DNA of 64,000 bases from Flavobacteriales bacterium (lineage in GTDB: Bacteria; Bacteroidota; Bacteroidia; Flavobacteriales_F; PHOS-HE28): the NCBI GenBank assembly GCA_041391845.1, contig JAWKNG010000003.1:235053-299052 (forward strand), written 5' to 3'. The translations under genes were made by a program, and so were the position numbers. Of the stretch, positions 1-64,000 are shown in pieces. Position 1 is the stretch's first letter. The number at the start of each line of letters is the position of its first letter. Below the pieces are notes generated by a model. The model was not told the origin of the DNA and searched no databases. It saw nothing but the letters and a program-made list of their open reading frames with translations.

Positions 1-1
1 T

Positions 2-577
2 GGCTGTGTTCATGTCACTTTCGGCTTCGACCCAAGTGGTGTACTCGCTCCAAGCGGCACTGGCCCGAACGGTACATACACCCTTGCCGATGTGGCCAAC
101 ATCGTGGTCAGCCAGTGGTCTGATATCGACAGGACAGAGGTGATCAGCGTACCCGTGAAGGGGGTTGGCGATCCGAAACTATTGAAAGTAACCAAGACCG
201 AAGTGCCCGGAGGACTGTACGACTTCATGGTAATCATGAATGACGGCCGTATTCTTAGGCGCTTCATCGAATTCGAAGGACCCACGGTCCTGAATGCAGA
301 CTTTGCTGCCTTTACGAATGTGAACATCTACCCGGTCCCTGTGCGTGACACACGCTTTGCTGTTGACTTTGACCTAGCGGTGGCAACATCAGTGTCACTC
401 ACTATCGTGAACAATCAAGGCAATACGTTCTACACGAAAGCGCTGTCCTTCGACAAATCAGGCTTGAACAAGCATGTCGTAGAGACAGGATCACCTTGGC
501 CCAACGGTCTATATCATGCCGTTTTCCAATATCCTGACGGCTCCTCAGAGTCCGTCTCGTTCACGGTAGAACACTAA
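2..577 (+). CDS. C-terminal fragment of a secreted protein ending in a T9SS (Por) C-terminal sorting domain; the 5' end lies outside the window
   Basis: The frame is open from the window edge. The terminal ~80 aa (VSLTIVNNQGNTFYTKAL...LYHAVFQYPDGSSESVSFTV) match the T9SS CTD beta-sandwich pattern. Confidence 0.55.
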   Translation, partial: GCVHVTFGFDPSGVLAPSGTGPNGTYTLADVANIVVSQWSDIDRTEVISVPVKGVGDPKLLKVTKTEVPGGLYDFMVIMNDGRILRRFIEFEGPTVLNADFAAFTNVNIYPVPVRDTRFAVDFDLAVATSVSLTIVNNQGNTFYTKALSFDKSGLNKHVVETGSPWPNGLYHAVFQYPDGSSESVSFTVEH

Positions 578-596
578 GCATAACTTACGATGGGAT

Positions 597-629
597 GAGA
601 AAGCCCCGTTTCTGCAACGGGGCTTTCTC
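597..629. terminator. Perfect 14-bp stem-loop (gagaaagccccgtt/tctgc/aacggggctttctc) between convergent genes; likely a bidirectional intrinsic terminator
   Basis: Inverted repeat read directly from the sequence. It sits between the stop at 577 (+) and the stop at 644 (-). The U-tract is weak. Confidence 0.5.
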
Positions 630-643
630 ATTGATGCAAGGAC

Positions 644-1084
644 CTATCCGTTCTTGATCAATGAGAGCAGCTCCTTCCAGCGACGGCGTGCCACCACAAT
701 ACTGTCTCCTGTTGCGAGCATCACTCGATGTCCTCCAGTGCGGATAAGCCTTACCGCAAATCCCAAATTGATGACATGTCCATGGTGGCAGCGAAAGAAC
801 CGCCCAGCAGGGAGATGACGATGCAGATCACCAAGACGCCGCGAAACCAATTGGCTCGGGCCACCCAATTGATACACCCATGTGTATCCTCCATCTGCTT
901 CAAGCCTCACCAATTGCTGCGAAGGAATGATGATGAATCCATCTGCAGCTGGAAAGGCGATCTGGGGCTCGTGCCCGAGTTCCGGACCTTTTGGTGCCAT
1001 GGTTGCCTTCCGAACTCCTACGCCTCCCTTGACCAAGGATTCAAATTCGTCTTCACGCATGGCTGATGCATTTGAGTTTTCCAT
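644..1084 (-). CDS. Stand-alone LytTR-family DNA-binding domain protein (146 aa)
   Basis: The C-terminal ~95 aa (IIIPSQQLVRLEADGGYTWVYQ...FFRCHHGHVINLGFAVRLIRTG...GDSIVVARRR) match the LytTR fold pattern. I chose the ATG at 1084. The longer ORF to 1234 would run through a period-8 repeat. Confidence 0.6.
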   Translation of the reverse strand: MENSNASAMREDEFESLVKGGVGVRKATMAPKGPELGHEPQIAFPAADGFIIIPSQQLVRLEADGGYTWVYQLGGPSQLVSRRLGDLHRHLPAGRFFRCHHGHVINLGFAVRLIRTGGHRVMLATGDSIVVARRRWKELLSLIKNG

Positions 1085-1162
1085 GTCGCTAGGTTCTGAC
1101 AAGCCCGTTAAGGCAAGCACTTGTCTAGACTTAAAGGTTGCCGAACTTGCGCGGTCAATCGA

Positions 1163-1258
1163 CTGAGCACCTGAGCACCTGAGCACCTGAGCACCTGAGC
1201 ACCTGAGCACCTGAGCACCTGTGCACCTGTGCACCTGTGCACCTGTGCATCAGTGCAT
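1163..1258. repeat. Octanucleotide tandem repeat: 7x CTGAGCAC, then 4x CTGTGCAC(T), then CAGTGCAT
   Basis: Read directly from the sequence. The 8-bp period is not a multiple of 3. It lies in the divergent intergenic region between the LytTR gene (-) and the 1465 gene (+). Confidence 0.95.
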
Positions 1259-1464
1259 CACCAAACTGGAAATAGAGACTGATGCTGTCGAGCATAGGGC
1301 TCCTTAGACGTTGATGTCCCATCGAAAGTAGGAAAAATTCATCCGATCCATTCGTCACCCGCTTAATTACGGTTTGTGCAACTTCATACCAGGCCCCTTT
1401 CACCCGAAATAACGGCGTCTTGGTCGGCATCAATGAATTACGGAGTAGTTCCTACCTTCAAACC

Positions 1465-3168
1465 ATGCGCCTGCCCGTGCTCGCCCTTTGCATGGTCGTC
1501 TTCCGATCCCTTGCAGCGCAGCATGTGATCGAAGCTCGGGTCATCGATGGTGACAGTTCAGAACCGCTGCCTTACGCCACCGTGCTGCTCAACGGAAAGG
1601 CCAAAGGCACCATTTCCAATGCGGAAGGCCGATTCCGGATGCCACTCGGTAACGCTTCGGACAGCTTGCGCATCACTTATGTCGGCTATCGACCCGTGAT
1701 GGTCCCCTTATCCATTGCCCTAGATGGCAAGGTCATCCTGATGGACCGCACGGTACATGAGCTCGGTGAAGCGGTGATCCGACCGGGAGAGGACCCTTAC
1801 AAAAGGTTCGTTGCGGCCTCGAACTGGATGCGACGGGCACCGGAAGTATCCTCCAAGCTCTACTTCGGCCTGGAAACCTACAGCGATGATGACCCCGTTG
1901 AGGTCATGGAGGGCTATTTCAACGCGACGTTTAAGGCCGCCATTCTCCGGAGCTTGCGCTACAAGCAAGGCATCATCGGCCTGGCACCCAAGGATGGCAG
2001 GCATTTCATCAACTACAACACGGCTTCCGCCCTCGTGCTGCTGGATATCCACAGCAGGCAACCTGAGTTCCCCTTGTCTCCTTTCTCCTGTGGCACCGCC
2101 CGGGACCTCAAAAAGCACTATTCGGTCGAATGGGTTTCCACGGGCATCGGACCCGAAGGTGTGGACCAGCTGGTGGCCGTACCGCGCGCGGGAACATCAG
2201 GTGCGTTCAAGGCGGCCCTTTGGCTGGTCTCAGGTAGCCAGGCCGTCAGGGCGTTGGAGCTTCAGTGCATCGATTGTTCGCGGCACCCGCTCATTCCACT
2301 CTTTGACGATGGCCGGATCGACACAGTGGACATTCGCTACAAGCAAACCTGGAGCACGAAGGGCCCTCCGATGCCTGAGGTGATACAAGTGGACTACGCC
2401 GTGGCATACACCGCTCCGGCCTTCCATGAACGGTACAGCACCAATGTGGTGCTCCATGCCTATGACCGGGACCAGCTCTTCATCCCTACCCTGTTCCCTT
2501 GGAAGAACGGATTGAACGAATACCCCATGATCGCCTGGATGCCCAGGGACACTGCCTTCTGGAAGCGTATGGCACCACCCGTTCCCACGGAACGCCAGAC
2601 ACGGGACCGCGATATCTTGCTTCGCAATGATGTCACACAGAACGCTTGGTTCGACAGCCTGCGGCTCGATCATCACCACCTTCGACCGCACTACCTGGCC
2701 TGGTCCAAGGACCTCTGGGTCGATGGCACCCATCTATCGGGCGTTCCGGTGGACCGGCCGAACGATGGCAGAAGCCCTCCGAACGTGCAACTGACAACAC
2801 ATCTGTACCTGGACCTCGACACCACTGGTGGAACACTGCACCACCGGACCCTCGCCGTGTTGGATGCGCAGGCATCCTGGTATCTGTATCCTTGGGAGCC
2901 ATGGGCCTCCGCCTACTGCACCTTGTTCCTGGACCTTTGTGAGATCGAACGACGGGCATTGGAAGAGCGACTCAACGAACCCGGCATGACACTGTCCCGT
3001 GCACGCCAGTTGCACAAGGAGCACACCCAACGGATGAAGGATGAACAGAAGCGCTTCCTGATGACCGTGGAAAGCCAGTTGATCCAACTCAGAAGCTGGA
3101 ACGTAGGTGTTCGTGAAACACTCGGAGTTGATCGGCTTCGTGGTGCCCACCTGGGCCCCGAGGAATAG
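1465..3168 (+). CDS. Secreted protein with an N-terminal carboxypeptidase-regulatory-like (CarboxypepD_reg) domain; function unknown
   Basis: A signal peptide (MRLPVLALCMVVFRSLAAQ) is followed by IEARVIDGDSSEPLPYATVLLNG..GTISNAEGRFRM, typical of CarboxypepD_reg. The ORF is long and matches the local composition. Confidence 0.6.
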   Translation: MRLPVLALCMVVFRSLAAQHVIEARVIDGDSSEPLPYATVLLNGKAKGTISNAEGRFRMPLGNASDSLRITYVGYRPVMVPLSIALDGKVILMDRTVHELGEAVIRPGEDPYKRFVAASNWMRRAPEVSSKLYFGLETYSDDDPVEVMEGYFNATFKAAILRSLRYKQGIIGLAPKDGRHFINYNTASALVLLDIHSRQPEFPLSPFSCGTARDLKKHYSVEWVSTGIGPEGVDQLVAVPRAGTSGAFKAALWLVSGSQAVRALELQCIDCSRHPLIPLFDDGRIDTVDIRYKQTWSTKGPPMPEVIQVDYAVAYTAPAFHERYSTNVVLHAYDRDQLFIPTLFPWKNGLNEYPMIAWMPRDTAFWKRMAPPVPTERQTRDRDILLRNDVTQNAWFDSLRLDHHHLRPHYLAWSKDLWVDGTHLSGVPVDRPNDGRSPPNVQLTTHLYLDLDTTGGTLHHRTLAVLDAQASWYLYPWEPWASAYCTLFLDLCEIERRALEERLNEPGMTLSRARQLHKEHTQRMKDEQKRFLMTVESQLIQLRSWNVGVRETLGVDRLRGAHLGPEE

Positions 3169-3175
3169 CCTTCCC

Positions 3176-3318
3176 CTACCGACTCAAGTACATCGACCTC
3201 TCCCCATACACCTGCCTCTGCCACGGCCCGCAAAGCCGGGCTTCGCAGTGACAGAAAACCGCATCGGAGTGCGCGGCAGGCTCCGCCTTCAGGTCCTTGA
3301 CAGTAGATCGCAGCCTCC
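3176..3318 (-). repeat. Copy A of the carB 3'-tail repeat (degenerate); on the minus strand it encodes ...VKDLK..[39-bp palindrome insert]..RQVYGERSMYLSR*
   Basis: It is similar to 6940-7022 and to the copies at 6850-6939 and 6508-6625. A 2-nt indel breaks the frame upstream of the KDLK-like part. Confidence 0.8.
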
Positions 3319-3324
3319 CACCCC

Positions 3325-3666
3325 TCACCGCCCCTCCTCCACAACCGAACTCCCGCTCGACCCTTCCCCACTGGTCCAGCGCCATGCCTCGTGCAGGCGG
3401 ATGCGCCCATCGGGGAGAAGCTCCGGCGTTGACCGGCACGCACCGGTCATCAGCTCGCCGCGGTCGTTCACCTGGTGGTGGCGCATGTCCAGGCGGCCCT
3501 CGGCATCCACCAAGGCGATCAACTGCCCGCTGACGATGCGCCCACCGGAATAGCGGCAGGTGACGATGCGGCCGGTCTGCAGGTAGTGGAACACCACTTC
3601 GGGCGAGACCTCGCCATTGGCGCTGTTGCTCAAGGGGATGAAGCGGCGGTCGTGGTAGTTGATCAT
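3325..3666 (-). CDS. Hypothetical protein (113 aa), high GC, no recognisable domain
   Basis: This is an ORF with an ATG at 3666 (MINYHDRRF...). Overlapping alternative frames look like compositional artefacts. Confidence 0.35.
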   Translation of the reverse strand: MINYHDRRFIPLSNSANGEVSPEVVFHYLQTGRIVTCRYSGGRIVSGQLIALVDAEGRLDMRHHQVNDRGELMTGACRSTPELLPDGRIRLHEAWRWTSGEGSSGSSVVEEGR

Positions 3667-4159
3667 GGGGTGTTGGCGAGCGTGTGAAGGTTCGAGATCA
3701 GAGCGATGGATGGGAAGGAACGGATGCGAGCCGTAGGGCGCCGGCTCAAGAGTGGCGGACAGACCCGATGCAGGTTTGGGGGAGGGGCATATATTGAGTG
3801 CCTCATAGATGCGACGGAGAGATAACCGCACTGTAGTTCACCCCTCATCCTTTCGGCCTTTCCACGAAATGCTGGACAGGTACACCTATGTTTCTGTTCG
3901 TTACAAACTAGCAACCCAATCGGCCTTCATTAAGTCGTTGGACAGCTACCCAAGACCATGGACTAGCGCATCGTGGGGTCGAACGAACAGAGCGTTATCA
4001 AGCAAAGATCTTGTCGGCGACGCCAGCCACAGCGACCATATCAAGCAGGATGTGCTTGAACGGGAGATCACTGCCGCTGGCAGTTCCCTGGCTGAATGGC
4101 ATGCCTATCTGTGCACGCCTTTCACAGGTGAAAACGAAGATTGGGGAACGGAACTCGCG

Positions 4160-4567
4160 ATGCGTCGTGCCCGTCAAGTCATTGCCAAACAATTCGCCGC
4201 CACTGCTTCAGAAGAGTTGGCCAAGTGCTACAAGGAATGCGCAACACAAAGAAACCGAGACTCGAAGGAAACGCGAAGACAGGAGCGCCTTACCATATTC
4301 ATTCTTCTCTTATTCATCAGTTTCCCATTCTGGCCAAGGATCAAGGAAGGCTTCACTCCAGTCGACACACTGACTGAGCAGATCTATCAACACTCACGAT
4401 ATGGGTTCAATGGCGCGATATGCCGAGACGGATGGACTAGCCATTCCCAGAGCAGGGGCACGTGCTCTCATCATGGTGGCGTGAGCTACTATTTCTCCGA
4501 AAACGACTATCGAATGACCCGGGAACAAGCACGATCAGAAGCGCACAAGCGGTCTTGGTTAGATTAG
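4160..4567 (+). CDS. Small membrane protein with a C-terminal DUF3761-like Cys/His motif (CRDGWTSHSQSRGTCSHHGGV). The ORF is open back to 3809, so the start is uncertain
   Basis: A transmembrane helix (LTIFILLLFISFPFW) is followed by a C..DG..S.S...GTCS.HGGV motif. The region is AT-richer than the surrounding genome. Confidence 0.45.
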   Translation: MRRARQVIAKQFAATASEELAKCYKECATQRNRDSKETRRQERLTIFILLLFISFPFWPRIKEGFTPVDTLTEQIYQHSRYGFNGAICRDGWTSHSQSRGTCSHHGGVSYYFSENDYRMTREQARSEAHKRSWLD

Positions 4568-4595
4568 TGTCAGATACATGCATTCGACGTGAATC

Positions 4596-5090
4596 ATGAA
4601 GACCCCGACCATGACGAAGACTGACACCCGGTTGCCTAAAACGAAGATATCATCTTGGTTCATAAGAATTCTAATATCTGGAATACTATCTGCTCTTTTG
4701 AGCACGGGATACCTAATATACCGTGACAGAAATACTGACCAAGATTTCCGTAAAAGGACAGTTCAACGGATAGAACAACTCGAACGCATGAAATCTGACC
4801 TTCTTGATTTTGCGAAATTCATTGAGGCTCAACGACGCCTCATTCAAGACACCGAAGTGCAACTCAGCTCCATATTAGAAGAGCATCGCAAGTACAAAAG
4901 CTTGGTTGAAATGGACAAAGGCGAAATACAACTAGTAATGGGCTACTACGAAGAGCGGATGGCACAAGCAGAAGTGCGCAACTACTTCATTGGAGCAGTC
5001 ATTGGTATAATTACTTCAATCATAGCCTCTTGGCTATATGGACAGCTTCCAGCCTTTCGTGAGAAGCTCAAGAATAGACGAATCAACTAG
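4596..5090 (+). CDS. Hypothetical membrane protein with N- and C-terminal TM helices and a central coiled coil (164 aa)
   Basis: This is the most AT-rich ORF in the window (roughly 40% GC). Two hydrophobic helices flank an ~80-aa charged helical region. Confidence 0.5.
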   Translation: MKTPTMTKTDTRLPKTKISSWFIRILISGILSALLSTGYLIYRDRNTDQDFRKRTVQRIEQLERMKSDLLDFAKFIEAQRRLIQDTEVQLSSILEEHRKYKSLVEMDKGEIQLVMGYYEERMAQAEVRNYFIGAVIGIITSIIASWLYGQLPAFREKLKNRRIN

Positions 5091-5274
5091 ACCAACGATT
5101 TCTGCACTGCGATTACCCCCGGGGTACCGCAAATCCTTGCGTGAGCGATTGCAGCGGGTACCCCGCAGCGAGCCCCGGCTCAAGGCCGGGGGAGCGAGGA
5201 GTACAAGCGGAAAGCGCGACGGCGAGTCTTCGAGCCGGCACGCCCACACCTCAACTGCGCTAAGTGCGGTCTAT

Positions 5275-5395
5275 CTGCTCAGATACATGCTACGCTCCCT
5301 ATGCCCCTACCACTGTCACGGCCCGCAGAGCCGGGTCTTGTAGTTAAGGGGTTCCATCAGGTCTTTGATGAAATTCATCTCATTCCTGTCGCAAG
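5275..5395 (-). repeat. Copy B of the carB 3'-tail repeat (most degenerate); it encodes ..NFIKDLMEP..RLCGP* and, after a frameshift, ..GHRERSMYLSR*
   Basis: Aligns with copies A and D1, including a partly decayed 39-bp palindrome. Confidence 0.7.
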
Positions 5396-5465
5396 AGTTC
5401 ACACTCGTGCCTTGACGTGTCGAGCGCCGAAACGCGCGCATGGACGCTCACGCGAGATAGGCTCC

Positions 5466-6473
5466 TCAACACTCCTTCAAGTCCATGCAAAGCCGAGGTT
5501 CTACCAGAGCGAACCGGAGTAACGCTCGCAAAAACTCTTCTAGGAAAAGCTGTACCGTGTAGGCATCTGTCAATATCTGGAAGGTTCCTCTAAAATCTAC
5601 TTTACCTCCATGGGCGAGCTTGCTTCTGAAGTCATAGAGCTTCTTCCAAAGCTTACCATCTTCGATGGAGCCAAAGTCATGCTCCACCCCACGCTCAAAA
5701 CGATTGGAAAGCAGCTTCACTTTAGCTGCAATCTGATGGCTTATCGAGTCGCTCTCACCCTTTGGATTGTGCGTTATAAGTGATTCAATGACTGCGAACA
5801 AACCAAGGCATAACAGTTCATTGTAGCCCCTAAGATTAGGCAGTGACCAGTAAAGCTTACAAGCGTGATACAGCTCCGGATATCCCATTCTAACAGCCAC
5901 GACGTCATTGTAAGTCTTCTTCAGTGCTTCCAAGTCGCTAAGCGTCCAGACATCATTGTAATCCTGATGGACACCGTGACTCAGGAAATCAAAAAGCTCC
6001 GTGTCTGAGCCAAACCGAGCAGGGGACCACGCACCGTAAGTGTTGAAAATATTCAGGTGATGAGGTCCGATTCGTGAGGCAATCTCAAGATCAACTATCT
6101 CCTGTGGCTTGTAGTGCTCTCGCACCAACCCATCCGACCGGTACTTCACAATGGCATACTTCCACTTCTGCTTTGGGAGTGGCTTCACTTCAACGTAGAC
6201 AAATTGTATCTCTTGTGTCTCACCAGTCTCAAGCTTGTACAATGCTGATTTCTCAGGCCTGCGCGTAAACACCGACTCGTAGGGTGTTCGGAAATCGTTA
6301 AAGCGATTCAAGTTGTGTAGGTGCTTTCGAATTCGCTTGAGCTGAGTTACCGTAGGACGGCATATCGACAAATCTGGGCTTAGCTTAAACGGAAGAGGGC
6401 ACTTGAACTCAATCGGGTTGCCGATATGAGCGAATCCATACACACGTTTTCTCTTCGCTCTTGTTTCAGTCAT
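5466..6473 (-). CDS. Hypothetical protein (335 aa), possibly Abi-like or HEPN-like (R-x6-H motif RFERGVEH); cargo gene of the carB-3' island
   Basis: This is a long ORF. The guess rests on weak resemblance to abortive-infection/HEPN-type proteins. No catalytic motif of recombinases or nucleotidyltransferases is present. Confidence 0.5.
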   Translation of the reverse strand: MTETRAKRKRVYGFAHIGNPIEFKCPLPFKLSPDLSICRPTVTQLKRIRKHLHNLNRFNDFRTPYESVFTRRPEKSALYKLETGETQEIQFVYVEVKPLPKQKWKYAIVKYRSDGLVREHYKPQEIVDLEIASRIGPHHLNIFNTYGAWSPARFGSDTELFDFLSHGVHQDYNDVWTLSDLEALKKTYNDVVAVRMGYPELYHACKLYWSLPNLRGYNELLCLGLFAVIESLITHNPKGESDSISHQIAAKVKLLSNRFERGVEHDFGSIEDGKLWKKLYDFRSKLAHGGKVDFRGTFQILTDAYTVQLFLEEFLRALLRFALVEPRLCMDLKEC

Positions 6474-6507
6474 GGTTGGTCAATGGACGGTTACCAATCC
6501 GTGATTA

Positions 6508-6625
6508 TCTGCTCAAGTACATACTCCTCTCCCCATACACCTGCCTAAAGAACGGATCCTTCAGGTCCTTGATGAAGTAGATCGCCCTGCCTCCGGCAGG
6601 CAGGCTCCCCGTGCTCTTCATTACT
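6508..6625 (-). repeat. Copy C of the carB 3'-tail repeat; it encodes MKSTG-SLPAGGR-AIYFIKDLKDPFFRQVYGERSMYLSR* with an in-frame 18-nt hairpin insertion
   Basis: The peptide matches the carB terminus residue for residue. The nucleotide sequence differs at many synonymous positions. Fourteen nucleotides (atgaagagcacggg) are identical to carB. Confidence 0.85.
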
Positions 6626-6848
6626 GCCCAGCTATTGACCTAAGTTCGTTGGCAGCCCTTTCGACCTTTTCCTTGTAGTCGGGCTGAACAATCTCGACAA
6701 GAGCAGGTTCCAAAGCGCCTTCGAGGTTCCACAGTGCTGCTCGTAAGGCAACATCGCTCTCGTCCGCACGATCAGCCAACCAGTCGAACAACACAAGCGC
6801 TGCGCGACGATCGATCTTGATCTGAACTTCTGGTGATTCCATCGTCAT
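6621..6848 (-). CDS. Small hypothetical protein (75 aa, acidic)
   Basis: An ORF with an ATG at 6848 or 6842, lying between repeat copies D1 and C. No domain is recognised. Confidence 0.35.
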   Translation of the reverse strand: MTMESPEVQIKIDRRAALVLFDWLADRADESDVALRAALWNLEGALEPALVEIVQPDYKEKVERAANELRSIAGQ

Positions 6849-6849
6849 C

Positions 6850-6939
6850 GACTCAGATACATGGAACGCTCCCCATACACCTGCCTCTGCCGCGGCCCGC
6901 AGAGCCGGGCCTCGCAGTGACAGAACGGATCCAAAGTTC
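6850..6939 (-). repeat. Copy D1 of the carB 3'-tail repeat, immediately 3' of the carB stop; it encodes MRTLDPF-CHCEARLCGPRQ-RQVYGERSMYLSR*
   Basis: It contains an in-frame 39-bp palindrome (6887-6925). The terminal 13 codons are identical in peptide to the carB end. Confidence 0.85.
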
Positions 6940-9750
<2,811 letters not shown>

Positions 9751-9871
9751 GTCCGGAGGGTATCCGGGCCGTAAAGGTACCCCGCCCGGTGTGCGCTGAA
9801 GGGCGATCGTGGATAAGGTGACCGGATCGTGGAGAAATGGAGTTGCGTCACCACAGGCCCCACAAGCGAAA

Positions 9872-9891
9872 GGGTGACCGAACGGTCACCC
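9872..9891. terminator. Perfect palindrome GGGTGACCG-AA-CGGTCACCC between the STAS-like gene end and the carB start; a terminator and/or operator
   Basis: Read directly from the sequence; 9-bp arms. It is followed on the minus strand by TTTCGCTT. Confidence 0.4.
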
Positions 9892-9919
9892 TTGTTGCTG
9901 CGATCGGCAGGTTGGTCGC

Positions 9920-10336
9920 TCAGGAGAGCGAGGGCTGCGGGGCCTTGTTGGCAAGCCACTGACGGGCATCCTTTTCGTTGCTGAACACGGCCGTATCGAA
10001 GTGCCGCGGGAAATACCGGAAGTGGATCTCGGCCAGCTTGGCGTTCAGCTCATCACCGGTGACGAACGCCAGGCGGCGCGCTGTTCCGCACAGCCCGTGA
10101 ATGGCATGGTGGTCGATGTTCACCACGCGCATATCCACCTCCACATCCTCCCCCACCACGGCCAGGACATCGGGTTCGCCGTCGGTGCAGAGGGTGCGTT
10201 TGGCCGCGATCACCTCGCCGATGCCGATGGCATTCAGGGTGGTATCGGGCTTGAAATGGATCTCGACCAGGGCATCCGACGTGCGTTCCACGCGGGCCTG
10301 GCTGGTCTCGATCGCTTGCTCTTGGGTACGTTGCAT
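9920..10336 (-). CDS. Hypothetical protein, possibly a STAS-like / anti-sigma-antagonist-like fold
   Basis: An ORF with an ATG at 10336. The C-terminal half (VNIDHHAIHGLCGTARRLAFVTGDELNAKLAEI) has weak STAS-like periodicity. A TACTTTTG box lies just upstream. Confidence 0.35.
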   Translation of the reverse strand: MQRTQEQAIETSQARVERTSDALVEIHFKPDTTLNAIGIGEVIAAKRTLCTDGEPDVLAVVGEDVEVDMRVVNIDHHAIHGLCGTARRLAFVTGDELNAKLAEIHFRYFPRHFDTAVFSNEKDARQWLANKAPQPSLS

Positions 10337-10457
10337 GGGGACAAAAGTAGTATGCATGCATACCTTTGTAACACAACCCTCTGTCATACAGGCGTCAAAC
10401 ACGTAACCGCGCCCATCCAGGCGGCACTCTACGAAGCACTTCGTTCCTTTCGCCCAC

Positions 10458-11285
10458 ATGCAGCAGGCACCACTGCGCTACTTCACGCACGGCACCACCC
10501 TCGCCTACCGCACCTACGGCCACGGTCCGGTGCAGGTGCTGGCCTTCCATGGCTTCGGTCGCACGGGGGCCGACTTCCAGGTGCTGGAGGGAAGCTTGGG
10601 CGCCCACTGCACCATCCACGCCTTCGACCTGCATTTCCACGGGGCCAGTCCGGGGTATCCGCACCGTGCCGACCAGCCCTTCACCCCGCAGGAACTGGCG
10701 CAGTTCATGGCCGCCTTCCTCGACCACCACGGGCTCGAGCGGGCGACATTGCTGGGGTACAGCCTGGGCGGGCGCATGGTGCTGAACCTGCTGGAGCAAT
10801 TGCCCCAACGGGTGGAACGGGCTTTCCTGGTGGCGCCTGACGGTCTGAAGACGAGGCCCTGGTACCGGGGCATGGCCGCTTCACGCGTCGGACGGTGGGC
10901 CTACAAGCGGTTCGTGGAGCATCCCGGGCGGGTGCACGCGATGATCGACCTGTTGCGCGCCACGCGGCTGATGAACGAACGGATGCACCGCTTCCTGAAA
11001 GGCCAGACCGATAGCCGTGCGAAGCGACAACTGGTGCACGATGTGTGGCTGAGCTACCGCGCGATCGAACCCGACCTGGCGGAGGTGGCGGCCCGGGTGC
11101 GCGCGCAGGCCATCCCGGTACACCTGGTGTTCGGCCGCTACGACCGCGTGATCCCCGCCCGGCTCGGTGACGGCCTGGCATCGCTCGCACCGGAGCACAT
11201 CGAGCGGCACGAACTACCTTTCGGTCACGTCCTGATCGGACCCGAGCTCGGTCGGCTGATGGCCGGTATGCTGGGGGTCGGGTGA
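10458..11285 (+). CDS. Alpha/beta-fold hydrolase
   Basis: It has the GYSLGG nucleophile elbow, an HGFG oxyanion-region motif, and a length and pattern typical of the family. Confidence 0.7.
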   Translation: MQQAPLRYFTHGTTLAYRTYGHGPVQVLAFHGFGRTGADFQVLEGSLGAHCTIHAFDLHFHGASPGYPHRADQPFTPQELAQFMAAFLDHHGLERATLLGYSLGGRMVLNLLEQLPQRVERAFLVAPDGLKTRPWYRGMAASRVGRWAYKRFVEHPGRVHAMIDLLRATRLMNERMHRFLKGQTDSRAKRQLVHDVWLSYRAIEPDLAEVAARVRAQAIPVHLVFGRYDRVIPARLGDGLASLAPEHIERHELPFGHVLIGPELGRLMAGMLGVG

Positions 11286-11337
11286 ACGCAAAAAGGGCCG
11301 CCGGAGGCAGCCCTTCAAGGAGTTCACCGATGGTGGC

Positions 11338-11493
11338 TTATTTGTGCGAAGGCTCGTCGCTCACGCTGAGCTTGTGACGGCCCTGGCGGCGGCGGCTGGC
11401 GAGCACCCCACGACCGGCAGCCGTGGCCATCCGCGTGCGGAAACCGTGCTTGTTGGTGCGCTTGCGCTTGCTGGGCTGGTAGGTACGCTTCAT
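11338..11493 (-). CDS. rpmH: 50S ribosomal protein L34 (51 aa). It is absent from the ORF track because it is shorter than 60 aa
   Basis: The translation [44 protein letters not shown]... fits the L34 signature. Confidence 0.85.
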
Positions 11494-11518
11494 GGCCTGG
11501 GTCTTTCGTAAGGGAGGG

Positions 11519-11526
11519 CAAAAGTA
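11519..11526 (-). promoter_or_regulatory. Candidate Bacteroidetes-type -7 promoter box (TACTTTTG) 26 nt upstream of rpmH
   Basis: Matches the TAnnTTTG consensus when read on the minus strand. Confidence 0.3.
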
Positions 11527-11556
11527 GGGCTTTCTTCCGATCCGGCAACAACCTGA

Positions 11557-12324
11557 TCATTCACGGAGCAGCCGAAGCCTGTCGAGGCCATAGGCGAGCA
11601 CGCCACCGTCCTCCCCTTCGATGATCAATCGACCCGTTGCATCCACGTCGATAGGCCTCACCATCAAGGGGTTGCCATCCAGCTCGGCCGCCGTCCAGCG
11701 CCCCCCCGACCACAGCGCATCGCGGTATCGCCGGGCCAGCAGCGCAGGATCCTGCTCCATCAGTTCCCACTGCTCCCCCAGGGCGGCGCAGAGCGCTGAG
11801 AGCACCTCCCTCAGGTCGAACGCACGACCCGCAGCAAGGCGCAGACCCGTGGCCCGGTGCGAAGGGTCCATGTCGGTGCTGTTAACATTGAGCCCGATAC
11901 CGATGATCGTCCAGGCGATATGTTCGCCGGCAAGTTCGTTCTGGATGAGGATGCCCGCCACCTTGGCACGGTCGATCAGGATGTCGTTCGGCCATTTCAC
12001 CCGAACGGTCCCTGGTACGCGCGCAGCCACGGTGGCATGCACGGCCAGTGCAGCAGCCTGCGCGATGCGGAACTGCTCATCCACCCTGAGCGCGGCGGGG
12101 CGCAACACCACGCTGCACGTGAGGTCGAGGCCGGGTGCGGCGTGCCAGGTGCGCCCTCGCTGCCCCCTGCCACCGGTCTGCTCATGGGCCAATATGACAG
12201 CACCGTGTTGCAAGTTCGACAGGCGGAGGGACTCGGCCGCGTATTTGTTGGTGCTGTCCACGGACGGTAGCTCGATCACCTGGCTGCCGATGTTCTGCGG
12301 GCGTGGCGGAGAGCGCTCGGGCAT
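11557..12324 (-). CDS. birA: Biotin--[acetyl-CoA-carboxylase] ligase (BPL domain only, no HTH)
   Basis: It carries the GRGRRGRTW biotin-binding signature (GGRGQRGRTWHAAPG) and a KWPNDIL motif. I chose the ATG at 12324. The 403-aa ORF upstream of this point is the antisense of rsfS. Confidence 0.8.
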   Translation of the reverse strand: MPERSPPRPQNIGSQVIELPSVDSTNKYAAESLRLSNLQHGAVILAHEQTGGRGQRGRTWHAAPGLDLTCSVVLRPAALRVDEQFRIAQAAALAVHATVAARVPGTVRVKWPNDILIDRAKVAGILIQNELAGEHIAWTIIGIGLNVNSTDMDPSHRATGLRLAAGRAFDLREVLSALCAALGEQWELMEQDPALLARRYRDALWSGGRWTAAELDGNPLMVRPIDVDATGRLIIEGEDGGVLAYGLDRLRLLRE

Positions 12325-12339
12325 TGGCCGCTTGCTGGG

Positions 12340-12749
12340 ATGGGAGTTCGTACCTTTGAACGGACCAAGATAGACCGGATGAAGAATGCGAAGGGCACGA
12401 ACGCTGCCCGCCTTGTGGATGCGGTGGTGAAGGGCATCCAGGAAGTGAAGGGCAAGGACATCGTGCACCTCGACCTGCGTGGCGTGCCGAACAGTGTCGC
12501 CGAGCACTTCGTTATCTGCCACGGCGATAGCTCCACCCAGGTGGATGCCATCTACGGATCGGTGGAAAAGGTGGTGCGGGAGGAATTGAACGAACGACCC
12601 TGGCATGCCGAAGGCCAGGGCAACCGGGAGTGGATCCTGCTGGACTACGTGAACGTAGTGGTCCACATCTTCCTCCGGGACAAGCGCGCACACTACGCGC
12701 TGGAGGACCTGTGGGGCGACGCCGCCCGCAGGACCTATGACAACGTGGC

Positions 12750-12753
<4 letters not shown>
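12340..12753 (+). CDS. rsfS: Ribosomal silencing factor RsfS (Iojap); the start may be the ATG at 12379
   Basis: It has a conserved GQGNREWILLDYVNVVVHIF...ALEDLWGDA core and overlaps the ftsH start by 4 nt. Confidence 0.8.
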
Positions 12754-14777
<2,024 letters not shown>

Positions 14778-14787
14778 CATTCGCCAC

Positions 14788-14997
14788 ATGGGAGGTTGGA
14801 CGCTGGTCTACACAACCACCTCCCGCAGCGATGCCGAGCTGGTACGTGGCAGGCTGGAGGAACACGACATCACCGCCGTGGTGATGGACCTGCGCTCGAG
14901 CGCCTATCCGGTCTTCGGCGAGGTGGGCGTGTACGTGGGTGAAGCGGATGTGCTCCGTGCCCTCTACCTTGTGCGCCAAGCCGGGGAAGGTCCATGA
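14788..14997 (+). CDS. DUF2007-like small protein (69 aa)
   Basis: The sequence MGGWTLVYTTTSRSDAELVRGRLEEHDITAVVMD...VGVYVGEADVLRALYLVRQ fits the DUF2007 pattern. It lies between ftsH and cdsA, as is common in Bacteroidota. Confidence 0.5.
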   Translation: MGGWTLVYTTTSRSDAELVRGRLEEHDITAVVMDLRSSAYPVFGEVGVYVGEADVLRALYLVRQAGEGP

Positions 14998-15797
14998 AGG
15001 AACTCAGTCTGCGCACCATCACGGGTGTCATCTATGTGGCGCTCACGCTGGGGGCTGCCTTCACCGGCCCCTTCACCACCTTCCTGCTCTTCCTTCCCGT
15101 ATGCGGTGTGGCAGCGTTCGAGCTGCACCGCCTGTATTGGATCAGCGCCGACCATCCCCCACCCTTCTGGTCGGTGCTCATGGCCCTGATCACCATGGTG
15201 GCGCTGGCCATGAACTCCTTCCAGACTCAGTTCCTCGGTGGCTATGTCATCGCCTTGGTATTCCTGTTGCTGCTGGTGACCATCACCTGGATGCTCCTGA
15301 GCGGCACACGCGATCCGGCCGGCGAACTCGGTGGCCTGCTGCTCGTGGTGGGCTTGGTGGCCGTGCCCTTCGGCCTCATCCCCCTGCTTTTCCGCTGGGA
15401 CACTTGGGCCTTTGTGGGCTTCATGCTGCTGCTGTGGACCAACGACACGGGTGCGTACCTCGTGGGGCGGGCCATAGGGCGCCGCAAGCTGCTCCCGAAG
15501 GTATCGCCCAAGAAAACGGTGGAGGGCTTCCTCGGCGGCATCGTGCTCGCCATGCTCGTGGCCTGGCTCCTGAGCCGCTGGCACACCTTCCTGAACACCG
15601 AGCAATGGCTCACCTTCTCTGTCATCGTATCCCTCACCGGCACCCTCGGCGACCTCACCGAATCGGCGTTCAAACGGGCCCTTGGGGTGAAGGACTCCGG
15701 TGACCTGCTGCCGGGCCATGGTGGGGTGCTCGACCGGTTCGATGGCTTCCTCCTGGCCATACCCGCCGTGGTGCTCTACCTCATGCTCATCTCCTGA
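14994..15797 (+). CDS. cdsA: Phosphatidate cytidylyltransferase
   Basis: It is a multi-TM protein with a C-terminal SPKKTVEG...GHGGVLDRFD signature. Confidence 0.9.
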   Translation: MKELSLRTITGVIYVALTLGAAFTGPFTTFLLFLPVCGVAAFELHRLYWISADHPPPFWSVLMALITMVALAMNSFQTQFLGGYVIALVFLLLLVTITWMLLSGTRDPAGELGGLLLVVGLVAVPFGLIPLLFRWDTWAFVGFMLLLWTNDTGAYLVGRAIGRRKLLPKVSPKKTVEGFLGGIVLAMLVAWLLSRWHTFLNTEQWLTFSVIVSLTGTLGDLTESAFKRALGVKDSGDLLPGHGGVLDRFDGFLLAIPAVVLYLMLIS

Positions 15798-15850
15798 CAG
15801 CACGCGCGGCGTGTTGCACGGCTTCTATCTTTGGCGGCACCCGAACCACC

Positions 15851-16513
15851 ATGCGCCTGCACCGCGAAGGCACGCCCACCCTGCTGCTGAGCTTCGCCCT
15901 GCTCTGCTTCATCCTGTTCCCGCTGTGGCACTGGCGGCCCATGCCCCTGTGGGCGACCGTGGTCGTATCCGCTGCGCTCACCGTTGTCTTCGGCATCATT
16001 CTGTGGTTCTTCCGTGTGCCGAAGCGGAGCGCAACGCACGGTGAACGGGACGTGGTCTCTCCCTGCGATGGCAAGGTGGTGGTCATCGAGGAGGTGCATG
16101 AGCCGGAATACTTCAAGGAAAAGCGGCTGCAGGTGTCCATCTTCATGAGCCCCTTGAACGTCCACATCAACTACCACCCGATCAACGGTACCACGTCATA
16201 CTACAAGTACCATCCGGGCAAATATTTGGTGGCGTGGCACCCCAAGAGCAGCACGGAGAACGAACGCAGCACCGTGGTGGTGAAGCATCCCGCACATGGC
16301 GAAGTGCTGTTCCGCCAGATCGCAGGAGCACTGGCACGCCGCATCTGCACCTACAGCCGCGAAGGCACGCCTGCGGTGCGTGGCAGCGAGTTCGGGTTCA
16401 TCAAGTTCGGCTCACGTGTGGACCTGTTCCTACCCCTGGACGCAGAGGTGAACGTGCAGTTGGGCGATAAGGTCCAGGGCGCCACCTCCGTGATCGCCCG
16501 TTTCAAGCATTGA
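15851..16513 (+). CDS. psd: Phosphatidylserine decarboxylase proenzyme (short form)
   Basis: It has a membrane-anchored N-terminus, the PSD fold pattern, and FGSRV at the self-cleavage (GST-like) site near the C-terminus. Confidence 0.8.
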   Translation: MRLHREGTPTLLLSFALLCFILFPLWHWRPMPLWATVVVSAALTVVFGIILWFFRVPKRSATHGERDVVSPCDGKVVVIEEVHEPEYFKEKRLQVSIFMSPLNVHINYHPINGTTSYYKYHPGKYLVAWHPKSSTENERSTVVVKHPAHGEVLFRQIAGALARRICTYSREGTPAVRGSEFGFIKFGSRVDLFLPLDAEVNVQLGDKVQGATSVIARFKH

Positions 16514-16516
16514 CGC

Positions 16517-17011
16517 ATGAACACGCTCAAGACCCTCCTGCTCACGTTGATCGCCATCGCCCTGGTGGCGCTCCTGGTCGCCCGTATGCGCACCGGCCAG
16601 GATACCACCACCGTGGTGCCCCCGGTTGAAGCACCCAGCCCCTTCGAGAACCTTCCCATCCGCTACGATGGGCACTACCGTGAACAACGCAGCGAAGCCG
16701 TCTACCTGATGCGCTTCTTCCCCGAAGGTCGCATCGTGATGATCAACGGTACGGCTGATGTGGACTCCACCCTGGCCGACTTCCTGGTGCGCGACACCAA
16801 GGGCAACCCGGCCATCGGACTGTACAACGTGATGCCCCGCGTGGTGGGCGACAGCCTCTTCTTCACCACCCGGCCGGAGAAGGGCGAGATCGATTATGCG
16901 GGCGCGTTCGAAGGCAATGAGCTGGTGCGGTTCAAGCGCTACAGCCACATCACCGGTGCACGTCAGCTGATGGAGTACGAGTTCCGCGCGGACGAGGCAT
17001 CAGAGCAGTAG
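16517..17011 (+). CDS. Hypothetical signal-anchored protein (164 aa)
   Basis: An ORF with an N-terminal hydrophobic helix; no domain recognised. Confidence 0.45.
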   Translation: MNTLKTLLLTLIAIALVALLVARMRTGQDTTTVVPPVEAPSPFENLPIRYDGHYREQRSEAVYLMRFFPEGRIVMINGTADVDSTLADFLVRDTKGNPAIGLYNVMPRVVGDSLFFTTRPEKGEIDYAGAFEGNELVRFKRYSHITGARQLMEYEFRADEASEQ

Positions 17012-17692
17012 AGCGCGCAGCTCTTCCAGGCGACCGATCCGGTGCGTGGCCAGCGGGTCGGGTTCCGTCTCCGCAGCGAAATGCACATGGTCCCAACCTG
17101 CGTTGCGAGCACCGCGCATGTCCGTTTCGCGGTCATCACCGATCATGAGGCTTGTGGCCGCACGCGCGCCGGAGAGCTTCAAGGCTTGCGCGAAGATGCG
17201 GCCATCCGGTTTGGAGGCGCCGGCCTGTTCGCTGCTGAGCACTACGGTGAAGTGATCTCGGATGCCGCTGGTATGCAGCTTCACCTGCTGCACGCTGTGG
17301 AAGCCATTGGTGATGATGTGCAACCGGTAGCGGGTACCGAGCTCGGCGAGCACTTCGGCCGCGCCGGGGAAAAGCCCGGGCTTGCGCGGACATTGCTCCA
17401 GGTAGGCATCGCCCATGCGGGAGGCCAGCGCATCATTGCGCACACCGAACTGAAGGAGCGTGTTGCGGAAGCGCAGGATCCGCAGGACATCCTTGCTGAG
17501 ATGCCCCGCTTCATAGCGCCGCCAAAGCCCTCTGTTCACCTCTTCATACACGGTGATGAGCGCTTCGACATCCTCCACGCCATGTGCGTGAAGCCCGAGC
17601 TCGGCGTGCAACTCACGCAGGGTCTGCTGTGAGTTGGCGCGAAAGTCCCACAGGGTGTGGTCCAGATCGAAGAAGAGATGTTCGTAGGTCAT
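17000..17692 (-). CDS. HAD-superfamily hydrolase (YjjG-like nucleotidase family)
   Basis: Motif I is FDLDHTLWDF and motif IV is IGDDRETDMRGARNAGW. The ATG is at 17692. The upstream extension is spurious. Confidence 0.75.
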   Translation of the reverse strand: MTYEHLFFDLDHTLWDFRANSQQTLRELHAELGLHAHGVEDVEALITVYEEVNRGLWRRYEAGHLSKDVLRILRFRNTLLQFGVRNDALASRMGDAYLEQCPRKPGLFPGAAEVLAELGTRYRLHIITNGFHSVQQVKLHTSGIRDHFTVVLSSEQAGASKPDGRIFAQALKLSGARAATSLMIGDDRETDMRGARNAGWDHVHFAAETEPDPLATHRIGRLEELRALLL

Positions 17693-18147
17693 CAACGAAG
17701 AAAGGCCCAGGCCACGCTGAGCACCACCGACCACACGGCCACTGAAAGGAGCAAGGTGGGAAGTGTGCTGCGCTGGTGGCGGAAGTACTTGGCTGCGAGC
17801 AGCGCGGTGACAGGCACGGACAGCGTGGGAGGCGCGAAGGCCGCCAGACCGCGGATGCCGTAGCGCTGCTTCACGCGTACGATCCATCGATTGGTGCGGG
17901 TGAAGACACGACGGGGCTGCAGTCCACGCGCCAGACGTTCGGCATTACGCCGCACATACCGGCGCCGCAGGACCTCCAGCAGCTGGGTGCCGGTGAAGTA
18001 GAAGACCAGCATGCCGGCAAGGCCGCCACATGCAGTAAGCAGGATGGTGAGCCCGATGCCATACCCCAGGCTATAGGAAAGCAGGCCTGCGAACAGGAAC
18101 TTCACCATCGCGGTGAGCACCACGGTGAAGGCGCCCAACAGGTCCAT
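17692..18147 (-). CDS. Small integral membrane protein (4 TM), function unknown
   Basis: It is hydrophobic throughout. The stop overlaps the HAD start, so the genes are translationally coupled. Confidence 0.45.
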   Translation of the reverse strand: MDLLGAFTVVLTAMVKFLFAGLLSYSLGYGIGLTILLTACGGLAGMLVFYFTGTQLLEVLRRRYVRRNAERLARGLQPRRVFTRTNRWIVRVKQRYGIRGLAAFAPPTLSVPVTALLAAKYFRHQRSTLPTLLLSVAVWSVVLSVAWAFLR

Positions 18148-18150
18148 GGC

Positions 18151-18801
18151 TCAGAGCTTCGATCCGTAGGCCAGGTCCCCCGCATCGCCCAGGCCGGGCA
18201 CGATGTAGGCCTGCGCGGTCATCTCCTCATCGATCGCCCCGATCCAGAAGCGCGTATCGGGCGGCAGGTGCCGACGGGCGTACTCCAGGCCCTCATTGCT
18301 GGCGATGGCGCTCACCACATGAAGCGCTCGCGGCCTTCCCTGACGGAGCAGGGCCTTGTACACCAGGACCATGCTCTGGCCGGTTGCAAGCATCGGGTCG
18401 CAGAGCACCAGCACACGGTCCTCCAATGATGGGCTGGAGAGGTATTCCACTTCGATGTCGAACGCATCCTCGCCCTTGCGATGCTTGCGATAGGCACTGA
18501 TGAAGGCATTGTCCGCGCGGTCGAAGTAGTTCAGCAGACCTTGGTGCATCGGCAGTCCTGCACGCAGGATGGTGGCGAGCACCGGCTGCTGGGCCAGCCG
18601 CCGGGTCTGTGCCACGCCGAGCGGGGTCTGCACCTCGTACTCCTCGAAGGTGAGCGTGCGGCTCAGTTCCATGGCGATCACCTCCCCCAGACGTTCAAGG
18701 TTCCGACGGAAACGCATCGGATCGCGCTGGACGTTCACGTCGCGCAGCTCGGCCACGAATTGGTCCGCGATACTTGGCCTGCTCACCAGCTCAACTACCA
18801 T
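18151..18801 (-). CDS. upp: Uracil phosphoribosyltransferase
   Basis: It has the PRPP-binding LCDPMLATGQS motif and the C-terminal YIVPGLGDAGD signature. Confidence 0.9.
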   Translation of the reverse strand: MVVELVSRPSIADQFVAELRDVNVQRDPMRFRRNLERLGEVIAMELSRTLTFEEYEVQTPLGVAQTRRLAQQPVLATILRAGLPMHQGLLNYFDRADNAFISAYRKHRKGEDAFDIEVEYLSSPSLEDRVLVLCDPMLATGQSMVLVYKALLRQGRPRALHVVSAIASNEGLEYARRHLPPDTRFWIGAIDEEMTAQAYIVPGLGDAGDLAYGSKL

Positions 18802-19711
18802 CCTTCAGCTGTTTGAGCCAGCGCAGAGGCGCCGGCAGTCTGTTCCTGATCAGGTGTAAATATACCGTGCTCTTCGCGCCGAACCCCGCATTGAACCGCT
18901 GCGTGCCCGGGTGGTCGCTGCCGGCCATGTCCAGCAACGGATTGCCCCCCGCCCCCTGCTCCAGGTAATGGTCCACAAGCAGGAACATCGGATGGCGATC
19001 GATCCCGGCAGGGTCCACTGCCGACTTCAGCAGGATGCTTCGACCGCCCCATTCCACGAAGAGCACCCCGGCCAGGAGCCGCCCCGCTTCCACAAGGCCG
19101 ATGATGCACCCCTCCCCGCGGGCCAGGATATCGTCGACCAGCCCGCGCAGCACCTCCAGGTCCACTGACCTGATGCCACCATGACGCGCTGCTGTGCTGC
19201 TGGCGAACAGTGCCACGAAGTCCGTCGCCGCGATGTCCGACCGGAGCAGGTGGCGATGAGCCTCCGCCTTGCGCAGATTGCGCCGGTGACCGGTGGAATA
19301 GGCGGACCGCTGCCGCTCCATGTCCCCCACCACGGGAACCACCTGCTGGGTGCTGTGCGCCACCCGATCGAAGCGCAGGGTGCGCATTGACTCGTTCACA
19401 TGGATGTCCCAATACCGGAAGCGCTCGGGAACCGCATCGATGAACCGTTGGCCCAGTGCATCGCTGTAGTGGGCCGCGAACACCCCGAGCTGCTGCACAC
19501 CGTATGGCTGGAAGAGGTAATGCTGCCCCCATTTCGCACGCCAGGTGAGCGGCATGATGGCCTGTGCCTCCTCGTCCATCAATGCCTCCCAACCGGGCGC
19601 CACACGGTCAAGCACCGCCGCACGTGCATACCATAGTCGGTTCTCCGTTCGTTGCAACAAGGCATCCCAGCGCTGCTTGTCGATCTCGTGATGGCGCAGA
19701 TGGCGTATCAT
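18791..19711 (-). CDS. FemAB-like / GNAT-fold acyltransferase (Acetyltransf_6-like), the first gene of the polysaccharide-modification block
   Basis: Its size and pattern resemble BioF2/FemAB-like GNAT proteins found in CPS loci. The identification is tentative. Confidence 0.45.
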   Translation of the reverse strand: MIRHLRHHEIDKQRWDALLQRTENRLWYARAAVLDRVAPGWEALMDEEAQAIMPLTWRAKWGQHYLFQPYGVQQLGVFAAHYSDALGQRFIDAVPERFRYWDIHVNESMRTLRFDRVAHSTQQVVPVVGDMERQRSAYSTGHRRNLRKAEAHRHLLRSDIAATDFVALFASSTAARHGGIRSVDLEVLRGLVDDILARGEGCIIGLVEAGRLLAGVLFVEWGGRSILLKSAVDPAGIDRHPMFLLVDHYLEQGAGGNPLLDMAGSDHPGTQRFNAGFGAKSTVYLHLIRNRLPAPLRWLKQLKDGS

Positions 19712-20997
19712 GGTCGCGCTGCTTCAACGGTCCGTTCCATCACCTGCCACCAGCCCTTCCACTCACCTCTGTCACTGAGGAAACGATCGTGCCAGGTACT
19801 GACAAAGGTGCCGCCCACCCCGCGCACTTCGTCGATGAGCGGGCCGATGTGCGAAAAGGCTGCTGAAGCACCGATGCCCTGGCGGTCGTGCAGCGCGCTG
19901 TCCATGCAGGCGAAGGGCCACAACATCAGCGCGGTCTCTTCATCACGCTCCAGATCGTAGTAGGGGAACGGGGTGCATGTGCCAGCGCGGAAACCAACAC
20001 GGTCGGTGAAGCCCAGGCTGTGATCCTCTGTGAACCCTGCTGCCGCCAAGCCCCGCAACGTATCAGGCAGACGCCAGCGCAGGAAGTGCTGACGGCTGAC
20101 GCGCGGTGCTTCACCGGTGATGGTCATCAACGTTCGCTTATCATCCGTTGCGATGGTCGGATCATCGCAGCTGCGGTAGGAAGGATGCAGCCCTACCTCC
20201 ACGGCACCACGCAGGCTGCGAACACGCTGCTGGAAGAGCGGATCATGCGGCACTGCATGATCGTACGTACCCGCGCCGCGCATCAGCAGGAACGCGATAA
20301 CGCGGTCAACTGGCTGCGTGGTAGCGAGCGTTCCCAGATCTGCATACCGGTCGAAAGGGTCACGCCTCCGGCCCAGGTGCACGGCAATACGCTCCGATGC
20401 ATCGGCCATGCGCAGTTGCATCATGTCACGCGCGAGGCCACCCAGCTGGCGCCACCAGGGTCGCCCGCGATAGCGGAACCCATTGTCCACGTCCACAGTG
20501 AGCACGTGGCGGAAGTGTCGCACCGGCGCGGGAAGTAGAGGGTAGCGCTGGCGCAACCGATCGGCCAAGCGCAGGGCCCAGCGGTCCACCAATGCCAACT
20601 CCGACAGGTGATGTCGTACCGTGTACAGAGCCGTTGCCGCTACCCGTCCATGCGCATCATGCTCGGCGGCGCCCAGCTCGTCCATCAGACCGATCAGGGT
20701 GAAGGCATCGGCGAAGGGATCGTCGCCATGGACGACAGGCAGACCATCGTTCAAGGTTGGAGGCGGCAATACCATACCGGGCTTCAACGCTTCCAATGAA
20801 ACGGCAGGTCGGATCGTGAAGCCGTCCTCTTCCGACAAGGATGTCCCGTAATGCAGTTTGGCGCCGGTGTGTGCGCGGTATTCCGCTGCCTGTCCGGTGA
20901 AGTGGACCGGCCAGCCCAGCATGCGCTCCAGCAGATGCCGCACAATGAAGCGCTGCCGCGGGCCCGGGCTATCGAGGTGTACGAGCAGCATGTTCAT
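19708..20997 (-). CDS. Polysaccharide deacetylase-like protein (429 aa)
   Basis: The C-terminal half is NodB/deacetylase-like (HPSYRS, DHSLGF). It overlaps its neighbours by a few nucleotides. Confidence 0.45.
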   Translation of the reverse strand: MNMLLVHLDSPGPRQRFIVRHLLERMLGWPVHFTGQAAEYRAHTGAKLHYGTSLSEEDGFTIRPAVSLEALKPGMVLPPPTLNDGLPVVHGDDPFADAFTLIGLMDELGAAEHDAHGRVAATALYTVRHHLSELALVDRWALRLADRLRQRYPLLPAPVRHFRHVLTVDVDNGFRYRGRPWWRQLGGLARDMMQLRMADASERIAVHLGRRRDPFDRYADLGTLATTQPVDRVIAFLLMRGAGTYDHAVPHDPLFQQRVRSLRGAVEVGLHPSYRSCDDPTIATDDKRTLMTITGEAPRVSRQHFLRWRLPDTLRGLAAAGFTEDHSLGFTDRVGFRAGTCTPFPYYDLERDEETALMLWPFACMDSALHDRQGIGASAAFSHIGPLIDEVRGVGGTFVSTWHDRFLSDRGEWKGWWQVMERTVEAARP

Positions 20998-21835
20998 TGA
21001 GCGCCATGTGCGAACGACTGGGTCCTTCGCGCCGCAAGATCGCGCGCAGCCGGTCCCGCAACCAACGCTCCCAACTGAAGTCGTGGATCAGGGCACCACC
21101 GGTCGCGCGGATATCGTCCACGAGCAGCTGATGCAGGGCCGGCACGTCCACGGTGGTGTAACGCAGCGGACCGAGGGATCCTTGCTGCAGCGAACCCTGT
21201 TCCAACAGGGCCGCTTCGAGGCGTGCCGTACTGTTCATGTGGCCTGGACGCTTGGCATAGAGCCGGTAAGCGGTCCATGCGCGGGTACCATCAGCGGCAG
21301 TGTGATCGATGGCCACATTACGCCACTGGCGATAAGCTACGCGCTCCAGCTCTTCCACATGATGGATGTAGGTAAGGGCGTAGGTCACGTCGATATCGAG
21401 CGCAAGGATGCGCGCCGAATGGCGATGCATGAAGGCGAAGGGCGAGGAAGGGCCGAAGCTGGAGCGTTCGGTACTGGCGGCGAGCTCGCGCGCCCCAGCT
21501 CCGGCAACCGCAACGGAGTGCAACGGATGTGCGGTGCGTTCGAACGCAGGATGCCTGCGCGCTGCTTCGCCCAGAGCACCGGTGATGGTGGGTGTCCGCC
21601 GCACATCGAAGGATTCGCCATCGTGCAGGTCATGGTTGAAGGTGGGCACCAACAGTGACCCGGCCGGACCAACGGCCTCCACGAAGGCATTGAGCAGCTC
21701 GTCAGGTCCGGCCTGAAGACGTGCACGGCGCATGGCCCACACGATGCGGGTCAGATCGGCCTGTACCATCCACACCGAACCCGGGGCAACACCCAGCATG
21801 GCGGGCCAGTCGGCCAGGGGTGGTAGTACGCTCAT
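20969..21835 (-). CDS. AAC(3)-family (Antibiotic_NAT-like) N-acetyltransferase; here probably an aminosugar N-acyltransferase
   Basis: It has the LLVPTFNHD motif and other family-typical motifs. Confidence 0.55.
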   Translation of the reverse strand: MSVLPPLADWPAMLGVAPGSVWMVQADLTRIVWAMRRARLQAGPDELLNAFVEAVGPAGSLLVPTFNHDLHDGESFDVRRTPTITGALGEAARRHPAFERTAHPLHSVAVAGAGARELAASTERSSFGPSSPFAFMHRHSARILALDIDVTYALTYIHHVEELERVAYRQWRNVAIDHTAADGTRAWTAYRLYAKRPGHMNSTARLEAALLEQGSLQQGSLGPLRYTTVDVPALHQLLVDDIRATGGALIHDFSWERWLRDRLRAILRREGPSRSHMALNEHAARTPR

Positions 21836-22311
21836 GTGGGACGGCGGAAGCGGAACAGTTCAGGTCCATAGCCCAAGGAACGCACGAAGTCCTGCGAGAG
21901 CAGATTGCCATGCACCACTTCACATTCGCAGGCCTGCACACTTTTGGCAGCGAACCATTCATGCAGGGATTCGGTGATGGCCCGCGCCACACCGCTGCGA
22001 CGATGGGTGGGGGCAACGTACAGGTGCGTCCACTGGCCCAACGGAGCGCCGCCCAGGTATTCGGGTGCCAGCTTCACCATGCCATAGGTGAAGCCCACCA
22101 CGCGGCCATCCTCAACGGCCAGCACCAACCGGCCGAAACGCTCCAGGCCGCGTCGTACGCCATCGAGCCAGATCTGTGCACCGTTGGGCGCGAGCGTTGC
22201 GTTCATCCCATGGCCCGACATGGAAGCATGCAGTTCCTCAAAGAGCGCAGGGACCTGTTGCAGCAGCGCATCCTGCGCATCCTTCACGATGTACACGCTG
22301 GCGGTGCTCAT
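21832..22311 (-). CDS. GNAT family N-acetyltransferase
   Basis: The acetyl-CoA-binding motif A is present (VAPTHRRSGVARAI). Confidence 0.6.
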   Translation of the reverse strand: MSTASVYIVKDAQDALLQQVPALFEELHASMSGHGMNATLAPNGAQIWLDGVRRGLERFGRLVLAVEDGRVVGFTYGMVKLAPEYLGGAPLGQWTHLYVAPTHRRSGVARAITESLHEWFAAKSVQACECEVVHGNLLSQDFVRSLGYGPELFRFRRPT

Positions 22312-22565
22312 GCGATGCGGGTGAACAGTTCAATGAGGCCGCCCACGGTGCTTCCGCCGGGACGTTCCATGGCGGACATAAGGTCCACCTCTCGCCCACT
22401 GCGTTTCTCCAACTCCACCACCAGGTCCACGAAGCCCAACGAATCCAGCAACCCGGAACGGAGCAGGTCCAGGTCGTCGGTGAGTTCACTGCGCTCCATT
22501 CCCAACCGCGAGGCGCGCGGTAGAAGGGCCTCCACCAAGGCAGTTCTGAGTTCGCTCTTATCCAT
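22308..22565 (-). CDS. Acyl carrier protein
   Basis: It has the DSL phosphopantetheine-attachment motif (GLLDSLGFVDLV), is 85 aa long and is acidic. Confidence 0.7.
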   Translation of the reverse strand: MDKSELRTALVEALLPRASRLGMERSELTDDLDLLRSGLLDSLGFVDLVVELEKRSGREVDLMSAMERPGGSTVGGLIELFTRIA

Positions 22566-24003
22566 TGTGCGCCAGTTCCTTCAGGGCCCGCTTGTCCACC
22601 TTGCCGTTGGGGTTCAGCGGGAAACGCTCCAGCACGCGGATGGCTTCGGGCATCATGTACGATGGCAGCCGTTCGCGCAGTGCATGCAGGAGCGCCACCG
22701 CATCGGCAGGCCCGTCGATAAAGGTAACCAGGCGCATCGCTCCACTCCGATCCACAGCCACGGTGACCGACGTGCAGCCCTGCAATAGTGGATGCAGCAC
22801 GTGGTCCACCTCGGACGGCTCCACCCGATGCCCCTGCACCTTCACCTGATCGTCCATGCGCCCCAGGAAGTGGTAGATGCCCGAGGGATCGCAACGCACC
22901 CGATCGCCCGTGGCATACCACATGGTGTCACCGTTCGATCCACGCATGAAGTTCGTTCGCGCAGCGGGATCGCCCAGGTAACCCTCCGTCACCTGCGGGC
23001 CGCCCAAGATCAATTCCCCCTCCGTTCCACCGCCGTTCACCTTGGCGGTGCTGCCCGCGAACGGCCGGCCGATGGGTACGGTCCCGGATGCGGGATATGG
23101 CGGCTCAACGACCTGTTCGAATACGGCAATGGTGGCTTCGGTGGGACCGTACAAGTTGGTGATGCTGCTGTTGATGGCGGCTTGTGACCAGCGTTGCACC
23201 TGATCCCAACGCAGGGCCTCGCCACAAAAGAAGCTTCGTTCGAGGTGCGGCAGTCCACCCGGCGGAAGTGCCCGCATGCGCGCCAGCAGATCGATCAACG
23301 AAGGCACCGAGAACCACGTGGTGATACCCGCCCGTTGCACATGGGCAGCGGTGCGCAGCCCTGTCGCCTCGGCGCTTACGCAGAGGCAGGCTCCGCTGCC
23401 CCAGGTCACGAACAGGTCATGCACGCTCAGGTCGAAGGCGAGGCTGAACAACTGGGTGCATCGGTCCCGTTCAGTGATGCCGAAATGCCCCAGTGCATGG
23501 GCGAGGTAAGCGGCCACGTGACGGCGCAGCACGGGTACACCTTTTGGTCCGCCCGTACTGCCCGAGGTGAACATCACATAGGCCTCACCTACGGCGTGCG
23601 CGGGATCGGCGATATCCACCGTTCGGAACGCGGTGCTGTTCCGCGCATCGAAGAGGGCGGCCACCTGTGCCCGCTGCATGACCTGCTGCCAGCGCTCGGG
23701 TGGATGGTCGGTATGGAGTGGGACGTAGGAACGGCCGCTGCGCAGGATGCCTAGCAGGGCTGCGTAGGTGTCCGCATGGCGTTGACCCACGAGCGCAACG
23801 CGTGCACCAGGCGGCAAGGTCGCATCACAGGCGCTTGCATACTGATCCGCCGCCGCAGAGAGTTGCCCGTAGCTCAGCACGGCTCCGTCGATGTCCAAGG
23901 CAGGACGCGATGGCCACACGGCCACTGCGCGATCGAAGACCGCGATCGGGTCTGTGGAGGGATGCAACACGTTCACTGCCGGGGAAGGACGCCCATGCTG
24001 CAA
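22558..24003 (-). CDS. AMP-dependent synthetase/ligase (adenylation enzyme, DltA/acyl-CoA-synthetase-like)
   Basis: It has the AMP-binding motif YVMFTSGSTGGPKGV, a YGPTE motif, and C-terminal GDRVR...GRMDDQVKVQG. Confidence 0.8.
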   Translation of the reverse strand: MQHGRPSPAVNVLHPSTDPIAVFDRAVAVWPSRPALDIDGAVLSYGQLSAAADQYASACDATLPPGARVALVGQRHADTYAALLGILRSGRSYVPLHTDHPPERWQQVMQRAQVAALFDARNSTAFRTVDIADPAHAVGEAYVMFTSGSTGGPKGVPVLRRHVAAYLAHALGHFGITERDRCTQLFSLAFDLSVHDLFVTWGSGACLCVSAEATGLRTAAHVQRAGITTWFSVPSLIDLLARMRALPPGGLPHLERSFFCGEALRWDQVQRWSQAAINSSITNLYGPTEATIAVFEQVVEPPYPASGTVPIGRPFAGSTAKVNGGGTEGELILGGPQVTEGYLGDPAARTNFMRGSNGDTMWYATGDRVRCDPSGIYHFLGRMDDQVKVQGHRVEPSEVDHVLHPLLQGCTSVTVAVDRSGAMRLVTFIDGPADAVALLHALRERLPSYMMPEAIRVLERFPLNPNGKVDKRALKELAHNG

Positions 24004-25148
24004 AGCAAGGCATCAGCGAGGTACTTCTGCGCCCAGTTGGGACACGCGAACTTCTCGTAGCGGCCCCACAGTGGGAACGATCCGGTGACCGCACCACGGC
24101 CGCCCAAGGGGCCGCACATGCCCAGGGCTTGAACCTGCACCAACCAGCGTAGCATGCCTTCCGCGGCCTCCTTGTAACGGGCTTCTCCTGTGATGGCATG
24201 CAAGCGCCACCAAGCGACGCTCAATTGCGCACAACCCGTGGTGATCGCGGCTTCCGAGCCACGCCATGCGTTGTCGTAGCGGCCGTGCAGGGCACCTTCC
24301 TGCAGGAAGCGGTCCCGCAAGGGGTCAGCTGCACGCTGCGCGGCACGCAGGAGTTCTTCGCCACCCAAGCGCACGTAGCTCTCCAAGAGCCCATCGATGG
24401 TGTAGGCGATGGTATGCGTGATTGGCCGGTCGTTGTGGCGGATGGTGTTGTCCGCATCCGAGAACCACCCGTTCTCCTGTTGCCTGCCGAGCACCCAGCG
24501 CAAGTTGCGTTGGGCGGCTTCGGCATAGCGGGGCTCGCCGCTCACTTGCGCCAACGCCAGCAAGGGCGCATCCACGTAGGCGTCGTAGACCCGCGCCACG
24601 CCGAGGAAGTTGTGCGTGGCCCAGGTGCCATCATCCTCCTGCACCGCGCAGATGCGATCACCGGCGCGGCAAGCGGCTGCAAGGAATCGTGCATCGCTGG
24701 TGGATGCATGCATCGCGAGCATCCCGCGTATCACCTGAGCGGTATTGAACACCACCTCACCGCGATCCTCTCCCACCCTGCCGCCCTGCCATCCCCCGGA
24801 TGGAAGCTGGATCCTCAGCAGCAGCTCAGCGCTGCGCGCAGCTTCATCGACCAGCGCCGGCCGCTGAATTACGGGCGCCGCAGCCAGCAAGGTGGGAATG
24901 ATGTAGCCTGTGGTCTCAGGATAGGTACGACCATATCCGTGCACCAAATGGAAGCTGCCAAATCCTCCATCACCACTGGCCTCCTGGCAACACAACAGAT
25001 GGTCGATCACCAGACCGAGCGCCGTGTGCTTGTCCGGCACCTGTGCGGGCATCTCATTCCGGGCATGGGACACCACCAAGCGACGCAAGGATGCATCGCC
25101 TGCGGCGCGCAACGCATACCGGCCATATTGCATCAGGGAGCGTATCAC
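23973..25148 (-). CDS. Prenyltransferase / squalene-oxidase-repeat (alpha/alpha toroid) protein
   Basis: It has repeated Q-x2-(D/S/N)GGW-type PFTB motifs (QLPSGGWQGG, QEDDGTWATH, QQENGWFSDA). Confidence 0.45.
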   Translation of the reverse strand: MIRSLMQYGRYALRAAGDASLRRLVVSHARNEMPAQVPDKHTALGLVIDHLLCCQEASGDGGFGSFHLVHGYGRTYPETTGYIIPTLLAAAPVIQRPALVDEAARSAELLLRIQLPSGGWQGGRVGEDRGEVVFNTAQVIRGMLAMHASTSDARFLAAACRAGDRICAVQEDDGTWATHNFLGVARVYDAYVDAPLLALAQVSGEPRYAEAAQRNLRWVLGRQQENGWFSDADNTIRHNDRPITHTIAYTIDGLLESYVRLGGEELLRAAQRAADPLRDRFLQEGALHGRYDNAWRGSEAAITTGCAQLSVAWWRLHAITGEARYKEAAEGMLRWLVQVQALGMCGPLGGRGAVTGSFPLWGRYEKFACPNWAQKYLADALLCSMGVLPRQ

Positions 25149-26299
25149 CAGTATCGGAGCAAATGTTCGCAGATGGTCTCCGCAGCGTGCCCATCGCCAA
25201 AAAGCGGCTCACCGCTGGGTATCCCGTGATCCAGGAGGTGTGTCGATGCTGCCAGTATCCGCTCCGGATCGGTGTCGGCCAGCATGGCCTGTCCACCGGC
25301 CACCAGCTCCACCCACTCGGTGTTGGGTCGCAGGATCACGCAAGGTCGTCCAAAGAAATAGGCCTCCTTCTGAACACCACCACTGTCGGTCAATACCAGC
25401 GCGGCGCTCTTCTCCAGGGCGATCATGTCGAGGAAGCCCACCGGTGGTAGCAGGTGGATGCCAGCAGCACGCTGCAATGCAAGCCGCTCCTCGGCAGGCA
25501 GCAGGGCCTCCATTTGTCTCCGTGCGCGGGGATGCATGGGCCATACCAGTGCAATGCCCTGGCTGGCGTGGAGTTCAAGGAAACCCTGCACGAGGTTGCG
25601 CAAACGCTCCGGATCATCCGTGTTGTGATCGCGGTGCACGGTGATGAGCGCGTAGGGCCTGCCTTCCAGACCCCGTTCCGCCAGCAAGGTGGAACGCTGC
25701 CCGGCAAGGGCTGAGAAGTGCAGGCTGTTGTCGTACATCACATCACCGCAAGCCACGACGTGGGGGGCGTTGATTCCCGGCGGCTGCGACGCATCCGCAA
25801 GGAAGCCTTCGCGCATCAGGTTGTCCACAGCGGAGCGCGTGGGGCAGAACAGCCAGGTACTGCAATGGTCGACGATGATGCGGTTCACCTCTTCAGGCAT
25901 GCGCTTGTCGAAGGAGCGCAGGCCGGCCTCCACATGGGCGATCGGGATACGCAGTTTGGCAGCCGCCAGTGCTCCCGCAAGTGTGCTGTTGGTATCACCA
26001 TAGACAAGCACCATATCGTGGACGCCGCGGAGCAATTCGCGCTCGATGCCCTGGAGCATGCGCGCGGTGGTGTCGCCATGGCTTCCACTGCCCACCGCCA
26101 GCTGCACGGCAGCCTCCGGAATGCCCAGCTCATCATGGAAGACCTGGCTCATGCCTTGGTCGTAATGCTGGCCGGTATGCAACAACGTCTCCCGTATGCG
26201 ACCGGCGAACGGCCCGGCGACCGCCCGGCTCAGCGCGGCCGCCTTGATGATCTGCGGGCGGGCACCGATGATGCTCAGGATGCGGAGCGGTCGGTCCAT
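25145..26299 (-). CDS. wecB: UDP-N-acetylglucosamine 2-epimerase (non-hydrolysing)
   Basis: It has N-terminal ILSIIGARPQIIK and HVEAGLRSFD...PEEVNR active-site motifs. Confidence 0.85.
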   Translation of the reverse strand: MDRPLRILSIIGARPQIIKAAALSRAVAGPFAGRIRETLLHTGQHYDQGMSQVFHDELGIPEAAVQLAVGSGSHGDTTARMLQGIERELLRGVHDMVLVYGDTNSTLAGALAAAKLRIPIAHVEAGLRSFDKRMPEEVNRIIVDHCSTWLFCPTRSAVDNLMREGFLADASQPPGINAPHVVACGDVMYDNSLHFSALAGQRSTLLAERGLEGRPYALITVHRDHNTDDPERLRNLVQGFLELHASQGIALVWPMHPRARRQMEALLPAEERLALQRAAGIHLLPPVGFLDMIALEKSAALVLTDSGGVQKEAYFFGRPCVILRPNTEWVELVAGGQAMLADTDPERILAASTHLLDHGIPSGEPLFGDGHAAETICEHLLRYW

Positions 26300-26302
26300 G
26301 GG

Positions 26303-27046
26303 TCAGTGGAGCATCCCGTTGTCCGCGAAGCTGTAGTAGCCTTGGTCGGTGACGATGAGGTGGTCATGCACGAGGATGTCCAGGAGCCTGCCCCCCTCCA
26401 CCAGCTTGCGGGTGAGGCGGATGTCCTCCTCGCTGGGGCGGAGCTGTCCGCTGGGATGGTTGTGGCAAAGCACGATGCTGGAAGCGCGCCGGTCAAGGGC
26501 CTCCTTGAAGATGACCTTGGGGTCGGCCACGGTACCGTGCATCCCCCCGCGGCTCACATGGCACCGGTCAAGCAGCCGGTTGCCCCGGTCCAGGGCGATG
26601 ATCCAGAATTCCTCGTGTGAAAGGTCCGTGAAGAGGGGCCTCACCAGCTCGAACGCCGATGCACTGGTGGTGACACCCGGACGCTCGGCAGGCTCTGCGG
26701 CCTTGCGGCGGCGGCCCAACTCCAACGCGGCCACGATCCCGATCGCCTTCGCCTCACCCATGCCCTTGAAGCGGGTGAGGTCACCCAGGCTTAAGCGCCC
26801 CAACTTGTGCAGATCATCACCTGCGCGCTGCAGAATGGCACGGGACAGATCGAGCGCCGTCTGGGTCGTGCTGCCCGAACGGATGAGGATGGCGAGCAGT
26901 TCAGCGTTGGATAGGGCACCGGGGCCCAGTCGCATCAACTTCTCGCGCGGTCGGTCATCCTCGGACCAATCCCGGATGCTCCGACGTGACGTGTGCGGCT
27001 CCTGGATCTCCGCGCCGCTCTCAGGGTTGTTTCGCGTAGTGGCCAT
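26303..27046 (-). CDS. radC: RadC-family JAB/MPN-domain protein
   Basis: It has a helix-hairpin-helix N-terminus and the JAMM motif HNHPSG...SEEDIRLT. Confidence 0.8.
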   Translation of the reverse strand: MATTRNNPESGAEIQEPHTSRRSIRDWSEDDRPREKLMRLGPGALSNAELLAILIRSGSTTQTALDLSRAILQRAGDDLHKLGRLSLGDLTRFKGMGEAKAIGIVAALELGRRRKAAEPAERPGVTTSASAFELVRPLFTDLSHEEFWIIALDRGNRLLDRCHVSRGGMHGTVADPKVIFKEALDRRASSIVLCHNHPSGQLRPSEEDIRLTRKLVEGGRLLDILVHDHLIVTDQGYYSFADNGMLH

Positions 27047-27049
27047 GAA

Positions 27050-27080
27050 AATGGAACAGGTCCCCGAAAGGACCTGTCCA
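27050..27080 (-). terminator. Intrinsic terminator of rpsT: 8-bp perfect stem ACAGGTCC/GGACCTGT followed by a T-rich tract on the minus strand
   Basis: Read directly from the sequence, immediately 3' of rpsT. Confidence 0.6.
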
Positions 27081-27099
27081 AAGTAAGGCTATGATGGGC

Positions 27100-27354
27100 T
27101 CACTTCAGGCCGTTCACGTGGGTGGTCACGGACGACTTGAGGTTGGCGGCCTTGTTCTTGTGGATGACGTTGCGCTTCACCAGCTTGTCCAACATGGAGG
27201 ACACTTCAGGAAGGAGCTTCTCGGCCTCCTTCTTATCCGTGGTGCCACGCAGCTTGCGCACGGCATTACGCGTGGTCTTGTGCTGGTAACGGTTGCGCTC
27301 GTTGCGGGTCTCGGTCTGTCGGACACGCTTCAGGGCAGACTTGTGATTGGCCAT
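27100..27354 (-). CDS. rpsT: 30S ribosomal protein S20
   Basis: The N-terminus [13 protein letters not shown] is canonical for S20. Confidence 0.85.
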
Positions 27355-27450
27355 GTCTTGGAATGTTCCTTCCCCCGAAAGGGACGGCAAATATAGTACT
27401 CTTTCGCTTGCACAAGGACCGGTCGAAAAAAGATCCCTCCCCCAAGGCGC

Positions 27451-28620
27451 TCAATAGGCCTTCTCGTCCTTGCCGAACATGTTGGTCACGGTCTTCACCA
27501 CGATCTTCAGGTCAAGGAGGAAGGACCAGTTCTCAAGGTACCAGACGTCCAGCTCCACCCGCTTCTCCATGAGCTCGGGGGTCTGGGTCTCGCCCCGCAT
27601 GCCGTTCACCTGAGCCCAGCCTGTGATACCCGGCCGAACGAAGTGCCGCACCATGTACTTGTCAATGATGTCGCGATACTGGTCATTGAGGCGCAGGGGG
27701 TGCGGACGCGGACCCACCACGCTCATTTGTCCCATGAGCACGTTGAAGAACTGCGGCATCTCGTCCAAGTTGCTCTTGCGCAGGAACTTACCTACCGCCG
27801 TAACGCGCGGGTCGTTCTTGGTGGCCTGTTTGCTGTCCGCCTCTTTGTTCATGCGCATGCTGCGGAACTTCCAGCATACGAACTCCTCGTTGTCCTTGCC
27901 CAATCGCTTCTGTTGGAAGAAGACCGGGCCGCGCGATGAGAGCTTCACCAAGAGTGCCAGGATGGGGAACAACCAGCTGAAAATGAAGACGATGACACCG
28001 AACGAGAAGACGATGTCGAAGGCCCGCTTGAGACGGCGGTTGCCCGCATCGTCCAAGGGCTCGTGACGGATCTTGCTGACGGGTACTGCTCCGTGGAACT
28101 CAAGTCCGGAGGTCTTTACCACCGGAATGAAGCTGTCGGCGCTGGGGATGACCCGGAACCGGATCGTATTACGCTCGCAGAACTCCATCAGGTCGGTGAT
28201 ATCCGATCGGCGCGTGCCCGGCAGCGCGCAGTACACGATATCGATGCGGTTCTGGATGGCATAGGCCTTCGCAGCTTCCACATCACCCAATTGGCGTGCG
28301 CCAAGCGGCCCATCGATGGGGGTGTCGTTGAACACACCACAAAAACGATAGCCACGTACCGTCTGGTCCTCGCAATACTGGAATATCTCCTCCGCCGCAG
28401 GACCATCACCCACGATGATCAGGTCCTTGACGGTGGTCAAGGGTTCCAGGGTGAGGACTTTGTTCAATCCGGACTGCACGTTGTGAAGCGCTCGACGCGA
28501 GCGCAGCAAGGTAGCGAGTTCACCGCTGAGGTCCGTCGTTCCCGCGATGCGACCTGCGGTCACCGCGACCTTTTCCGTAGCGCTCGTACTATCCATGCTG
28601 AAAGGAATGATCGTTCTCAC
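27451..28620 (-). CDS. Undecaprenyl-phosphate sugar phosphotransferase (initiating transferase, WbaP/WcaJ-like bacterial sugar transferase)
   Basis: The C-terminal domain has KRAFDIVFS, FRSMR, DEMPQF and GITGWAQVNG motifs. Confidence 0.85.
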   Translation of the reverse strand: MRTIIPFSMDSTSATEKVAVTAGRIAGTTDLSGELATLLRSRRALHNVQSGLNKVLTLEPLTTVKDLIIVGDGPAAEEIFQYCEDQTVRGYRFCGVFNDTPIDGPLGARQLGDVEAAKAYAIQNRIDIVYCALPGTRRSDITDLMEFCERNTIRFRVIPSADSFIPVVKTSGLEFHGAVPVSKIRHEPLDDAGNRRLKRAFDIVFSFGVIVFIFSWLFPILALLVKLSSRGPVFFQQKRLGKDNEEFVCWKFRSMRMNKEADSKQATKNDPRVTAVGKFLRKSNLDEMPQFFNVLMGQMSVVGPRPHPLRLNDQYRDIIDKYMVRHFVRPGITGWAQVNGMRGETQTPELMEKRVELDVWYLENWSFLLDLKIVVKTVTNMFGKDEKAY

Positions 28621-28718
28621 TGCCTCGTTCGTTCAAGGAGGTCAAATGTACCCCGGGCGGATGCCGATGTCAAGCTCGTCGATGATTTTTTAATATTCGT
28701 CGAATACATCCTGGGGTT

Positions 28719-29483
28719 TCACCTCCTCCGCGAACCCCTCCAGCATGCCTTCAGGTATAGGACGATGAACTGCGTATTGGTCACCAGGTACCGCTTCCAC
28801 AACCGTCGTGGTTCCAAAAGGAAGCGATAGGCCCATTCCAAAGAAAGGTCGCGCATCCACTTCGGCGCGCGGGTGTCGATACCAGCATACAGCAGGAAGG
28901 CTCCACCCAAGCCGAGCATCACCCCGTTCACACGGCCCTTCATGGCGGCCATCCAGCGCTCCTGCTTGGGGCATCCCAGCGACACCATGATCACCTGTGC
29001 CCCCGTGGCCTCGATGCGGGCCGCTTCCGCCGCCAGGTCCATTGCAGCGAGCGGTGCGAAGGGCGGGGCATACAGGCCAGCGATACGCAGCTGCGGCCAT
29101 TCCTTATGGGCGCGTTCCTGGATGCGGCGGAGGGTATCCTCCGAGCCACCGTAGAAGTAGACCGAAAGGCCATCCTGTGCACACCGTTGGATGAGCGCCG
29201 GCATCAGGTCATTGCCGGCCACGCGCTCCTGCTGCAGGCCATGGACGCTGTTGAGCACCTTCAGCACCGGCATGCCATCGGCCGTTGCCAGGTCGGCCCC
29301 GTCGACCACCGCTGCAAAGTCGGGCGCCTTGCATTCCACGGTCATGTGCGCGTTCACGCAGCATACGTATGCCGACCGACGTGCCTTCGCGGCCTCAGCG
29401 ATCACCCGCAGGTGCTCGGCGAAGCTGCCCACGCTGATGTGCGTGGTAAGCATGCGGCGTTTCGGAAGCAGTCCCTGGTTCAT
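28719..29483 (-). CDS. WecB/TagA/CpsF-family glycosyltransferase (N-acetylmannosaminyl/glucosyl transferase)
   Basis: It has the family-typical VSLGCPKQERWM...EWAYRF pattern. Confidence 0.8.
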   Translation of the reverse strand: MNQGLLPKRRMLTTHISVGSFAEHLRVIAEAAKARRSAYVCCVNAHMTVECKAPDFAAVVDGADLATADGMPVLKVLNSVHGLQQERVAGNDLMPALIQRCAQDGLSVYFYGGSEDTLRRIQERAHKEWPQLRIAGLYAPPFAPLAAMDLAAEAARIEATGAQVIMVSLGCPKQERWMAAMKGRVNGVMLGLGGAFLLYAGIDTRAPKWMRDLSLEWAYRFLLEPRRLWKRYLVTNTQFIVLYLKACWRGSRRR

Positions 29484-30508
29484 GCCTTGACCGCTCGGGG
29501 TTCACGCACATCGATGCGCGTGGGCTTCACGATGCGCTCGCTGCCGTTGTCGTACCACTTCACCATCTCCTTCACGCCCGCCTCGATGCTCCATGGCGCC
29601 TCGCCCAAGGCATCGATGGTTCGGTCCATCGGGGTGATATAGTCGCTGGTCATGCTCCGGAAGCGACCGCTGGTGATGGGGAATGGCAGGCCGACCGCCT
29701 TCAGCACATCCCCGCACACCGCCAGTCCACGAATAAGAACGGTGGGTATGTACCGAACTGGCTTCCCGGTGAGCTCCTTGGAGACCACCTCCACCCACTC
29801 CTTCAGGTCGAAGGGCTGATCGCCCACGTAGAACACACGCTGGTCCACCACTTCGCGCGGTACCGTGAGCATGCGGTGGACCTGCCAGACCACATTGCCC
29901 ACATAGCCATAGGAGCGAATGACCCGGCCCTTGCCCGGGTGGAAGTACAGGCCCTTGCGCATCACTTTGAACATCACATCGCGGTAGCGCAGGCTCCACG
30001 GGCCCCAGATGGTGGTGGGCCTGATCAAGGTCCAGCTGCACGTCAGACCGGCCTCGCGAGTGATCATCTCGGTGCGCCGCTTCGATTCGCCATAGACCGT
30101 GAATGGCTTGAAGTCGAGGTCGTGCTTCGGCTGGTAGCCCGCTTCGCACACGAACTGGGTGCTGGTGACGATGATGCGCTCCACCGACGGGCAGCGCTTC
30201 ACCACCTCGAGCAGGATGCGGGTGCCTTCGTGGTTCTGGCGGTAGGCATCCACGTCGGCGGGCTCATCGGTATCGGTGCGGGCCGCGAAGTGCACCACAT
30301 GCGTGGGCTTGAAGGCATCGAAGGCGGCCTGAACGGCGGCCTGGTCCATGATGTCCACCTCCTTCCACCAGCCCCGCTGACCGGGATCCAAAGGCGGATT
30401 CCAATCGATGTTCAGCAGGGTGGCACCTTGCGCGGCCTCGAAGGCCATGAAGTTGGTGCCGATGAACCCTGAACCGCCGGTGACCAGTATCCTCATCGTT
30501 GCATTCAA
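29480..30508 (-). CDS. NAD-dependent epimerase/dehydratase family protein
   Basis: It has an N-terminal Rossmann VTGGSGFIG motif and a YxxxK pattern. Confidence 0.8.
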   Translation of the reverse strand: MNATMRILVTGGSGFIGTNFMAFEAAQGATLLNIDWNPPLDPGQRGWWKEVDIMDQAAVQAAFDAFKPTHVVHFAARTDTDEPADVDAYRQNHEGTRILLEVVKRCPSVERIIVTSTQFVCEAGYQPKHDLDFKPFTVYGESKRRTEMITREAGLTCSWTLIRPTTIWGPWSLRYRDVMFKVMRKGLYFHPGKGRVIRSYGYVGNVVWQVHRMLTVPREVVDQRVFYVGDQPFDLKEWVEVVSKELTGKPVRYIPTVLIRGLAVCGDVLKAVGLPFPITSGRFRSMTSDYITPMDRTIDALGEAPWSIEAGVKEMVKWYDNGSERIVKPTRIDVREPRAVKA

Positions 30509-30511
30509 TGT

Positions 30512-31630
30512 TCAGCACACGGACAGCAATGCCCGTTCCATGTTCCGGTGAAAGGCTTCCAACGTAAGATCCTGCAGAAAGATGCGCCGCCCCTCTGCTC
30601 CCATGCGCCGGCGTAGCTCCGGATCACGGGCAAGACGTTCGAGCTCCACAGCCACCGCAGCGGGGTCCTCGACCGGTACCAGGAAGCCGTTGACACCGTC
30701 CTGCACCACGGATGGAATGCCGCGCCAACGCGTGCTCACCACCGGCTTGGCGAACTGCATCGCCTCCACCAGCACCAGCCCAAAGCTCTCCGCCTCGAAG
30801 TGGGATGGAAAACAGAATATGTCGCACGCGGCGAAGTGAGCGAACTTGTCAAGGTCCTTGCGCACACCGAGGAACTCTACGCGTCCGGGCCCCAACTGAG
30901 CAGCGAAGTCCTGGCACCGCGCAGCGAAATCCACGTCGCCCCACTTGCCCATGAGCTGCAGGCGTGCATCCACGCCCCGGCCCAGCAGCTGCTGGAAGGC
31001 CTGCAACAGCACCCATACGCCCTTGGAAGGGATGAGCACGCCGGTGAAGAGTATCGTGAGCGGTTCACCGGGCGCGGCGGTCCGCTCTGCCACCTTCCCA
31101 CGCATGTCGGGGATGCCATTGGGCACCACTACATCCTGCACCGCACCGAACGCCGCACCATCGGGCGGGTTCTGTGGTGCGGTGCGAATGGCGAGCGCAG
31201 GCCGATGATAGGCATAGCGGTAGAAGGGCCGTAGCACACCCGGCAGCTGAGGGCCGAAGGTGGAGACACCACCGGCGTGGAAATGGAACACCACGCTGCG
31301 GAAGAGCCAGCGCGTGGTGCAGAGCAGCACGATGTCCCGCAGCACGGGCACCTTGTTGGGGCCGCTGGGCGGGTAGTAGAGAACGGGCGTGCCGTGACGG
31401 AAGCGCGCCACCCAAATGCGAAGGATGGTGGTGAAGAGCACCCACACCTTGCGGAACGCGAACTTGCCCACGCTCTCCATGTCTTCGGAGAAGGCCATGC
31501 GCACGTGGTGGAGCACCAACTTATCAGAACGCAGCTTGAGCAGTTCGGCGATCATCACGGCCTGGCCACCGTGGGGGGGCGGTGTCTGGCCGACGACCAG
31601 GATGTGATGGGGCTTGCTTGGGTGCGGCAC
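30512..31630 (-). CDS. Glycosyltransferase family 4, apparent GTG start
   Basis: The C-terminal GT4 motif is EAESFGLVLVEAMQFAKPVVST. No in-frame ATG lies before the conserved HILVVG N-terminus. A GTG at 31630 gives MPHPSKPHHILVVG. Confidence 0.65.
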   Translation of the reverse strand: MPHPSKPHHILVVGQTPPPHGGQAVMIAELLKLRSDKLVLHHVRMAFSEDMESVGKFAFRKVWVLFTTILRIWVARFRHGTPVLYYPPSGPNKVPVLRDIVLLCTTRWLFRSVVFHFHAGGVSTFGPQLPGVLRPFYRYAYHRPALAIRTAPQNPPDGAAFGAVQDVVVPNGIPDMRGKVAERTAAPGEPLTILFTGVLIPSKGVWVLLQAFQQLLGRGVDARLQLMGKWGDVDFAARCQDFAAQLGPGRVEFLGVRKDLDKFAHFAACDIFCFPSHFEAESFGLVLVEAMQFAKPVVSTRWRGIPSVVQDGVNGFLVPVEDPAAVAVELERLARDPELRRRMGAEGRRIFLQDLTLEAFHRNMERALLSVC

Positions 31631-31804
31631 GGCCCCAAAGGTATCGGCGGTGTTCGGGGGCGTTGCAGATACCCTGGACCAGACACCAACAGTCCATCGT
31701 TCGTCGAAGCCGCACTCCGTTCGTCGGTGATAGACCCCTTTCGGTCGACATGACGCAACCGCGGTGCGGAAGGCCGGGTTCAACCGGGTCCAAAGCGACC
31801 GACC

Positions 31805-34531
31805 ATGTGTCCTTCCTTCCGCACCCTGCTCCTCAGCGCCGCCCTCTCCGCCGCCTCCCTGGCTCAGGCGGTCACGTACTACATCTCGCCGACGGGCAAC
31901 GACGCGAACAGTGGCACCGCTCCCGGCCAGGCCTGGCAGAGCATCGGACGCCTGATGCAGAGCATCTACTCGCTGCAGCCCGGTGATGCCATCCGCTTTG
32001 AGCGGGGTGGCACCTACCGCGGAGAGTTCATCATACCCAGCAGCGGTACCAGCGCGCAGAAGATCACCGTAGGGGCCTATGGAACAGGTGCCCTTCCCGT
32101 GATCAGCGGTAGCGACCTGGTCACCGGCTGGACCCAGCACAGCGGCAACATCTGGCGTGCGCCGGTGAGCGGTACGGTGAAGTACGTGTATGTGAACGGC
32201 CAACCCATGACCCTGGCGCGCTTCCCCAATACCGGCTGGCTGCGGAACGACCAGGGGAGCGGCACGCAGATCACCGACAGCGAGCTGACCCAACCCAACG
32301 GCTACTGGACCGGTGCCACCGCGGTGATCCGCAGCAGCAACTGGAGCTACGATGCCGTACCGGTGAACGCGCACAACGGCACCACCATCTCCTTCCCCAA
32401 CATCTACTTCAACCTGTCGCACTACGAGTGGGGATACTTCCTGTGCAATAAGCTGAGCGAACTGGACAGCCCCGGCGAATGGTACCACGATGCGACCAGC
32501 GGACAGCTCTACCTGTGGGCGCCCGGCAATGCCGACCCCGCCACGCTCACCGTGGAGGCCGGTGTGCGTGAGAAGGGGGTCACCGTGTTCTGGCAGCGCC
32601 AGCATGTGGTGATCAGCGATCTCCAGTTCCAGCACCAACGCCTGGCCGGTATCCGCATCGATGGCGCCGCGCATGTGGAAGTGAACGCCTGCACCTTCCG
32701 AGAGCTCTACCAGGGCATCAGCAGCTACGGCGACAACAACCGCTACCTCAACAACCAGTTCGAGGACACCTACGCCAGCGGTGCCCACCTGATCGACAAC
32801 AACAGCCTGTTCCAGGGCAACACCATGGAACGCATCGCCATGCGCGCCGGCCAGGGCGAGAACAACTGGGGCTACTTCGGTCTGCGCCTCGACGGTGATG
32901 ACAACATCATCCGCAGCAACCGCCTGCAGGACATCGGGTATATCGGCATCTCCATGGACAAGAATTGCCTGGTGGAGAAGAACGTGGTGCGCAATGCCAC
33001 GGCCCTGCTGAACGATGGCGGTGGCATCGCCTTCGATCACGCGGATGGCATGATCATCCAGGACAACGTGGTGCTGGACATCATCGGCAGCCTTGAGAGC
33101 AGCGCACCCGACTTCGAGAACTACCGCCTGATCTCACACGGCATCTACTTCGGGAACACGGCGATCAAGAACACCATCGTACGACGCAACACGGTGGCGC
33201 ACTGCATGGGCAGCGGCATCCACGTGGACCACACCATGGTGTCCATGGGCAACCAGATCGTGAACAACACGCTCTTCAATAATGCCATCCAGCTGAGCGT
33301 ATCGGATTACTCCAACTACAACGGACCTGGCGCCACCCCTCCCTACCACGTACCCAGCTACAATGGCGTGTACACCGGCAACATCCTGTACAGTGTCACC
33401 AAGGACCAGCTTTGCATGAAACAGTACAACGTGTATGCCAATGCACCGGTGGACTTCGGCACCTTCAACAACAACCGCTACTTCAGCCCGTACAATGAAT
33501 TGAGCATCTGGGTACACAACACCTTCAGCGGCCAACAGCAGTTCATGACCCTCGAACAGTGGCGCACCGCACGCAACGAGGATGCCGCCTCCAGCCGCAG
33601 CCCGCTGCGATTGGACGCCTTCGAGGTGACGGAGGAGCTGAGCGACAACCTGCTCGCCAACGGCACCTTCACGAACAACATCACAGGCTGGGGCGGCTGG
33701 CCCACGGAGGCGCAGCTAACGCATGACAACACCTACCTGGACAATGGGGCGATGCGGGTCCTCTTCAACAACAATGCCTCCTACCCCACCTTCACCCTGC
33801 GCAACGACCAGTTCAGCAGCGTGCAGAGCGGCAGCTGGTACCAGTTCGGCTTCAGTACACGCTCCACGATGCAGGGCACGCTCACCGTGGATGTGAAAGG
33901 CCAGACGCAGGTGTCCGGTCCGCAGACCATCTTCCGCCGCGATGTACCCTTCAGCACCGAGCGCCGCGACCTGAGCTTCGTGTTCCAAAGCAACCTCAGC
34001 GACCAGGCCCAGTGCCGCTTCACCAACAGCCATCTGGAAAGTACCTACTGGCTGGACAACGTGAGCCTCAAGCGCGTGAGCGTTGTCCCGGTGGACCCCT
34101 TCGAGCGCCACGTGCTGCTGGTGAACGAGGAGCCCACGGCAGTGACCGTTCCGCTCACCGGTTGCTGGAGCGATGTGACGGGTGAGATGTACAGCCTGGA
34201 GATCGAACTGCCGGCCTACGGATCGAAGATCTTGGTGAAGGAGGAGGATGACCTCTGCCTCATCCACACCGGCGTGGAGGAGACCGCAACTGCAGGCAGC
34301 CTGAGCGTGTTCCCCAACCCGGTGGAGGCCGGTGGCTCCCTGCGCCTGGCCATTGACGGCAACGTGCAGGAAGTGACCCTGAGCGACCTCAACGGCCGCG
34401 TGGTGGAGCGTGCGCAGGATGTGCGCAACGGCCAGGTCGTGTTGCCCGGAGCGCTGGCCAGCGGCGTATACGTGCTCAGCTGCCTTGCCGGCAATGGTGA
34501 GCGCCAGAGCGCACGCGTGGTGGTGCAATGA
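31805..34531 (+). CDS. T9SS-secreted right-handed parallel beta-helix protein (pectate-lyase-like; candidate polysaccharide lyase/hydrolase) with a Por C-terminal sorting domain
   Basis: It has a signal peptide, many NNxxxN/beta-helix rungs (IVNNTLFNNAIQLSV, GIHVDHTMVSMGN), and a C-terminal LSVFPNPVEAGGSLRL...GVYVLSCLAG...RVVVQ typical of a T9SS CTD. Confidence 0.75.
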   Translation: MCPSFRTLLLSAALSAASLAQAVTYYISPTGNDANSGTAPGQAWQSIGRLMQSIYSLQPGDAIRFERGGTYRGEFIIPSSGTSAQKITVGAYGTGALPVISGSDLVTGWTQHSGNIWRAPVSGTVKYVYVNGQPMTLARFPNTGWLRNDQGSGTQITDSELTQPNGYWTGATAVIRSSNWSYDAVPVNAHNGTTISFPNIYFNLSHYEWGYFLCNKLSELDSPGEWYHDATSGQLYLWAPGNADPATLTVEAGVREKGVTVFWQRQHVVISDLQFQHQRLAGIRIDGAAHVEVNACTFRELYQGISSYGDNNRYLNNQFEDTYASGAHLIDNNSLFQGNTMERIAMRAGQGENNWGYFGLRLDGDDNIIRSNRLQDIGYIGISMDKNCLVEKNVVRNATALLNDGGGIAFDHADGMIIQDNVVLDIIGSLESSAPDFENYRLISHGIYFGNTAIKNTIVRRNTVAHCMGSGIHVDHTMVSMGNQIVNNTLFNNAIQLSVSDYSNYNGPGATPPYHVPSYNGVYTGNILYSVTKDQLCMKQYNVYANAPVDFGTFNNNRYFSPYNELSIWVHNTFSGQQQFMTLEQWRTARNEDAASSRSPLRLDAFEVTEELSDNLLANGTFTNNITGWGGWPTEAQLTHDNTYLDNGAMRVLFNNNASYPTFTLRNDQFSSVQSGSWYQFGFSTRSTMQGTLTVDVKGQTQVSGPQTIFRRDVPFSTERRDLSFVFQSNLSDQAQCRFTNSHLESTYWLDNVSLKRVSVVPVDPFERHVLLVNEEPTAVTVPLTGCWSDVTGEMYSLEIELPAYGSKILVKEEDDLCLIHTGVEETATAGSLSVFPNPVEAGGSLRLAIDGNVQEVTLSDLNGRVVERAQDVRNGQVVLPGALASGVYVLSCLAGNGERQSARVVVQ

Positions 34532-35830
34532 TCAGGTGAGGAACGCGCCTTCCAAGGAGCGCTGCCTGCGTGTGATGAACCGCGGATCGATGGCAGCAAG
34601 ACTGAGGATGGTGAAGAAGATGGGGTTCCCCAGATCAATGCCGTAGCAGAAGATGTCGATCTGCCAGATGAACATCAGGTACACCACCGCGGCGAAGAGC
34701 GGCCCTTCCAAGAGACCGGAACGGTACTTCGCCCGGTAGTACTTGAAGGCGAACCACACGCAGAAGTAGTAGAGCACCAAGCCCACCACACCCTGGTCCA
34801 TGGTGATCTCCAGGAAGCTGCTGTGCAGGTGGAAATTGAACGAGTGTTCCTCTCCCCACAGCACCGCCAGGAAGTCCAACATGCGCAGTTCGTACTGTCC
34901 GCGGTAACCCAGACCGAAGAGCCAGCCGGTGCGGTCGTACATCGCCCAGTCGGCCATGCTCTCCCAGATGTACGTACGGCCATTGAAGGTGGTCACGTCC
35001 TCCTTGTCCACCCGCTGCAGGATGGCCACGAAGAAGGGCAGCGAAAGGATCTGATAGATGAGCAGCGCGAAGCTCATCAGGAGCGGCATGGTGAACAGAC
35101 TCACCGTGTACAGGCCTCGTATCACCTTCATGAACTTGAAGAGGAACAGGACCATGAGCACCACGAAGATCATGAACGACAAGCGGCTGTTCACGTTCAC
35201 CATCACCGCCATGTTCACCATGAACAGCGCGGCCAGGATCAGGAAGCGCATCGGCTTCCGCGTAAAGTCCTTCAGGTAGAAGATCAGCATCAGGTTCACG
35301 ATGGACATCACGTGCGACGCGTCGTAGATGCCCCGCATGAACGGCAGGTTGATGCGCCCCTCGAAGCCGTGCACCAAGTTGCGCAGGCCTCCAGCATAGC
35401 CCAATAGATTGAGAAGAATGAAGAAGCCCAGGCCCTTCACCAGCTCCCAGGCCATGTCCCACTCCTCGTTGGCGCGGTTGTAGATCTGCACCACCACCGC
35501 CGCGTTGAACGGCACCAGGAACATGATGCTCATGGAGGTGGTGTTGAGCGGATTGAGCCCAGGGAAGTTCTTCCCGAAAGCCACCCACATGCTGGCCACC
35601 AATGACGTGATGAAGAGCATGCCCACGACGTACACCCGGTTCACCATCACCGTGACCTGCCCGCGCTGGATCATGTCCAGGGCGTAGATGACGAGGATGA
35701 GGATCGAGGGCAGCACACTGAGGATGACCCCTGCACTGAAGTTCGTCTTGAACGTGACGTACGTGCCCAACCCGTAGAACGGGAAGGTGAGCACGAACAA
35801 CAGGTTGACGAGCTTGAGCTTGGAGATCAC
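34532..35830 (-). CDS. O-antigen ligase / Wzy-like polysaccharide polymerase (multi-TM)
   Basis: It has about 10-12 TM helices and a large loop of the Wzy_C type. Confidence 0.6.
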   Translation of the reverse strand: MISKLKLVNLLFVLTFPFYGLGTYVTFKTNFSAGVILSVLPSILILVIYALDMIQRGQVTVMVNRVYVVGMLFITSLVASMWVAFGKNFPGLNPLNTTSMSIMFLVPFNAAVVVQIYNRANEEWDMAWELVKGLGFFILLNLLGYAGGLRNLVHGFEGRINLPFMRGIYDASHVMSIVNLMLIFYLKDFTRKPMRFLILAALFMVNMAVMVNVNSRLSFMIFVVLMVLFLFKFMKVIRGLYTVSLFTMPLLMSFALLIYQILSLPFFVAILQRVDKEDVTTFNGRTYIWESMADWAMYDRTGWLFGLGYRGQYELRMLDFLAVLWGEEHSFNFHLHSSFLEITMDQGVVGLVLYYFCVWFAFKYYRAKYRSGLLEGPLFAAVVYLMFIWQIDIFCYGIDLGNPIFFTILSLAAIDPRFITRRQRSLEGAFLT

Positions 35831-35917
35831 CGCATGGGGCCGTTAGGCCGCGCCGAAGTTAGCGGCAAGCGGTACGTGGACCACCGATCATGCTTCCGCC
35901 ATGCATGCCACGCATGA

Positions 35918-36922
35918 CTAATTAATACCCAACTGCTTTTGCAGCTTGGAGAAGAAGGGTGTAACGGCCTCATCCACCGAGGCGGGCAGCAGGTTCTTGA
36001 TGGCGTTCTTGAACTTGCGGAAGGAGGTGGGCTCGATGTAGCGCTCGAAGTAGGCCATGTCGCGCTCGGCGTCCACCATCATGTTCCAGGGGTGCACCAA
36101 GGGGAACGCGGTCTCGTAGAGGTCCTCCTTGTTGCGCCGGTCCTTCTCGCTCACCGTATGCGTGCCATCCGCACCGAAGCCGATGTTACGGATCATGTTC
36201 ACGTTCGGAATGCACGTCACGCCACGGTTGAGGATGCGCGCCAGGTCCATCTGGTAGTCCCAGGAGCGGATGGTGCCTTCGTATTGTGCCTGGAAGAGCT
36301 TGTAGGCCTCCTTCATTTCCGCCTTCGACAGGAACTGACCCGCGAGGACCCCACTGTCGCGCGCCGCCGGCCAGGCCTTCATCTCCACGTCGTACTTGTT
36401 CCACACGCGCCGCCATCCGGCCCAGCCCCAATAGGCACCGTAGCCATGGGCGGAGTAGTAGTAGCTGTCCTTGTTCTTCACCGGCCACTCGGTCATCAGG
36501 TTGTTGCCCATGATGCACCACACGCGTTCATCGTGGCGATAGCGCTCCAGCAGCTCTTCGCAGTACCAGAAGAAGCTCTGCGAAGGATAGGTGTCGTCCT
36601 CCAGCACGATGCCCTCCTCCTCGTTCTCCCAGAACCAGTCCATGGCCGTGCTCTCGCCCATCATCACACCCAGGTTCCTGTCGCTGAACTTGGTGAAGAG
36701 CTGGCAGTCCCAATCCACCAGCTCCACCAGCGAACGTACCCGCTCACAACGCTCCTTCTCGGCTTCGTTGCGCGCACCATCGCAGGCGAAGTAGAGGCGC
36801 GGCGGCTTGGCCTGGCGGATGGCCTCCATCACCTGCCGCGCACTGTCGTAGCGGTTGAAGGCGATGAACAGCACGGGCGTGCGGAGCGGAGCGGTGGGCT
36901 TGAAGGAGCTCATGTCGATCAA
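35918..36922 (-). CDS. Nucleotide-diphospho-sugar transferase-like protein (HlpA-like glycosyltransferase)
   Basis: Its pattern resembles the family of small glycosyltransferases common in Bacteroidota CPS loci. The identification is tentative. Confidence 0.45.
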   Translation of the reverse strand: MIDMSSFKPTAPLRTPVLFIAFNRYDSARQVMEAIRQAKPPRLYFACDGARNEAEKERCERVRSLVELVDWDCQLFTKFSDRNLGVMMGESTAMDWFWENEEEGIVLEDDTYPSQSFFWYCEELLERYRHDERVWCIMGNNLMTEWPVKNKDSYYYSAHGYGAYWGWAGWRRVWNKYDVEMKAWPAARDSGVLAGQFLSKAEMKEAYKLFQAQYEGTIRSWDYQMDLARILNRGVTCIPNVNMIRNIGFGADGTHTVSEKDRRNKEDLYETAFPLVHPWNMMVDAERDMAYFERYIEPTSFRKFKNAIKNLLPASVDEAVTPFFSKLQKQLGIN

Positions 36923-38226
36923 AAGATGTTCTCGCGGTTGTCCCGATGGTACACTGCGTAGTCGGTGAACATGGAAATGGCGTGGCGCGCAATGGTGCGG
37001 GGAGAAGCGAATTCGTCAACGAACCGATAGAGGAACAACTGCATGCGGTCGTGGTAGCGCACGGAGACGTCCTGAACGATGTTGCCGTAGCGGTCGTAGG
37101 GCAGCACTTCGATGCACCCTGCGGCATGGGCCGTGGGCAACAGCATGTTGCTGCCGTGCACCCCCACCACGATCTGGCTGCGCGCATAAGCTTCGCACCA
37201 CGCCAGCTCGGTGGACTTGTCCATCTTCAGGGTGCGCAGGTCCTTCACCTCAGGACCAAAGCCGCCGGGATCACCAAGACCTACTACGCTGTAGGTGACG
37301 TCCGGCATCGCGGCAGAGATGCGGGCCATGCTGCGCTTGATCAGCCGGTCCTGCGCATGGATGTACCACCGGCCAAGGCTCTTCTTCAAGCCCAGCTTGT
37401 TCAGCACACGGTACATGAACTTCGAGGTGGGGGTGGCGAACCAGAGCCGGTCCTGGCGCGCCACGAAGGTGATGTGCTTGGGGGCGCTCAGGTAATGCTC
37501 CAGCGCGAACGGCTTCACCTTGGTGAACCGCTCGATGTCCATGGTGGCGAATTCGGGATGGGCGTAGCCACGGCCCAGATACACTTCGCTGTAGCGCGGA
37601 AGCTGGTCCTGCACAAAGCGGTCGATGGCCGTATACCAGCCATGGGCCTCGCCCAAGCGCTGATCCACCAGCCACACTTCGGCCACGCCGTCCGGTATCA
37701 ACCATTGGAACATGCGGGGAAGCACGAGGATCAGCCCCAGATCGGGATGCTGGTCGATGTAATGCTGGGCGTTGTACAGCTTCAACAGCACGTGGCCGTA
37801 AAGGAAGTCCAGCGTATTGAGGATGACCACACGATCGCATTGCTTGTGGACGATGCGTTCGACCTTGATCTCCTTGTCCTGCGGGGCCTTGAACGACCGG
37901 ATCAGCGGATCATGGATCCAGGGTTCTCCGTTCGTGGGGTTGTGGAGGCGACCATCGGAAAGGCCAATGGCCATGGGGTTATCCACCGCGAAGCCGACCG
38001 GCAGATCCTGTAGGTAGTGATGTCCGCAGCTGCCACAGGTACGCTCCTGCAGCACATGCACGCCGGGCCAGACCGAACGACCCAGGCTCACCTTTGTGCT
38101 CGCGCATGCAGGGCACGGGAACTCCGCGAAGGGCGCGGGTAGCAGGGGGACAAGGTGGCGGTCCTTCAGCATGGTCAACGGGCCTTGCCGATCTTCCAGA
38201 ACGAGCTGATCGCGATGAACATCCAT
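36919..38226 (-). CDS. Hypothetical protein with an N-terminal Cys4 zinc-ribbon (CPAC..CGSCGHH); possibly a glycosyltransferase. The start may be the ATG at 38172
   Basis: A long ORF inside the polysaccharide operon; no firm domain assignment. Confidence 0.4.
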   Translation of the reverse strand: MDVHRDQLVLEDRQGPLTMLKDRHLVPLLPAPFAEFPCPACASTKVSLGRSVWPGVHVLQERTCGSCGHHYLQDLPVGFAVDNPMAIGLSDGRLHNPTNGEPWIHDPLIRSFKAPQDKEIKVERIVHKQCDRVVILNTLDFLYGHVLLKLYNAQHYIDQHPDLGLILVLPRMFQWLIPDGVAEVWLVDQRLGEAHGWYTAIDRFVQDQLPRYSEVYLGRGYAHPEFATMDIERFTKVKPFALEHYLSAPKHITFVARQDRLWFATPTSKFMYRVLNKLGLKKSLGRWYIHAQDRLIKRSMARISAAMPDVTYSVVGLGDPGGFGPEVKDLRTLKMDKSTELAWCEAYARSQIVVGVHGSNMLLPTAHAAGCIEVLPYDRYGNIVQDVSVRYHDRMQLFLYRFVDEFASPRTIARHAISMFTDYAVYHRDNRENIF

Positions 38227-39494
38227 TTGAAGTTGGCGCGGGTGTCCTTCATCAGCAGGTCCATCAGGAAGATGCTGATGGTGAACGAACCGATCGTGGC
38301 CCAGATGGCGCCGACCGATTTGTACGGTGGGATGAGGAAATAGTTCATCAGGATGTTGGTGCCCGCCCCCACCACCCCCGTGAGAAGTGAGTACTTGAAG
38401 AGGCTCTCATTGGTGATGAAGCTCGACTTGCCCACACCCATGTTGGTGAAGAACAGGCGGATGGCGAACAGGGAAAGCAGCACCCCGGAGGGCCTGAACT
38501 CTTCACCGAACAGCATCACCATCAGCGGTTCGGCCAACAGATACAGCGGCACGGCCGTCACCAGGAACATCAGGAACATCAGCCGATACTGATTGATGAG
38601 GCGGTCCTCGTACTTCTCCCGGCTTTCCGCCTTGGCACGGGTGATGGCCGGCGCCAGGGACTTCTGCACGATCACCGGCAGGAAGCCCATGGCCTCGATC
38701 ATCTTCAGCGCGTTGGAATACTGGCCCACTTCCGCATCCGACGCATCTTCACCCAGGATGGGGCGCAGCATGTCGCCCAGCATCACCTGATCGATCTTGG
38801 CCTGCACGTAAAGCGCCATGCCGAAGATCACCAGGGGCCACGATTCCTTCAGCAGAAAGGCCGCTTCACCCTTGTCGTAGCGCCAGGCGCGCAGTTGGAG
38901 CCCATCATTGCGGTAGGCCAGCAGGTAGCCAAAGGACATTGCCGCGTTCTCCAGCACATATACCCACGCGAACCAGATCAGCGGGGCCTGCCAGTAGACC
39001 AGCGCCACCTTGGCCAGGGCACTGATGAACACCTGTGCCATCTGCACCAGTACCGTGGGCCGCGAGCGAACCTCCGCCATGAAGTGCCAATCCACCACCG
39101 TGAACGGCTTGAGGACCTCGGCACCGGCGATGATGAGCACGAGCATGGCCGTCAGCCCTTCCATCTCCTTCGCCCATGCCGAAATGGCCACGATGGTGAT
39201 GAGAAGCACCGCGCCGATCATGCGGATGACCACCGACGTGCCCAGCAGGGCATTGCGTCGCTGAGGGTCGCGCACCAGCTCGCGCACCACGATCTCGTCC
39301 AGACCCATGGTCGTGAGGGCGAAGAAGATGCCCACGAAGCCGGTGGCATAGTTCAGCTTCCCGAACAGCCCCGGGCCGAGGTAGCGCGCCACCAAAATGC
39401 CGGTGCCCAGCACCACCACCAGGCGAACCATGCGCTCCACGAAGAGCCACGAGGTGTTGGTGAAGTACCGGCGGAAGCCCTCCGAACGGATCAT
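38175..39494 (-). CDS. wzx: Oligosaccharide flippase (polysaccharide biosynthesis protein, MOP/Wzx family)
   Basis: It has 12-14 TM helices and an N-terminal pattern typical of Wzx/RfbX. Confidence 0.75.
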   Translation of the reverse strand: MIRSEGFRRYFTNTSWLFVERMVRLVVVLGTGILVARYLGPGLFGKLNYATGFVGIFFALTTMGLDEIVVRELVRDPQRRNALLGTSVVIRMIGAVLLITIVAISAWAKEMEGLTAMLVLIIAGAEVLKPFTVVDWHFMAEVRSRPTVLVQMAQVFISALAKVALVYWQAPLIWFAWVYVLENAAMSFGYLLAYRNDGLQLRAWRYDKGEAAFLLKESWPLVIFGMALYVQAKIDQVMLGDMLRPILGEDASDAEVGQYSNALKMIEAMGFLPVIVQKSLAPAITRAKAESREKYEDRLINQYRLMFLMFLVTAVPLYLLAEPLMVMLFGEEFRPSGVLLSLFAIRLFFTNMGVGKSSFITNESLFKYSLLTGVVGAGTNILMNYFLIPPYKSVGAIWATIGSFTISIFLMDLLMKDTRANFKWMFIAISSFWKIGKAR

Positions 39495-39501
39495 GCCGTC
39501 C

Positions 39502-41844
39502 TCACTTGGTATAGTATCCGTAGCCCTCGCCGTAGCCCTGGCCGGGCTTCACGTCGTTCAGCAGGAGATCGACATTGGAGATCTTCTTCTCATTGTACAT
39601 CTCCCCAATGAGACGCAATGCGCCCCTGCGCGTCACCCCTTGGCGGACCACGTAAAGCGTGACGTCCACATGCCGCATGAGGATGACGTATTCGCTCACG
39701 AGGCCCATCGGCGAAGCATCGACGATGATCTTGTCATACCGACCGCGCAACTCCCGGAACAGGTCGGCCAGGCGCTCCTGTTCGACAAGCTCGAGCGGGT
39801 TCGGCGGAATGGGGCCCGCCATGATGACCTCAAGACCCGGAATGTTCGTGGGCTGGGGCAGGCGCTGGGCGTCGGCCTCCCCGATCAGGTAGGTGGAGAG
39901 GCCGGGTCCATCCTGCAGTTCGAGCATCTCCGCCACCCGTGGCCGGCGCATATCCGCATCGATCAACAGCGTACGCTTGCCACTGAGCGCCATGATGGTG
40001 GCCATGTTCACCGCACAGAAGGTCTTGCCCTCACCACTGCTGGACGACGTGAAACCGATCACCTGGCGCTGGGTATCGACGTTGAGGTATTGCAGGTTGA
40101 TCCGCGCTGTTCGGAACGATTCCGCAAGCATCGATTTGGGCTCGTCGGGCAGTACCCGCTTGCGCTTGCTGGTGGGGATCATTGCCAGCAGCGGCAGTGG
40201 GCTTAGGCGCTTCAGTTCGTCGGCATCTGCGATGCGGTCGTTGAAGAAGTCGCGCAGGATGACGAAACCCATGGGCAGCAGGAGGCCCAATGCCAGCGCT
40301 CCGCCCAGCACCACCTTCTTGTCCGGGGCCACAGGCCCCAGACCCTGCTGGCGTGCTTCGTCCACCACCACCTTGTCCACCTGGTCGGAGGCGATGGCGA
40401 TACCTGCTTCAGCGCGTTTCTCCATCAAGTAGTTGTACAGGCTCTCGCTCAATTTGAACTTGCGCTCGATGTTGCCCAGTTTACGCTCGTTCTCCGGCAA
40501 CTGGTTGAACTCGTAACCGATGCGCCCAAGCCTCCTGTTGACATCCTGCAGACTGATATCGGCCTGCTGCACGAGGCTCTCTGCCGTCTGTGCCAGGGAG
40601 GATGTCATGTTCTTCAACTTGCGCTCCATGGCGATCACGGTGGGGTTGCTCTTCACCGTGGAGAGGTTCAGCGCGGCCAGGTCGGCGCTGAGCTTGATAA
40701 CGTCAAGCACCAGGTTGTTCAACACGGGATCATCGATACCGGAGGAGGACGGCGCCGGCACGTTGCGGAGGTCCGATGCACTGCGGATCTTCTCCAGCAC
40801 GGATTGGCAATAGCTGCGACGGCGCATCAGCACCGAGCGTTCATCCTCCAACCTGCTGCGCTCCGCGAACAACTGGTCCGAGGTGCCCGTGGCGCTCATC
40901 ATACCTCCGCTTGTGCCCCTGAAACCCTCAATGGAGGTCTCCGCCTGCTTCAGCGAGTCGGCCACCGTGCCGATCTGCTCGTCGATGAAGCTGATGGTCT
41001 TCAAGCCCTTCTGCTGCTGTTTGTAGAGCTCCCCTTCGATGTAGGTCTCCATCAACTTGTTGAGGAAGCGTCGCTCCTTTTGGACCACCTCCCCCTTGCT
41101 GTGCAACACCACGATGTTGCTCTTGTCGCTGAGCGGCTCGGCCAGCACCTTGCCGCGGTACTCGTTCACAAGGCCGTCCAGGTTGCGGATGATGAAGAAG
41201 TGCTCCTTGCCCTTGTACTGGCGGTCCTCCGGAAACTCGATGGTGAACCCCAGGTTCTTCGCTACGAACGGCTCTCCGATCGCCACGGTCTGGTCCACTT
41301 CGTAATCCGGTATGAACTCGTTCATCACCTCCTGCTTCTGTACATTATACAGATGAACGTTCTTCCCTTTGGCCTTCACCCGGTAAGTACCAGCCGCCCG
41401 GTCCACGGAAACGTGCACGGGCAGGTCGGTGACCTGGAGGGCGAGGGTGTCCAGCGTGACATAGAACGGTGGATACTCGAACTTCTCGACCGTGAGGAAG
41501 TTATCCGTCTCGAAATAGCTGATGCCCAGATCGATACGCTTGAGCGTCTTGGTGATATTGGTCCGTGAGGTCAGGACCGATATCTGGTCCTCGATGTCGG
41601 TGCTGCTGCGCAAATAGGACATCCCCTTGATGAACTCCTCCTGCGAGCCACCGAACGAATTCCGGCTTCGTTCGCTCATCAACAGCACCGCCTGGACCGC
41701 ATACTGTTTGGGTGTCGTCTTGATGTAGGCCACCGCCAGCGCAAGGGCCATGGAGGTGGTGATCAGGAACAACCACCACTTGGCGATCAGCTTGCGGAAA
41801 ATGCTCCGCAGATCGATGGTGTCGTTGATCGGCGCTGCACTCAT
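39502..41844 (-). CDS. wzc: Polysaccharide co-polymerase / tyrosine autokinase (Wzc-like chain-length determinant with a C-terminal BY-kinase)
   Basis: It has two TM helices bracketing a periplasmic coiled-coil region, a Walker A motif (SSSGEGKT), and a Tyr-rich C-terminal tail (GYGEGYGYYTK). Confidence 0.85.
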   Translation of the reverse strand: MSAAPINDTIDLRSIFRKLIAKWWLFLITTSMALALAVAYIKTTPKQYAVQAVLLMSERSRNSFGGSQEEFIKGMSYLRSSTDIEDQISVLTSRTNITKTLKRIDLGISYFETDNFLTVEKFEYPPFYVTLDTLALQVTDLPVHVSVDRAAGTYRVKAKGKNVHLYNVQKQEVMNEFIPDYEVDQTVAIGEPFVAKNLGFTIEFPEDRQYKGKEHFFIIRNLDGLVNEYRGKVLAEPLSDKSNIVVLHSKGEVVQKERRFLNKLMETYIEGELYKQQQKGLKTISFIDEQIGTVADSLKQAETSIEGFRGTSGGMMSATGTSDQLFAERSRLEDERSVLMRRRSYCQSVLEKIRSASDLRNVPAPSSSGIDDPVLNNLVLDVIKLSADLAALNLSTVKSNPTVIAMERKLKNMTSSLAQTAESLVQQADISLQDVNRRLGRIGYEFNQLPENERKLGNIERKFKLSESLYNYLMEKRAEAGIAIASDQVDKVVVDEARQQGLGPVAPDKKVVLGGALALGLLLPMGFVILRDFFNDRIADADELKRLSPLPLLAMIPTSKRKRVLPDEPKSMLAESFRTARINLQYLNVDTQRQVIGFTSSSSGEGKTFCAVNMATIMALSGKRTLLIDADMRRPRVAEMLELQDGPGLSTYLIGEADAQRLPQPTNIPGLEVIMAGPIPPNPLELVEQERLADLFRELRGRYDKIIVDASPMGLVSEYVILMRHVDVTLYVVRQGVTRRGALRLIGEMYNEKKISNVDLLLNDVKPGQGYGEGYGYYTK

Positions 41845-42635
41845 CAGTTCTGTGAGTTCTGGATGACCGTATAGACCAATGCGGCTGTGCTCAAGGTCGA
41901 GAGCAGGATGGTGAACAGATCCAGGTTCAAACGACCGGCCCGTGCCCGCAAGGCGGGCACATAGACCACATCGTTCGGCAACAGGTAATAGTACTCCGAG
42001 CTAAGCACGTTCGAGTTGGACATGTCCACATAGACCGCCTGCACCCCCCTGTCGGTCTGGCGCATCACCTGCACATGGGACTTGTCAGCGAATTCGTTGG
42101 GACCGCCCGCCATGGACAACGCCTCCAGCAGGGTGATCTGGTTGTTGTAAATGAAATAGGAGCCTGGCCGCTGCACATCGCCAAGCACGCTCACCCTGAA
42201 ACTGACCAACTTCAGGATCACTGTGGCATTGGTGAAATAGTCGTTGATCTTCTTCTGTACCAACTCCTGGGCCTCGCCCACCGTGAGTCCCTGCACTTTG
42301 ATCTTGCCCACCGTGGGCAGCTGCACATGACCGTTGCGGTCAACGGAGAAGCCGTTCACATAAAGGGCTGCATCGTTCATGCCCATGATCGCGTTCTGGG
42401 ACTCCACGTTGAAGTAGCGGTGGGTCTGTTCGTCAAGGCCCAGTACACGGATGGACAGCACATCGTTCACCTGGACCCGGTACTCGAACTTGCGGTTCTC
42501 GAAGAGTTTACTGGCGCCTTCGCTCAACCCCGGATCTTCCAGGTAATTGATGTTGCGCCTGCCCACGCAGCCGGACAGCATCAGCATTGCAAGCAACAAA
42601 AGGGTCGAAGCCCTGAATTCAATCCTTGTTCGCAT
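41844..42635 (-). CDS. wza: Polysaccharide export outer-membrane lipoprotein (Wza-like)
   Basis: It has a lipoprotein signal (LLLLAMLMLSGC) and the Poly_export domain pattern. The ATG is at 42635. The longer ORF start is unlikely. Confidence 0.8.
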   Translation of the reverse strand: MRTRIEFRASTLLLLAMLMLSGCVGRRNINYLEDPGLSEGASKLFENRKFEYRVQVNDVLSIRVLGLDEQTHRYFNVESQNAIMGMNDAALYVNGFSVDRNGHVQLPTVGKIKVQGLTVGEAQELVQKKINDYFTNATVILKLVSFRVSVLGDVQRPGSYFIYNNQITLLEALSMAGGPNEFADKSHVQVMRQTDRGVQAVYVDMSNSNVLSSEYYYLLPNDVVYVPALRARAGRLNLDLFTILLSTLSTAALVYTVIQNSQN

Positions 42636-42701
42636 GTGATCTTCAGTTCGCCATTGCTCCGGCATGCAGTCCTTCGTCCACTTCCGAACGGACACGAAGG
42701 C

Positions 42702-42709
42702 CAAAGATA
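42702..42709 (-). promoter_or_regulatory. Candidate -7 promoter box (TATCTTTG) about 66 nt upstream of wza
   Basis: Matches the TAnnTTTG consensus on the minus strand. Confidence 0.25.
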
Positions 42710-42952
42710 CGCGCCCATGGCACCTGAGGTTTCGCCAGCTCCCTGAGCTGATGCGCCGTTCGACGGAGAGCACTGCCACATTGGACCGACGATCCTAACG
42801 ACCGCATGAGCGACCGATGTACGGGTCCCGAACGGAGCGTGCGCATGGCGAGGCCGTGCTCACTGGTGGGACAGGCGGAGGGGAGCTGCGGTCGAAGTGG
42901 AGGTGCGCTCCCCGGCAGAAGGGCGTGCGGTCGTTGCGCCGTGTACCACTGC

Positions 42953-42988
42953 AAAAAAAAGAGGACCCGCGCTGTGCGCGGGTCCTCT
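42953..42988 (-). terminator. Strong intrinsic terminator: 13-bp perfect stem (AGAGGACCCGCGC/GCGCGGGTCCTCT) followed by T8 on the minus strand, just 3' of tRNA-Glu
   Basis: Read directly from the sequence. Confidence 0.85.
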
Positions 42989-42993
42989 TACCG

Positions 42994-43065
42994 TAGCCCG
43001 TAGGGGAATCGAACCCCTGTTTCATCCGTGAAAGGGACGCGTCCTAACCCCTAGACGAACGGGCC
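42994..43065 (-). tRNA. tRNA-Glu (anticodon UUC), CCA not encoded
   Basis: The cloverleaf folds by hand: acceptor GGCCCGT/ACGGGCT, D-arm with GG, anticodon loop CTTTCAC, T-arm AGGGG-TTCGATT-CCCCT. Confidence 0.85.
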
Positions 43066-43156
43066 ATTACACTCCCCGTTACCCGGGGGTTCCTGTTAAG
43101 GGAGCGCAAATGTAAGCAGCCCGTATGGATCTGTGCAAATGCGCACACCGTTTCGT

Positions 43157-43849
43157 TCAGCCTTGCGGCGGATCGTCCGCTTGGAAGCGGAATCCGAGCC
43201 GCTTCCCAGTGCTCACCGGAGCCGCTCTCAGTTCGTTCATCTCACTCACCGTCACCTGGTTCGCCTGGTCATATGGCGGTGCCAGGAGGTCGAACTCGAG
43301 CACATGCAGCACCACGCTCTCCAGGATGGCGCGGAGACCCGCTCGATCGAGGGTCGCGTTCACCAGGTCGTTGTAGAGGAACCCGAGCTGTTTCTTGCCC
43401 TGCACGAAGAAATGCCCTTCCTTATTGAGGAAAATGCGAGCGACCAGGTAGCCCAGATCACGCTCACGATTGTACTTGAAGGAATCGTTCAGGAAGTTGA
43501 ACACGTTCACCACGCCGAAGTAGCCCCGCGTCTCATCCTCCTCGAGGTAGCTGGTACGCCACAGGCTATGCCCCTGGTCGAGGCGAAAGACGTTGGTGTG
43601 CATCTGGAAAATGACCAGATCGCCTGCGATACGGGCCTCACAGCCATGTTCACCACGGTCCCGGTAGTGAAGCGCCAGTCGCTCATCCTTGCCGCTGGTG
43701 TCCGCTGCCAGCCGGGACACCACCCCCTCAAGCTCCTCCTTCAGGTCCTTGAACAGGTCCATGGTCCGATGGAACACGTCCTGCTTCATGCAGGACTTGC
43801 TCAGCAGCGTATTGACGATGCGTTGATGTTGTTCGCTGGCTTGTTCCAT
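43157..43849 (-). CDS. Hypothetical protein (230 aa)
   Basis: An ORF with coding-like composition; no domain recognised. Confidence 0.45.
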   Translation of the reverse strand: MEQASEQHQRIVNTLLSKSCMKQDVFHRTMDLFKDLKEELEGVVSRLAADTSGKDERLALHYRDRGEHGCEARIAGDLVIFQMHTNVFRLDQGHSLWRTSYLEEDETRGYFGVVNVFNFLNDSFKYNRERDLGYLVARIFLNKEGHFFVQGKKQLGFLYNDLVNATLDRAGLRAILESVVLHVLEFDLLAPPYDQANQVTVSEMNELRAAPVSTGKRLGFRFQADDPPQG

Positions 43850-45318
43850 CAGTAGGCGCGGGCGAAGATCACACGACGGGCGCTGGGCTTACCCGTGACC
43901 ATGCAGTGGCCGGGTGTGGCATCACCGTCCAGAGGAATACACCGGATGGTGGCTTTTGTTTCCTCCTTCACACGCGCCTCGGTCTCGGCCGTGCCATCCC
44001 AGTGGGCGAGCAGGAAGCCGCCCTTCTCGATCTCCACCTTGAACTCTTCATAGCTGTTCACCGCACGGGTGAAGGCTTCCCGCATGGCCAGCGCCTTCTG
44101 GTACAGGTTGCTCTGGATGGCCTCCAGCAGGTGGGCCACCTTGTCGGTCAGGTCGGTCACCTGCATCACCTGCTTCTCCATGGTGTCGCGGCGGGCGACC
44201 TCCACAGTGCCGTTCTCCATGTCGCGCGGACCGATGGCGATGCGAACAGGACAGCCCTTGAACTCATATTCGGCGAACTTCCAGCCCGGCTTCTTGGTAT
44301 CGTCATCGTCGAACTTCACACTGATGCCTTTGTCACGCAACGCATCGAGCACCGGCTTGATATAGGCATGCAGGGCGGCCAGCTGCTCTTCATTGCGGGC
44401 GATCGGCACCACGGCCACCTGGATGGGCGCGAGCTTGGGAGGCAACACGAGACCGTGATCGTCGCTGTGGGTCATGATCAACGCACCCATCAAGCGGGTG
44501 CTGACCCCCCAGCTGGTGGCCCATACGTGCTCCTGCTTGTTCTCCTTGGTGGTGAACAGCACATCGAACGCTTTGGCGAAGTTCTGACCCAGGAAGTGCG
44601 AAGTACCGGCCTGCAGCGCCTTGCCATCCTGCATCATGGCTTCAATGCAATAGGTCTCCTCAGCGCCTGCGAAGCGCTCGCTGGCGGTCTTGATGCCTTT
44701 GATCACCGGCATTGCCAGCCATTCCTCGGCGAAGACCCGGTATACCTCCAGCATGCGCTCGGTCTCCGCAATGGCCTCCTCTTTGCTTGCATGGGCGGTG
44801 TGTCCCTCCTGCCACAGGAACTCTGCCGTGCGCAGGAAAAGCCGCGTGCGCATCTCCCAGCGCACCACATTGGCCCATTGGTTGATCAGCAGCGGCAGGT
44901 CGCGGTAGCTCTTGACCCAGCCCCGGTAAGTGTTCCAGATGATGGTCTCACTGGTGGGTCGCACGATCAGCTCCTCCTCCAACCTGGCTTCAGGGTCAAC
45001 AACGACACCATGCACCGGATCGCTCTTCAAGCGGTAATGCGTCACTACGGCACATTCTTTCGCAAAACCCTCCACATGGCTCGCCTCCTTGGCCAGGTAG
45101 CTCTTGGGGATGAAGAGCGGGAAGTAGGCATTGACGTGCCCGGTAGCCTTGAACATGTCGTCCAACGCGCGCTGCATCCGCTCCCAGATGGCATAGCCAT
45201 GCGGCTTGATGACCATGCAGCCCCGCACATCGCTGTGCTCGGCCAGATCGGCCTTCAGTACCAGGTCGTTGTACCACTGCGCGTAATCCTCCGCTCGCTT
45301 GGTGAGTTGATCGGCCAT
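43849..45318 (-). CDS. proS: Proline--tRNA ligase (archaeal/eukaryotic-type ProRS)
   Basis: It has class II aaRS motifs and a length and pattern typical of Bacteroidota ProRS. The ATG at 45318 gives [16 protein letters not shown]. Confidence 0.9.
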
Positions 45319-45405
45319 GGCGACCTTTTGTGGTATTATTTTTGTTCTGGTTGGCGTGGCGAAGGTACACATGCCCAGCCAGCGTTCCTGTTACACCGGA
45401 CCTTG

Positions 45406-46509
45406 ATGACCCGCAACACCATGAGAAGATCACTGAACATATCGCTCCTGTTGCTCACGGTCCTGCTCGTTGCCTCGTGCGGGAGCATGCAGAACGCCAC
45501 CGCCGTGCGCGACGATGTGTATTACATGCCCTCTGATGCACCCATTGAAGCGAACAAACCGACCCCCAGCCCGGAGGAGCGGTCACGCATGGAGCCGGTG
45601 CAGCCTGGGGAGCAGGGCGCGGACGACTATTACGACCCCGGTGTGGCCCAGGAACAAGGGTGCCGCACCTACTACGATATGGCCTACAACGACCCGTTCT
45701 TCTACAACTATGGGCGTTTCGGCTTCGGCACACAACTGGGCTGGCGCTCTGGCTGGAACGGCCCGGGCTGGGGCATGGGCATTGGTTGGAACGACCCGTG
45801 GATGAACCTGAGCTTCGGATGGGGCAGTCCGTACATGGATCCATGGGGCAGGCCATGGGGTGGCTTCGGCTATTTCGGCTGGAACGACCCTTATGGAATG
45901 AACGGTCCATGGGGGTGGAACCAGCCTTGGGGATGGAACAGGCCCTGGGGGTGGAACCGGCCTTGGATGTATGACCCGTGGGGACCAGGCCCCTATCATG
46001 GCCCGTGGGGGGGCTGCTGGACCTGCTACTCCCCGGTCATCATCGGAGGCGGGAACCAAGTGGTGGTGCGTCCACGGACGGGCCTGAATGGGGGTACACG
46101 CGGCGTGACGAGCGGCCAGCCCCGGGTCGTTGCGCGTGACCCTGCCGGATTGCGCCCCACCACCCGCCAGACCCCGGTGATGCGCGAGACACAGCGCAAC
46201 GTCAACACCTCTCGACCACAGGTGGGGCGTGTTCCCGGTGAACGCATCGACCCAGGCATTCAGCGCGACAACGGCGGTCAGCGGACCACGCCGGGCCGCA
46301 CCACCCCACAACGAGGTACAACGCCGCGCCCGAACATCCAGCAACGCGAGGCTCCCAGCCGCAACGGTGGCGGTATCCGTGGCGGCGGATCCCTTGGCGG
46401 AGGTGGTTCGGTGGCTCCGTCCCGTGACAGTGGCGGTGGCCGCAGTGGCGGTAGCATTGGCGGCGGCGGTGGCGGCGGAAGTCGGAACGGTGGCTCCCGT
46501 CCACGCTGA
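45406..46509 (+). CDS. Lipoprotein with Trp/Gly/Asn/Pro-rich tandem repeats (GWNxPWGWN...) and a Gly/Arg/Ser-rich C-terminal tail
   Basis: It has a lipobox (LLVASCGS). Residues ~100-200 are dominated by W-G-N-P repeats, which are visible at the DNA level around 45900-45965. Confidence 0.6.
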   Translation: MTRNTMRRSLNISLLLLTVLLVASCGSMQNATAVRDDVYYMPSDAPIEANKPTPSPEERSRMEPVQPGEQGADDYYDPGVAQEQGCRTYYDMAYNDPFFYNYGRFGFGTQLGWRSGWNGPGWGMGIGWNDPWMNLSFGWGSPYMDPWGRPWGGFGYFGWNDPYGMNGPWGWNQPWGWNRPWGWNRPWMYDPWGPGPYHGPWGGCWTCYSPVIIGGGNQVVVRPRTGLNGGTRGVTSGQPRVVARDPAGLRPTTRQTPVMRETQRNVNTSRPQVGRVPGERIDPGIQRDNGGQRTTPGRTTPQRGTTPRPNIQQREAPSRNGGGIRGGGSLGGGGSVAPSRDSGGGRSGGSIGGGGGGGSRNGGSRPR

Positions 46510-46521
46510 ACCATACGGACC

Positions 46522-48021
46522 ATGAGCATGCGTTACGCCTTCGTGGCCCTGGTGGCCGGCACCTTGATGGGTGCCGGGCAAGTGCAGGCACAGACCGAAG
46601 AGGATGCGCTTCGCCTCGGTACGCTGCGCCCCGGCGGCACGGCCCGTAGCGCCGGCCTTGCCAATGCCTTCGGTGCCGTGGGGGCCGACCCGGCGGCCAT
46701 TGGTATCAACCCCGCAGGTTTCGGGCTCTATCGGACCAATGAGTTGAGCATCACCCCGCTCGTGGAGGTGAACGATGCCGATGCCACCACTTACGGATCG
46801 ACCACCGGTGATACCCGCTCGCGCTTTGCCATCAACAACCTGGCATTGATCATCAACGATCCGGCAAAGGCAGGCAGTGAGTGGCGCAGCAGCACCTATG
46901 GGGTGGTCATGGACAGGCAGGAAAGCCACAACCGACGTACACAGGCGTCGGCAAGGGATGTGAACAGCACCTTCCTCGAAGGCTTGGCGATCGATGCGGA
47001 CGGCATCTGGCAACAGGACCTCTATGATGCCCTGCCCTTCACCGCTGGTCTGGCATGGGAGACCTACGCCATTGACCCGCTCGACCCCAACGACAGCCTC
47101 AGTACCACTTACCTGCCTGCGATCCCCTTCGGATCGCCGACAGAGCAGCTGCACACCATCGATGCGCGTGGTGCCAATAGCAATACCGCGTTCTTCTATT
47201 CCGGCAACTACATGGACAAGCTCTACCTCGGCATGTCCATCGGCATCACTGCGCACCGCTACCGCCGGACCACGACCCATCAGGAGACCTCACAGGACGA
47301 AGCCCTTGACCTGGAGACCGCCACCTGGACGGAGCAGCTCAGCACCACGGGCACAGGGATCAACGTGAAGGTCGGAGCCATCGGACGCATCAACGAACGG
47401 CTTCGCCTCGGGGCTTCGTTCCACAGTCCCCAATGGATGCAGCTCAGCGATGCCTACACCAGCGATATGGTCACCACATTCCGCAGCTTGGACTCGCTCG
47501 GTCGCGATCGCTACTCTTCGTCATCGCCTGATGGGGTGTACACATACCGCATCCAAACCCCCTGGCGGGTGGTCGCAAGTGCAGCGTACATCGCTGGCAG
47601 GAACGGGCTGGTGAGCTTGGACTATGAATTCCATGACCCCAGGCGGTCGCGTTTCCGTTCCAGTGACCGCTTGGTCAATACGTACGATTATCGGGCTGAG
47701 AACGATGCGATCCGGACCAGCTTCACGCCTGTGCACAGCCTGCGGGTAGGTACCGAATGGCGCTTCGGCACCTGGTACTACCGAATGGGATGGGCCCTGA
47801 GCACCAACACATATGATGAGCAGGATGCCAGGCACGGTTCCGCATGGAAGAACTATGCCGGCGGCATGGGCTATCGGAATGACCACGTCGCCGTTGACCT
47901 TGGCGTCAACGTCGGTCTCCAACAGGATCGCTACTTCCCTTACGCCGCCTATTTGGTGAACAGTACCACAGTGGACCGCCGCGACCTTCGGTTCATGGTC
48001 ACTGTGAGCCTTCGCACTTGA
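46522..48021 (+). CDS. FadL/TodX-family outer-membrane beta-barrel protein
   Basis: It has a signal peptide, the N-terminal GTARSAGLANAFGAVGADPAAIGINPAG hatch-domain motif, and alternating beta-strand periodicity. Confidence 0.6.
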   Translation: MSMRYAFVALVAGTLMGAGQVQAQTEEDALRLGTLRPGGTARSAGLANAFGAVGADPAAIGINPAGFGLYRTNELSITPLVEVNDADATTYGSTTGDTRSRFAINNLALIINDPAKAGSEWRSSTYGVVMDRQESHNRRTQASARDVNSTFLEGLAIDADGIWQQDLYDALPFTAGLAWETYAIDPLDPNDSLSTTYLPAIPFGSPTEQLHTIDARGANSNTAFFYSGNYMDKLYLGMSIGITAHRYRRTTTHQETSQDEALDLETATWTEQLSTTGTGINVKVGAIGRINERLRLGASFHSPQWMQLSDAYTSDMVTTFRSLDSLGRDRYSSSSPDGVYTYRIQTPWRVVASAAYIAGRNGLVSLDYEFHDPRRSRFRSSDRLVNTYDYRAENDAIRTSFTPVHSLRVGTEWRFGTWYYRMGWALSTNTYDEQDARHGSAWKNYAGGMGYRNDHVAVDLGVNVGLQQDRYFPYAAYLVNSTTVDRRDLRFMVTVSLRT

Positions 48022-48044
48022 GCCGCCGTGCGGTTCAAGTACGT

Positions 48045-48071
48045 AAAAGGCCGGGATCGCTCCCGGCCTTT
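48045..48071. terminator. Bidirectional intrinsic terminator (AAAA-GGCCGGGA-TCGC-TCCCGGCC-TTT) between convergent genes
   Basis: Read directly from the sequence; A/T tracts on both sides. Confidence 0.7.
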
Positions 48072-48090
48072 CGCTTTACGTCGATGCTTC

Positions 48091-48900
48091 TTAGGCGCCC
48101 TTCACACGGCCCACCACGTACTCGTCCACCAGGACGCGGCCGCAGTGTTCGCACACGATGATCTTCTTGTGGCTGCTGATGTCCAGCTGACGCTGGGGCG
48201 GGATGCTGTTGAAACAACCTCCGCACGAGCCCCGCTCAACCGGTACAACAGCGAGGCCGTTGCGGGTATTGCTGCGGATGCGATGGTAGGCGCTCAACAG
48301 GCGCTCTTCGATGTGCTTGGAGGCCGCATCACTTTCCTTCTGCAGCTCCTTCTCTTCCTTTTCGGTCTCGGCCACGATGTCGTCGAGCTCCTTCTTCTTC
48401 ACATCGAGGTCCTTCTGGCGCTCCTCCAGCTTTGAGCGGCTCTCCTCCACTACAGCACGCTTGGCGTCGATGGAGACCTTCGCCTCCTTGATGCGCTTTT
48501 CGGCGAGCTGGATCTCGAGGTTCTGGAACTCGATCTCCTTCGTGAGCGAATCGTACTCGCGGTTGTTGCGCACCTTGGCCTGCTGACCTTCGTACTTCTT
48601 GATCTGGGCCTTGGCCTCCTTGATCATGTTCTGGCGGTCGGTCACTTGACCTTCCACCTCGGCGAGCTCTTCCTGCAGCTTGTTAAGGCGGGTCTGCAGG
48701 CCGGCCACTTCATCTTCCAGGTCCTGCACCTCCAAGGGCAGTTCACCACGCTGGACCTTGATACGGTCCACCTGCGAATCGATATGCTGCAACCGGTAAA
48801 GCTCCACGAGCTTCTCGGCGACCGAAACATCGGCCTTGCTGATGGTCCTCTTCTCCGAAGCGGCTTTGGGGGCCGGATCCTTCACGTCGCTCTTCGCCAT
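48091..48900 (-). CDS. Zinc-ribbon domain protein with a long coiled coil (COG1579/DUF164-like)
   Basis: It has a C-terminal CGGC...CEHCGRVLV zinc ribbon and an extensive heptad-repeat region. Confidence 0.7.
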   Translation of the reverse strand: MAKSDVKDPAPKAASEKRTISKADVSVAEKLVELYRLQHIDSQVDRIKVQRGELPLEVQDLEDEVAGLQTRLNKLQEELAEVEGQVTDRQNMIKEAKAQIKKYEGQQAKVRNNREYDSLTKEIEFQNLEIQLAEKRIKEAKVSIDAKRAVVEESRSKLEERQKDLDVKKKELDDIVAETEKEEKELQKESDAASKHIEERLLSAYHRIRSNTRNGLAVVPVERGSCGGCFNSIPPQRQLDISSHKKIIVCEHCGRVLVDEYVVGRVKGA

Positions 48901-48903
48901 TGG

Positions 48904-49998
48904 TCAGGAATGATGGATGGGATCCGTGACGGTTTCCGTCAAACGGACCGCAAAGGTAGGGAAAAGTTCCCTTAACCGGCGCTGGATCAGGTGCATGGTG
49001 TACTGCTCGCTGCCGTAGTGCCCGATATCGGCCACCACCAACCGACCGTCCGCATCGAAGAACTCATGGTACTTCACATCGCCGGTGAGGTACATGTCCG
49101 CCCCCGCCGCCTTTGCCCGCCCGATCAAGAAGGCCCCGGAACCGCCACAGATCGCCACCCGCAGAACGGTCCTGCCGAGCAACCGGGTGTGCCGCACCAC
49201 CTGCAGCCCGAAGACCTCCTTCACCCGGGCCAGGAAGGCCTCCTCGGCCAGTGCCTCAGGCAGCTCGCCCACCATGCCCGCCCCCACCCCCGGGTGCTCG
49301 TTCGCCAACGGGACCAGGTCGTAGGCCACCTCCTCGTACGGATGTGCAGCTCGCATGGCCGCCAGCACGGCGCGTTCGATCGCCACCGGAACGATGAACT
49401 CCAGCCGGAACTCGGACACCAGTTCCCGCTGCCCTTGCACTCCGACGAACGGGGTTGATCCCGGTCCGGCACGGAACGTACCCATACCGCACACCGTGAA
49501 GCTGCATTCGTCGTAGTTGCCGATATGCCCCGCTCCCGCTGCGAACACCGCATTCCGAACACCATCGGCATGGTCCACGGGTACGTACACCACCAGCTTG
49601 CGGAGCTGACCGGCCTTCGGCGCGAGCACCCGCGTATCCTGCAATCCCAACCGCGCGGCGATCTCCGCGTTCACCCCGCTGTACACATTATCGAGGTTGG
49701 TATGGATGGCGTACAGCGCGATGTTGTGCCGGATGGCCGCCAGAACGGTGCGCTCCACGTAACCACCGCCGCTCAGGCTCTTCAGTCCACGGAAGATCAC
49801 CGGGTGATGGCTGATGATAAGCCCACATCCCAGACGGGCCGCTTCCTCCACCACAGCCTCCGTACAGTCCAGGCACACCAACGCACTGGCCACCTCGGTC
49901 TCCGGGTCGCCCACCTGCAAGCCGCTGTTGTCGTAATCCTCCTGCAAGGAACGCGGTGCCCAGGCCTCGAGGGCTGCTGTCAATTCTTTGATGCGCAT
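48904..49998 (-). CDS. Nif3-family dinuclear metal-centre protein (GTP cyclohydrolase 1 type 2 homolog)
   Basis: It has N-terminal DNSGLQVG...IISHHP and C-terminal metal-binding motifs. The ATG is at 49998. Confidence 0.8.
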   Translation of the reverse strand: MRIKELTAALEAWAPRSLQEDYDNSGLQVGDPETEVASALVCLDCTEAVVEEAARLGCGLIISHHPVIFRGLKSLSGGGYVERTVLAAIRHNIALYAIHTNLDNVYSGVNAEIAARLGLQDTRVLAPKAGQLRKLVVYVPVDHADGVRNAVFAAGAGHIGNYDECSFTVCGMGTFRAGPGSTPFVGVQGQRELVSEFRLEFIVPVAIERAVLAAMRAAHPYEEVAYDLVPLANEHPGVGAGMVGELPEALAEEAFLARVKEVFGLQVVRHTRLLGRTVLRVAICGGSGAFLIGRAKAAGADMYLTGDVKYHEFFDADGRLVVADIGHYGSEQYTMHLIQRRLRELFPTFAVRLTETVTDPIHHS

Positions 49999-50006
49999 CT
50001 TTCGCC

Positions 50007-51110
50007 TTGGAATTCGTTCCTGCAAAGTACGCGATGCTGTTCCGAAGGATCCTGTTCGCTCCGTTCACGCTGCTCATCGGCCTGGCTCTTGCCCTCCGGC
50101 ATGCGTTCTACGATGCAGGGCTGCTCAAGCGCACTCGGCCCTCGGTACCTACCATCGCCATTGGCAATCTGGCGCTGGGCGGAACGGGCAAAACGCCCAT
50201 GCTGGAACTGATCTTGCGGACGTTGGACCAGCAGTCCCCACTCGCCACGTTGAGCAGGGGTTATGGCCGCCGCGGTACCGACCTGCACGAGGTGCAGCCC
50301 ACGGATGATGCGGTACGCAGTGGCGATGAACCGGTGCAGGTGAAGCGCAACTTCCCCGCCGTGCGTGTGTTCGTTGGCGCAGACCGGGTCGCCGCCATCG
50401 CAGCGATACAGCACGCTATTCCTGATCTGAAGGCGGTCGTGCTCGATGATGCCCTGCAACACCGCGCCCTTGATGCCGGCCTCAACATCCTGCTCACCAC
50501 CTGGCAGCGGCCCTTCTGCGATGATGCACTGGTGCCTGCGGGCCGTCTGCGCGACCTGCGAAGCCGGGCAAAAGCCGCACACCTGGTGGTTGTCACCAAA
50601 TGCCCCAGCCTACCGACGCCTGCGCAGCAGGAACACTGGCGTTCACGCCTGGGACTGCGTGCCCATCAGCATCTGTTCTTCGCTGGCATAGCCTACCAGG
50701 CGCCTACCGTGGTGAAGAGCGCCGCTGGAGCAGGAGCCCCTGGTGCGTCCACCGAGCTGAAGACCACGAACGCACTCCTGGTAACGGGCATTGCGGACCC
50801 CGGACCGCTGGTGGAGCATCTACAAGGCCTGTTCGCCGGGGTGGAGCACTCCTCCTTCTCGGATCACCACGCCTTCAGCACCAGCGATGTGCAAAGCCTC
50901 GCAGCGCGAATGGCTAAATTCGCGGCCGGTCCGAAAATGCTGATCACCACTGAAAAGGACGCCGTGCGCCTGCTGCCCCTCTTGAACGGAGGTGTGTGGG
51001 ACGCGGTCCATGTAGCGGTGATCGGTATGCGGACCGTGATACTCAACGAACCCGAACACTTCGCCGACCTCATCCGCCGCCATGTTGCAACGCATCCAGC
51101 GCATCGCTGA
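50007..51110 (+). CDS. lpxK: Tetraacyldisaccharide 4'-kinase
   Basis: It has a P-loop (GNLALGGTGKTP) and an N-terminal membrane anchor. Confidence 0.8.
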   Translation: MEFVPAKYAMLFRRILFAPFTLLIGLALALRHAFYDAGLLKRTRPSVPTIAIGNLALGGTGKTPMLELILRTLDQQSPLATLSRGYGRRGTDLHEVQPTDDAVRSGDEPVQVKRNFPAVRVFVGADRVAAIAAIQHAIPDLKAVVLDDALQHRALDAGLNILLTTWQRPFCDDALVPAGRLRDLRSRAKAAHLVVVTKCPSLPTPAQQEHWRSRLGLRAHQHLFFAGIAYQAPTVVKSAAGAGAPGASTELKTTNALLVTGIADPGPLVEHLQGLFAGVEHSSFSDHHAFSTSDVQSLAARMAKFAAGPKMLITTEKDAVRLLPLLNGGVWDAVHVAVIGMRTVILNEPEHFADLIRRHVATHPAHR

Positions 51111-51894
51111 CCACTTGAAGAAGGCCACCGGAGGCTTCGCGCCAGAGACCGGCATCATCCTTGGCACCGGCCTGAGCGGCCTCGGCAAGGAGATCGACGT
51201 GAAGTATGCCATCCCCTACGGCGATATCCCTGAATTCCCGGTGAGCACCGTACAGGGCCATCCCGGCCGCCTGCTCTTCGGGCTGCTGGGTGGCAAGCCG
51301 GTGGTGGCCATGCAGGGACGCTTCCACTACTACGAAGGCTGGACCATGGACGAGGTGGTGTTGCCTGTCCGGGTAATGAAGTTCCTCGGCATCCAGCGCC
51401 TCTTCGTGAGCAATGCCTGCGGTGGCGTGAACCCCGCCTTCGAGACCGGCGACCTGATGATCCTCAACGACCACATCTGCCTGTTCCCGAATCCGCTCAT
51501 CGGCAAGAACATCGATGAGCTGGGACCGCGCTTCCCGGACATGAGCGAGCCGTACGACCACGCCCTCATCGCCAAAGCCAAGTCCATCGCAAAACAGCAT
51601 GGCATTGCGGTGCAGGAAGGGTGCTACGTGGGCCTCACCGGTCCCACGCTGGAGACGCCCGCCGAGTATCACTATGTGCGCGTGATCGGTGGCGATGCGG
51701 TGGGCATGAGCACCGTGCCTGAAGTGATCGCAGCGCGCCACATGGGCCTGCCCTGCTTCGCCATGAGCGTGATCACCGACATGGGCGTGAAGGGCCGCAT
51801 CGAGAAGACCACCCACGAAATGGTACAGCGCGTGGCCGAAGGGGCCGAGCCGAAGCTCACCCGCATCATGAAGGACCTTATCGCCAGCTGCTGA
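51082..51894 (+). CDS. Purine nucleoside phosphorylase (PNP family I, PunA-like)
   Basis: The GIILGTGLSGLG...HYYEGW...VSNACGG motifs are present. Confidence 0.85.
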   Translation: MLQRIQRIADHLKKATGGFAPETGIILGTGLSGLGKEIDVKYAIPYGDIPEFPVSTVQGHPGRLLFGLLGGKPVVAMQGRFHYYEGWTMDEVVLPVRVMKFLGIQRLFVSNACGGVNPAFETGDLMILNDHICLFPNPLIGKNIDELGPRFPDMSEPYDHALIAKAKSIAKQHGIAVQEGCYVGLTGPTLETPAEYHYVRVIGGDAVGMSTVPEVIAARHMGLPCFAMSVITDMGVKGRIEKTTHEMVQRVAEGAEPKLTRIMKDLIASC

Positions 51895-51895
51895 C

Positions 51896-53437
51896 ATGAG
51901 CACCCCGAAGGAAGTGGTGACCGGGAGCAACGCGCCCCATTGGAGCGAACGCTACGAACTGGTGATCGGCCTGGAGGTCCATGCCCAGCTGAACACGGCG
52001 AGCAAGGCGTACAGCGGCGACCCCAACGCTTACGGCGACCATCCCAACACCAACGTGAGCGCCCTTACCCTGGGCCATCCCGGCACCCTGCCCGTGGCCA
52101 ACAAGCAGGTGGTGGAACATGCCGTGCGGCTCGGCCTTGCAACCCATTGCAGCATCGCTCCGTGGATGCATTACGCCCGCAAGAACTACTTCTACCCCGA
52201 CCTTCCCAAGGGCTACCAGATCACCCAGGACAAGACGCCGATCTGCACCGAGGGCTACATCGATATCCCCAACACCCGCGGAACCGAACAGCCCAGCGCT
52301 GGTGCTCCTCAGCACGCTCCCGTGGCGCCGGGCATGACCCGCATCGGCATCACCCGCATCCACATGGAGGAAGATGCCGGCAAGAGCATCCACGATATGG
52401 ATCCGTTCAACACCCTAGTGGACCTGAACCGCGCCGGTGTGCCGCTGGTGGAGATCGTGAGCGAGCCGGACATCCGAAGCGGGCAGGAAGCCTACGACTA
52501 CCTGGTGGAGGTTAGGCGGCTGGTGCGCTACCTCGATATCTGTGATGGCAACATGGAGGAAGGCAGCCTGCGCTGCGATGCCAACATCAGCCTGCGCCCG
52601 AAGGGCACCGAAGCCCTCGGTACGCGCTGCGAGGTGAAGAACATGAACAGCTTCCGCAATGTGATGCGCGCCATCGAATACGAAGCGCAGCGCCAGAGCG
52701 AAGTGCTGGCGGCGGGGGGCGTCATCCACATGGAGACGCGCACCTTCGATGCGGCCAAGGGCACCACGGTGGGACTGCGCAGCAAGGAGCAGGCCCACGA
52801 CTACCGCTACTTTCCCGAACCAGACCTGCAGCCGCTCACGGTGACCGAAGCCGACAAGGAAGCCATCCGCAGGGCCATGCCGCCACTGCCCCGCGAACTG
52901 CGCGCCAAATACACACAGCAGCTGGGCCTGAGCGACTACGACGCGGGTATCCTCACCGATGACAAGGCCACTGCACTCTATTACGAAGCCCTCATCGCCC
53001 GCACCACCAACTACAAAGGCGCAGCGAACTGGGTGATGGGTGATGTGCGCGGCTGGTTGAACGAACGCGGCCTGCCGATGGAGTCCTTCCCCATACCCGC
53101 GGACCGTCTCGCCGGGCTCATCGCACTGATCGATGGCGGCAAGGTGAGCCACAGCATCGCCGCACAGAAGCTCTTCCCGCTCATGCTCAACGATGGCAAC
53201 AGCACCGCTGAAGAGCTCGCTGTGAAGCATGACCTCGTGCAGGATACCAACGAAGACCTCATCGCCACCATCGCCCGTGAAGTGATGGCCAGGTACCCCG
53301 ACAAGGTCGAAGCTTACCGCAGTGGCCAGAAAGGCCTTTTGGGGCTGTTCATGGGCGAAGTGATGAAGGGCACCAAAGGCAAGGCCGATCCCAAGCGTGC
53401 CAGCGAAGTGGTGCGCCAACTGCTGGAGAACAACTAA
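51896..53437 (+). CDS. gatB: Asp-tRNA(Asn)/Glu-tRNA(Gln) amidotransferase subunit B
   Basis: It is GatB/GatE-like throughout and has a C-terminal YqeY-like helical domain. An ~20-aa insertion lies near residue 125. Confidence 0.9.
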   Translation: MSTPKEVVTGSNAPHWSERYELVIGLEVHAQLNTASKAYSGDPNAYGDHPNTNVSALTLGHPGTLPVANKQVVEHAVRLGLATHCSIAPWMHYARKNYFYPDLPKGYQITQDKTPICTEGYIDIPNTRGTEQPSAGAPQHAPVAPGMTRIGITRIHMEEDAGKSIHDMDPFNTLVDLNRAGVPLVEIVSEPDIRSGQEAYDYLVEVRRLVRYLDICDGNMEEGSLRCDANISLRPKGTEALGTRCEVKNMNSFRNVMRAIEYEAQRQSEVLAAGGVIHMETRTFDAAKGTTVGLRSKEQAHDYRYFPEPDLQPLTVTEADKEAIRRAMPPLPRELRAKYTQQLGLSDYDAGILTDDKATALYYEALIARTTNYKGAANWVMGDVRGWLNERGLPMESFPIPADRLAGLIALIDGGKVSHSIAAQKLFPLMLNDGNSTAEELAVKHDLVQDTNEDLIATIAREVMARYPDKVEAYRSGQKGLLGLFMGEVMKGTKGKADPKRASEVVRQLLENN

Positions 53438-53453
53438 GCGAACACCGTACGAC

Positions 53454-54587
53454 ATGAACCGCGTACTTTCCCTCCTCTCCGTATCCCTGCTGCTGGCCGC
53501 CTGTGGTGGCGGTGGCACCCGTGAAGTGGAACTGCGCATCGAAGGAGCCGCCGGTCGCACCGCCTACTTCGATCGCTTCGAGAACGGCCGACCCTTCCAC
53601 GTGGATTCCGTGAAGCTCGACAACAGCGGTGCCGGCACCCTGAACGTGCCAGCCCTTCCGCTTGACTTCTACCGCATCACAGTGGGCGATGAACAGCTTG
53701 TGGTGGCACTGGACAGCGCGGAGTCCGTTCTGGTGGAAGCAGCCGTAGGCAACCTTGCTGCACCCACCTCGGTGAAGGGCTCCCAGCACAGCGAAGCCTA
53801 CCATGGCTTCCTTGCGGAGACAAGGGCGTACGAGGCCAAGCGTGATGACCTGCGTAAGCGCATCAGCACGGAGCCCACCAATGCGGACCTTGTGGACAGC
53901 CTCAACACGCTCAATGGCACCTTCCATGCACGCTGTGTGAGCTTCACGAAAGAGAACAGTAGCTCGCCCGCCGCACTGGCCGCAGTGAACCGCCTCAACA
54001 TCCAGCAGGAGCTCGCGCTTTTCAAGCAGGTGCGCGATGACATGCGCAAGACCATGCCGAAGTCGGGCTTCTACGCCCAATTCCGCCAAGGCGTGGACCA
54101 ATTGGAGCAGCAGGAGATCGCCATCAAGCTGCAGGAGGAAGAGGCCAAGCGCGTGGCCAACATGCTGCCCATCGGTGGTGTGGCGCCCGAGATCCGGCAG
54201 CAGACGCCCGATGGCGGCACCTTCGCGCTGAGCGACCTGCGCGGCAAGTATGTGCTCATCGACTTCTGGGCCAGCTGGTGCCGCCCCTGCCGCATGGAGA
54301 ACCCCAACGTGAAACGCGTCTACGACAAGTACCACAGGAAGGGCTTCGAGATCCTGGGTGTATCGCTGGACCGCGACCAGGGTGCCTGGGTGCAGGCCAT
54401 CCAAGCCGATGGCCTCCCCTGGAAGCACGTGAGCGACCTGGGCTTCTGGAGCAATGCTGCAGCGCAGGAGTATGGCGTCACCAGCATCCCGTTCACCGTG
54501 CTGGTGGACAAAGAGGGCAAGGTGCTGGAGAAGGGCTTGCGCGCCGCGGAGCTCGAGGTGGCGCTTGCCAAGCTCTTCGGATCATAG
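53454..54587 (+). CDS. TlpA/ResA-like thiol-disulfide oxidoreductase lipoprotein (thioredoxin fold, WCRPC active site)
   Basis: It has a lipobox (LLLAACGGG) and a C-terminal redoxin domain with FWASWCRPCR. Confidence 0.75.
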   Translation: MNRVLSLLSVSLLLAACGGGGTREVELRIEGAAGRTAYFDRFENGRPFHVDSVKLDNSGAGTLNVPALPLDFYRITVGDEQLVVALDSAESVLVEAAVGNLAAPTSVKGSQHSEAYHGFLAETRAYEAKRDDLRKRISTEPTNADLVDSLNTLNGTFHARCVSFTKENSSSPAALAAVNRLNIQQELALFKQVRDDMRKTMPKSGFYAQFRQGVDQLEQQEIAIKLQEEEAKRVANMLPIGGVAPEIRQQTPDGGTFALSDLRGKYVLIDFWASWCRPCRMENPNVKRVYDKYHRKGFEILGVSLDRDQGAWVQAIQADGLPWKHVSDLGFWSNAAAQEYGVTSIPFTVLVDKEGKVLEKGLRAAELEVALAKLFGS

Positions 54588-54650
54588 CGATCAGGTCCGG
54601 CGGCGTAGCAGAACGTAGCTGTTGCGCGTCATACACGCACACCCTCCACC

Positions 54651-57600
54651 ATGCTCCGCTTGCTTCTGCTGCTGGGCGCCCTGAGCGCCAGTGCCGTCAC
54701 GTTCGCACAGCACAGCTTCCAACAGCGCGCGGACCATACCATCAACGTCCGGTTGGATGATGTGGCACATGTACTGCATGGCGATGAGACCATCCGCTAC
54801 ACGAACAACAGCGGCAGAGCCCTGGATACACTGTGGCTGCACCTGTGGCCCAACGCCTATGCCACGCCGAACACCGCGCTGGACAAACAGTTGGTGCGCA
54901 TGGGTGAACTGGACCTGCACTTCGCCACACCCGCAGAACGCGGTGGCATCGACAGCCTCGACTTCAGCGATGCCAACGGCACGAAGCTCGCCTGGGGCTT
55001 CCATTCGGAGCACAATGACATCGGCTGGGTGAAGCTCGCCGTGCCCGTGATGCCGGGCACCACCACCACCCTGCGCACGCCGTTCCGCGTGAAGATCCCC
55101 GATGGCAGGTTCTCACGCCTTGGTCATACGGGACAGGCCTACTACATCACCCAGTGGTTCCCCAAGCCGGCCGTGTTCGACCACAACGGTTGGCACACCA
55201 TGCCCTACCTCACCCAGGGCGAGTTCTTCTGCGAGTTCGGTAGCTACGACGTGTCCATCACCCTACCTGCGAACTACGTGGTGGGGGCCACCGGTGTGCT
55301 GCAGAACAGCGGTGAACAAGCGTGGATGGACAGCCTCGCTGGCGTGCCGTATGGCGATGACCACCGCTTCAAAGTGGACGTCCAGCGCTCGGCCCTGAAC
55401 CGCTTCCCGCCTTCAGTATCGGCTACCAAGACGCTGCGTTATGTGCAGGACGATGTGCACGACTTCGCCTGGTTCGCGGACAAGCGCTTCGTGGTGCGCA
55501 AGGATGTGGCCACCCTGCCCGACAGCCAGCGCTCCGTCACGGTGTGGGCGCTCTTCACGCCCAAGAACGCAGAGGAGTGGGAGGCCATCGGCACCCGCTC
55601 GCTGGTGAACAGCCTGGTGCACTACAGCGAATGGCTGGGCGACTATCCGTATGCTGTGTGTACCGCTGTGGACGGCACCATCAGCGCGGGCGGCGGCATG
55701 GAGTATCCCATGATCACCATCATCGGCGACATGGGTGATGAACAGGCCTTGGATAACGTGATCGCCCATGAAGTGGGCCACAACTGGTTCCAAGGGATCC
55801 TGGCCAGCAACGAGCGCGATCATCCGTGGATGGATGAAGGCATGAACAGCTTCGTGGAGCTCACCTACATGCGCCGTCATTACGCGGGCAGCAGCATGAA
55901 CATCGCCATACCCGGTTTGGCCAACGAACTCCGTAGCAAAGACCCCCATCGCCTGCAAAGCGAGCTGGGTTACCGGTTGAACGCACGCCGCAACCTGGAC
56001 CAAGGCCTCTGCCTGCACAGTGCGCACTACACCGGCACCAACTACGGCACCAATGTCTACATGAAGTCGGCGCTGGCCTTCGATCACCTGCTGGCCTTCC
56101 TGGGAGAAGCGGACATGCAGCGCTGCATGCGCGCCTACTACGCGGAGTACAAGTTCCGGCATCCCGCCCCTGCCGATGTGCAGCGGGTCTTCGAACGCGA
56201 AAGCGACAAGGACCTGAACTGGCTCTTCAAGGGCTTCCTCTGCACGGATGAAAAGTACCGCGTGAAGGCGGTATCACTGGACCGCCGCTTGCTGGGTGGG
56301 GCGGAAGAGCGCATGCACCTGGGCCACCGTGCGAAAGGTCCGTCGAAGGTGCCCTTCCCCATCACCGGTTACCTCGGCGCGGACAGCCTTGGTACGGTGT
56401 GGGCCTGGAACCACGGCTTCGGTCATCAGGGCAGAACGGAGTATGCGCAACTACCCTGGCCCGAAGTGGACCGGGTGCGCATCGATGCCGGTGAACGCAC
56501 GCTGGACATCGATCGGCGCAACAACACGTTGCGTTCGTCGGGACTCTTCAAGCGCACTGCCGCGCCCCGCTTCAAATTCCTCGCTGGACTGGAACAGCAG
56601 GACCGGGGTTCGGTGTTCTTTACTCCTGCGATAGCGGCTAACGGCCACGATGGTCTGCAGGTGGGACTGCTCCTGCACAACACCACCTTCCCCAGCCAGC
56701 GCACCGAATGGGTGGTGGCACCGCTCTACGGCCTGGGTAGCGGACACCTCGGTGGTGCAGCCCGCATCGAGCACCACTTCGACCGCCTGCGGAGCAGGGT
56801 GTTCCAGAACATCCACCTCGGCCTCAGCGCACGTTCCGCTTCCACCTTCCACGACCATTTCGCCCATGCCTGGTACACCAAGCTGCAGCCCTCGCTGCGC
56901 TTCGACCTCAAGCGCGATCCGCTCTCACGGCCGTGGACGCATACTGTCACCGTGCGGGGTGTACACCTTGCCCTGGGTAGCCGCGTAGAAGTGCCGGAGG
57001 CGCTCAGCATCACGCGCAGCGAAGAGCGTACGTACGCGGAATTGAGCTACACCGCACAGGACCGCCATGCCCTCTCGCCCACAGCCGTGACCCCTGAGAT
57101 CATTGTGGGTAACGGCATGGCCCGCGCTGCGGTGGAGCTGCGCCAGGGCTTCACCTACAACGACCGCAAGGACCAACTGAGACTGCGGCTCTTCGCGGGC
57201 ACCTTCCTCAGCAAGGACGGGCGTGGCTTGCGCACCGGGCTGGAGGCCTGGGGACTTAGTTGGGGACCCGAGGACCTTCTCTTCGACCATGCCTATTTGG
57301 AGCGCGGTGCGACCGAGCGTCTGCTGAGCCGTCAGTTCACCAAACAGCAGGGCGGCTTCAAGACCCCGTTCCTGCAAGGGGGCAGCGACACCTGGATGGC
57401 CGCGCTGAACATGGAGTTCGACCTGCCCATCGGCATCCCACTATCGCTCTTCGCCAGCGCGGGTGCCGTGCCCATCACCCGCATCGCGCCCGATGGACGG
57501 ACCACCAGCACTGCTGGATACGCTGAAGCCGGCATCGGTCTGCAGCTGATGCGCGATGTGATCGAGGTGTGGGTGCCGCTCTACGTGTCCGAGCGGATCG

Positions 57601-57707
57601 CGGATGAAGAGCAGTTCCTGGACCGCGGCATTGCCGATCGCATCCGCTTCGTGTTCGCGCTGGAGAAGCTGGACCCGACGCGGCTGCTGCGCAGGGTGCG
57701 CCCGTGA
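54651..57707 (+). CDS. Secreted M1-family (gluzincin) metallopeptidase-like protein, 1018 aa
   Basis: It has a signal peptide, the HEVGHNWF zinc motif plus a downstream E, and an aminopeptidase-N-like N-terminal beta domain. Confidence 0.75.
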   Translation: MLRLLLLLGALSASAVTFAQHSFQQRADHTINVRLDDVAHVLHGDETIRYTNNSGRALDTLWLHLWPNAYATPNTALDKQLVRMGELDLHFATPAERGGIDSLDFSDANGTKLAWGFHSEHNDIGWVKLAVPVMPGTTTTLRTPFRVKIPDGRFSRLGHTGQAYYITQWFPKPAVFDHNGWHTMPYLTQGEFFCEFGSYDVSITLPANYVVGATGVLQNSGEQAWMDSLAGVPYGDDHRFKVDVQRSALNRFPPSVSATKTLRYVQDDVHDFAWFADKRFVVRKDVATLPDSQRSVTVWALFTPKNAEEWEAIGTRSLVNSLVHYSEWLGDYPYAVCTAVDGTISAGGGMEYPMITIIGDMGDEQALDNVIAHEVGHNWFQGILASNERDHPWMDEGMNSFVELTYMRRHYAGSSMNIAIPGLANELRSKDPHRLQSELGYRLNARRNLDQGLCLHSAHYTGTNYGTNVYMKSALAFDHLLAFLGEADMQRCMRAYYAEYKFRHPAPADVQRVFERESDKDLNWLFKGFLCTDEKYRVKAVSLDRRLLGGAEERMHLGHRAKGPSKVPFPITGYLGADSLGTVWAWNHGFGHQGRTEYAQLPWPEVDRVRIDAGERTLDIDRRNNTLRSSGLFKRTAAPRFKFLAGLEQQDRGSVFFTPAIAANGHDGLQVGLLLHNTTFPSQRTEWVVAPLYGLGSGHLGGAARIEHHFDRLRSRVFQNIHLGLSARSASTFHDHFAHAWYTKLQPSLRFDLKRDPLSRPWTHTVTVRGVHLALGSRVEVPEALSITRSEERTYAELSYTAQDRHALSPTAVTPEIIVGNGMARAAVELRQGFTYNDRKDQLRLRLFAGTFLSKDGRGLRTGLEAWGLSWGPEDLLFDHAYLERGATERLLSRQFTKQQGGFKTPFLQGGSDTWMAALNMEFDLPIGIPLSLFASAGAVPITRIAPDGRTTSTAGYAEAGIGLQLMRDVIEVWVPLYVSERIADEEQFLDRGIADRIRFVFALEKLDPTRLLRRVRP

Positions 57708-57778
57708 ACAGCCGGTCGTGATGGTATCGTTCGTCCGGCGCACCTTGAACGAAGCCCGAATGCCGATCTTCGCACAGC

Positions 57779-58579
57779 ATGCAACCAGGCCAGAAGATCC
57801 ATTTCCTGAGCGACTTCCACCTCGGTGTGCCCGATGCCGCCAGCAGCCTGGCACGGGAGAAGCGCATCTGTGCCTTCCTGGATGAGGCCGCCAAGGATGC
57901 CGTCGAGATCCACCTGCTCGGCGACCTGTTCGACTTCTGGTTCGAGTGGAAACGCGCTGTGCCGCGTGGGCACGTGCGCCTGCTGGGGAAGATGGCCGAG
58001 CTCACGGACCGTGGCATTCCGGTACACCTCCACATCGGCAATCACGACATGTGGATCTTCGATTATGTGCCGACGGAGACCGGTGTGATCGTCCATCGCG
58101 AACCCATCGTGCGGGAGATCGGCGGCAAGCGCTTCTATATCGGCCATGGCGATGGTCTCGGTCCCGGCGACCACGGCTACAAGTTCATCAAACGCGTCTT
58201 CCGCAATCCCGTTTGCCAGTGGCTCTTCGCGCGGCTGCACCCCAACTTCGCGTTATGGCTGGGCGACTTCCTCAGCGGCCGCAGCCGGAAGAAGAGCTAC
58301 GAGAACGACCGCAAATGGCTGGGCGCGGAAAAGGAGTGGCTGGTCCAATATTGCAGGGACGAACTGAAGAAGCAGCATTACGACCATATGATCTTCGGTC
58401 ACCGCCACCTGCCCATCGACATGGAAGTCGGACAAGGGAGCCGGTATGTGAACCTCGGCGACTGGATCAGCTATTATACCTACGCCACCTTTGACGGCCA
58501 GGAGCTGAAGTTGATGAGGCGCACCAGTGATGGCCCCTTGAGCGGTGATGTGCAGATCACAGGTGGACCTGCGGTGTGA
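57779..58579 (+). CDS. lpxH: UDP-2,3-diacylglucosamine diphosphatase (LpxH-like calcineurin-type metallophosphoesterase)
   Basis: It has the metallophosphoesterase motifs DFHLG, GDLFDFW, GNHD and GHRH. Confidence 0.7.
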   Translation: MQPGQKIHFLSDFHLGVPDAASSLAREKRICAFLDEAAKDAVEIHLLGDLFDFWFEWKRAVPRGHVRLLGKMAELTDRGIPVHLHIGNHDMWIFDYVPTETGVIVHREPIVREIGGKRFYIGHGDGLGPGDHGYKFIKRVFRNPVCQWLFARLHPNFALWLGDFLSGRSRKKSYENDRKWLGAEKEWLVQYCRDELKKQHYDHMIFGHRHLPIDMEVGQGSRYVNLGDWISYYTYATFDGQELKLMRRTSDGPLSGDVQITGGPAV

Positions 58580-58611
58580 AGCAGGCTACGTGCCGTCGTG
58601 CAGTAGCTCGC

Positions 58612-59610
58612 CTATCTGGCGGCCGCCCCCAGCTTCACCACCAGGTCCACCAGACGGCTGCTGTAGCCGTACTCGTTGTCGTACCAACCCATCACCTTCA
58701 CCATGTTGCCCACCACGCTGGTGAGCTGTGCGTCGAAGATGCAACTGTGCGGGTCGCCCACGATATCCACGCTCACGATGGGGTCCTCAGTGTAACGCAG
58801 GATGCCCTTGAGCTTGCCCTCAGCGAGCGACCTGAAGTAGGCATTGATCTCGTCAGCGCTTCGTACGTTCTTCACCCAACAGGTGATGTCGGTGATCGAG
58901 CCATCGGGCACCGGCACGCGGATACCACCGCCGCCCAGCCGACCTGCCAGCTCGGGAAAGATGCGCGTAATGGCCTTTGCCGCACCGGTGGTGGTGGGCA
59001 CCATGCTCACTGTTGCCGCACGTGCGCGACGCAGGTCCTTGTGGGGCGCATCGTGCAGGCGCTGGTCGCCGGTAAAGCTGTGCACGGTGGTGATGAAGCC
59101 GTCCTCGATGCCGCAAAGCTCCTGGATGCCCATGATCATGGGCGCCGCACAGTTCGTGGTGCAGCTGGCATTGCTGACGATGGGCTCGTCGCCCTTCAGG
59201 ATGTGGTCGTTCACACCGAGTACCACACTGGGTATGTCGATATCCTTCGCCGGTGCGGAGAGGACGACCCGCTTCGCGCCGGCCTTCTGGTGCGCCGAGG
59301 CCAGTTCGCGCGTGAGGAAATGGCCTGTGCTCTCGATCACGATGTCAATGCCGAGCTCTTTCCATGGCAGGGACGAAGGATCCTTGGCCGCAAAGGCCTT
59401 GACCTTCCTTCCGCCCAGGATGAGGTGCGCATCGTCATGCGACACTTCGCCGGGGAAGACTCCATGCACGCTGTCGTACTTGAAGAGATGCGCCAAGGTC
59501 CGGGTGTCCGTGAGGTCGTTCACGGCCACAAGCTCCACATCGCTGCGCTCGAGCAACAGACGCGCTGTAACACGTCCGATCCTTCCAAATCCGTTGATCG
59601 CGATCTTCAT
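58612..59610 (-). CDS. gap: Type I glyceraldehyde-3-phosphate dehydrogenase
   Basis: It has the N-terminal NGFGRIGR motif and the active site ASCTTNCAAP. Confidence 0.9.
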   Translation of the reverse strand: MKIAINGFGRIGRVTARLLLERSDVELVAVNDLTDTRTLAHLFKYDSVHGVFPGEVSHDDAHLILGGRKVKAFAAKDPSSLPWKELGIDIVIESTGHFLTRELASAHQKAGAKRVVLSAPAKDIDIPSVVLGVNDHILKGDEPIVSNASCTTNCAAPMIMGIQELCGIEDGFITTVHSFTGDQRLHDAPHKDLRRARAATVSMVPTTTGAAKAITRIFPELAGRLGGGGIRVPVPDGSITDITCWVKNVRSADEINAYFRSLAEGKLKGILRYTEDPIVSVDIVGDPHSCIFDAQLTSVVGNMVKVMGWYDNEYGYSSRLVDLVVKLGAAAR

Positions 59611-59693
59611 GGTCGTACAGGGATCCGATAGGTGATCAAATGGTCTTCAGCACAGTTGCGGAAGACGACCGACCCGCCCATGGTGGTTCTACG

Positions 59694-60566
59694 TCAGAAC
59701 ATGTGCTTCTCAGCATGGTAGCTACTGCGTACCAAGGGGCCGCTCTCCACATAGCGGAAGCCCTTGCTGAGCCCGATCTCTTTGAAGCGGGCGAAACGAT
59801 CGGGGTGAATGAACTCCGCAACGGGCAGATGCTCCTTCGTGGGCTGCAGGTACTGGCCGAGGGTGAGGATGTCCACTTCCACACTGCGCAGATCGTCCAT
59901 GGTCTCCTCCACCTCCCGATCGGTCTCACCGAGGCCGAGCATCACACCGCTCTTGGTGCGCAGACCGGCACGCTTGGCACGCATGAGCACTTCGAGGCTG
60001 CGGTCATACTTGGCCTGGATGCGTACCTCCTTGGTGAGGCGCCGCACGGTCTCCAGGTTGTGGCTGAGGATCTCCGGAGCGGCCTCCAGCACCACCGCCA
60101 GGTTCTCCCATTTTCCTTGGAAATCGGGGATCAAGGTCTCCATCGTGGTGCCGGGGCAGCGGCGGCGGATGGCGCGAATGGTCTTCGCCCAAATATCACT
60201 TCCGCCATCCTTCAGATCATCGCGGTCCACGCTCGTGATCACGCAATGCTTCACGCCCATGAGCTCCACGCTCCGGGCCACGCGGGCCGGCTCAAAGGGA
60301 TCCACGGCGTCCGGTCGGCCGGTGGCTACTGAACAGAAGCCGCAGCTGCGGGTGCAGATATTGCCCAGGATCATGAAGGTGGCCGTTCCTGCGCCCCAGC
60401 ATTCGCCCATGTTGGGGCAATTCCCGCTCTGGCAGATCGTGTGGAGCTTGTGCTCGCCCACGATCTCGCGGACCTTTCGGTAGTTCTCCCCAGTGGGCAG
60501 CTTCACCCGAAGCCAGTCGGGCTTGCGAACAGGTGCTGTGGGCTCCGCGATCTCGTTCATGCTCAT
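59694..60566 (-). CDS. lipA: Lipoyl synthase
   Basis: It has two Cys clusters ([12 protein letters not shown] and CTRSCGFC, the radical-SAM motif). Confidence 0.9.
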
Positions 60567-61318
60567 TGAATGGTCTTCTTGCCGAACTGCAGGGCGAGGT
60601 AGAACTGCAGGAAGATCTGCTTGTTCTCCACCCCTTCAAGCTCGGCCATGATGGGTATCACCACCGGAAAGGCATCCACGCTCATTCCCACTTCCAGGGC
60701 CTTTAAACCCGTGGTACGACCCGAGTATTCGAAATTCATTCCAAGCCGACCGAAAACACCCGGCCGGAATTGCATTTCTCCCATTCCCCTGAACCACGTG
60801 GCCCGCCCGTAGATGTTCTGCACATCGTGCACTGACGGGTCGTAACGTTCAATGACGATGCTCTGGTACGGTATCTGGTCCGGTTTGCCGATCTGGAGGT
60901 ATACGGGCTTCACGAGGCCGATCGCAGGACCGATACCCCACACGTAGTTCACCTCCACCCCGCTGCGCCGGATCTTGTCCGTCAACTGGTGCTTCCCCCC
61001 GATAGTGGGTCTCAGGATGAGCAGCGAGTTCGACTTTCCATAGAAATAGCCTCGCGAATCCTCGTAGTACGGATTGAAGCTCTTCACTTCCTTGGGGTGC
61101 TTCATGCCTGCTATCTCTATACCCAGCAACAAGCGGTCCGTGGCCGTTCGGTAGGTAGCCCTGTAAAAGTGTGCGCCCCAACCTTCGCCGTGGAGCATGA
61201 CCCCGCCGTAGAACTCCTTGCGGAAAGGCACGCGTGTTTCCTCGTAAATGGTCTGCTGGCCCCTGACCGTGAGGGCGCAGAGCATGATCAACAAAAGGTA
61301 TACCGGCCGCGTGTTCAT
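60563..61318 (-). CDS. Hypothetical secreted / outer-membrane-type protein (251 aa)
   Basis: It has a signal peptide and beta-rich alternating hydrophobicity. It overlaps the lipA start, so the two are probably an operon. Confidence 0.45.
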
Positions 61319-61485
61319 TCCGGAAAGAGAACAAAGCTACGGAGTGTTGGAAGAGCATGGAGCATGGTCCGGGCAGCGGTGCTCCATCGGCAGGAAGAAG
61401 CGTGAACTGAACAGCCATCGTGCCTCGTCCGTTCTCACGGGGCGCTGGCTACCTTGCAGCCGGACCGAACACATTCCGAACCAGC

Positions 61486-61893
61486 ATGGATACCGCGACC
61501 GTGACCTACCTGGGTGACCTGCAGTGTGAGTTGGAGCACCTGCGCAGCGGCCAGGTCATCGCAACTGACGCCCCCGTGGACAACAAAGGCAAGGGCGGTG
61601 CATTCTCTCCGACCGACCTGCTTGCCACCTCATTGGCGGCCTGCATGATCACCACCATGGGCATCGTGGCGCGTGAGAAGGGCATCCCCTTGAACGGTCT
61701 TCGGGCCCGGGTGGTGAAGCACATGGCTCCGCCGCCCCGACGGGTAGCAAGGGTGGAGATCCACATGGAACTGGATGGCCGTGGACTGGACGACCGGCAG
61801 CGGACCATCATGGAGCAAACGGCACGCACGTGTCCTGTGGCTCTGAGCCTTTCAGCTGAGCTTATACAGGACATCCAGATCCGTTTTACTTGA
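61486..61893 (+). CDS. OsmC/Ohr-family peroxiredoxin-like protein
   Basis: It has the GGAFSPTDLLATSLAACM and TCPV motifs. The ATG is at 61486. Confidence 0.7.
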   Translation: MDTATVTYLGDLQCELEHLRSGQVIATDAPVDNKGKGGAFSPTDLLATSLAACMITTMGIVAREKGIPLNGLRARVVKHMAPPPRRVARVEIHMELDGRGLDDRQRTIMEQTARTCPVALSLSAELIQDIQIRFT

Positions 61894-61967
61894 TGCCTCG
61901 GACACGATATAGGAAAGCCCGGACCTCACGGCCCGGGCGACAGCTCGTTGAAGATGACGACCGATGC

Positions 61968-62096
61968 TCAGACCTGCCTGGCCGGCTGCACCTTGTGCAC
62001 CTTGCCGTATGCGGGACAGCTTTGATGCTTGGAGCACGAGGTCATCAGCGCGCTCAGCACCACCAAACCGGCCATGATCAGAAGTACCTTTTTCAT
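61968..62096 (-). CDS. Possible small lipoprotein (42 aa)
   Basis: MKKVLLIMAGLVVLSALMTSC is a lipoprotein signal. The ORF is very short and could be spurious. Confidence 0.3.
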   Translation of the reverse strand: MKKVLLIMAGLVVLSALMTSCSKHQSCPAYGKVHKVQPARQV

Positions 62097-62217
62097 CGTT
62101 GCTTCGTTTGTTCCCTGTGGGATCGGCTGTTCAACGCGGACCCGACGCCCAAAGTTACCTTTCTGAACGGAGCGCGATCGAAAATGTTTCAACAACCACC
62201 GTTAGTCCTGAGCGAAG

Positions 62218-62913
62218 ATGCGCAATGAGGTCCTATCGGCACCACGTCCGCGCATCCCAGCCGATTGGTACGATGTGCTGCGCGACGCCTTCGAGTCACC
62301 CAGTTTTGCACGGCTCAAGGCCTTTTTGATCGAAGAGCGCGAACACCACCGTGTATTCCCAAAGGGAAGCGAGATCTTCAGTGCGTTCGATCACTGCCCC
62401 TTCGAGCGGGTCCGCGTCGTCATACTGGGACAGGACCCCTACCACGGCCCGGGTCAGGCACATGGCCTTTCGTTCTCCGTTCCCAAGGGCATACCTCCAC
62501 CGCCCTCCCTTCAGAACATCTTCAAGGAGTTGCGGCGTGACCTCGGACTGGCCCAGCCCAGCCAGGGTGACCTGAGACCGTGGGCAGCTCAAGGTGTCTT
62601 GCTCCTCAATGCCACCCTCACTGTTCGAGCGGACCAGGCTGGCTCCCACCAGGGAAAAGGCTGGGAGGCGTTCACGGACACGGTCATCAGTCGCCTTTCA
62701 GCACACCATGAGGGGCTTGTGTTCCTGCTCTGGGGACGACATGCACAGAACAAGTCGATCCTGATCGATGGCGGTCGCCATCATGTCCTCACGGCACCTC
62801 ACCCATCTCCGCTCAGTGCCCATCGCGGCTTCCTGGGCTGCGGTCACTTCAGCCGTGCCAACGAACTCTTGATGGCCGCAGGACACCGCCCCATTGACTG
62901 GTCGCTTCCATGA
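62218..62913 (+). CDS. ung: Uracil-DNA glycosylase (family 1)
   Basis: It has the GQDPYHGPGQAHGLSFSV water-activating motif and the HPSPLS leucine-intercalation loop. Confidence 0.9.
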   Translation: MRNEVLSAPRPRIPADWYDVLRDAFESPSFARLKAFLIEEREHHRVFPKGSEIFSAFDHCPFERVRVVILGQDPYHGPGQAHGLSFSVPKGIPPPPSLQNIFKELRRDLGLAQPSQGDLRPWAAQGVLLLNATLTVRADQAGSHQGKGWEAFTDTVISRLSAHHEGLVFLLWGRHAQNKSILIDGGRHHVLTAPHPSPLSAHRGFLGCGHFSRANELLMAAGHRPIDWSLP

Positions 62914-64000
62914 CACGGCTCCCGGTAACCCTGCTGGTGCTGTGGCTGCTGACCAGTGGCCTGGCCGCACGCGCACAACACCAGCTAGAGCTGCGATGCG
63001 ACGCGCCACTGCCTCCGCGCATCGATCGGAACCACGCGCTACCCAACACCGGGGCCGTTCAGCAGCGCGCACGACAGGTGCTGGATGCCCTTCACCGGGA
63101 CGGATGGTTGGAAGCATCCTTGGACACCTGCCAGACCGACAGCAGCGCGAACATCACCCGCTGCGATGTCCACCTGGGGGAGCGCTATCTATGGGCACGC
63201 CTTTCGGCGGCCGGGGTGCCTGCCGAGATCGCGAGCGGAGCACGTTTCAGGGAGCGGCTTTTCAACGGCGGGCCGGTTTCGCCACAGCAGGTCGCACGCC
63301 TGTTCGAAGACCTCTTGAGATACAGCGAGGACAATGGGCATCCGTTCGCGAGGGTACGACTGGACAGTGTGCAGCGTACAGGAGAAGGGATGCGTGCAAC
63401 GGTGGTGCTGGACAAGGGGCGAACGATCGTCATGGACAGCGTTCTGGTCCGTGGTTCGGCCCGCACCAACATGCGCTATTTGCGCACACACCTCGGCATT
63501 CGACCGGGAGACCTGTACAATGAATCATTGATCCGGAACGTTGAGCGGCGCATCAAGGAGCTTCCGTTCGTGCAGCAACGTCAGCGCCCTTACGTTCAGT
63601 TCACACCGGAACGGACCAAGCTCTTTCTGTTCCTCGACGCACGGAAGGCCAGCTCCGTGAACGGCATCATCGGCATCCAGCCCAACGCCGTCACCGGTCG
63701 GGTGGGGATAACCGGAGACCTGGACCTGCGCTTGAGGAATGCGCTCCGTCGAGGCGAGGCCATCGAGCTCAACTGGCGGTCGTTGCAGGATGCCACGCAG
63801 GACCTGAAGGTGCGGCTTGAGCTACCGGCCCTGCTGGGAACTCCGTTCGGGACCGACCTTTCGCTCAAGCTGTTCAAGCGTGATACCACCTTCCTCGAGG
63901 TGAACGCCCGGGCAGCCATCACCTATCTCGCCGGGCAAGGGGACAAGGTGAGCGTCTTCGTGAACAACCGGAACAGCACACGGCTCGGTGCGGACCTCTC
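62910..64000 (+). CDS. N-terminal part of a POTRA-domain outer-membrane protein (BamA/TamA/ShlB-type); it continues beyond the window
   Basis: The frame is open from the ATG at 62910 (overlapping the ung stop, ATGA) to the window end. It has a signal peptide and a POTRA-like pattern (VLVRGSARTNMRYLRTHLGIRPGDLY). It is not in the ORF track because it has no stop. Confidence 0.55.
   Translation, partial: MTRLPVTLLVLWLLTSGLAARAQHQLELRCDAPLPPRIDRNHALPNTGAVQQRARQVLDALHRDGWLEASLDTCQTDSSANITRCDVHLGERYLWARLSAAGVPAEIASGARFRERLFNGGPVSPQQVARLFEDLLRYSEDNGHPFARVRLDSVQRTGEGMRATVVLDKGRTIVMDSVLVRGSARTNMRYLRTHLGIRPGDLYNESLIRNVERRIKELPFVQQRQRPYVQFTPERTKLFLFLDARKASSVNGIIGIQPNAVTGRVGITGDLDLRLRNALRRGEAIELNWRSLQDATQDLKVRLELPALLGTPFGTDLSLKLFKRDTTFLEVNARAAITYLAGQGDKVSVFVNNRNSTRLGADL

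Follow-up and report, generated by a model that had tools for sequence, protein, structure and literature searches.

The locus and its flanking genes

The tandem array considered here lies in a divergent intergenic region of 380 bp within the stretch of DNA that was analysed, a window of 64 kb with a GC content of 61%. It is flanked by a minus-strand gene for a stand-alone LytTR DNA-binding protein and a plus-strand gene for a protein with a CarboxypepD_reg-like domain (Table 1). The LytTR product matched PF04397 with E = 2.4e-8 and 34.5 bits (cutoff 22.6) over model positions 2-97 of 98, and no receiver domain was found in the Pfam search of this protein. At NCBI, it is entered as 'LytTR family DNA-binding domain-containing protein [Flavobacteriales bacterium]' on a MAG contig of 555,742 bp. 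The earlier note on this DNA had placed the array 79 bp from the LytTR ATG and about 200 bp from the CarboxypepD_reg gene; both distances were confirmed, with ATG 1084 facing the array edge at 1163 and ATG 1465 lying 207 bp from 1258. An alternative LytTR ATG at 1060 is 103 bp from the array, and it is this start that is conserved in the related contig L005, in which the codon at the position of 1084 is TTG.

The LytTR gene and the plus-strand gene that precedes it in the window converge, with stops at 644 and 577, respectively, and a GC-rich hairpin occupies the gap between them. This hairpin is likely a bidirectional terminator that ends the LytTR transcription unit, and it explains the sole Rfam signals in positions 500-1600, which were sub-threshold matches over it.

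On the other side of the intergenic region, the motif TACCTTCA close to the start of the CarboxypepD_reg gene was conserved in the contigs L002, L005, L129, L130, L131 and L132. In the general form TAnnTT(C/G)A, it stands 4 nt before the CarboxypepD_reg ATG in relatives with 73-89% protein identity, and homologous positions were located in L002, L003, L004, L005 and L129-L132; L004, the 58% relative, has the TAnnTTGA variant TATATTGA 5 nt before the ATG. The motif may be a -7-like promoter box, which would imply a near-leaderless mRNA.

Table 1. Features at the array locus, numbered from the first nucleotide of the 64-kb window (L005, L130 and L131 are contigs with related sequence, described in the text)
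Feature	Position	Strand	Basis
GC-rich hairpin gagaaagccccgtt-tctgca-aacggggctttctc	598..631		Sequence read
Gene for stand-alone LytTR DNA-binding protein, 146 aa, MEZ4757050.1	644..1084	-	Pfam and NCBI match
Conserved block, TCGA-TTGACC-N17-TTTAAG on the minus strand	1130..1162	-	Near-identical in the window, L131 and L005
12-unit period-8 tandem array	1163-1258		Sequence read and unit parsing; no indels
Array block A, seven perfect CTGAGCAC (GTGCTCAG in LytTR sense)	1163..1218		Sequence read, TRF, unit parsing
Array block T, three perfect CTGTGCAC	1219..1242		Unit parsing
Two degenerate distal units, CTGTGCAT (1243-1250) and CAGTGCAT (1251-1258)	1243..1258		Unit parsing
Conserved distal block CACCAAACTGGAAATAGAGACTGATGCTGTCGAGCAT	1259..1300		Window, L131 and L005; recognisable in L130
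Motif TACCTTCA, 4 nt upstream of the CarboxypepD_reg ATG	1453-1460		Conserved in relatives
Divergent gene, 567 aa, MEZ4757051.1, signal-peptide-like N-terminus and CarboxypepD_reg-like domain	1465..3168	+	Pfam PF13715 and PF13620; cluster membership

The octanucleotide array

Direct reading and unit parsing bore out the 12 units of period 8 that had been described in this region. The part given in the earlier note as four copies of CTGTGCAC has to be corrected, as parsing resolved it into three exact copies and two variant units. Each CTGTGCAC unit holds the palindrome GTGCAC. TRF scored the array at 146 (period 8, 10.9 copies, 98% matches), and the runner-up among the 33 TRF rows of the window scored 71; the array is the sole strong tandem repeat within the 64 kb. 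Outside the array, stray copies in the window number three (plus strand) and one (minus strand) for CTGAGCAC, and five and one, respectively, for CTGTGCAC, which is at about chance expectation. An assembly artefact is excluded, because independent assemblies of the locus have the array at the same position with other unit numbers.

Unit number at the same locus in relatives

The locus was explored through a genome scan with the CarboxypepD_reg protein, the closest LytTR homologues and the CarboxypepD_reg protein cluster. The genome scan recovered three species-level relatives, with 89, 73 and 58% identity; none of the three had the array, and their upstream neighbours differed from those of the window. 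Searches for exact matches to the LytTR protein, in versions of 146, 196 and 138 aa that differ in their start, added no contigs, and the extra alleles came from the CarboxypepD_reg protein cluster.

In L131 (Logan, SRR7903765), the flanks at the same locus were identical to those of the window at 438 of 453 positions (96.7%) with no indels, and the array consisted of two CTGAGCAC and two CTGTGCAT units with no CTGTGCAC, that is, four units in 32 bp against the 12 of the window, a difference of 64 bp. In L005 (JGI, Ga0116236_10235061), the flanks were identical to those of the window at 381 of 451 positions (84.5%) with one 1-nt indel, and the array comprised three CTGAGCAC units, one 7-nt CTGGCAC and one CTGTGCAC unit (five units, 39 bp). 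The comparison of repeat number across relatives proposed in the earlier note thus gave 12 units in the window, five in L005 and four in L131, and its description of a slippage-prone simple-sequence repeat (SSR) was upheld by this variation between flanks that are almost free of indels. Nearly all length change in the region of about 550 bp falls inside the array, and the two unit types changed independently between strains (7+3+2 versus 2+2 versus 3+1+1 units). Furthermore, all units of a block are identical even where the flanks have diverged by about 15%, as between the window and L005, indicating continuing homogenisation by slippage. L130, whose CarboxypepD_reg protein is 78% identical, has CTGAGCAC-CTGGGTTT-CTGTGCAT at the homologous place, a three-unit proto-array with each unit in single copy, which shows that the array grew out of sequence already in place. 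The confinement of length change to the array, along with the perfection of its units, provides direct comparative evidence of ongoing slipped-strand expansion and contraction from an identifiable precursor. On this sequence comparison, we regard the array as a slippage-prone, strain-variable octanucleotide VNTR in non-coding DNA. Each of the three alleles is from a different sample, and with 3-15% divergence among them, the change in unit number could be slow.

The arrays of the window, L131 and L005 measure 96, 32 and 39 bp, respectively. The alleles with an ATG at the annotated LytTR start have 12 and four units, both multiples of four, and 32 bp correspond to about 3.05 helical turns; the L005 allele, with its IS-truncated LytTR gene, is off-phase. 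A phasing constraint is possible, but three alleles are far too few for the pattern to carry meaning. L001, a Logan contig of SRR28338171 that encodes an identical CarboxypepD_reg protein, stops 21 bp from the array (L001:1 corresponds to window position 1280), and the last 29 nt of L131 at its LytTR end (L131:1-29) diverge from the window inside the LytTR coding sequence. Strain mixtures, rearrangement or assembly tips could account for both of these ends.

Loss of the LytTR gene in relatives

The LytTR gene is absent beside the CarboxypepD_reg gene in L002, L129, L130 and L132, and L002 and L129 have neither array nor LytTR gene. L132 is identical to L005 at 202 of 203 positions on the CarboxypepD_reg side; the homology ends about 20 bp distal to the array site, the distal block is retained solely from AGACTGATG onward, and both the array and the LytTR gene are missing. 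In L130, a remnant of the LytTR upstream region is recognisable, and the gene itself has been replaced by REP-like hairpin elements. In L005 (1204-1638), the LytTR gene breaks off after codon 104, with a stop behind ...GFAVM, and is followed by a new ORF, MKKSKWTEAQIVGMLREHE, which we take to resemble the N-terminus of IS3-family OrfA transposases; an IS insertion probably inactivated the regulator in this contig. Upstream of the LytTR homologues with 60-69% identity (L006-L008), no repeat was found. With its loss, truncation or divergence in relatives, the LytTR gene looks dispensable in this lineage, which weakens the case for an adaptive switch.

A REP- or MITE-like hairpin element, about 70-110 bp long and bounded by CCGCAGGGT...ACCCTGCGG, recurs upstream of the CarboxypepD_reg gene in relatives (L132:215-325; L129:1000-1110 and 1490-1525; L130:3300-3365 and 3640-3715) and marks sites without LytTR gene and array. 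No copy of this element was found within the 64-kb window.

Coding potential

Repeats with a period not divisible by three are classic coding-frame switches. The argument of the earlier note, that a period that is not a multiple of three makes the array non-coding, is thus invalid, since such repeats make exactly these switches. The array is nevertheless non-coding, as had been claimed, and this is upheld by stops, by the substitution pattern and by an annotated start downstream of the array. Read on the plus strand, (CTGAGCAC)n meets a TGA in each of the three frames, and no frame of its reverse strand is closed; the 196-aa ORF is the LytTR frame read upstream through this open reverse strand, up to a GTG inside the array. 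The earlier note was right to call that ORF spurious as far as its 5' extension is concerned, and the protein annotated at NCBI is the 146-aa product that starts at ATG 1084. In L005, the extension frame is closed by a TGA that stands in frame 66 nt before the conserved ATG, and further upstream, a 1-nt indel separates the window from L005 within the putative extension. Between the window and L131, 7-8 of the 10 substitutions in the part of the extension upstream of the array are nonsynonymous in every frame. The Pfam search of the upstream 92-aa ORF and the extension found no match, and more distant LytTR homologues begin with MDER..., which aligns with MRED.... The LytTR coding sequence itself differs between the window and L005 by 10 synonymous and five nonsynonymous codon changes; the gene is intact in the window and under purifying selection.

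Promoter-like and conserved sequences beside the array

The array ends 4 bp from the TTGACC-N17-TTTAAG block, the best-conserved piece of the intergenic region, in whose -35- and -10-like elements we infer a candidate core promoter of the LytTR gene. A sigma-70 consensus scan of positions 560-1500 returned no promoter, and the 1130-1162 block failed it. A Bacteroidota scan (TTG-N15-23-TAnnTTTG, at least 5/6) found nothing on either strand of the intergenic regions of the window and L005; the same scan found perfect TAnnTTTG boxes upstream of the distant LytTR homologues L006 and L008. Beyond the far edge of the array, the distal block includes the inverted repeat ATGCT-N4-AGCAT at 1282-1295. 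Rfam 15 at E <= 1 gave no match overlapping 1163-1258, DNA and RNA folding of the array region revealed no special structure (z = -0.3 and +0.4), and an inverted-repeat search found no inverted partner for the array, its matches being internal GTGCAC palindromes only. An array of 96 bp cannot lie between -35 and -10 elements; as it is too long for that spacer, the shift in 'promoter-element spacing' proposed earlier can only mean the spacing between an upstream site and the promoter.

The same octamer in other contigs

JGI metagenome contigs were scanned for three consecutive CTGWGCAC units, and arrays of three to about 19 units were present in at least 120 contigs with 37-73% GC. Among the approximately 124 other arrays listed, none had a LytTR or CarboxypepD_reg gene next to it, the hmmsearch matches being receiver domains, and a crude comparison with heuristic ORF calls revealed no clear bias in the orientation or position of the listed arrays relative to ORFs. 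In viral contigs, the motif had three matches, compared with two, none and none for three composition-matched control octamers, and the octamer thus cannot be claimed to be special. We treat the unit common to the window and the other contigs as a coincidence until controls say otherwise.

Several contigs with about 65-67% GC, a number of them from sample Ga0209640, have inverted array pairs directly after stop codons. These are built of the heterogeneous octamers GGTGCTCA, GGTGCTTA, GGTGCTCG and GGTTCTCG and form hairpins of 200-270 nt, with sites at L036:1700-1975, L038:9980-10210 and 7669-7791, and L061:1100-1240; further contigs of this kind are L012, L055, L065, L086, L089, L091 and L119. 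L036:1700-1975 folds at -179.7 kcal/mol compared with -100.8 for shuffles (z = -15), and a neighbouring protein in L036 is 73-75% identical to NCBI 'Vicinamibacterales bacterium' proteins. We know of no description of such Vicinamibacterales-like hairpins of inverted octamer arrays. In contigs with 52-57% GC, TRF found long (GTGCAGAG)n arrays of about 153 units (L104:133-1360), 103 units (L126:7-838), 60 units (L058:710-1203) and 33 units (L023:222-491), which look like satellite DNA.

Membership of the window array in a dispersed intergenic repeat family of the TAACTGA, REP or Vicinamibacterales kind was considered and rejected, with one array in 64 kb, stray units at about chance frequency and no inverted partner.

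Interpretation of the array

Considering these results, we propose the following scenario. The array may be a hypermutable octanucleotide VNTR that is made and kept homogeneous by slipped-strand mispairing, in the non-coding region common to the LytTR and the divergent CarboxypepD_reg genes. Each unit gained or lost would shift the distal block, and whatever lies beyond it, by 8 bp relative to the promoter-like block, a helical rotation of about 274 degrees. In this way, unit number may tune or switch LytTR transcription, heritably and reversibly, and hence the targets of the LytTR protein. This would be the most economical mechanism, and it is modelled on the 7-/8-bp repeats upstream of the Haemophilus hmw genes; by this analogy, the array could plausibly act as a phase switch or as a rheostat of expression that is inherited. 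The complete proposal, a hypermutable VNTR that acts as a heritable rheostat or switch on LytTR expression, is tentative, and we place it a little short of probable. That its target is a regulator counts against the switch, as contingency loci typically act on surface or restriction-modification genes.

Nearly as probable as the functional rheostat is a neutral VNTR, which we consider a distinct possibility. Slippage would then have produced the array in intergenic DNA that is decaying and under little constraint, and its copy number would drift, unselected and with no effect on regulation. Consistent with drift, most relatives have lost the LytTR gene or carry it in truncated or divergent form, and neither the two consensus scans nor the Rfam and folding searches tied a promoter, family or structure to the array. 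Drift also fits the arrays of the same unit in at least 120 unrelated metagenome contigs, which share neither a constant orientation nor an associated gene, and the viral counts of three against two, none and none, which suggest that octamer arrays arise readily. However, the array of the window stands 4 bp from the best-conserved block, upstream of a gene that is intact and under purifying selection, and the longest and most perfect array is found in the one genome with a demonstrably intact LytTR gene. Furthermore, the insertion or removal of 64 bp next to a promoter is generally known to change its activity as a rule. A translational frame switch, in which the array would lie within an N-terminally extended LytTR coding sequence and unit number would set an upstream start in or out of frame, could draw on the reverse strand being open in all frames. 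It could also draw on L131, in which, with four units, the LytTR frame crosses the array without a stop and reaches ATGs as far as 243 nt upstream, and on the window, in which, with 12 units, the upstream 92-aa ORF is one base out of frame. The in-frame TGA and the 1-nt indel in L005, the excess of nonsynonymous substitutions in every frame of the extension, the extension's lack of a Pfam match and the NCBI start downstream of the array, which agrees with the MDER... starts of the homologues, all stand against such a switch; we rejected it as extremely unlikely.

The earlier note had also suggested that the array is an iterated transcription-factor site. If the units were amplified half-sites of an operator, bound by LytTR or by some other factor, with (GTGCTCAG)n or (GTGCACAG)n as the candidate, their number would set occupancy, autoregulation or titration. 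Tested weakly, and for LytTR, the suggestion did not hold up: the consensus that we used, taken to be [TA][AC][CA]GTTN[AG][TG], has no exact match in 1085-1464, and the period is 8 bp, whereas characterised LytTR operators are paired 9-bp sites about 21 bp apart (12-13 bp between repeats). The homologues L006-L008, with 60-69% identity, also lack the array upstream, and none of the arrays listed elsewhere adjoins a LytTR gene. What points towards binding is that, in LytTR sense, the best unit phase, TCAGGTGCT, agrees with seven of the nine positions of this consensus, and that one-mismatch sites stand at both array edges (CCAGTTTGG at 1261 and TCAGTCGAT at 1158), with 11 such sites in the intergenic region compared with 5.1 +/- 2.3 in shuffles, a mild enrichment. 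In the window and L005, the DNA that separates the array from the ATG contains a unit-like RGTGCTTG, noticed post hoc, which also occurs upstream of the more distant LytTR homologues L006 and L007. A LytTR operator would be a weak lead, and we consider an iterated binding site improbable. Still less probable, in our judgement, is a cross-phylum family of GCAC-type octamer arrays with a common origin or function that includes the Vicinamibacterales inverted hairpins. The identical unit is arrayed in at least 120 metagenome contigs with 37-73% GC, and contigs with about 65-67% GC carry paired inverted arrays folding at z = -15; the window array, however, is single, without inverted partner or special fold, it has no further copies in 64 kb, it grew in place from a single-copy proto-sequence, and the viral counts did not establish an enrichment over control octamers. 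It is likewise very unlikely that (CTGAGCAC)n and (CTGTGCAC)n belong to one cross-phylum class with a shared cause, such as a conserved DNA- or RNA-binding factor or a sequence-specific slippage or copying process; if they did, the Flavobacteriales promoter array and the Vicinamibacterales post-stop hairpins would be two uses of one element.

If unit number does tune LytTR, the locus would be a case in which heritable differences in expression depend on an SSR, in a Flavobacteriales lineage that is environmental and high in GC, and the switch would act on a transcription factor instead of a surface protein, so that one repeat could reprogram a regulon. Known switches in Bacteroidota are mostly invertase-based. 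The earlier note called the array unusual for a high-GC Bacteroidota-like genome; our literature searches found no precedent, and no paper was recovered when full texts were searched for the sequence of the repeat. A neutral array would simply illustrate, in a clean natural case, how an octamer repeat changes stepwise by slippage, with a single-copy precursor that can be identified. In practice, the locus can serve directly as a VNTR strain marker for this uncultured lineage, and the array is a place at which short-read assemblies may break or miscount.

Comparison with known systems

The closest parallels are the repeats upstream of the Haemophilus hmw genes, and in NTHi, repeat number was reportedly linked by experiment to HMW expression in the 1999 work of Dawid et al. 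The repeat in the promoter regions of NTHi hmw1A and hmw2A is the 7-bp unit ATCTTTC, and the putative hmw promoter region of H. influenzae biogroup aegyptius carries 12-15 copies of the octanucleotide GCATCATC (PMC3309571). The array described here resembles them in having a unit of the 7-/8-bp class that is not a multiple of three, about a dozen copies, a non-coding position upstream of a gene and a number that varies between strains; the copy number of the hmw repeats also differs between loci, a further likeness to the array. Unlike hmw, in which the target is an adhesin of a host-adapted pathogen, the gene putatively affected in the present case encodes a small regulator and belongs to a Flavobacteriales MAG from the environment, and whereas the NTHi repeat is linked to expression, the window array is known from sequence alone.

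In Neisseria meningitidis, nadA has a TAAA tract. Moraxella catarrhalis uspA2 has an AGAT repeat in its 5'UTR, according to the summary in PMC4679880. As in nadA and uspA2, the SSR of the window lies outside the -35/-10 spacer, and theirs, upstream of the core promoter or in the leader, tunes expression instead of just disrupting the promoter. However, their units are tetranucleotides and their mechanisms have been dissected experimentally, whereas the present array is a sequence observation. A survey by Mrazek et al. (2007), as outlined in PMC4679880, concerned long SSRs with units of 5-11 nt in free-living, often high-GC bacteria. The window array, likewise an intergenic array with a 5-11 nt unit in a non-pathogen, resembles this class, which is thought to arise by polymerase slippage and for which function is not necessary; theirs is a statistical class and no mechanism, in contrast to the one locus within 64 kb described here. 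Direct repeats of the heptamer TAACTGA occur in Beggiatoaceae, Cyanobacteria and a few Bacteroidetes (PMC4679880). They share with the present octamer the arraying of one short unit across distant phyla, mostly in intergenic DNA, as well as stops in all forward frames and a translatable reverse strand. TAACTGA arrays are, however, many per genome and lie a few nucleotides from starts, unlike the one array of the window, at 79-103 bp and 207 bp from starts.

In LytTR-family genes, autoregulatory LytTR sites usually occur immediately before the -35-like element, and the array shares this location with operators of the AgrA, ComE and AlgR type. In contrast to these operators, the period is 8 bp instead of 9-bp pairs about 21 bp apart, there is no exact consensus match, and the neighbouring LytTR protein differs from the AgrA, ComE and AlgR systems in being without a receiver domain.

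Like SSR contingency loci, the array is long enough for slippage (seven and three perfect units), with a unit polymorphism between strains that is confined to the array. The contingency locus named in the earlier note, with reversible switching inside a population and an effect on expression, would be its candidate role. It is thus a new example of a familiar slippage-prone repeat type, for which, by analogy with these systems, an effect on gene expression is plausible.
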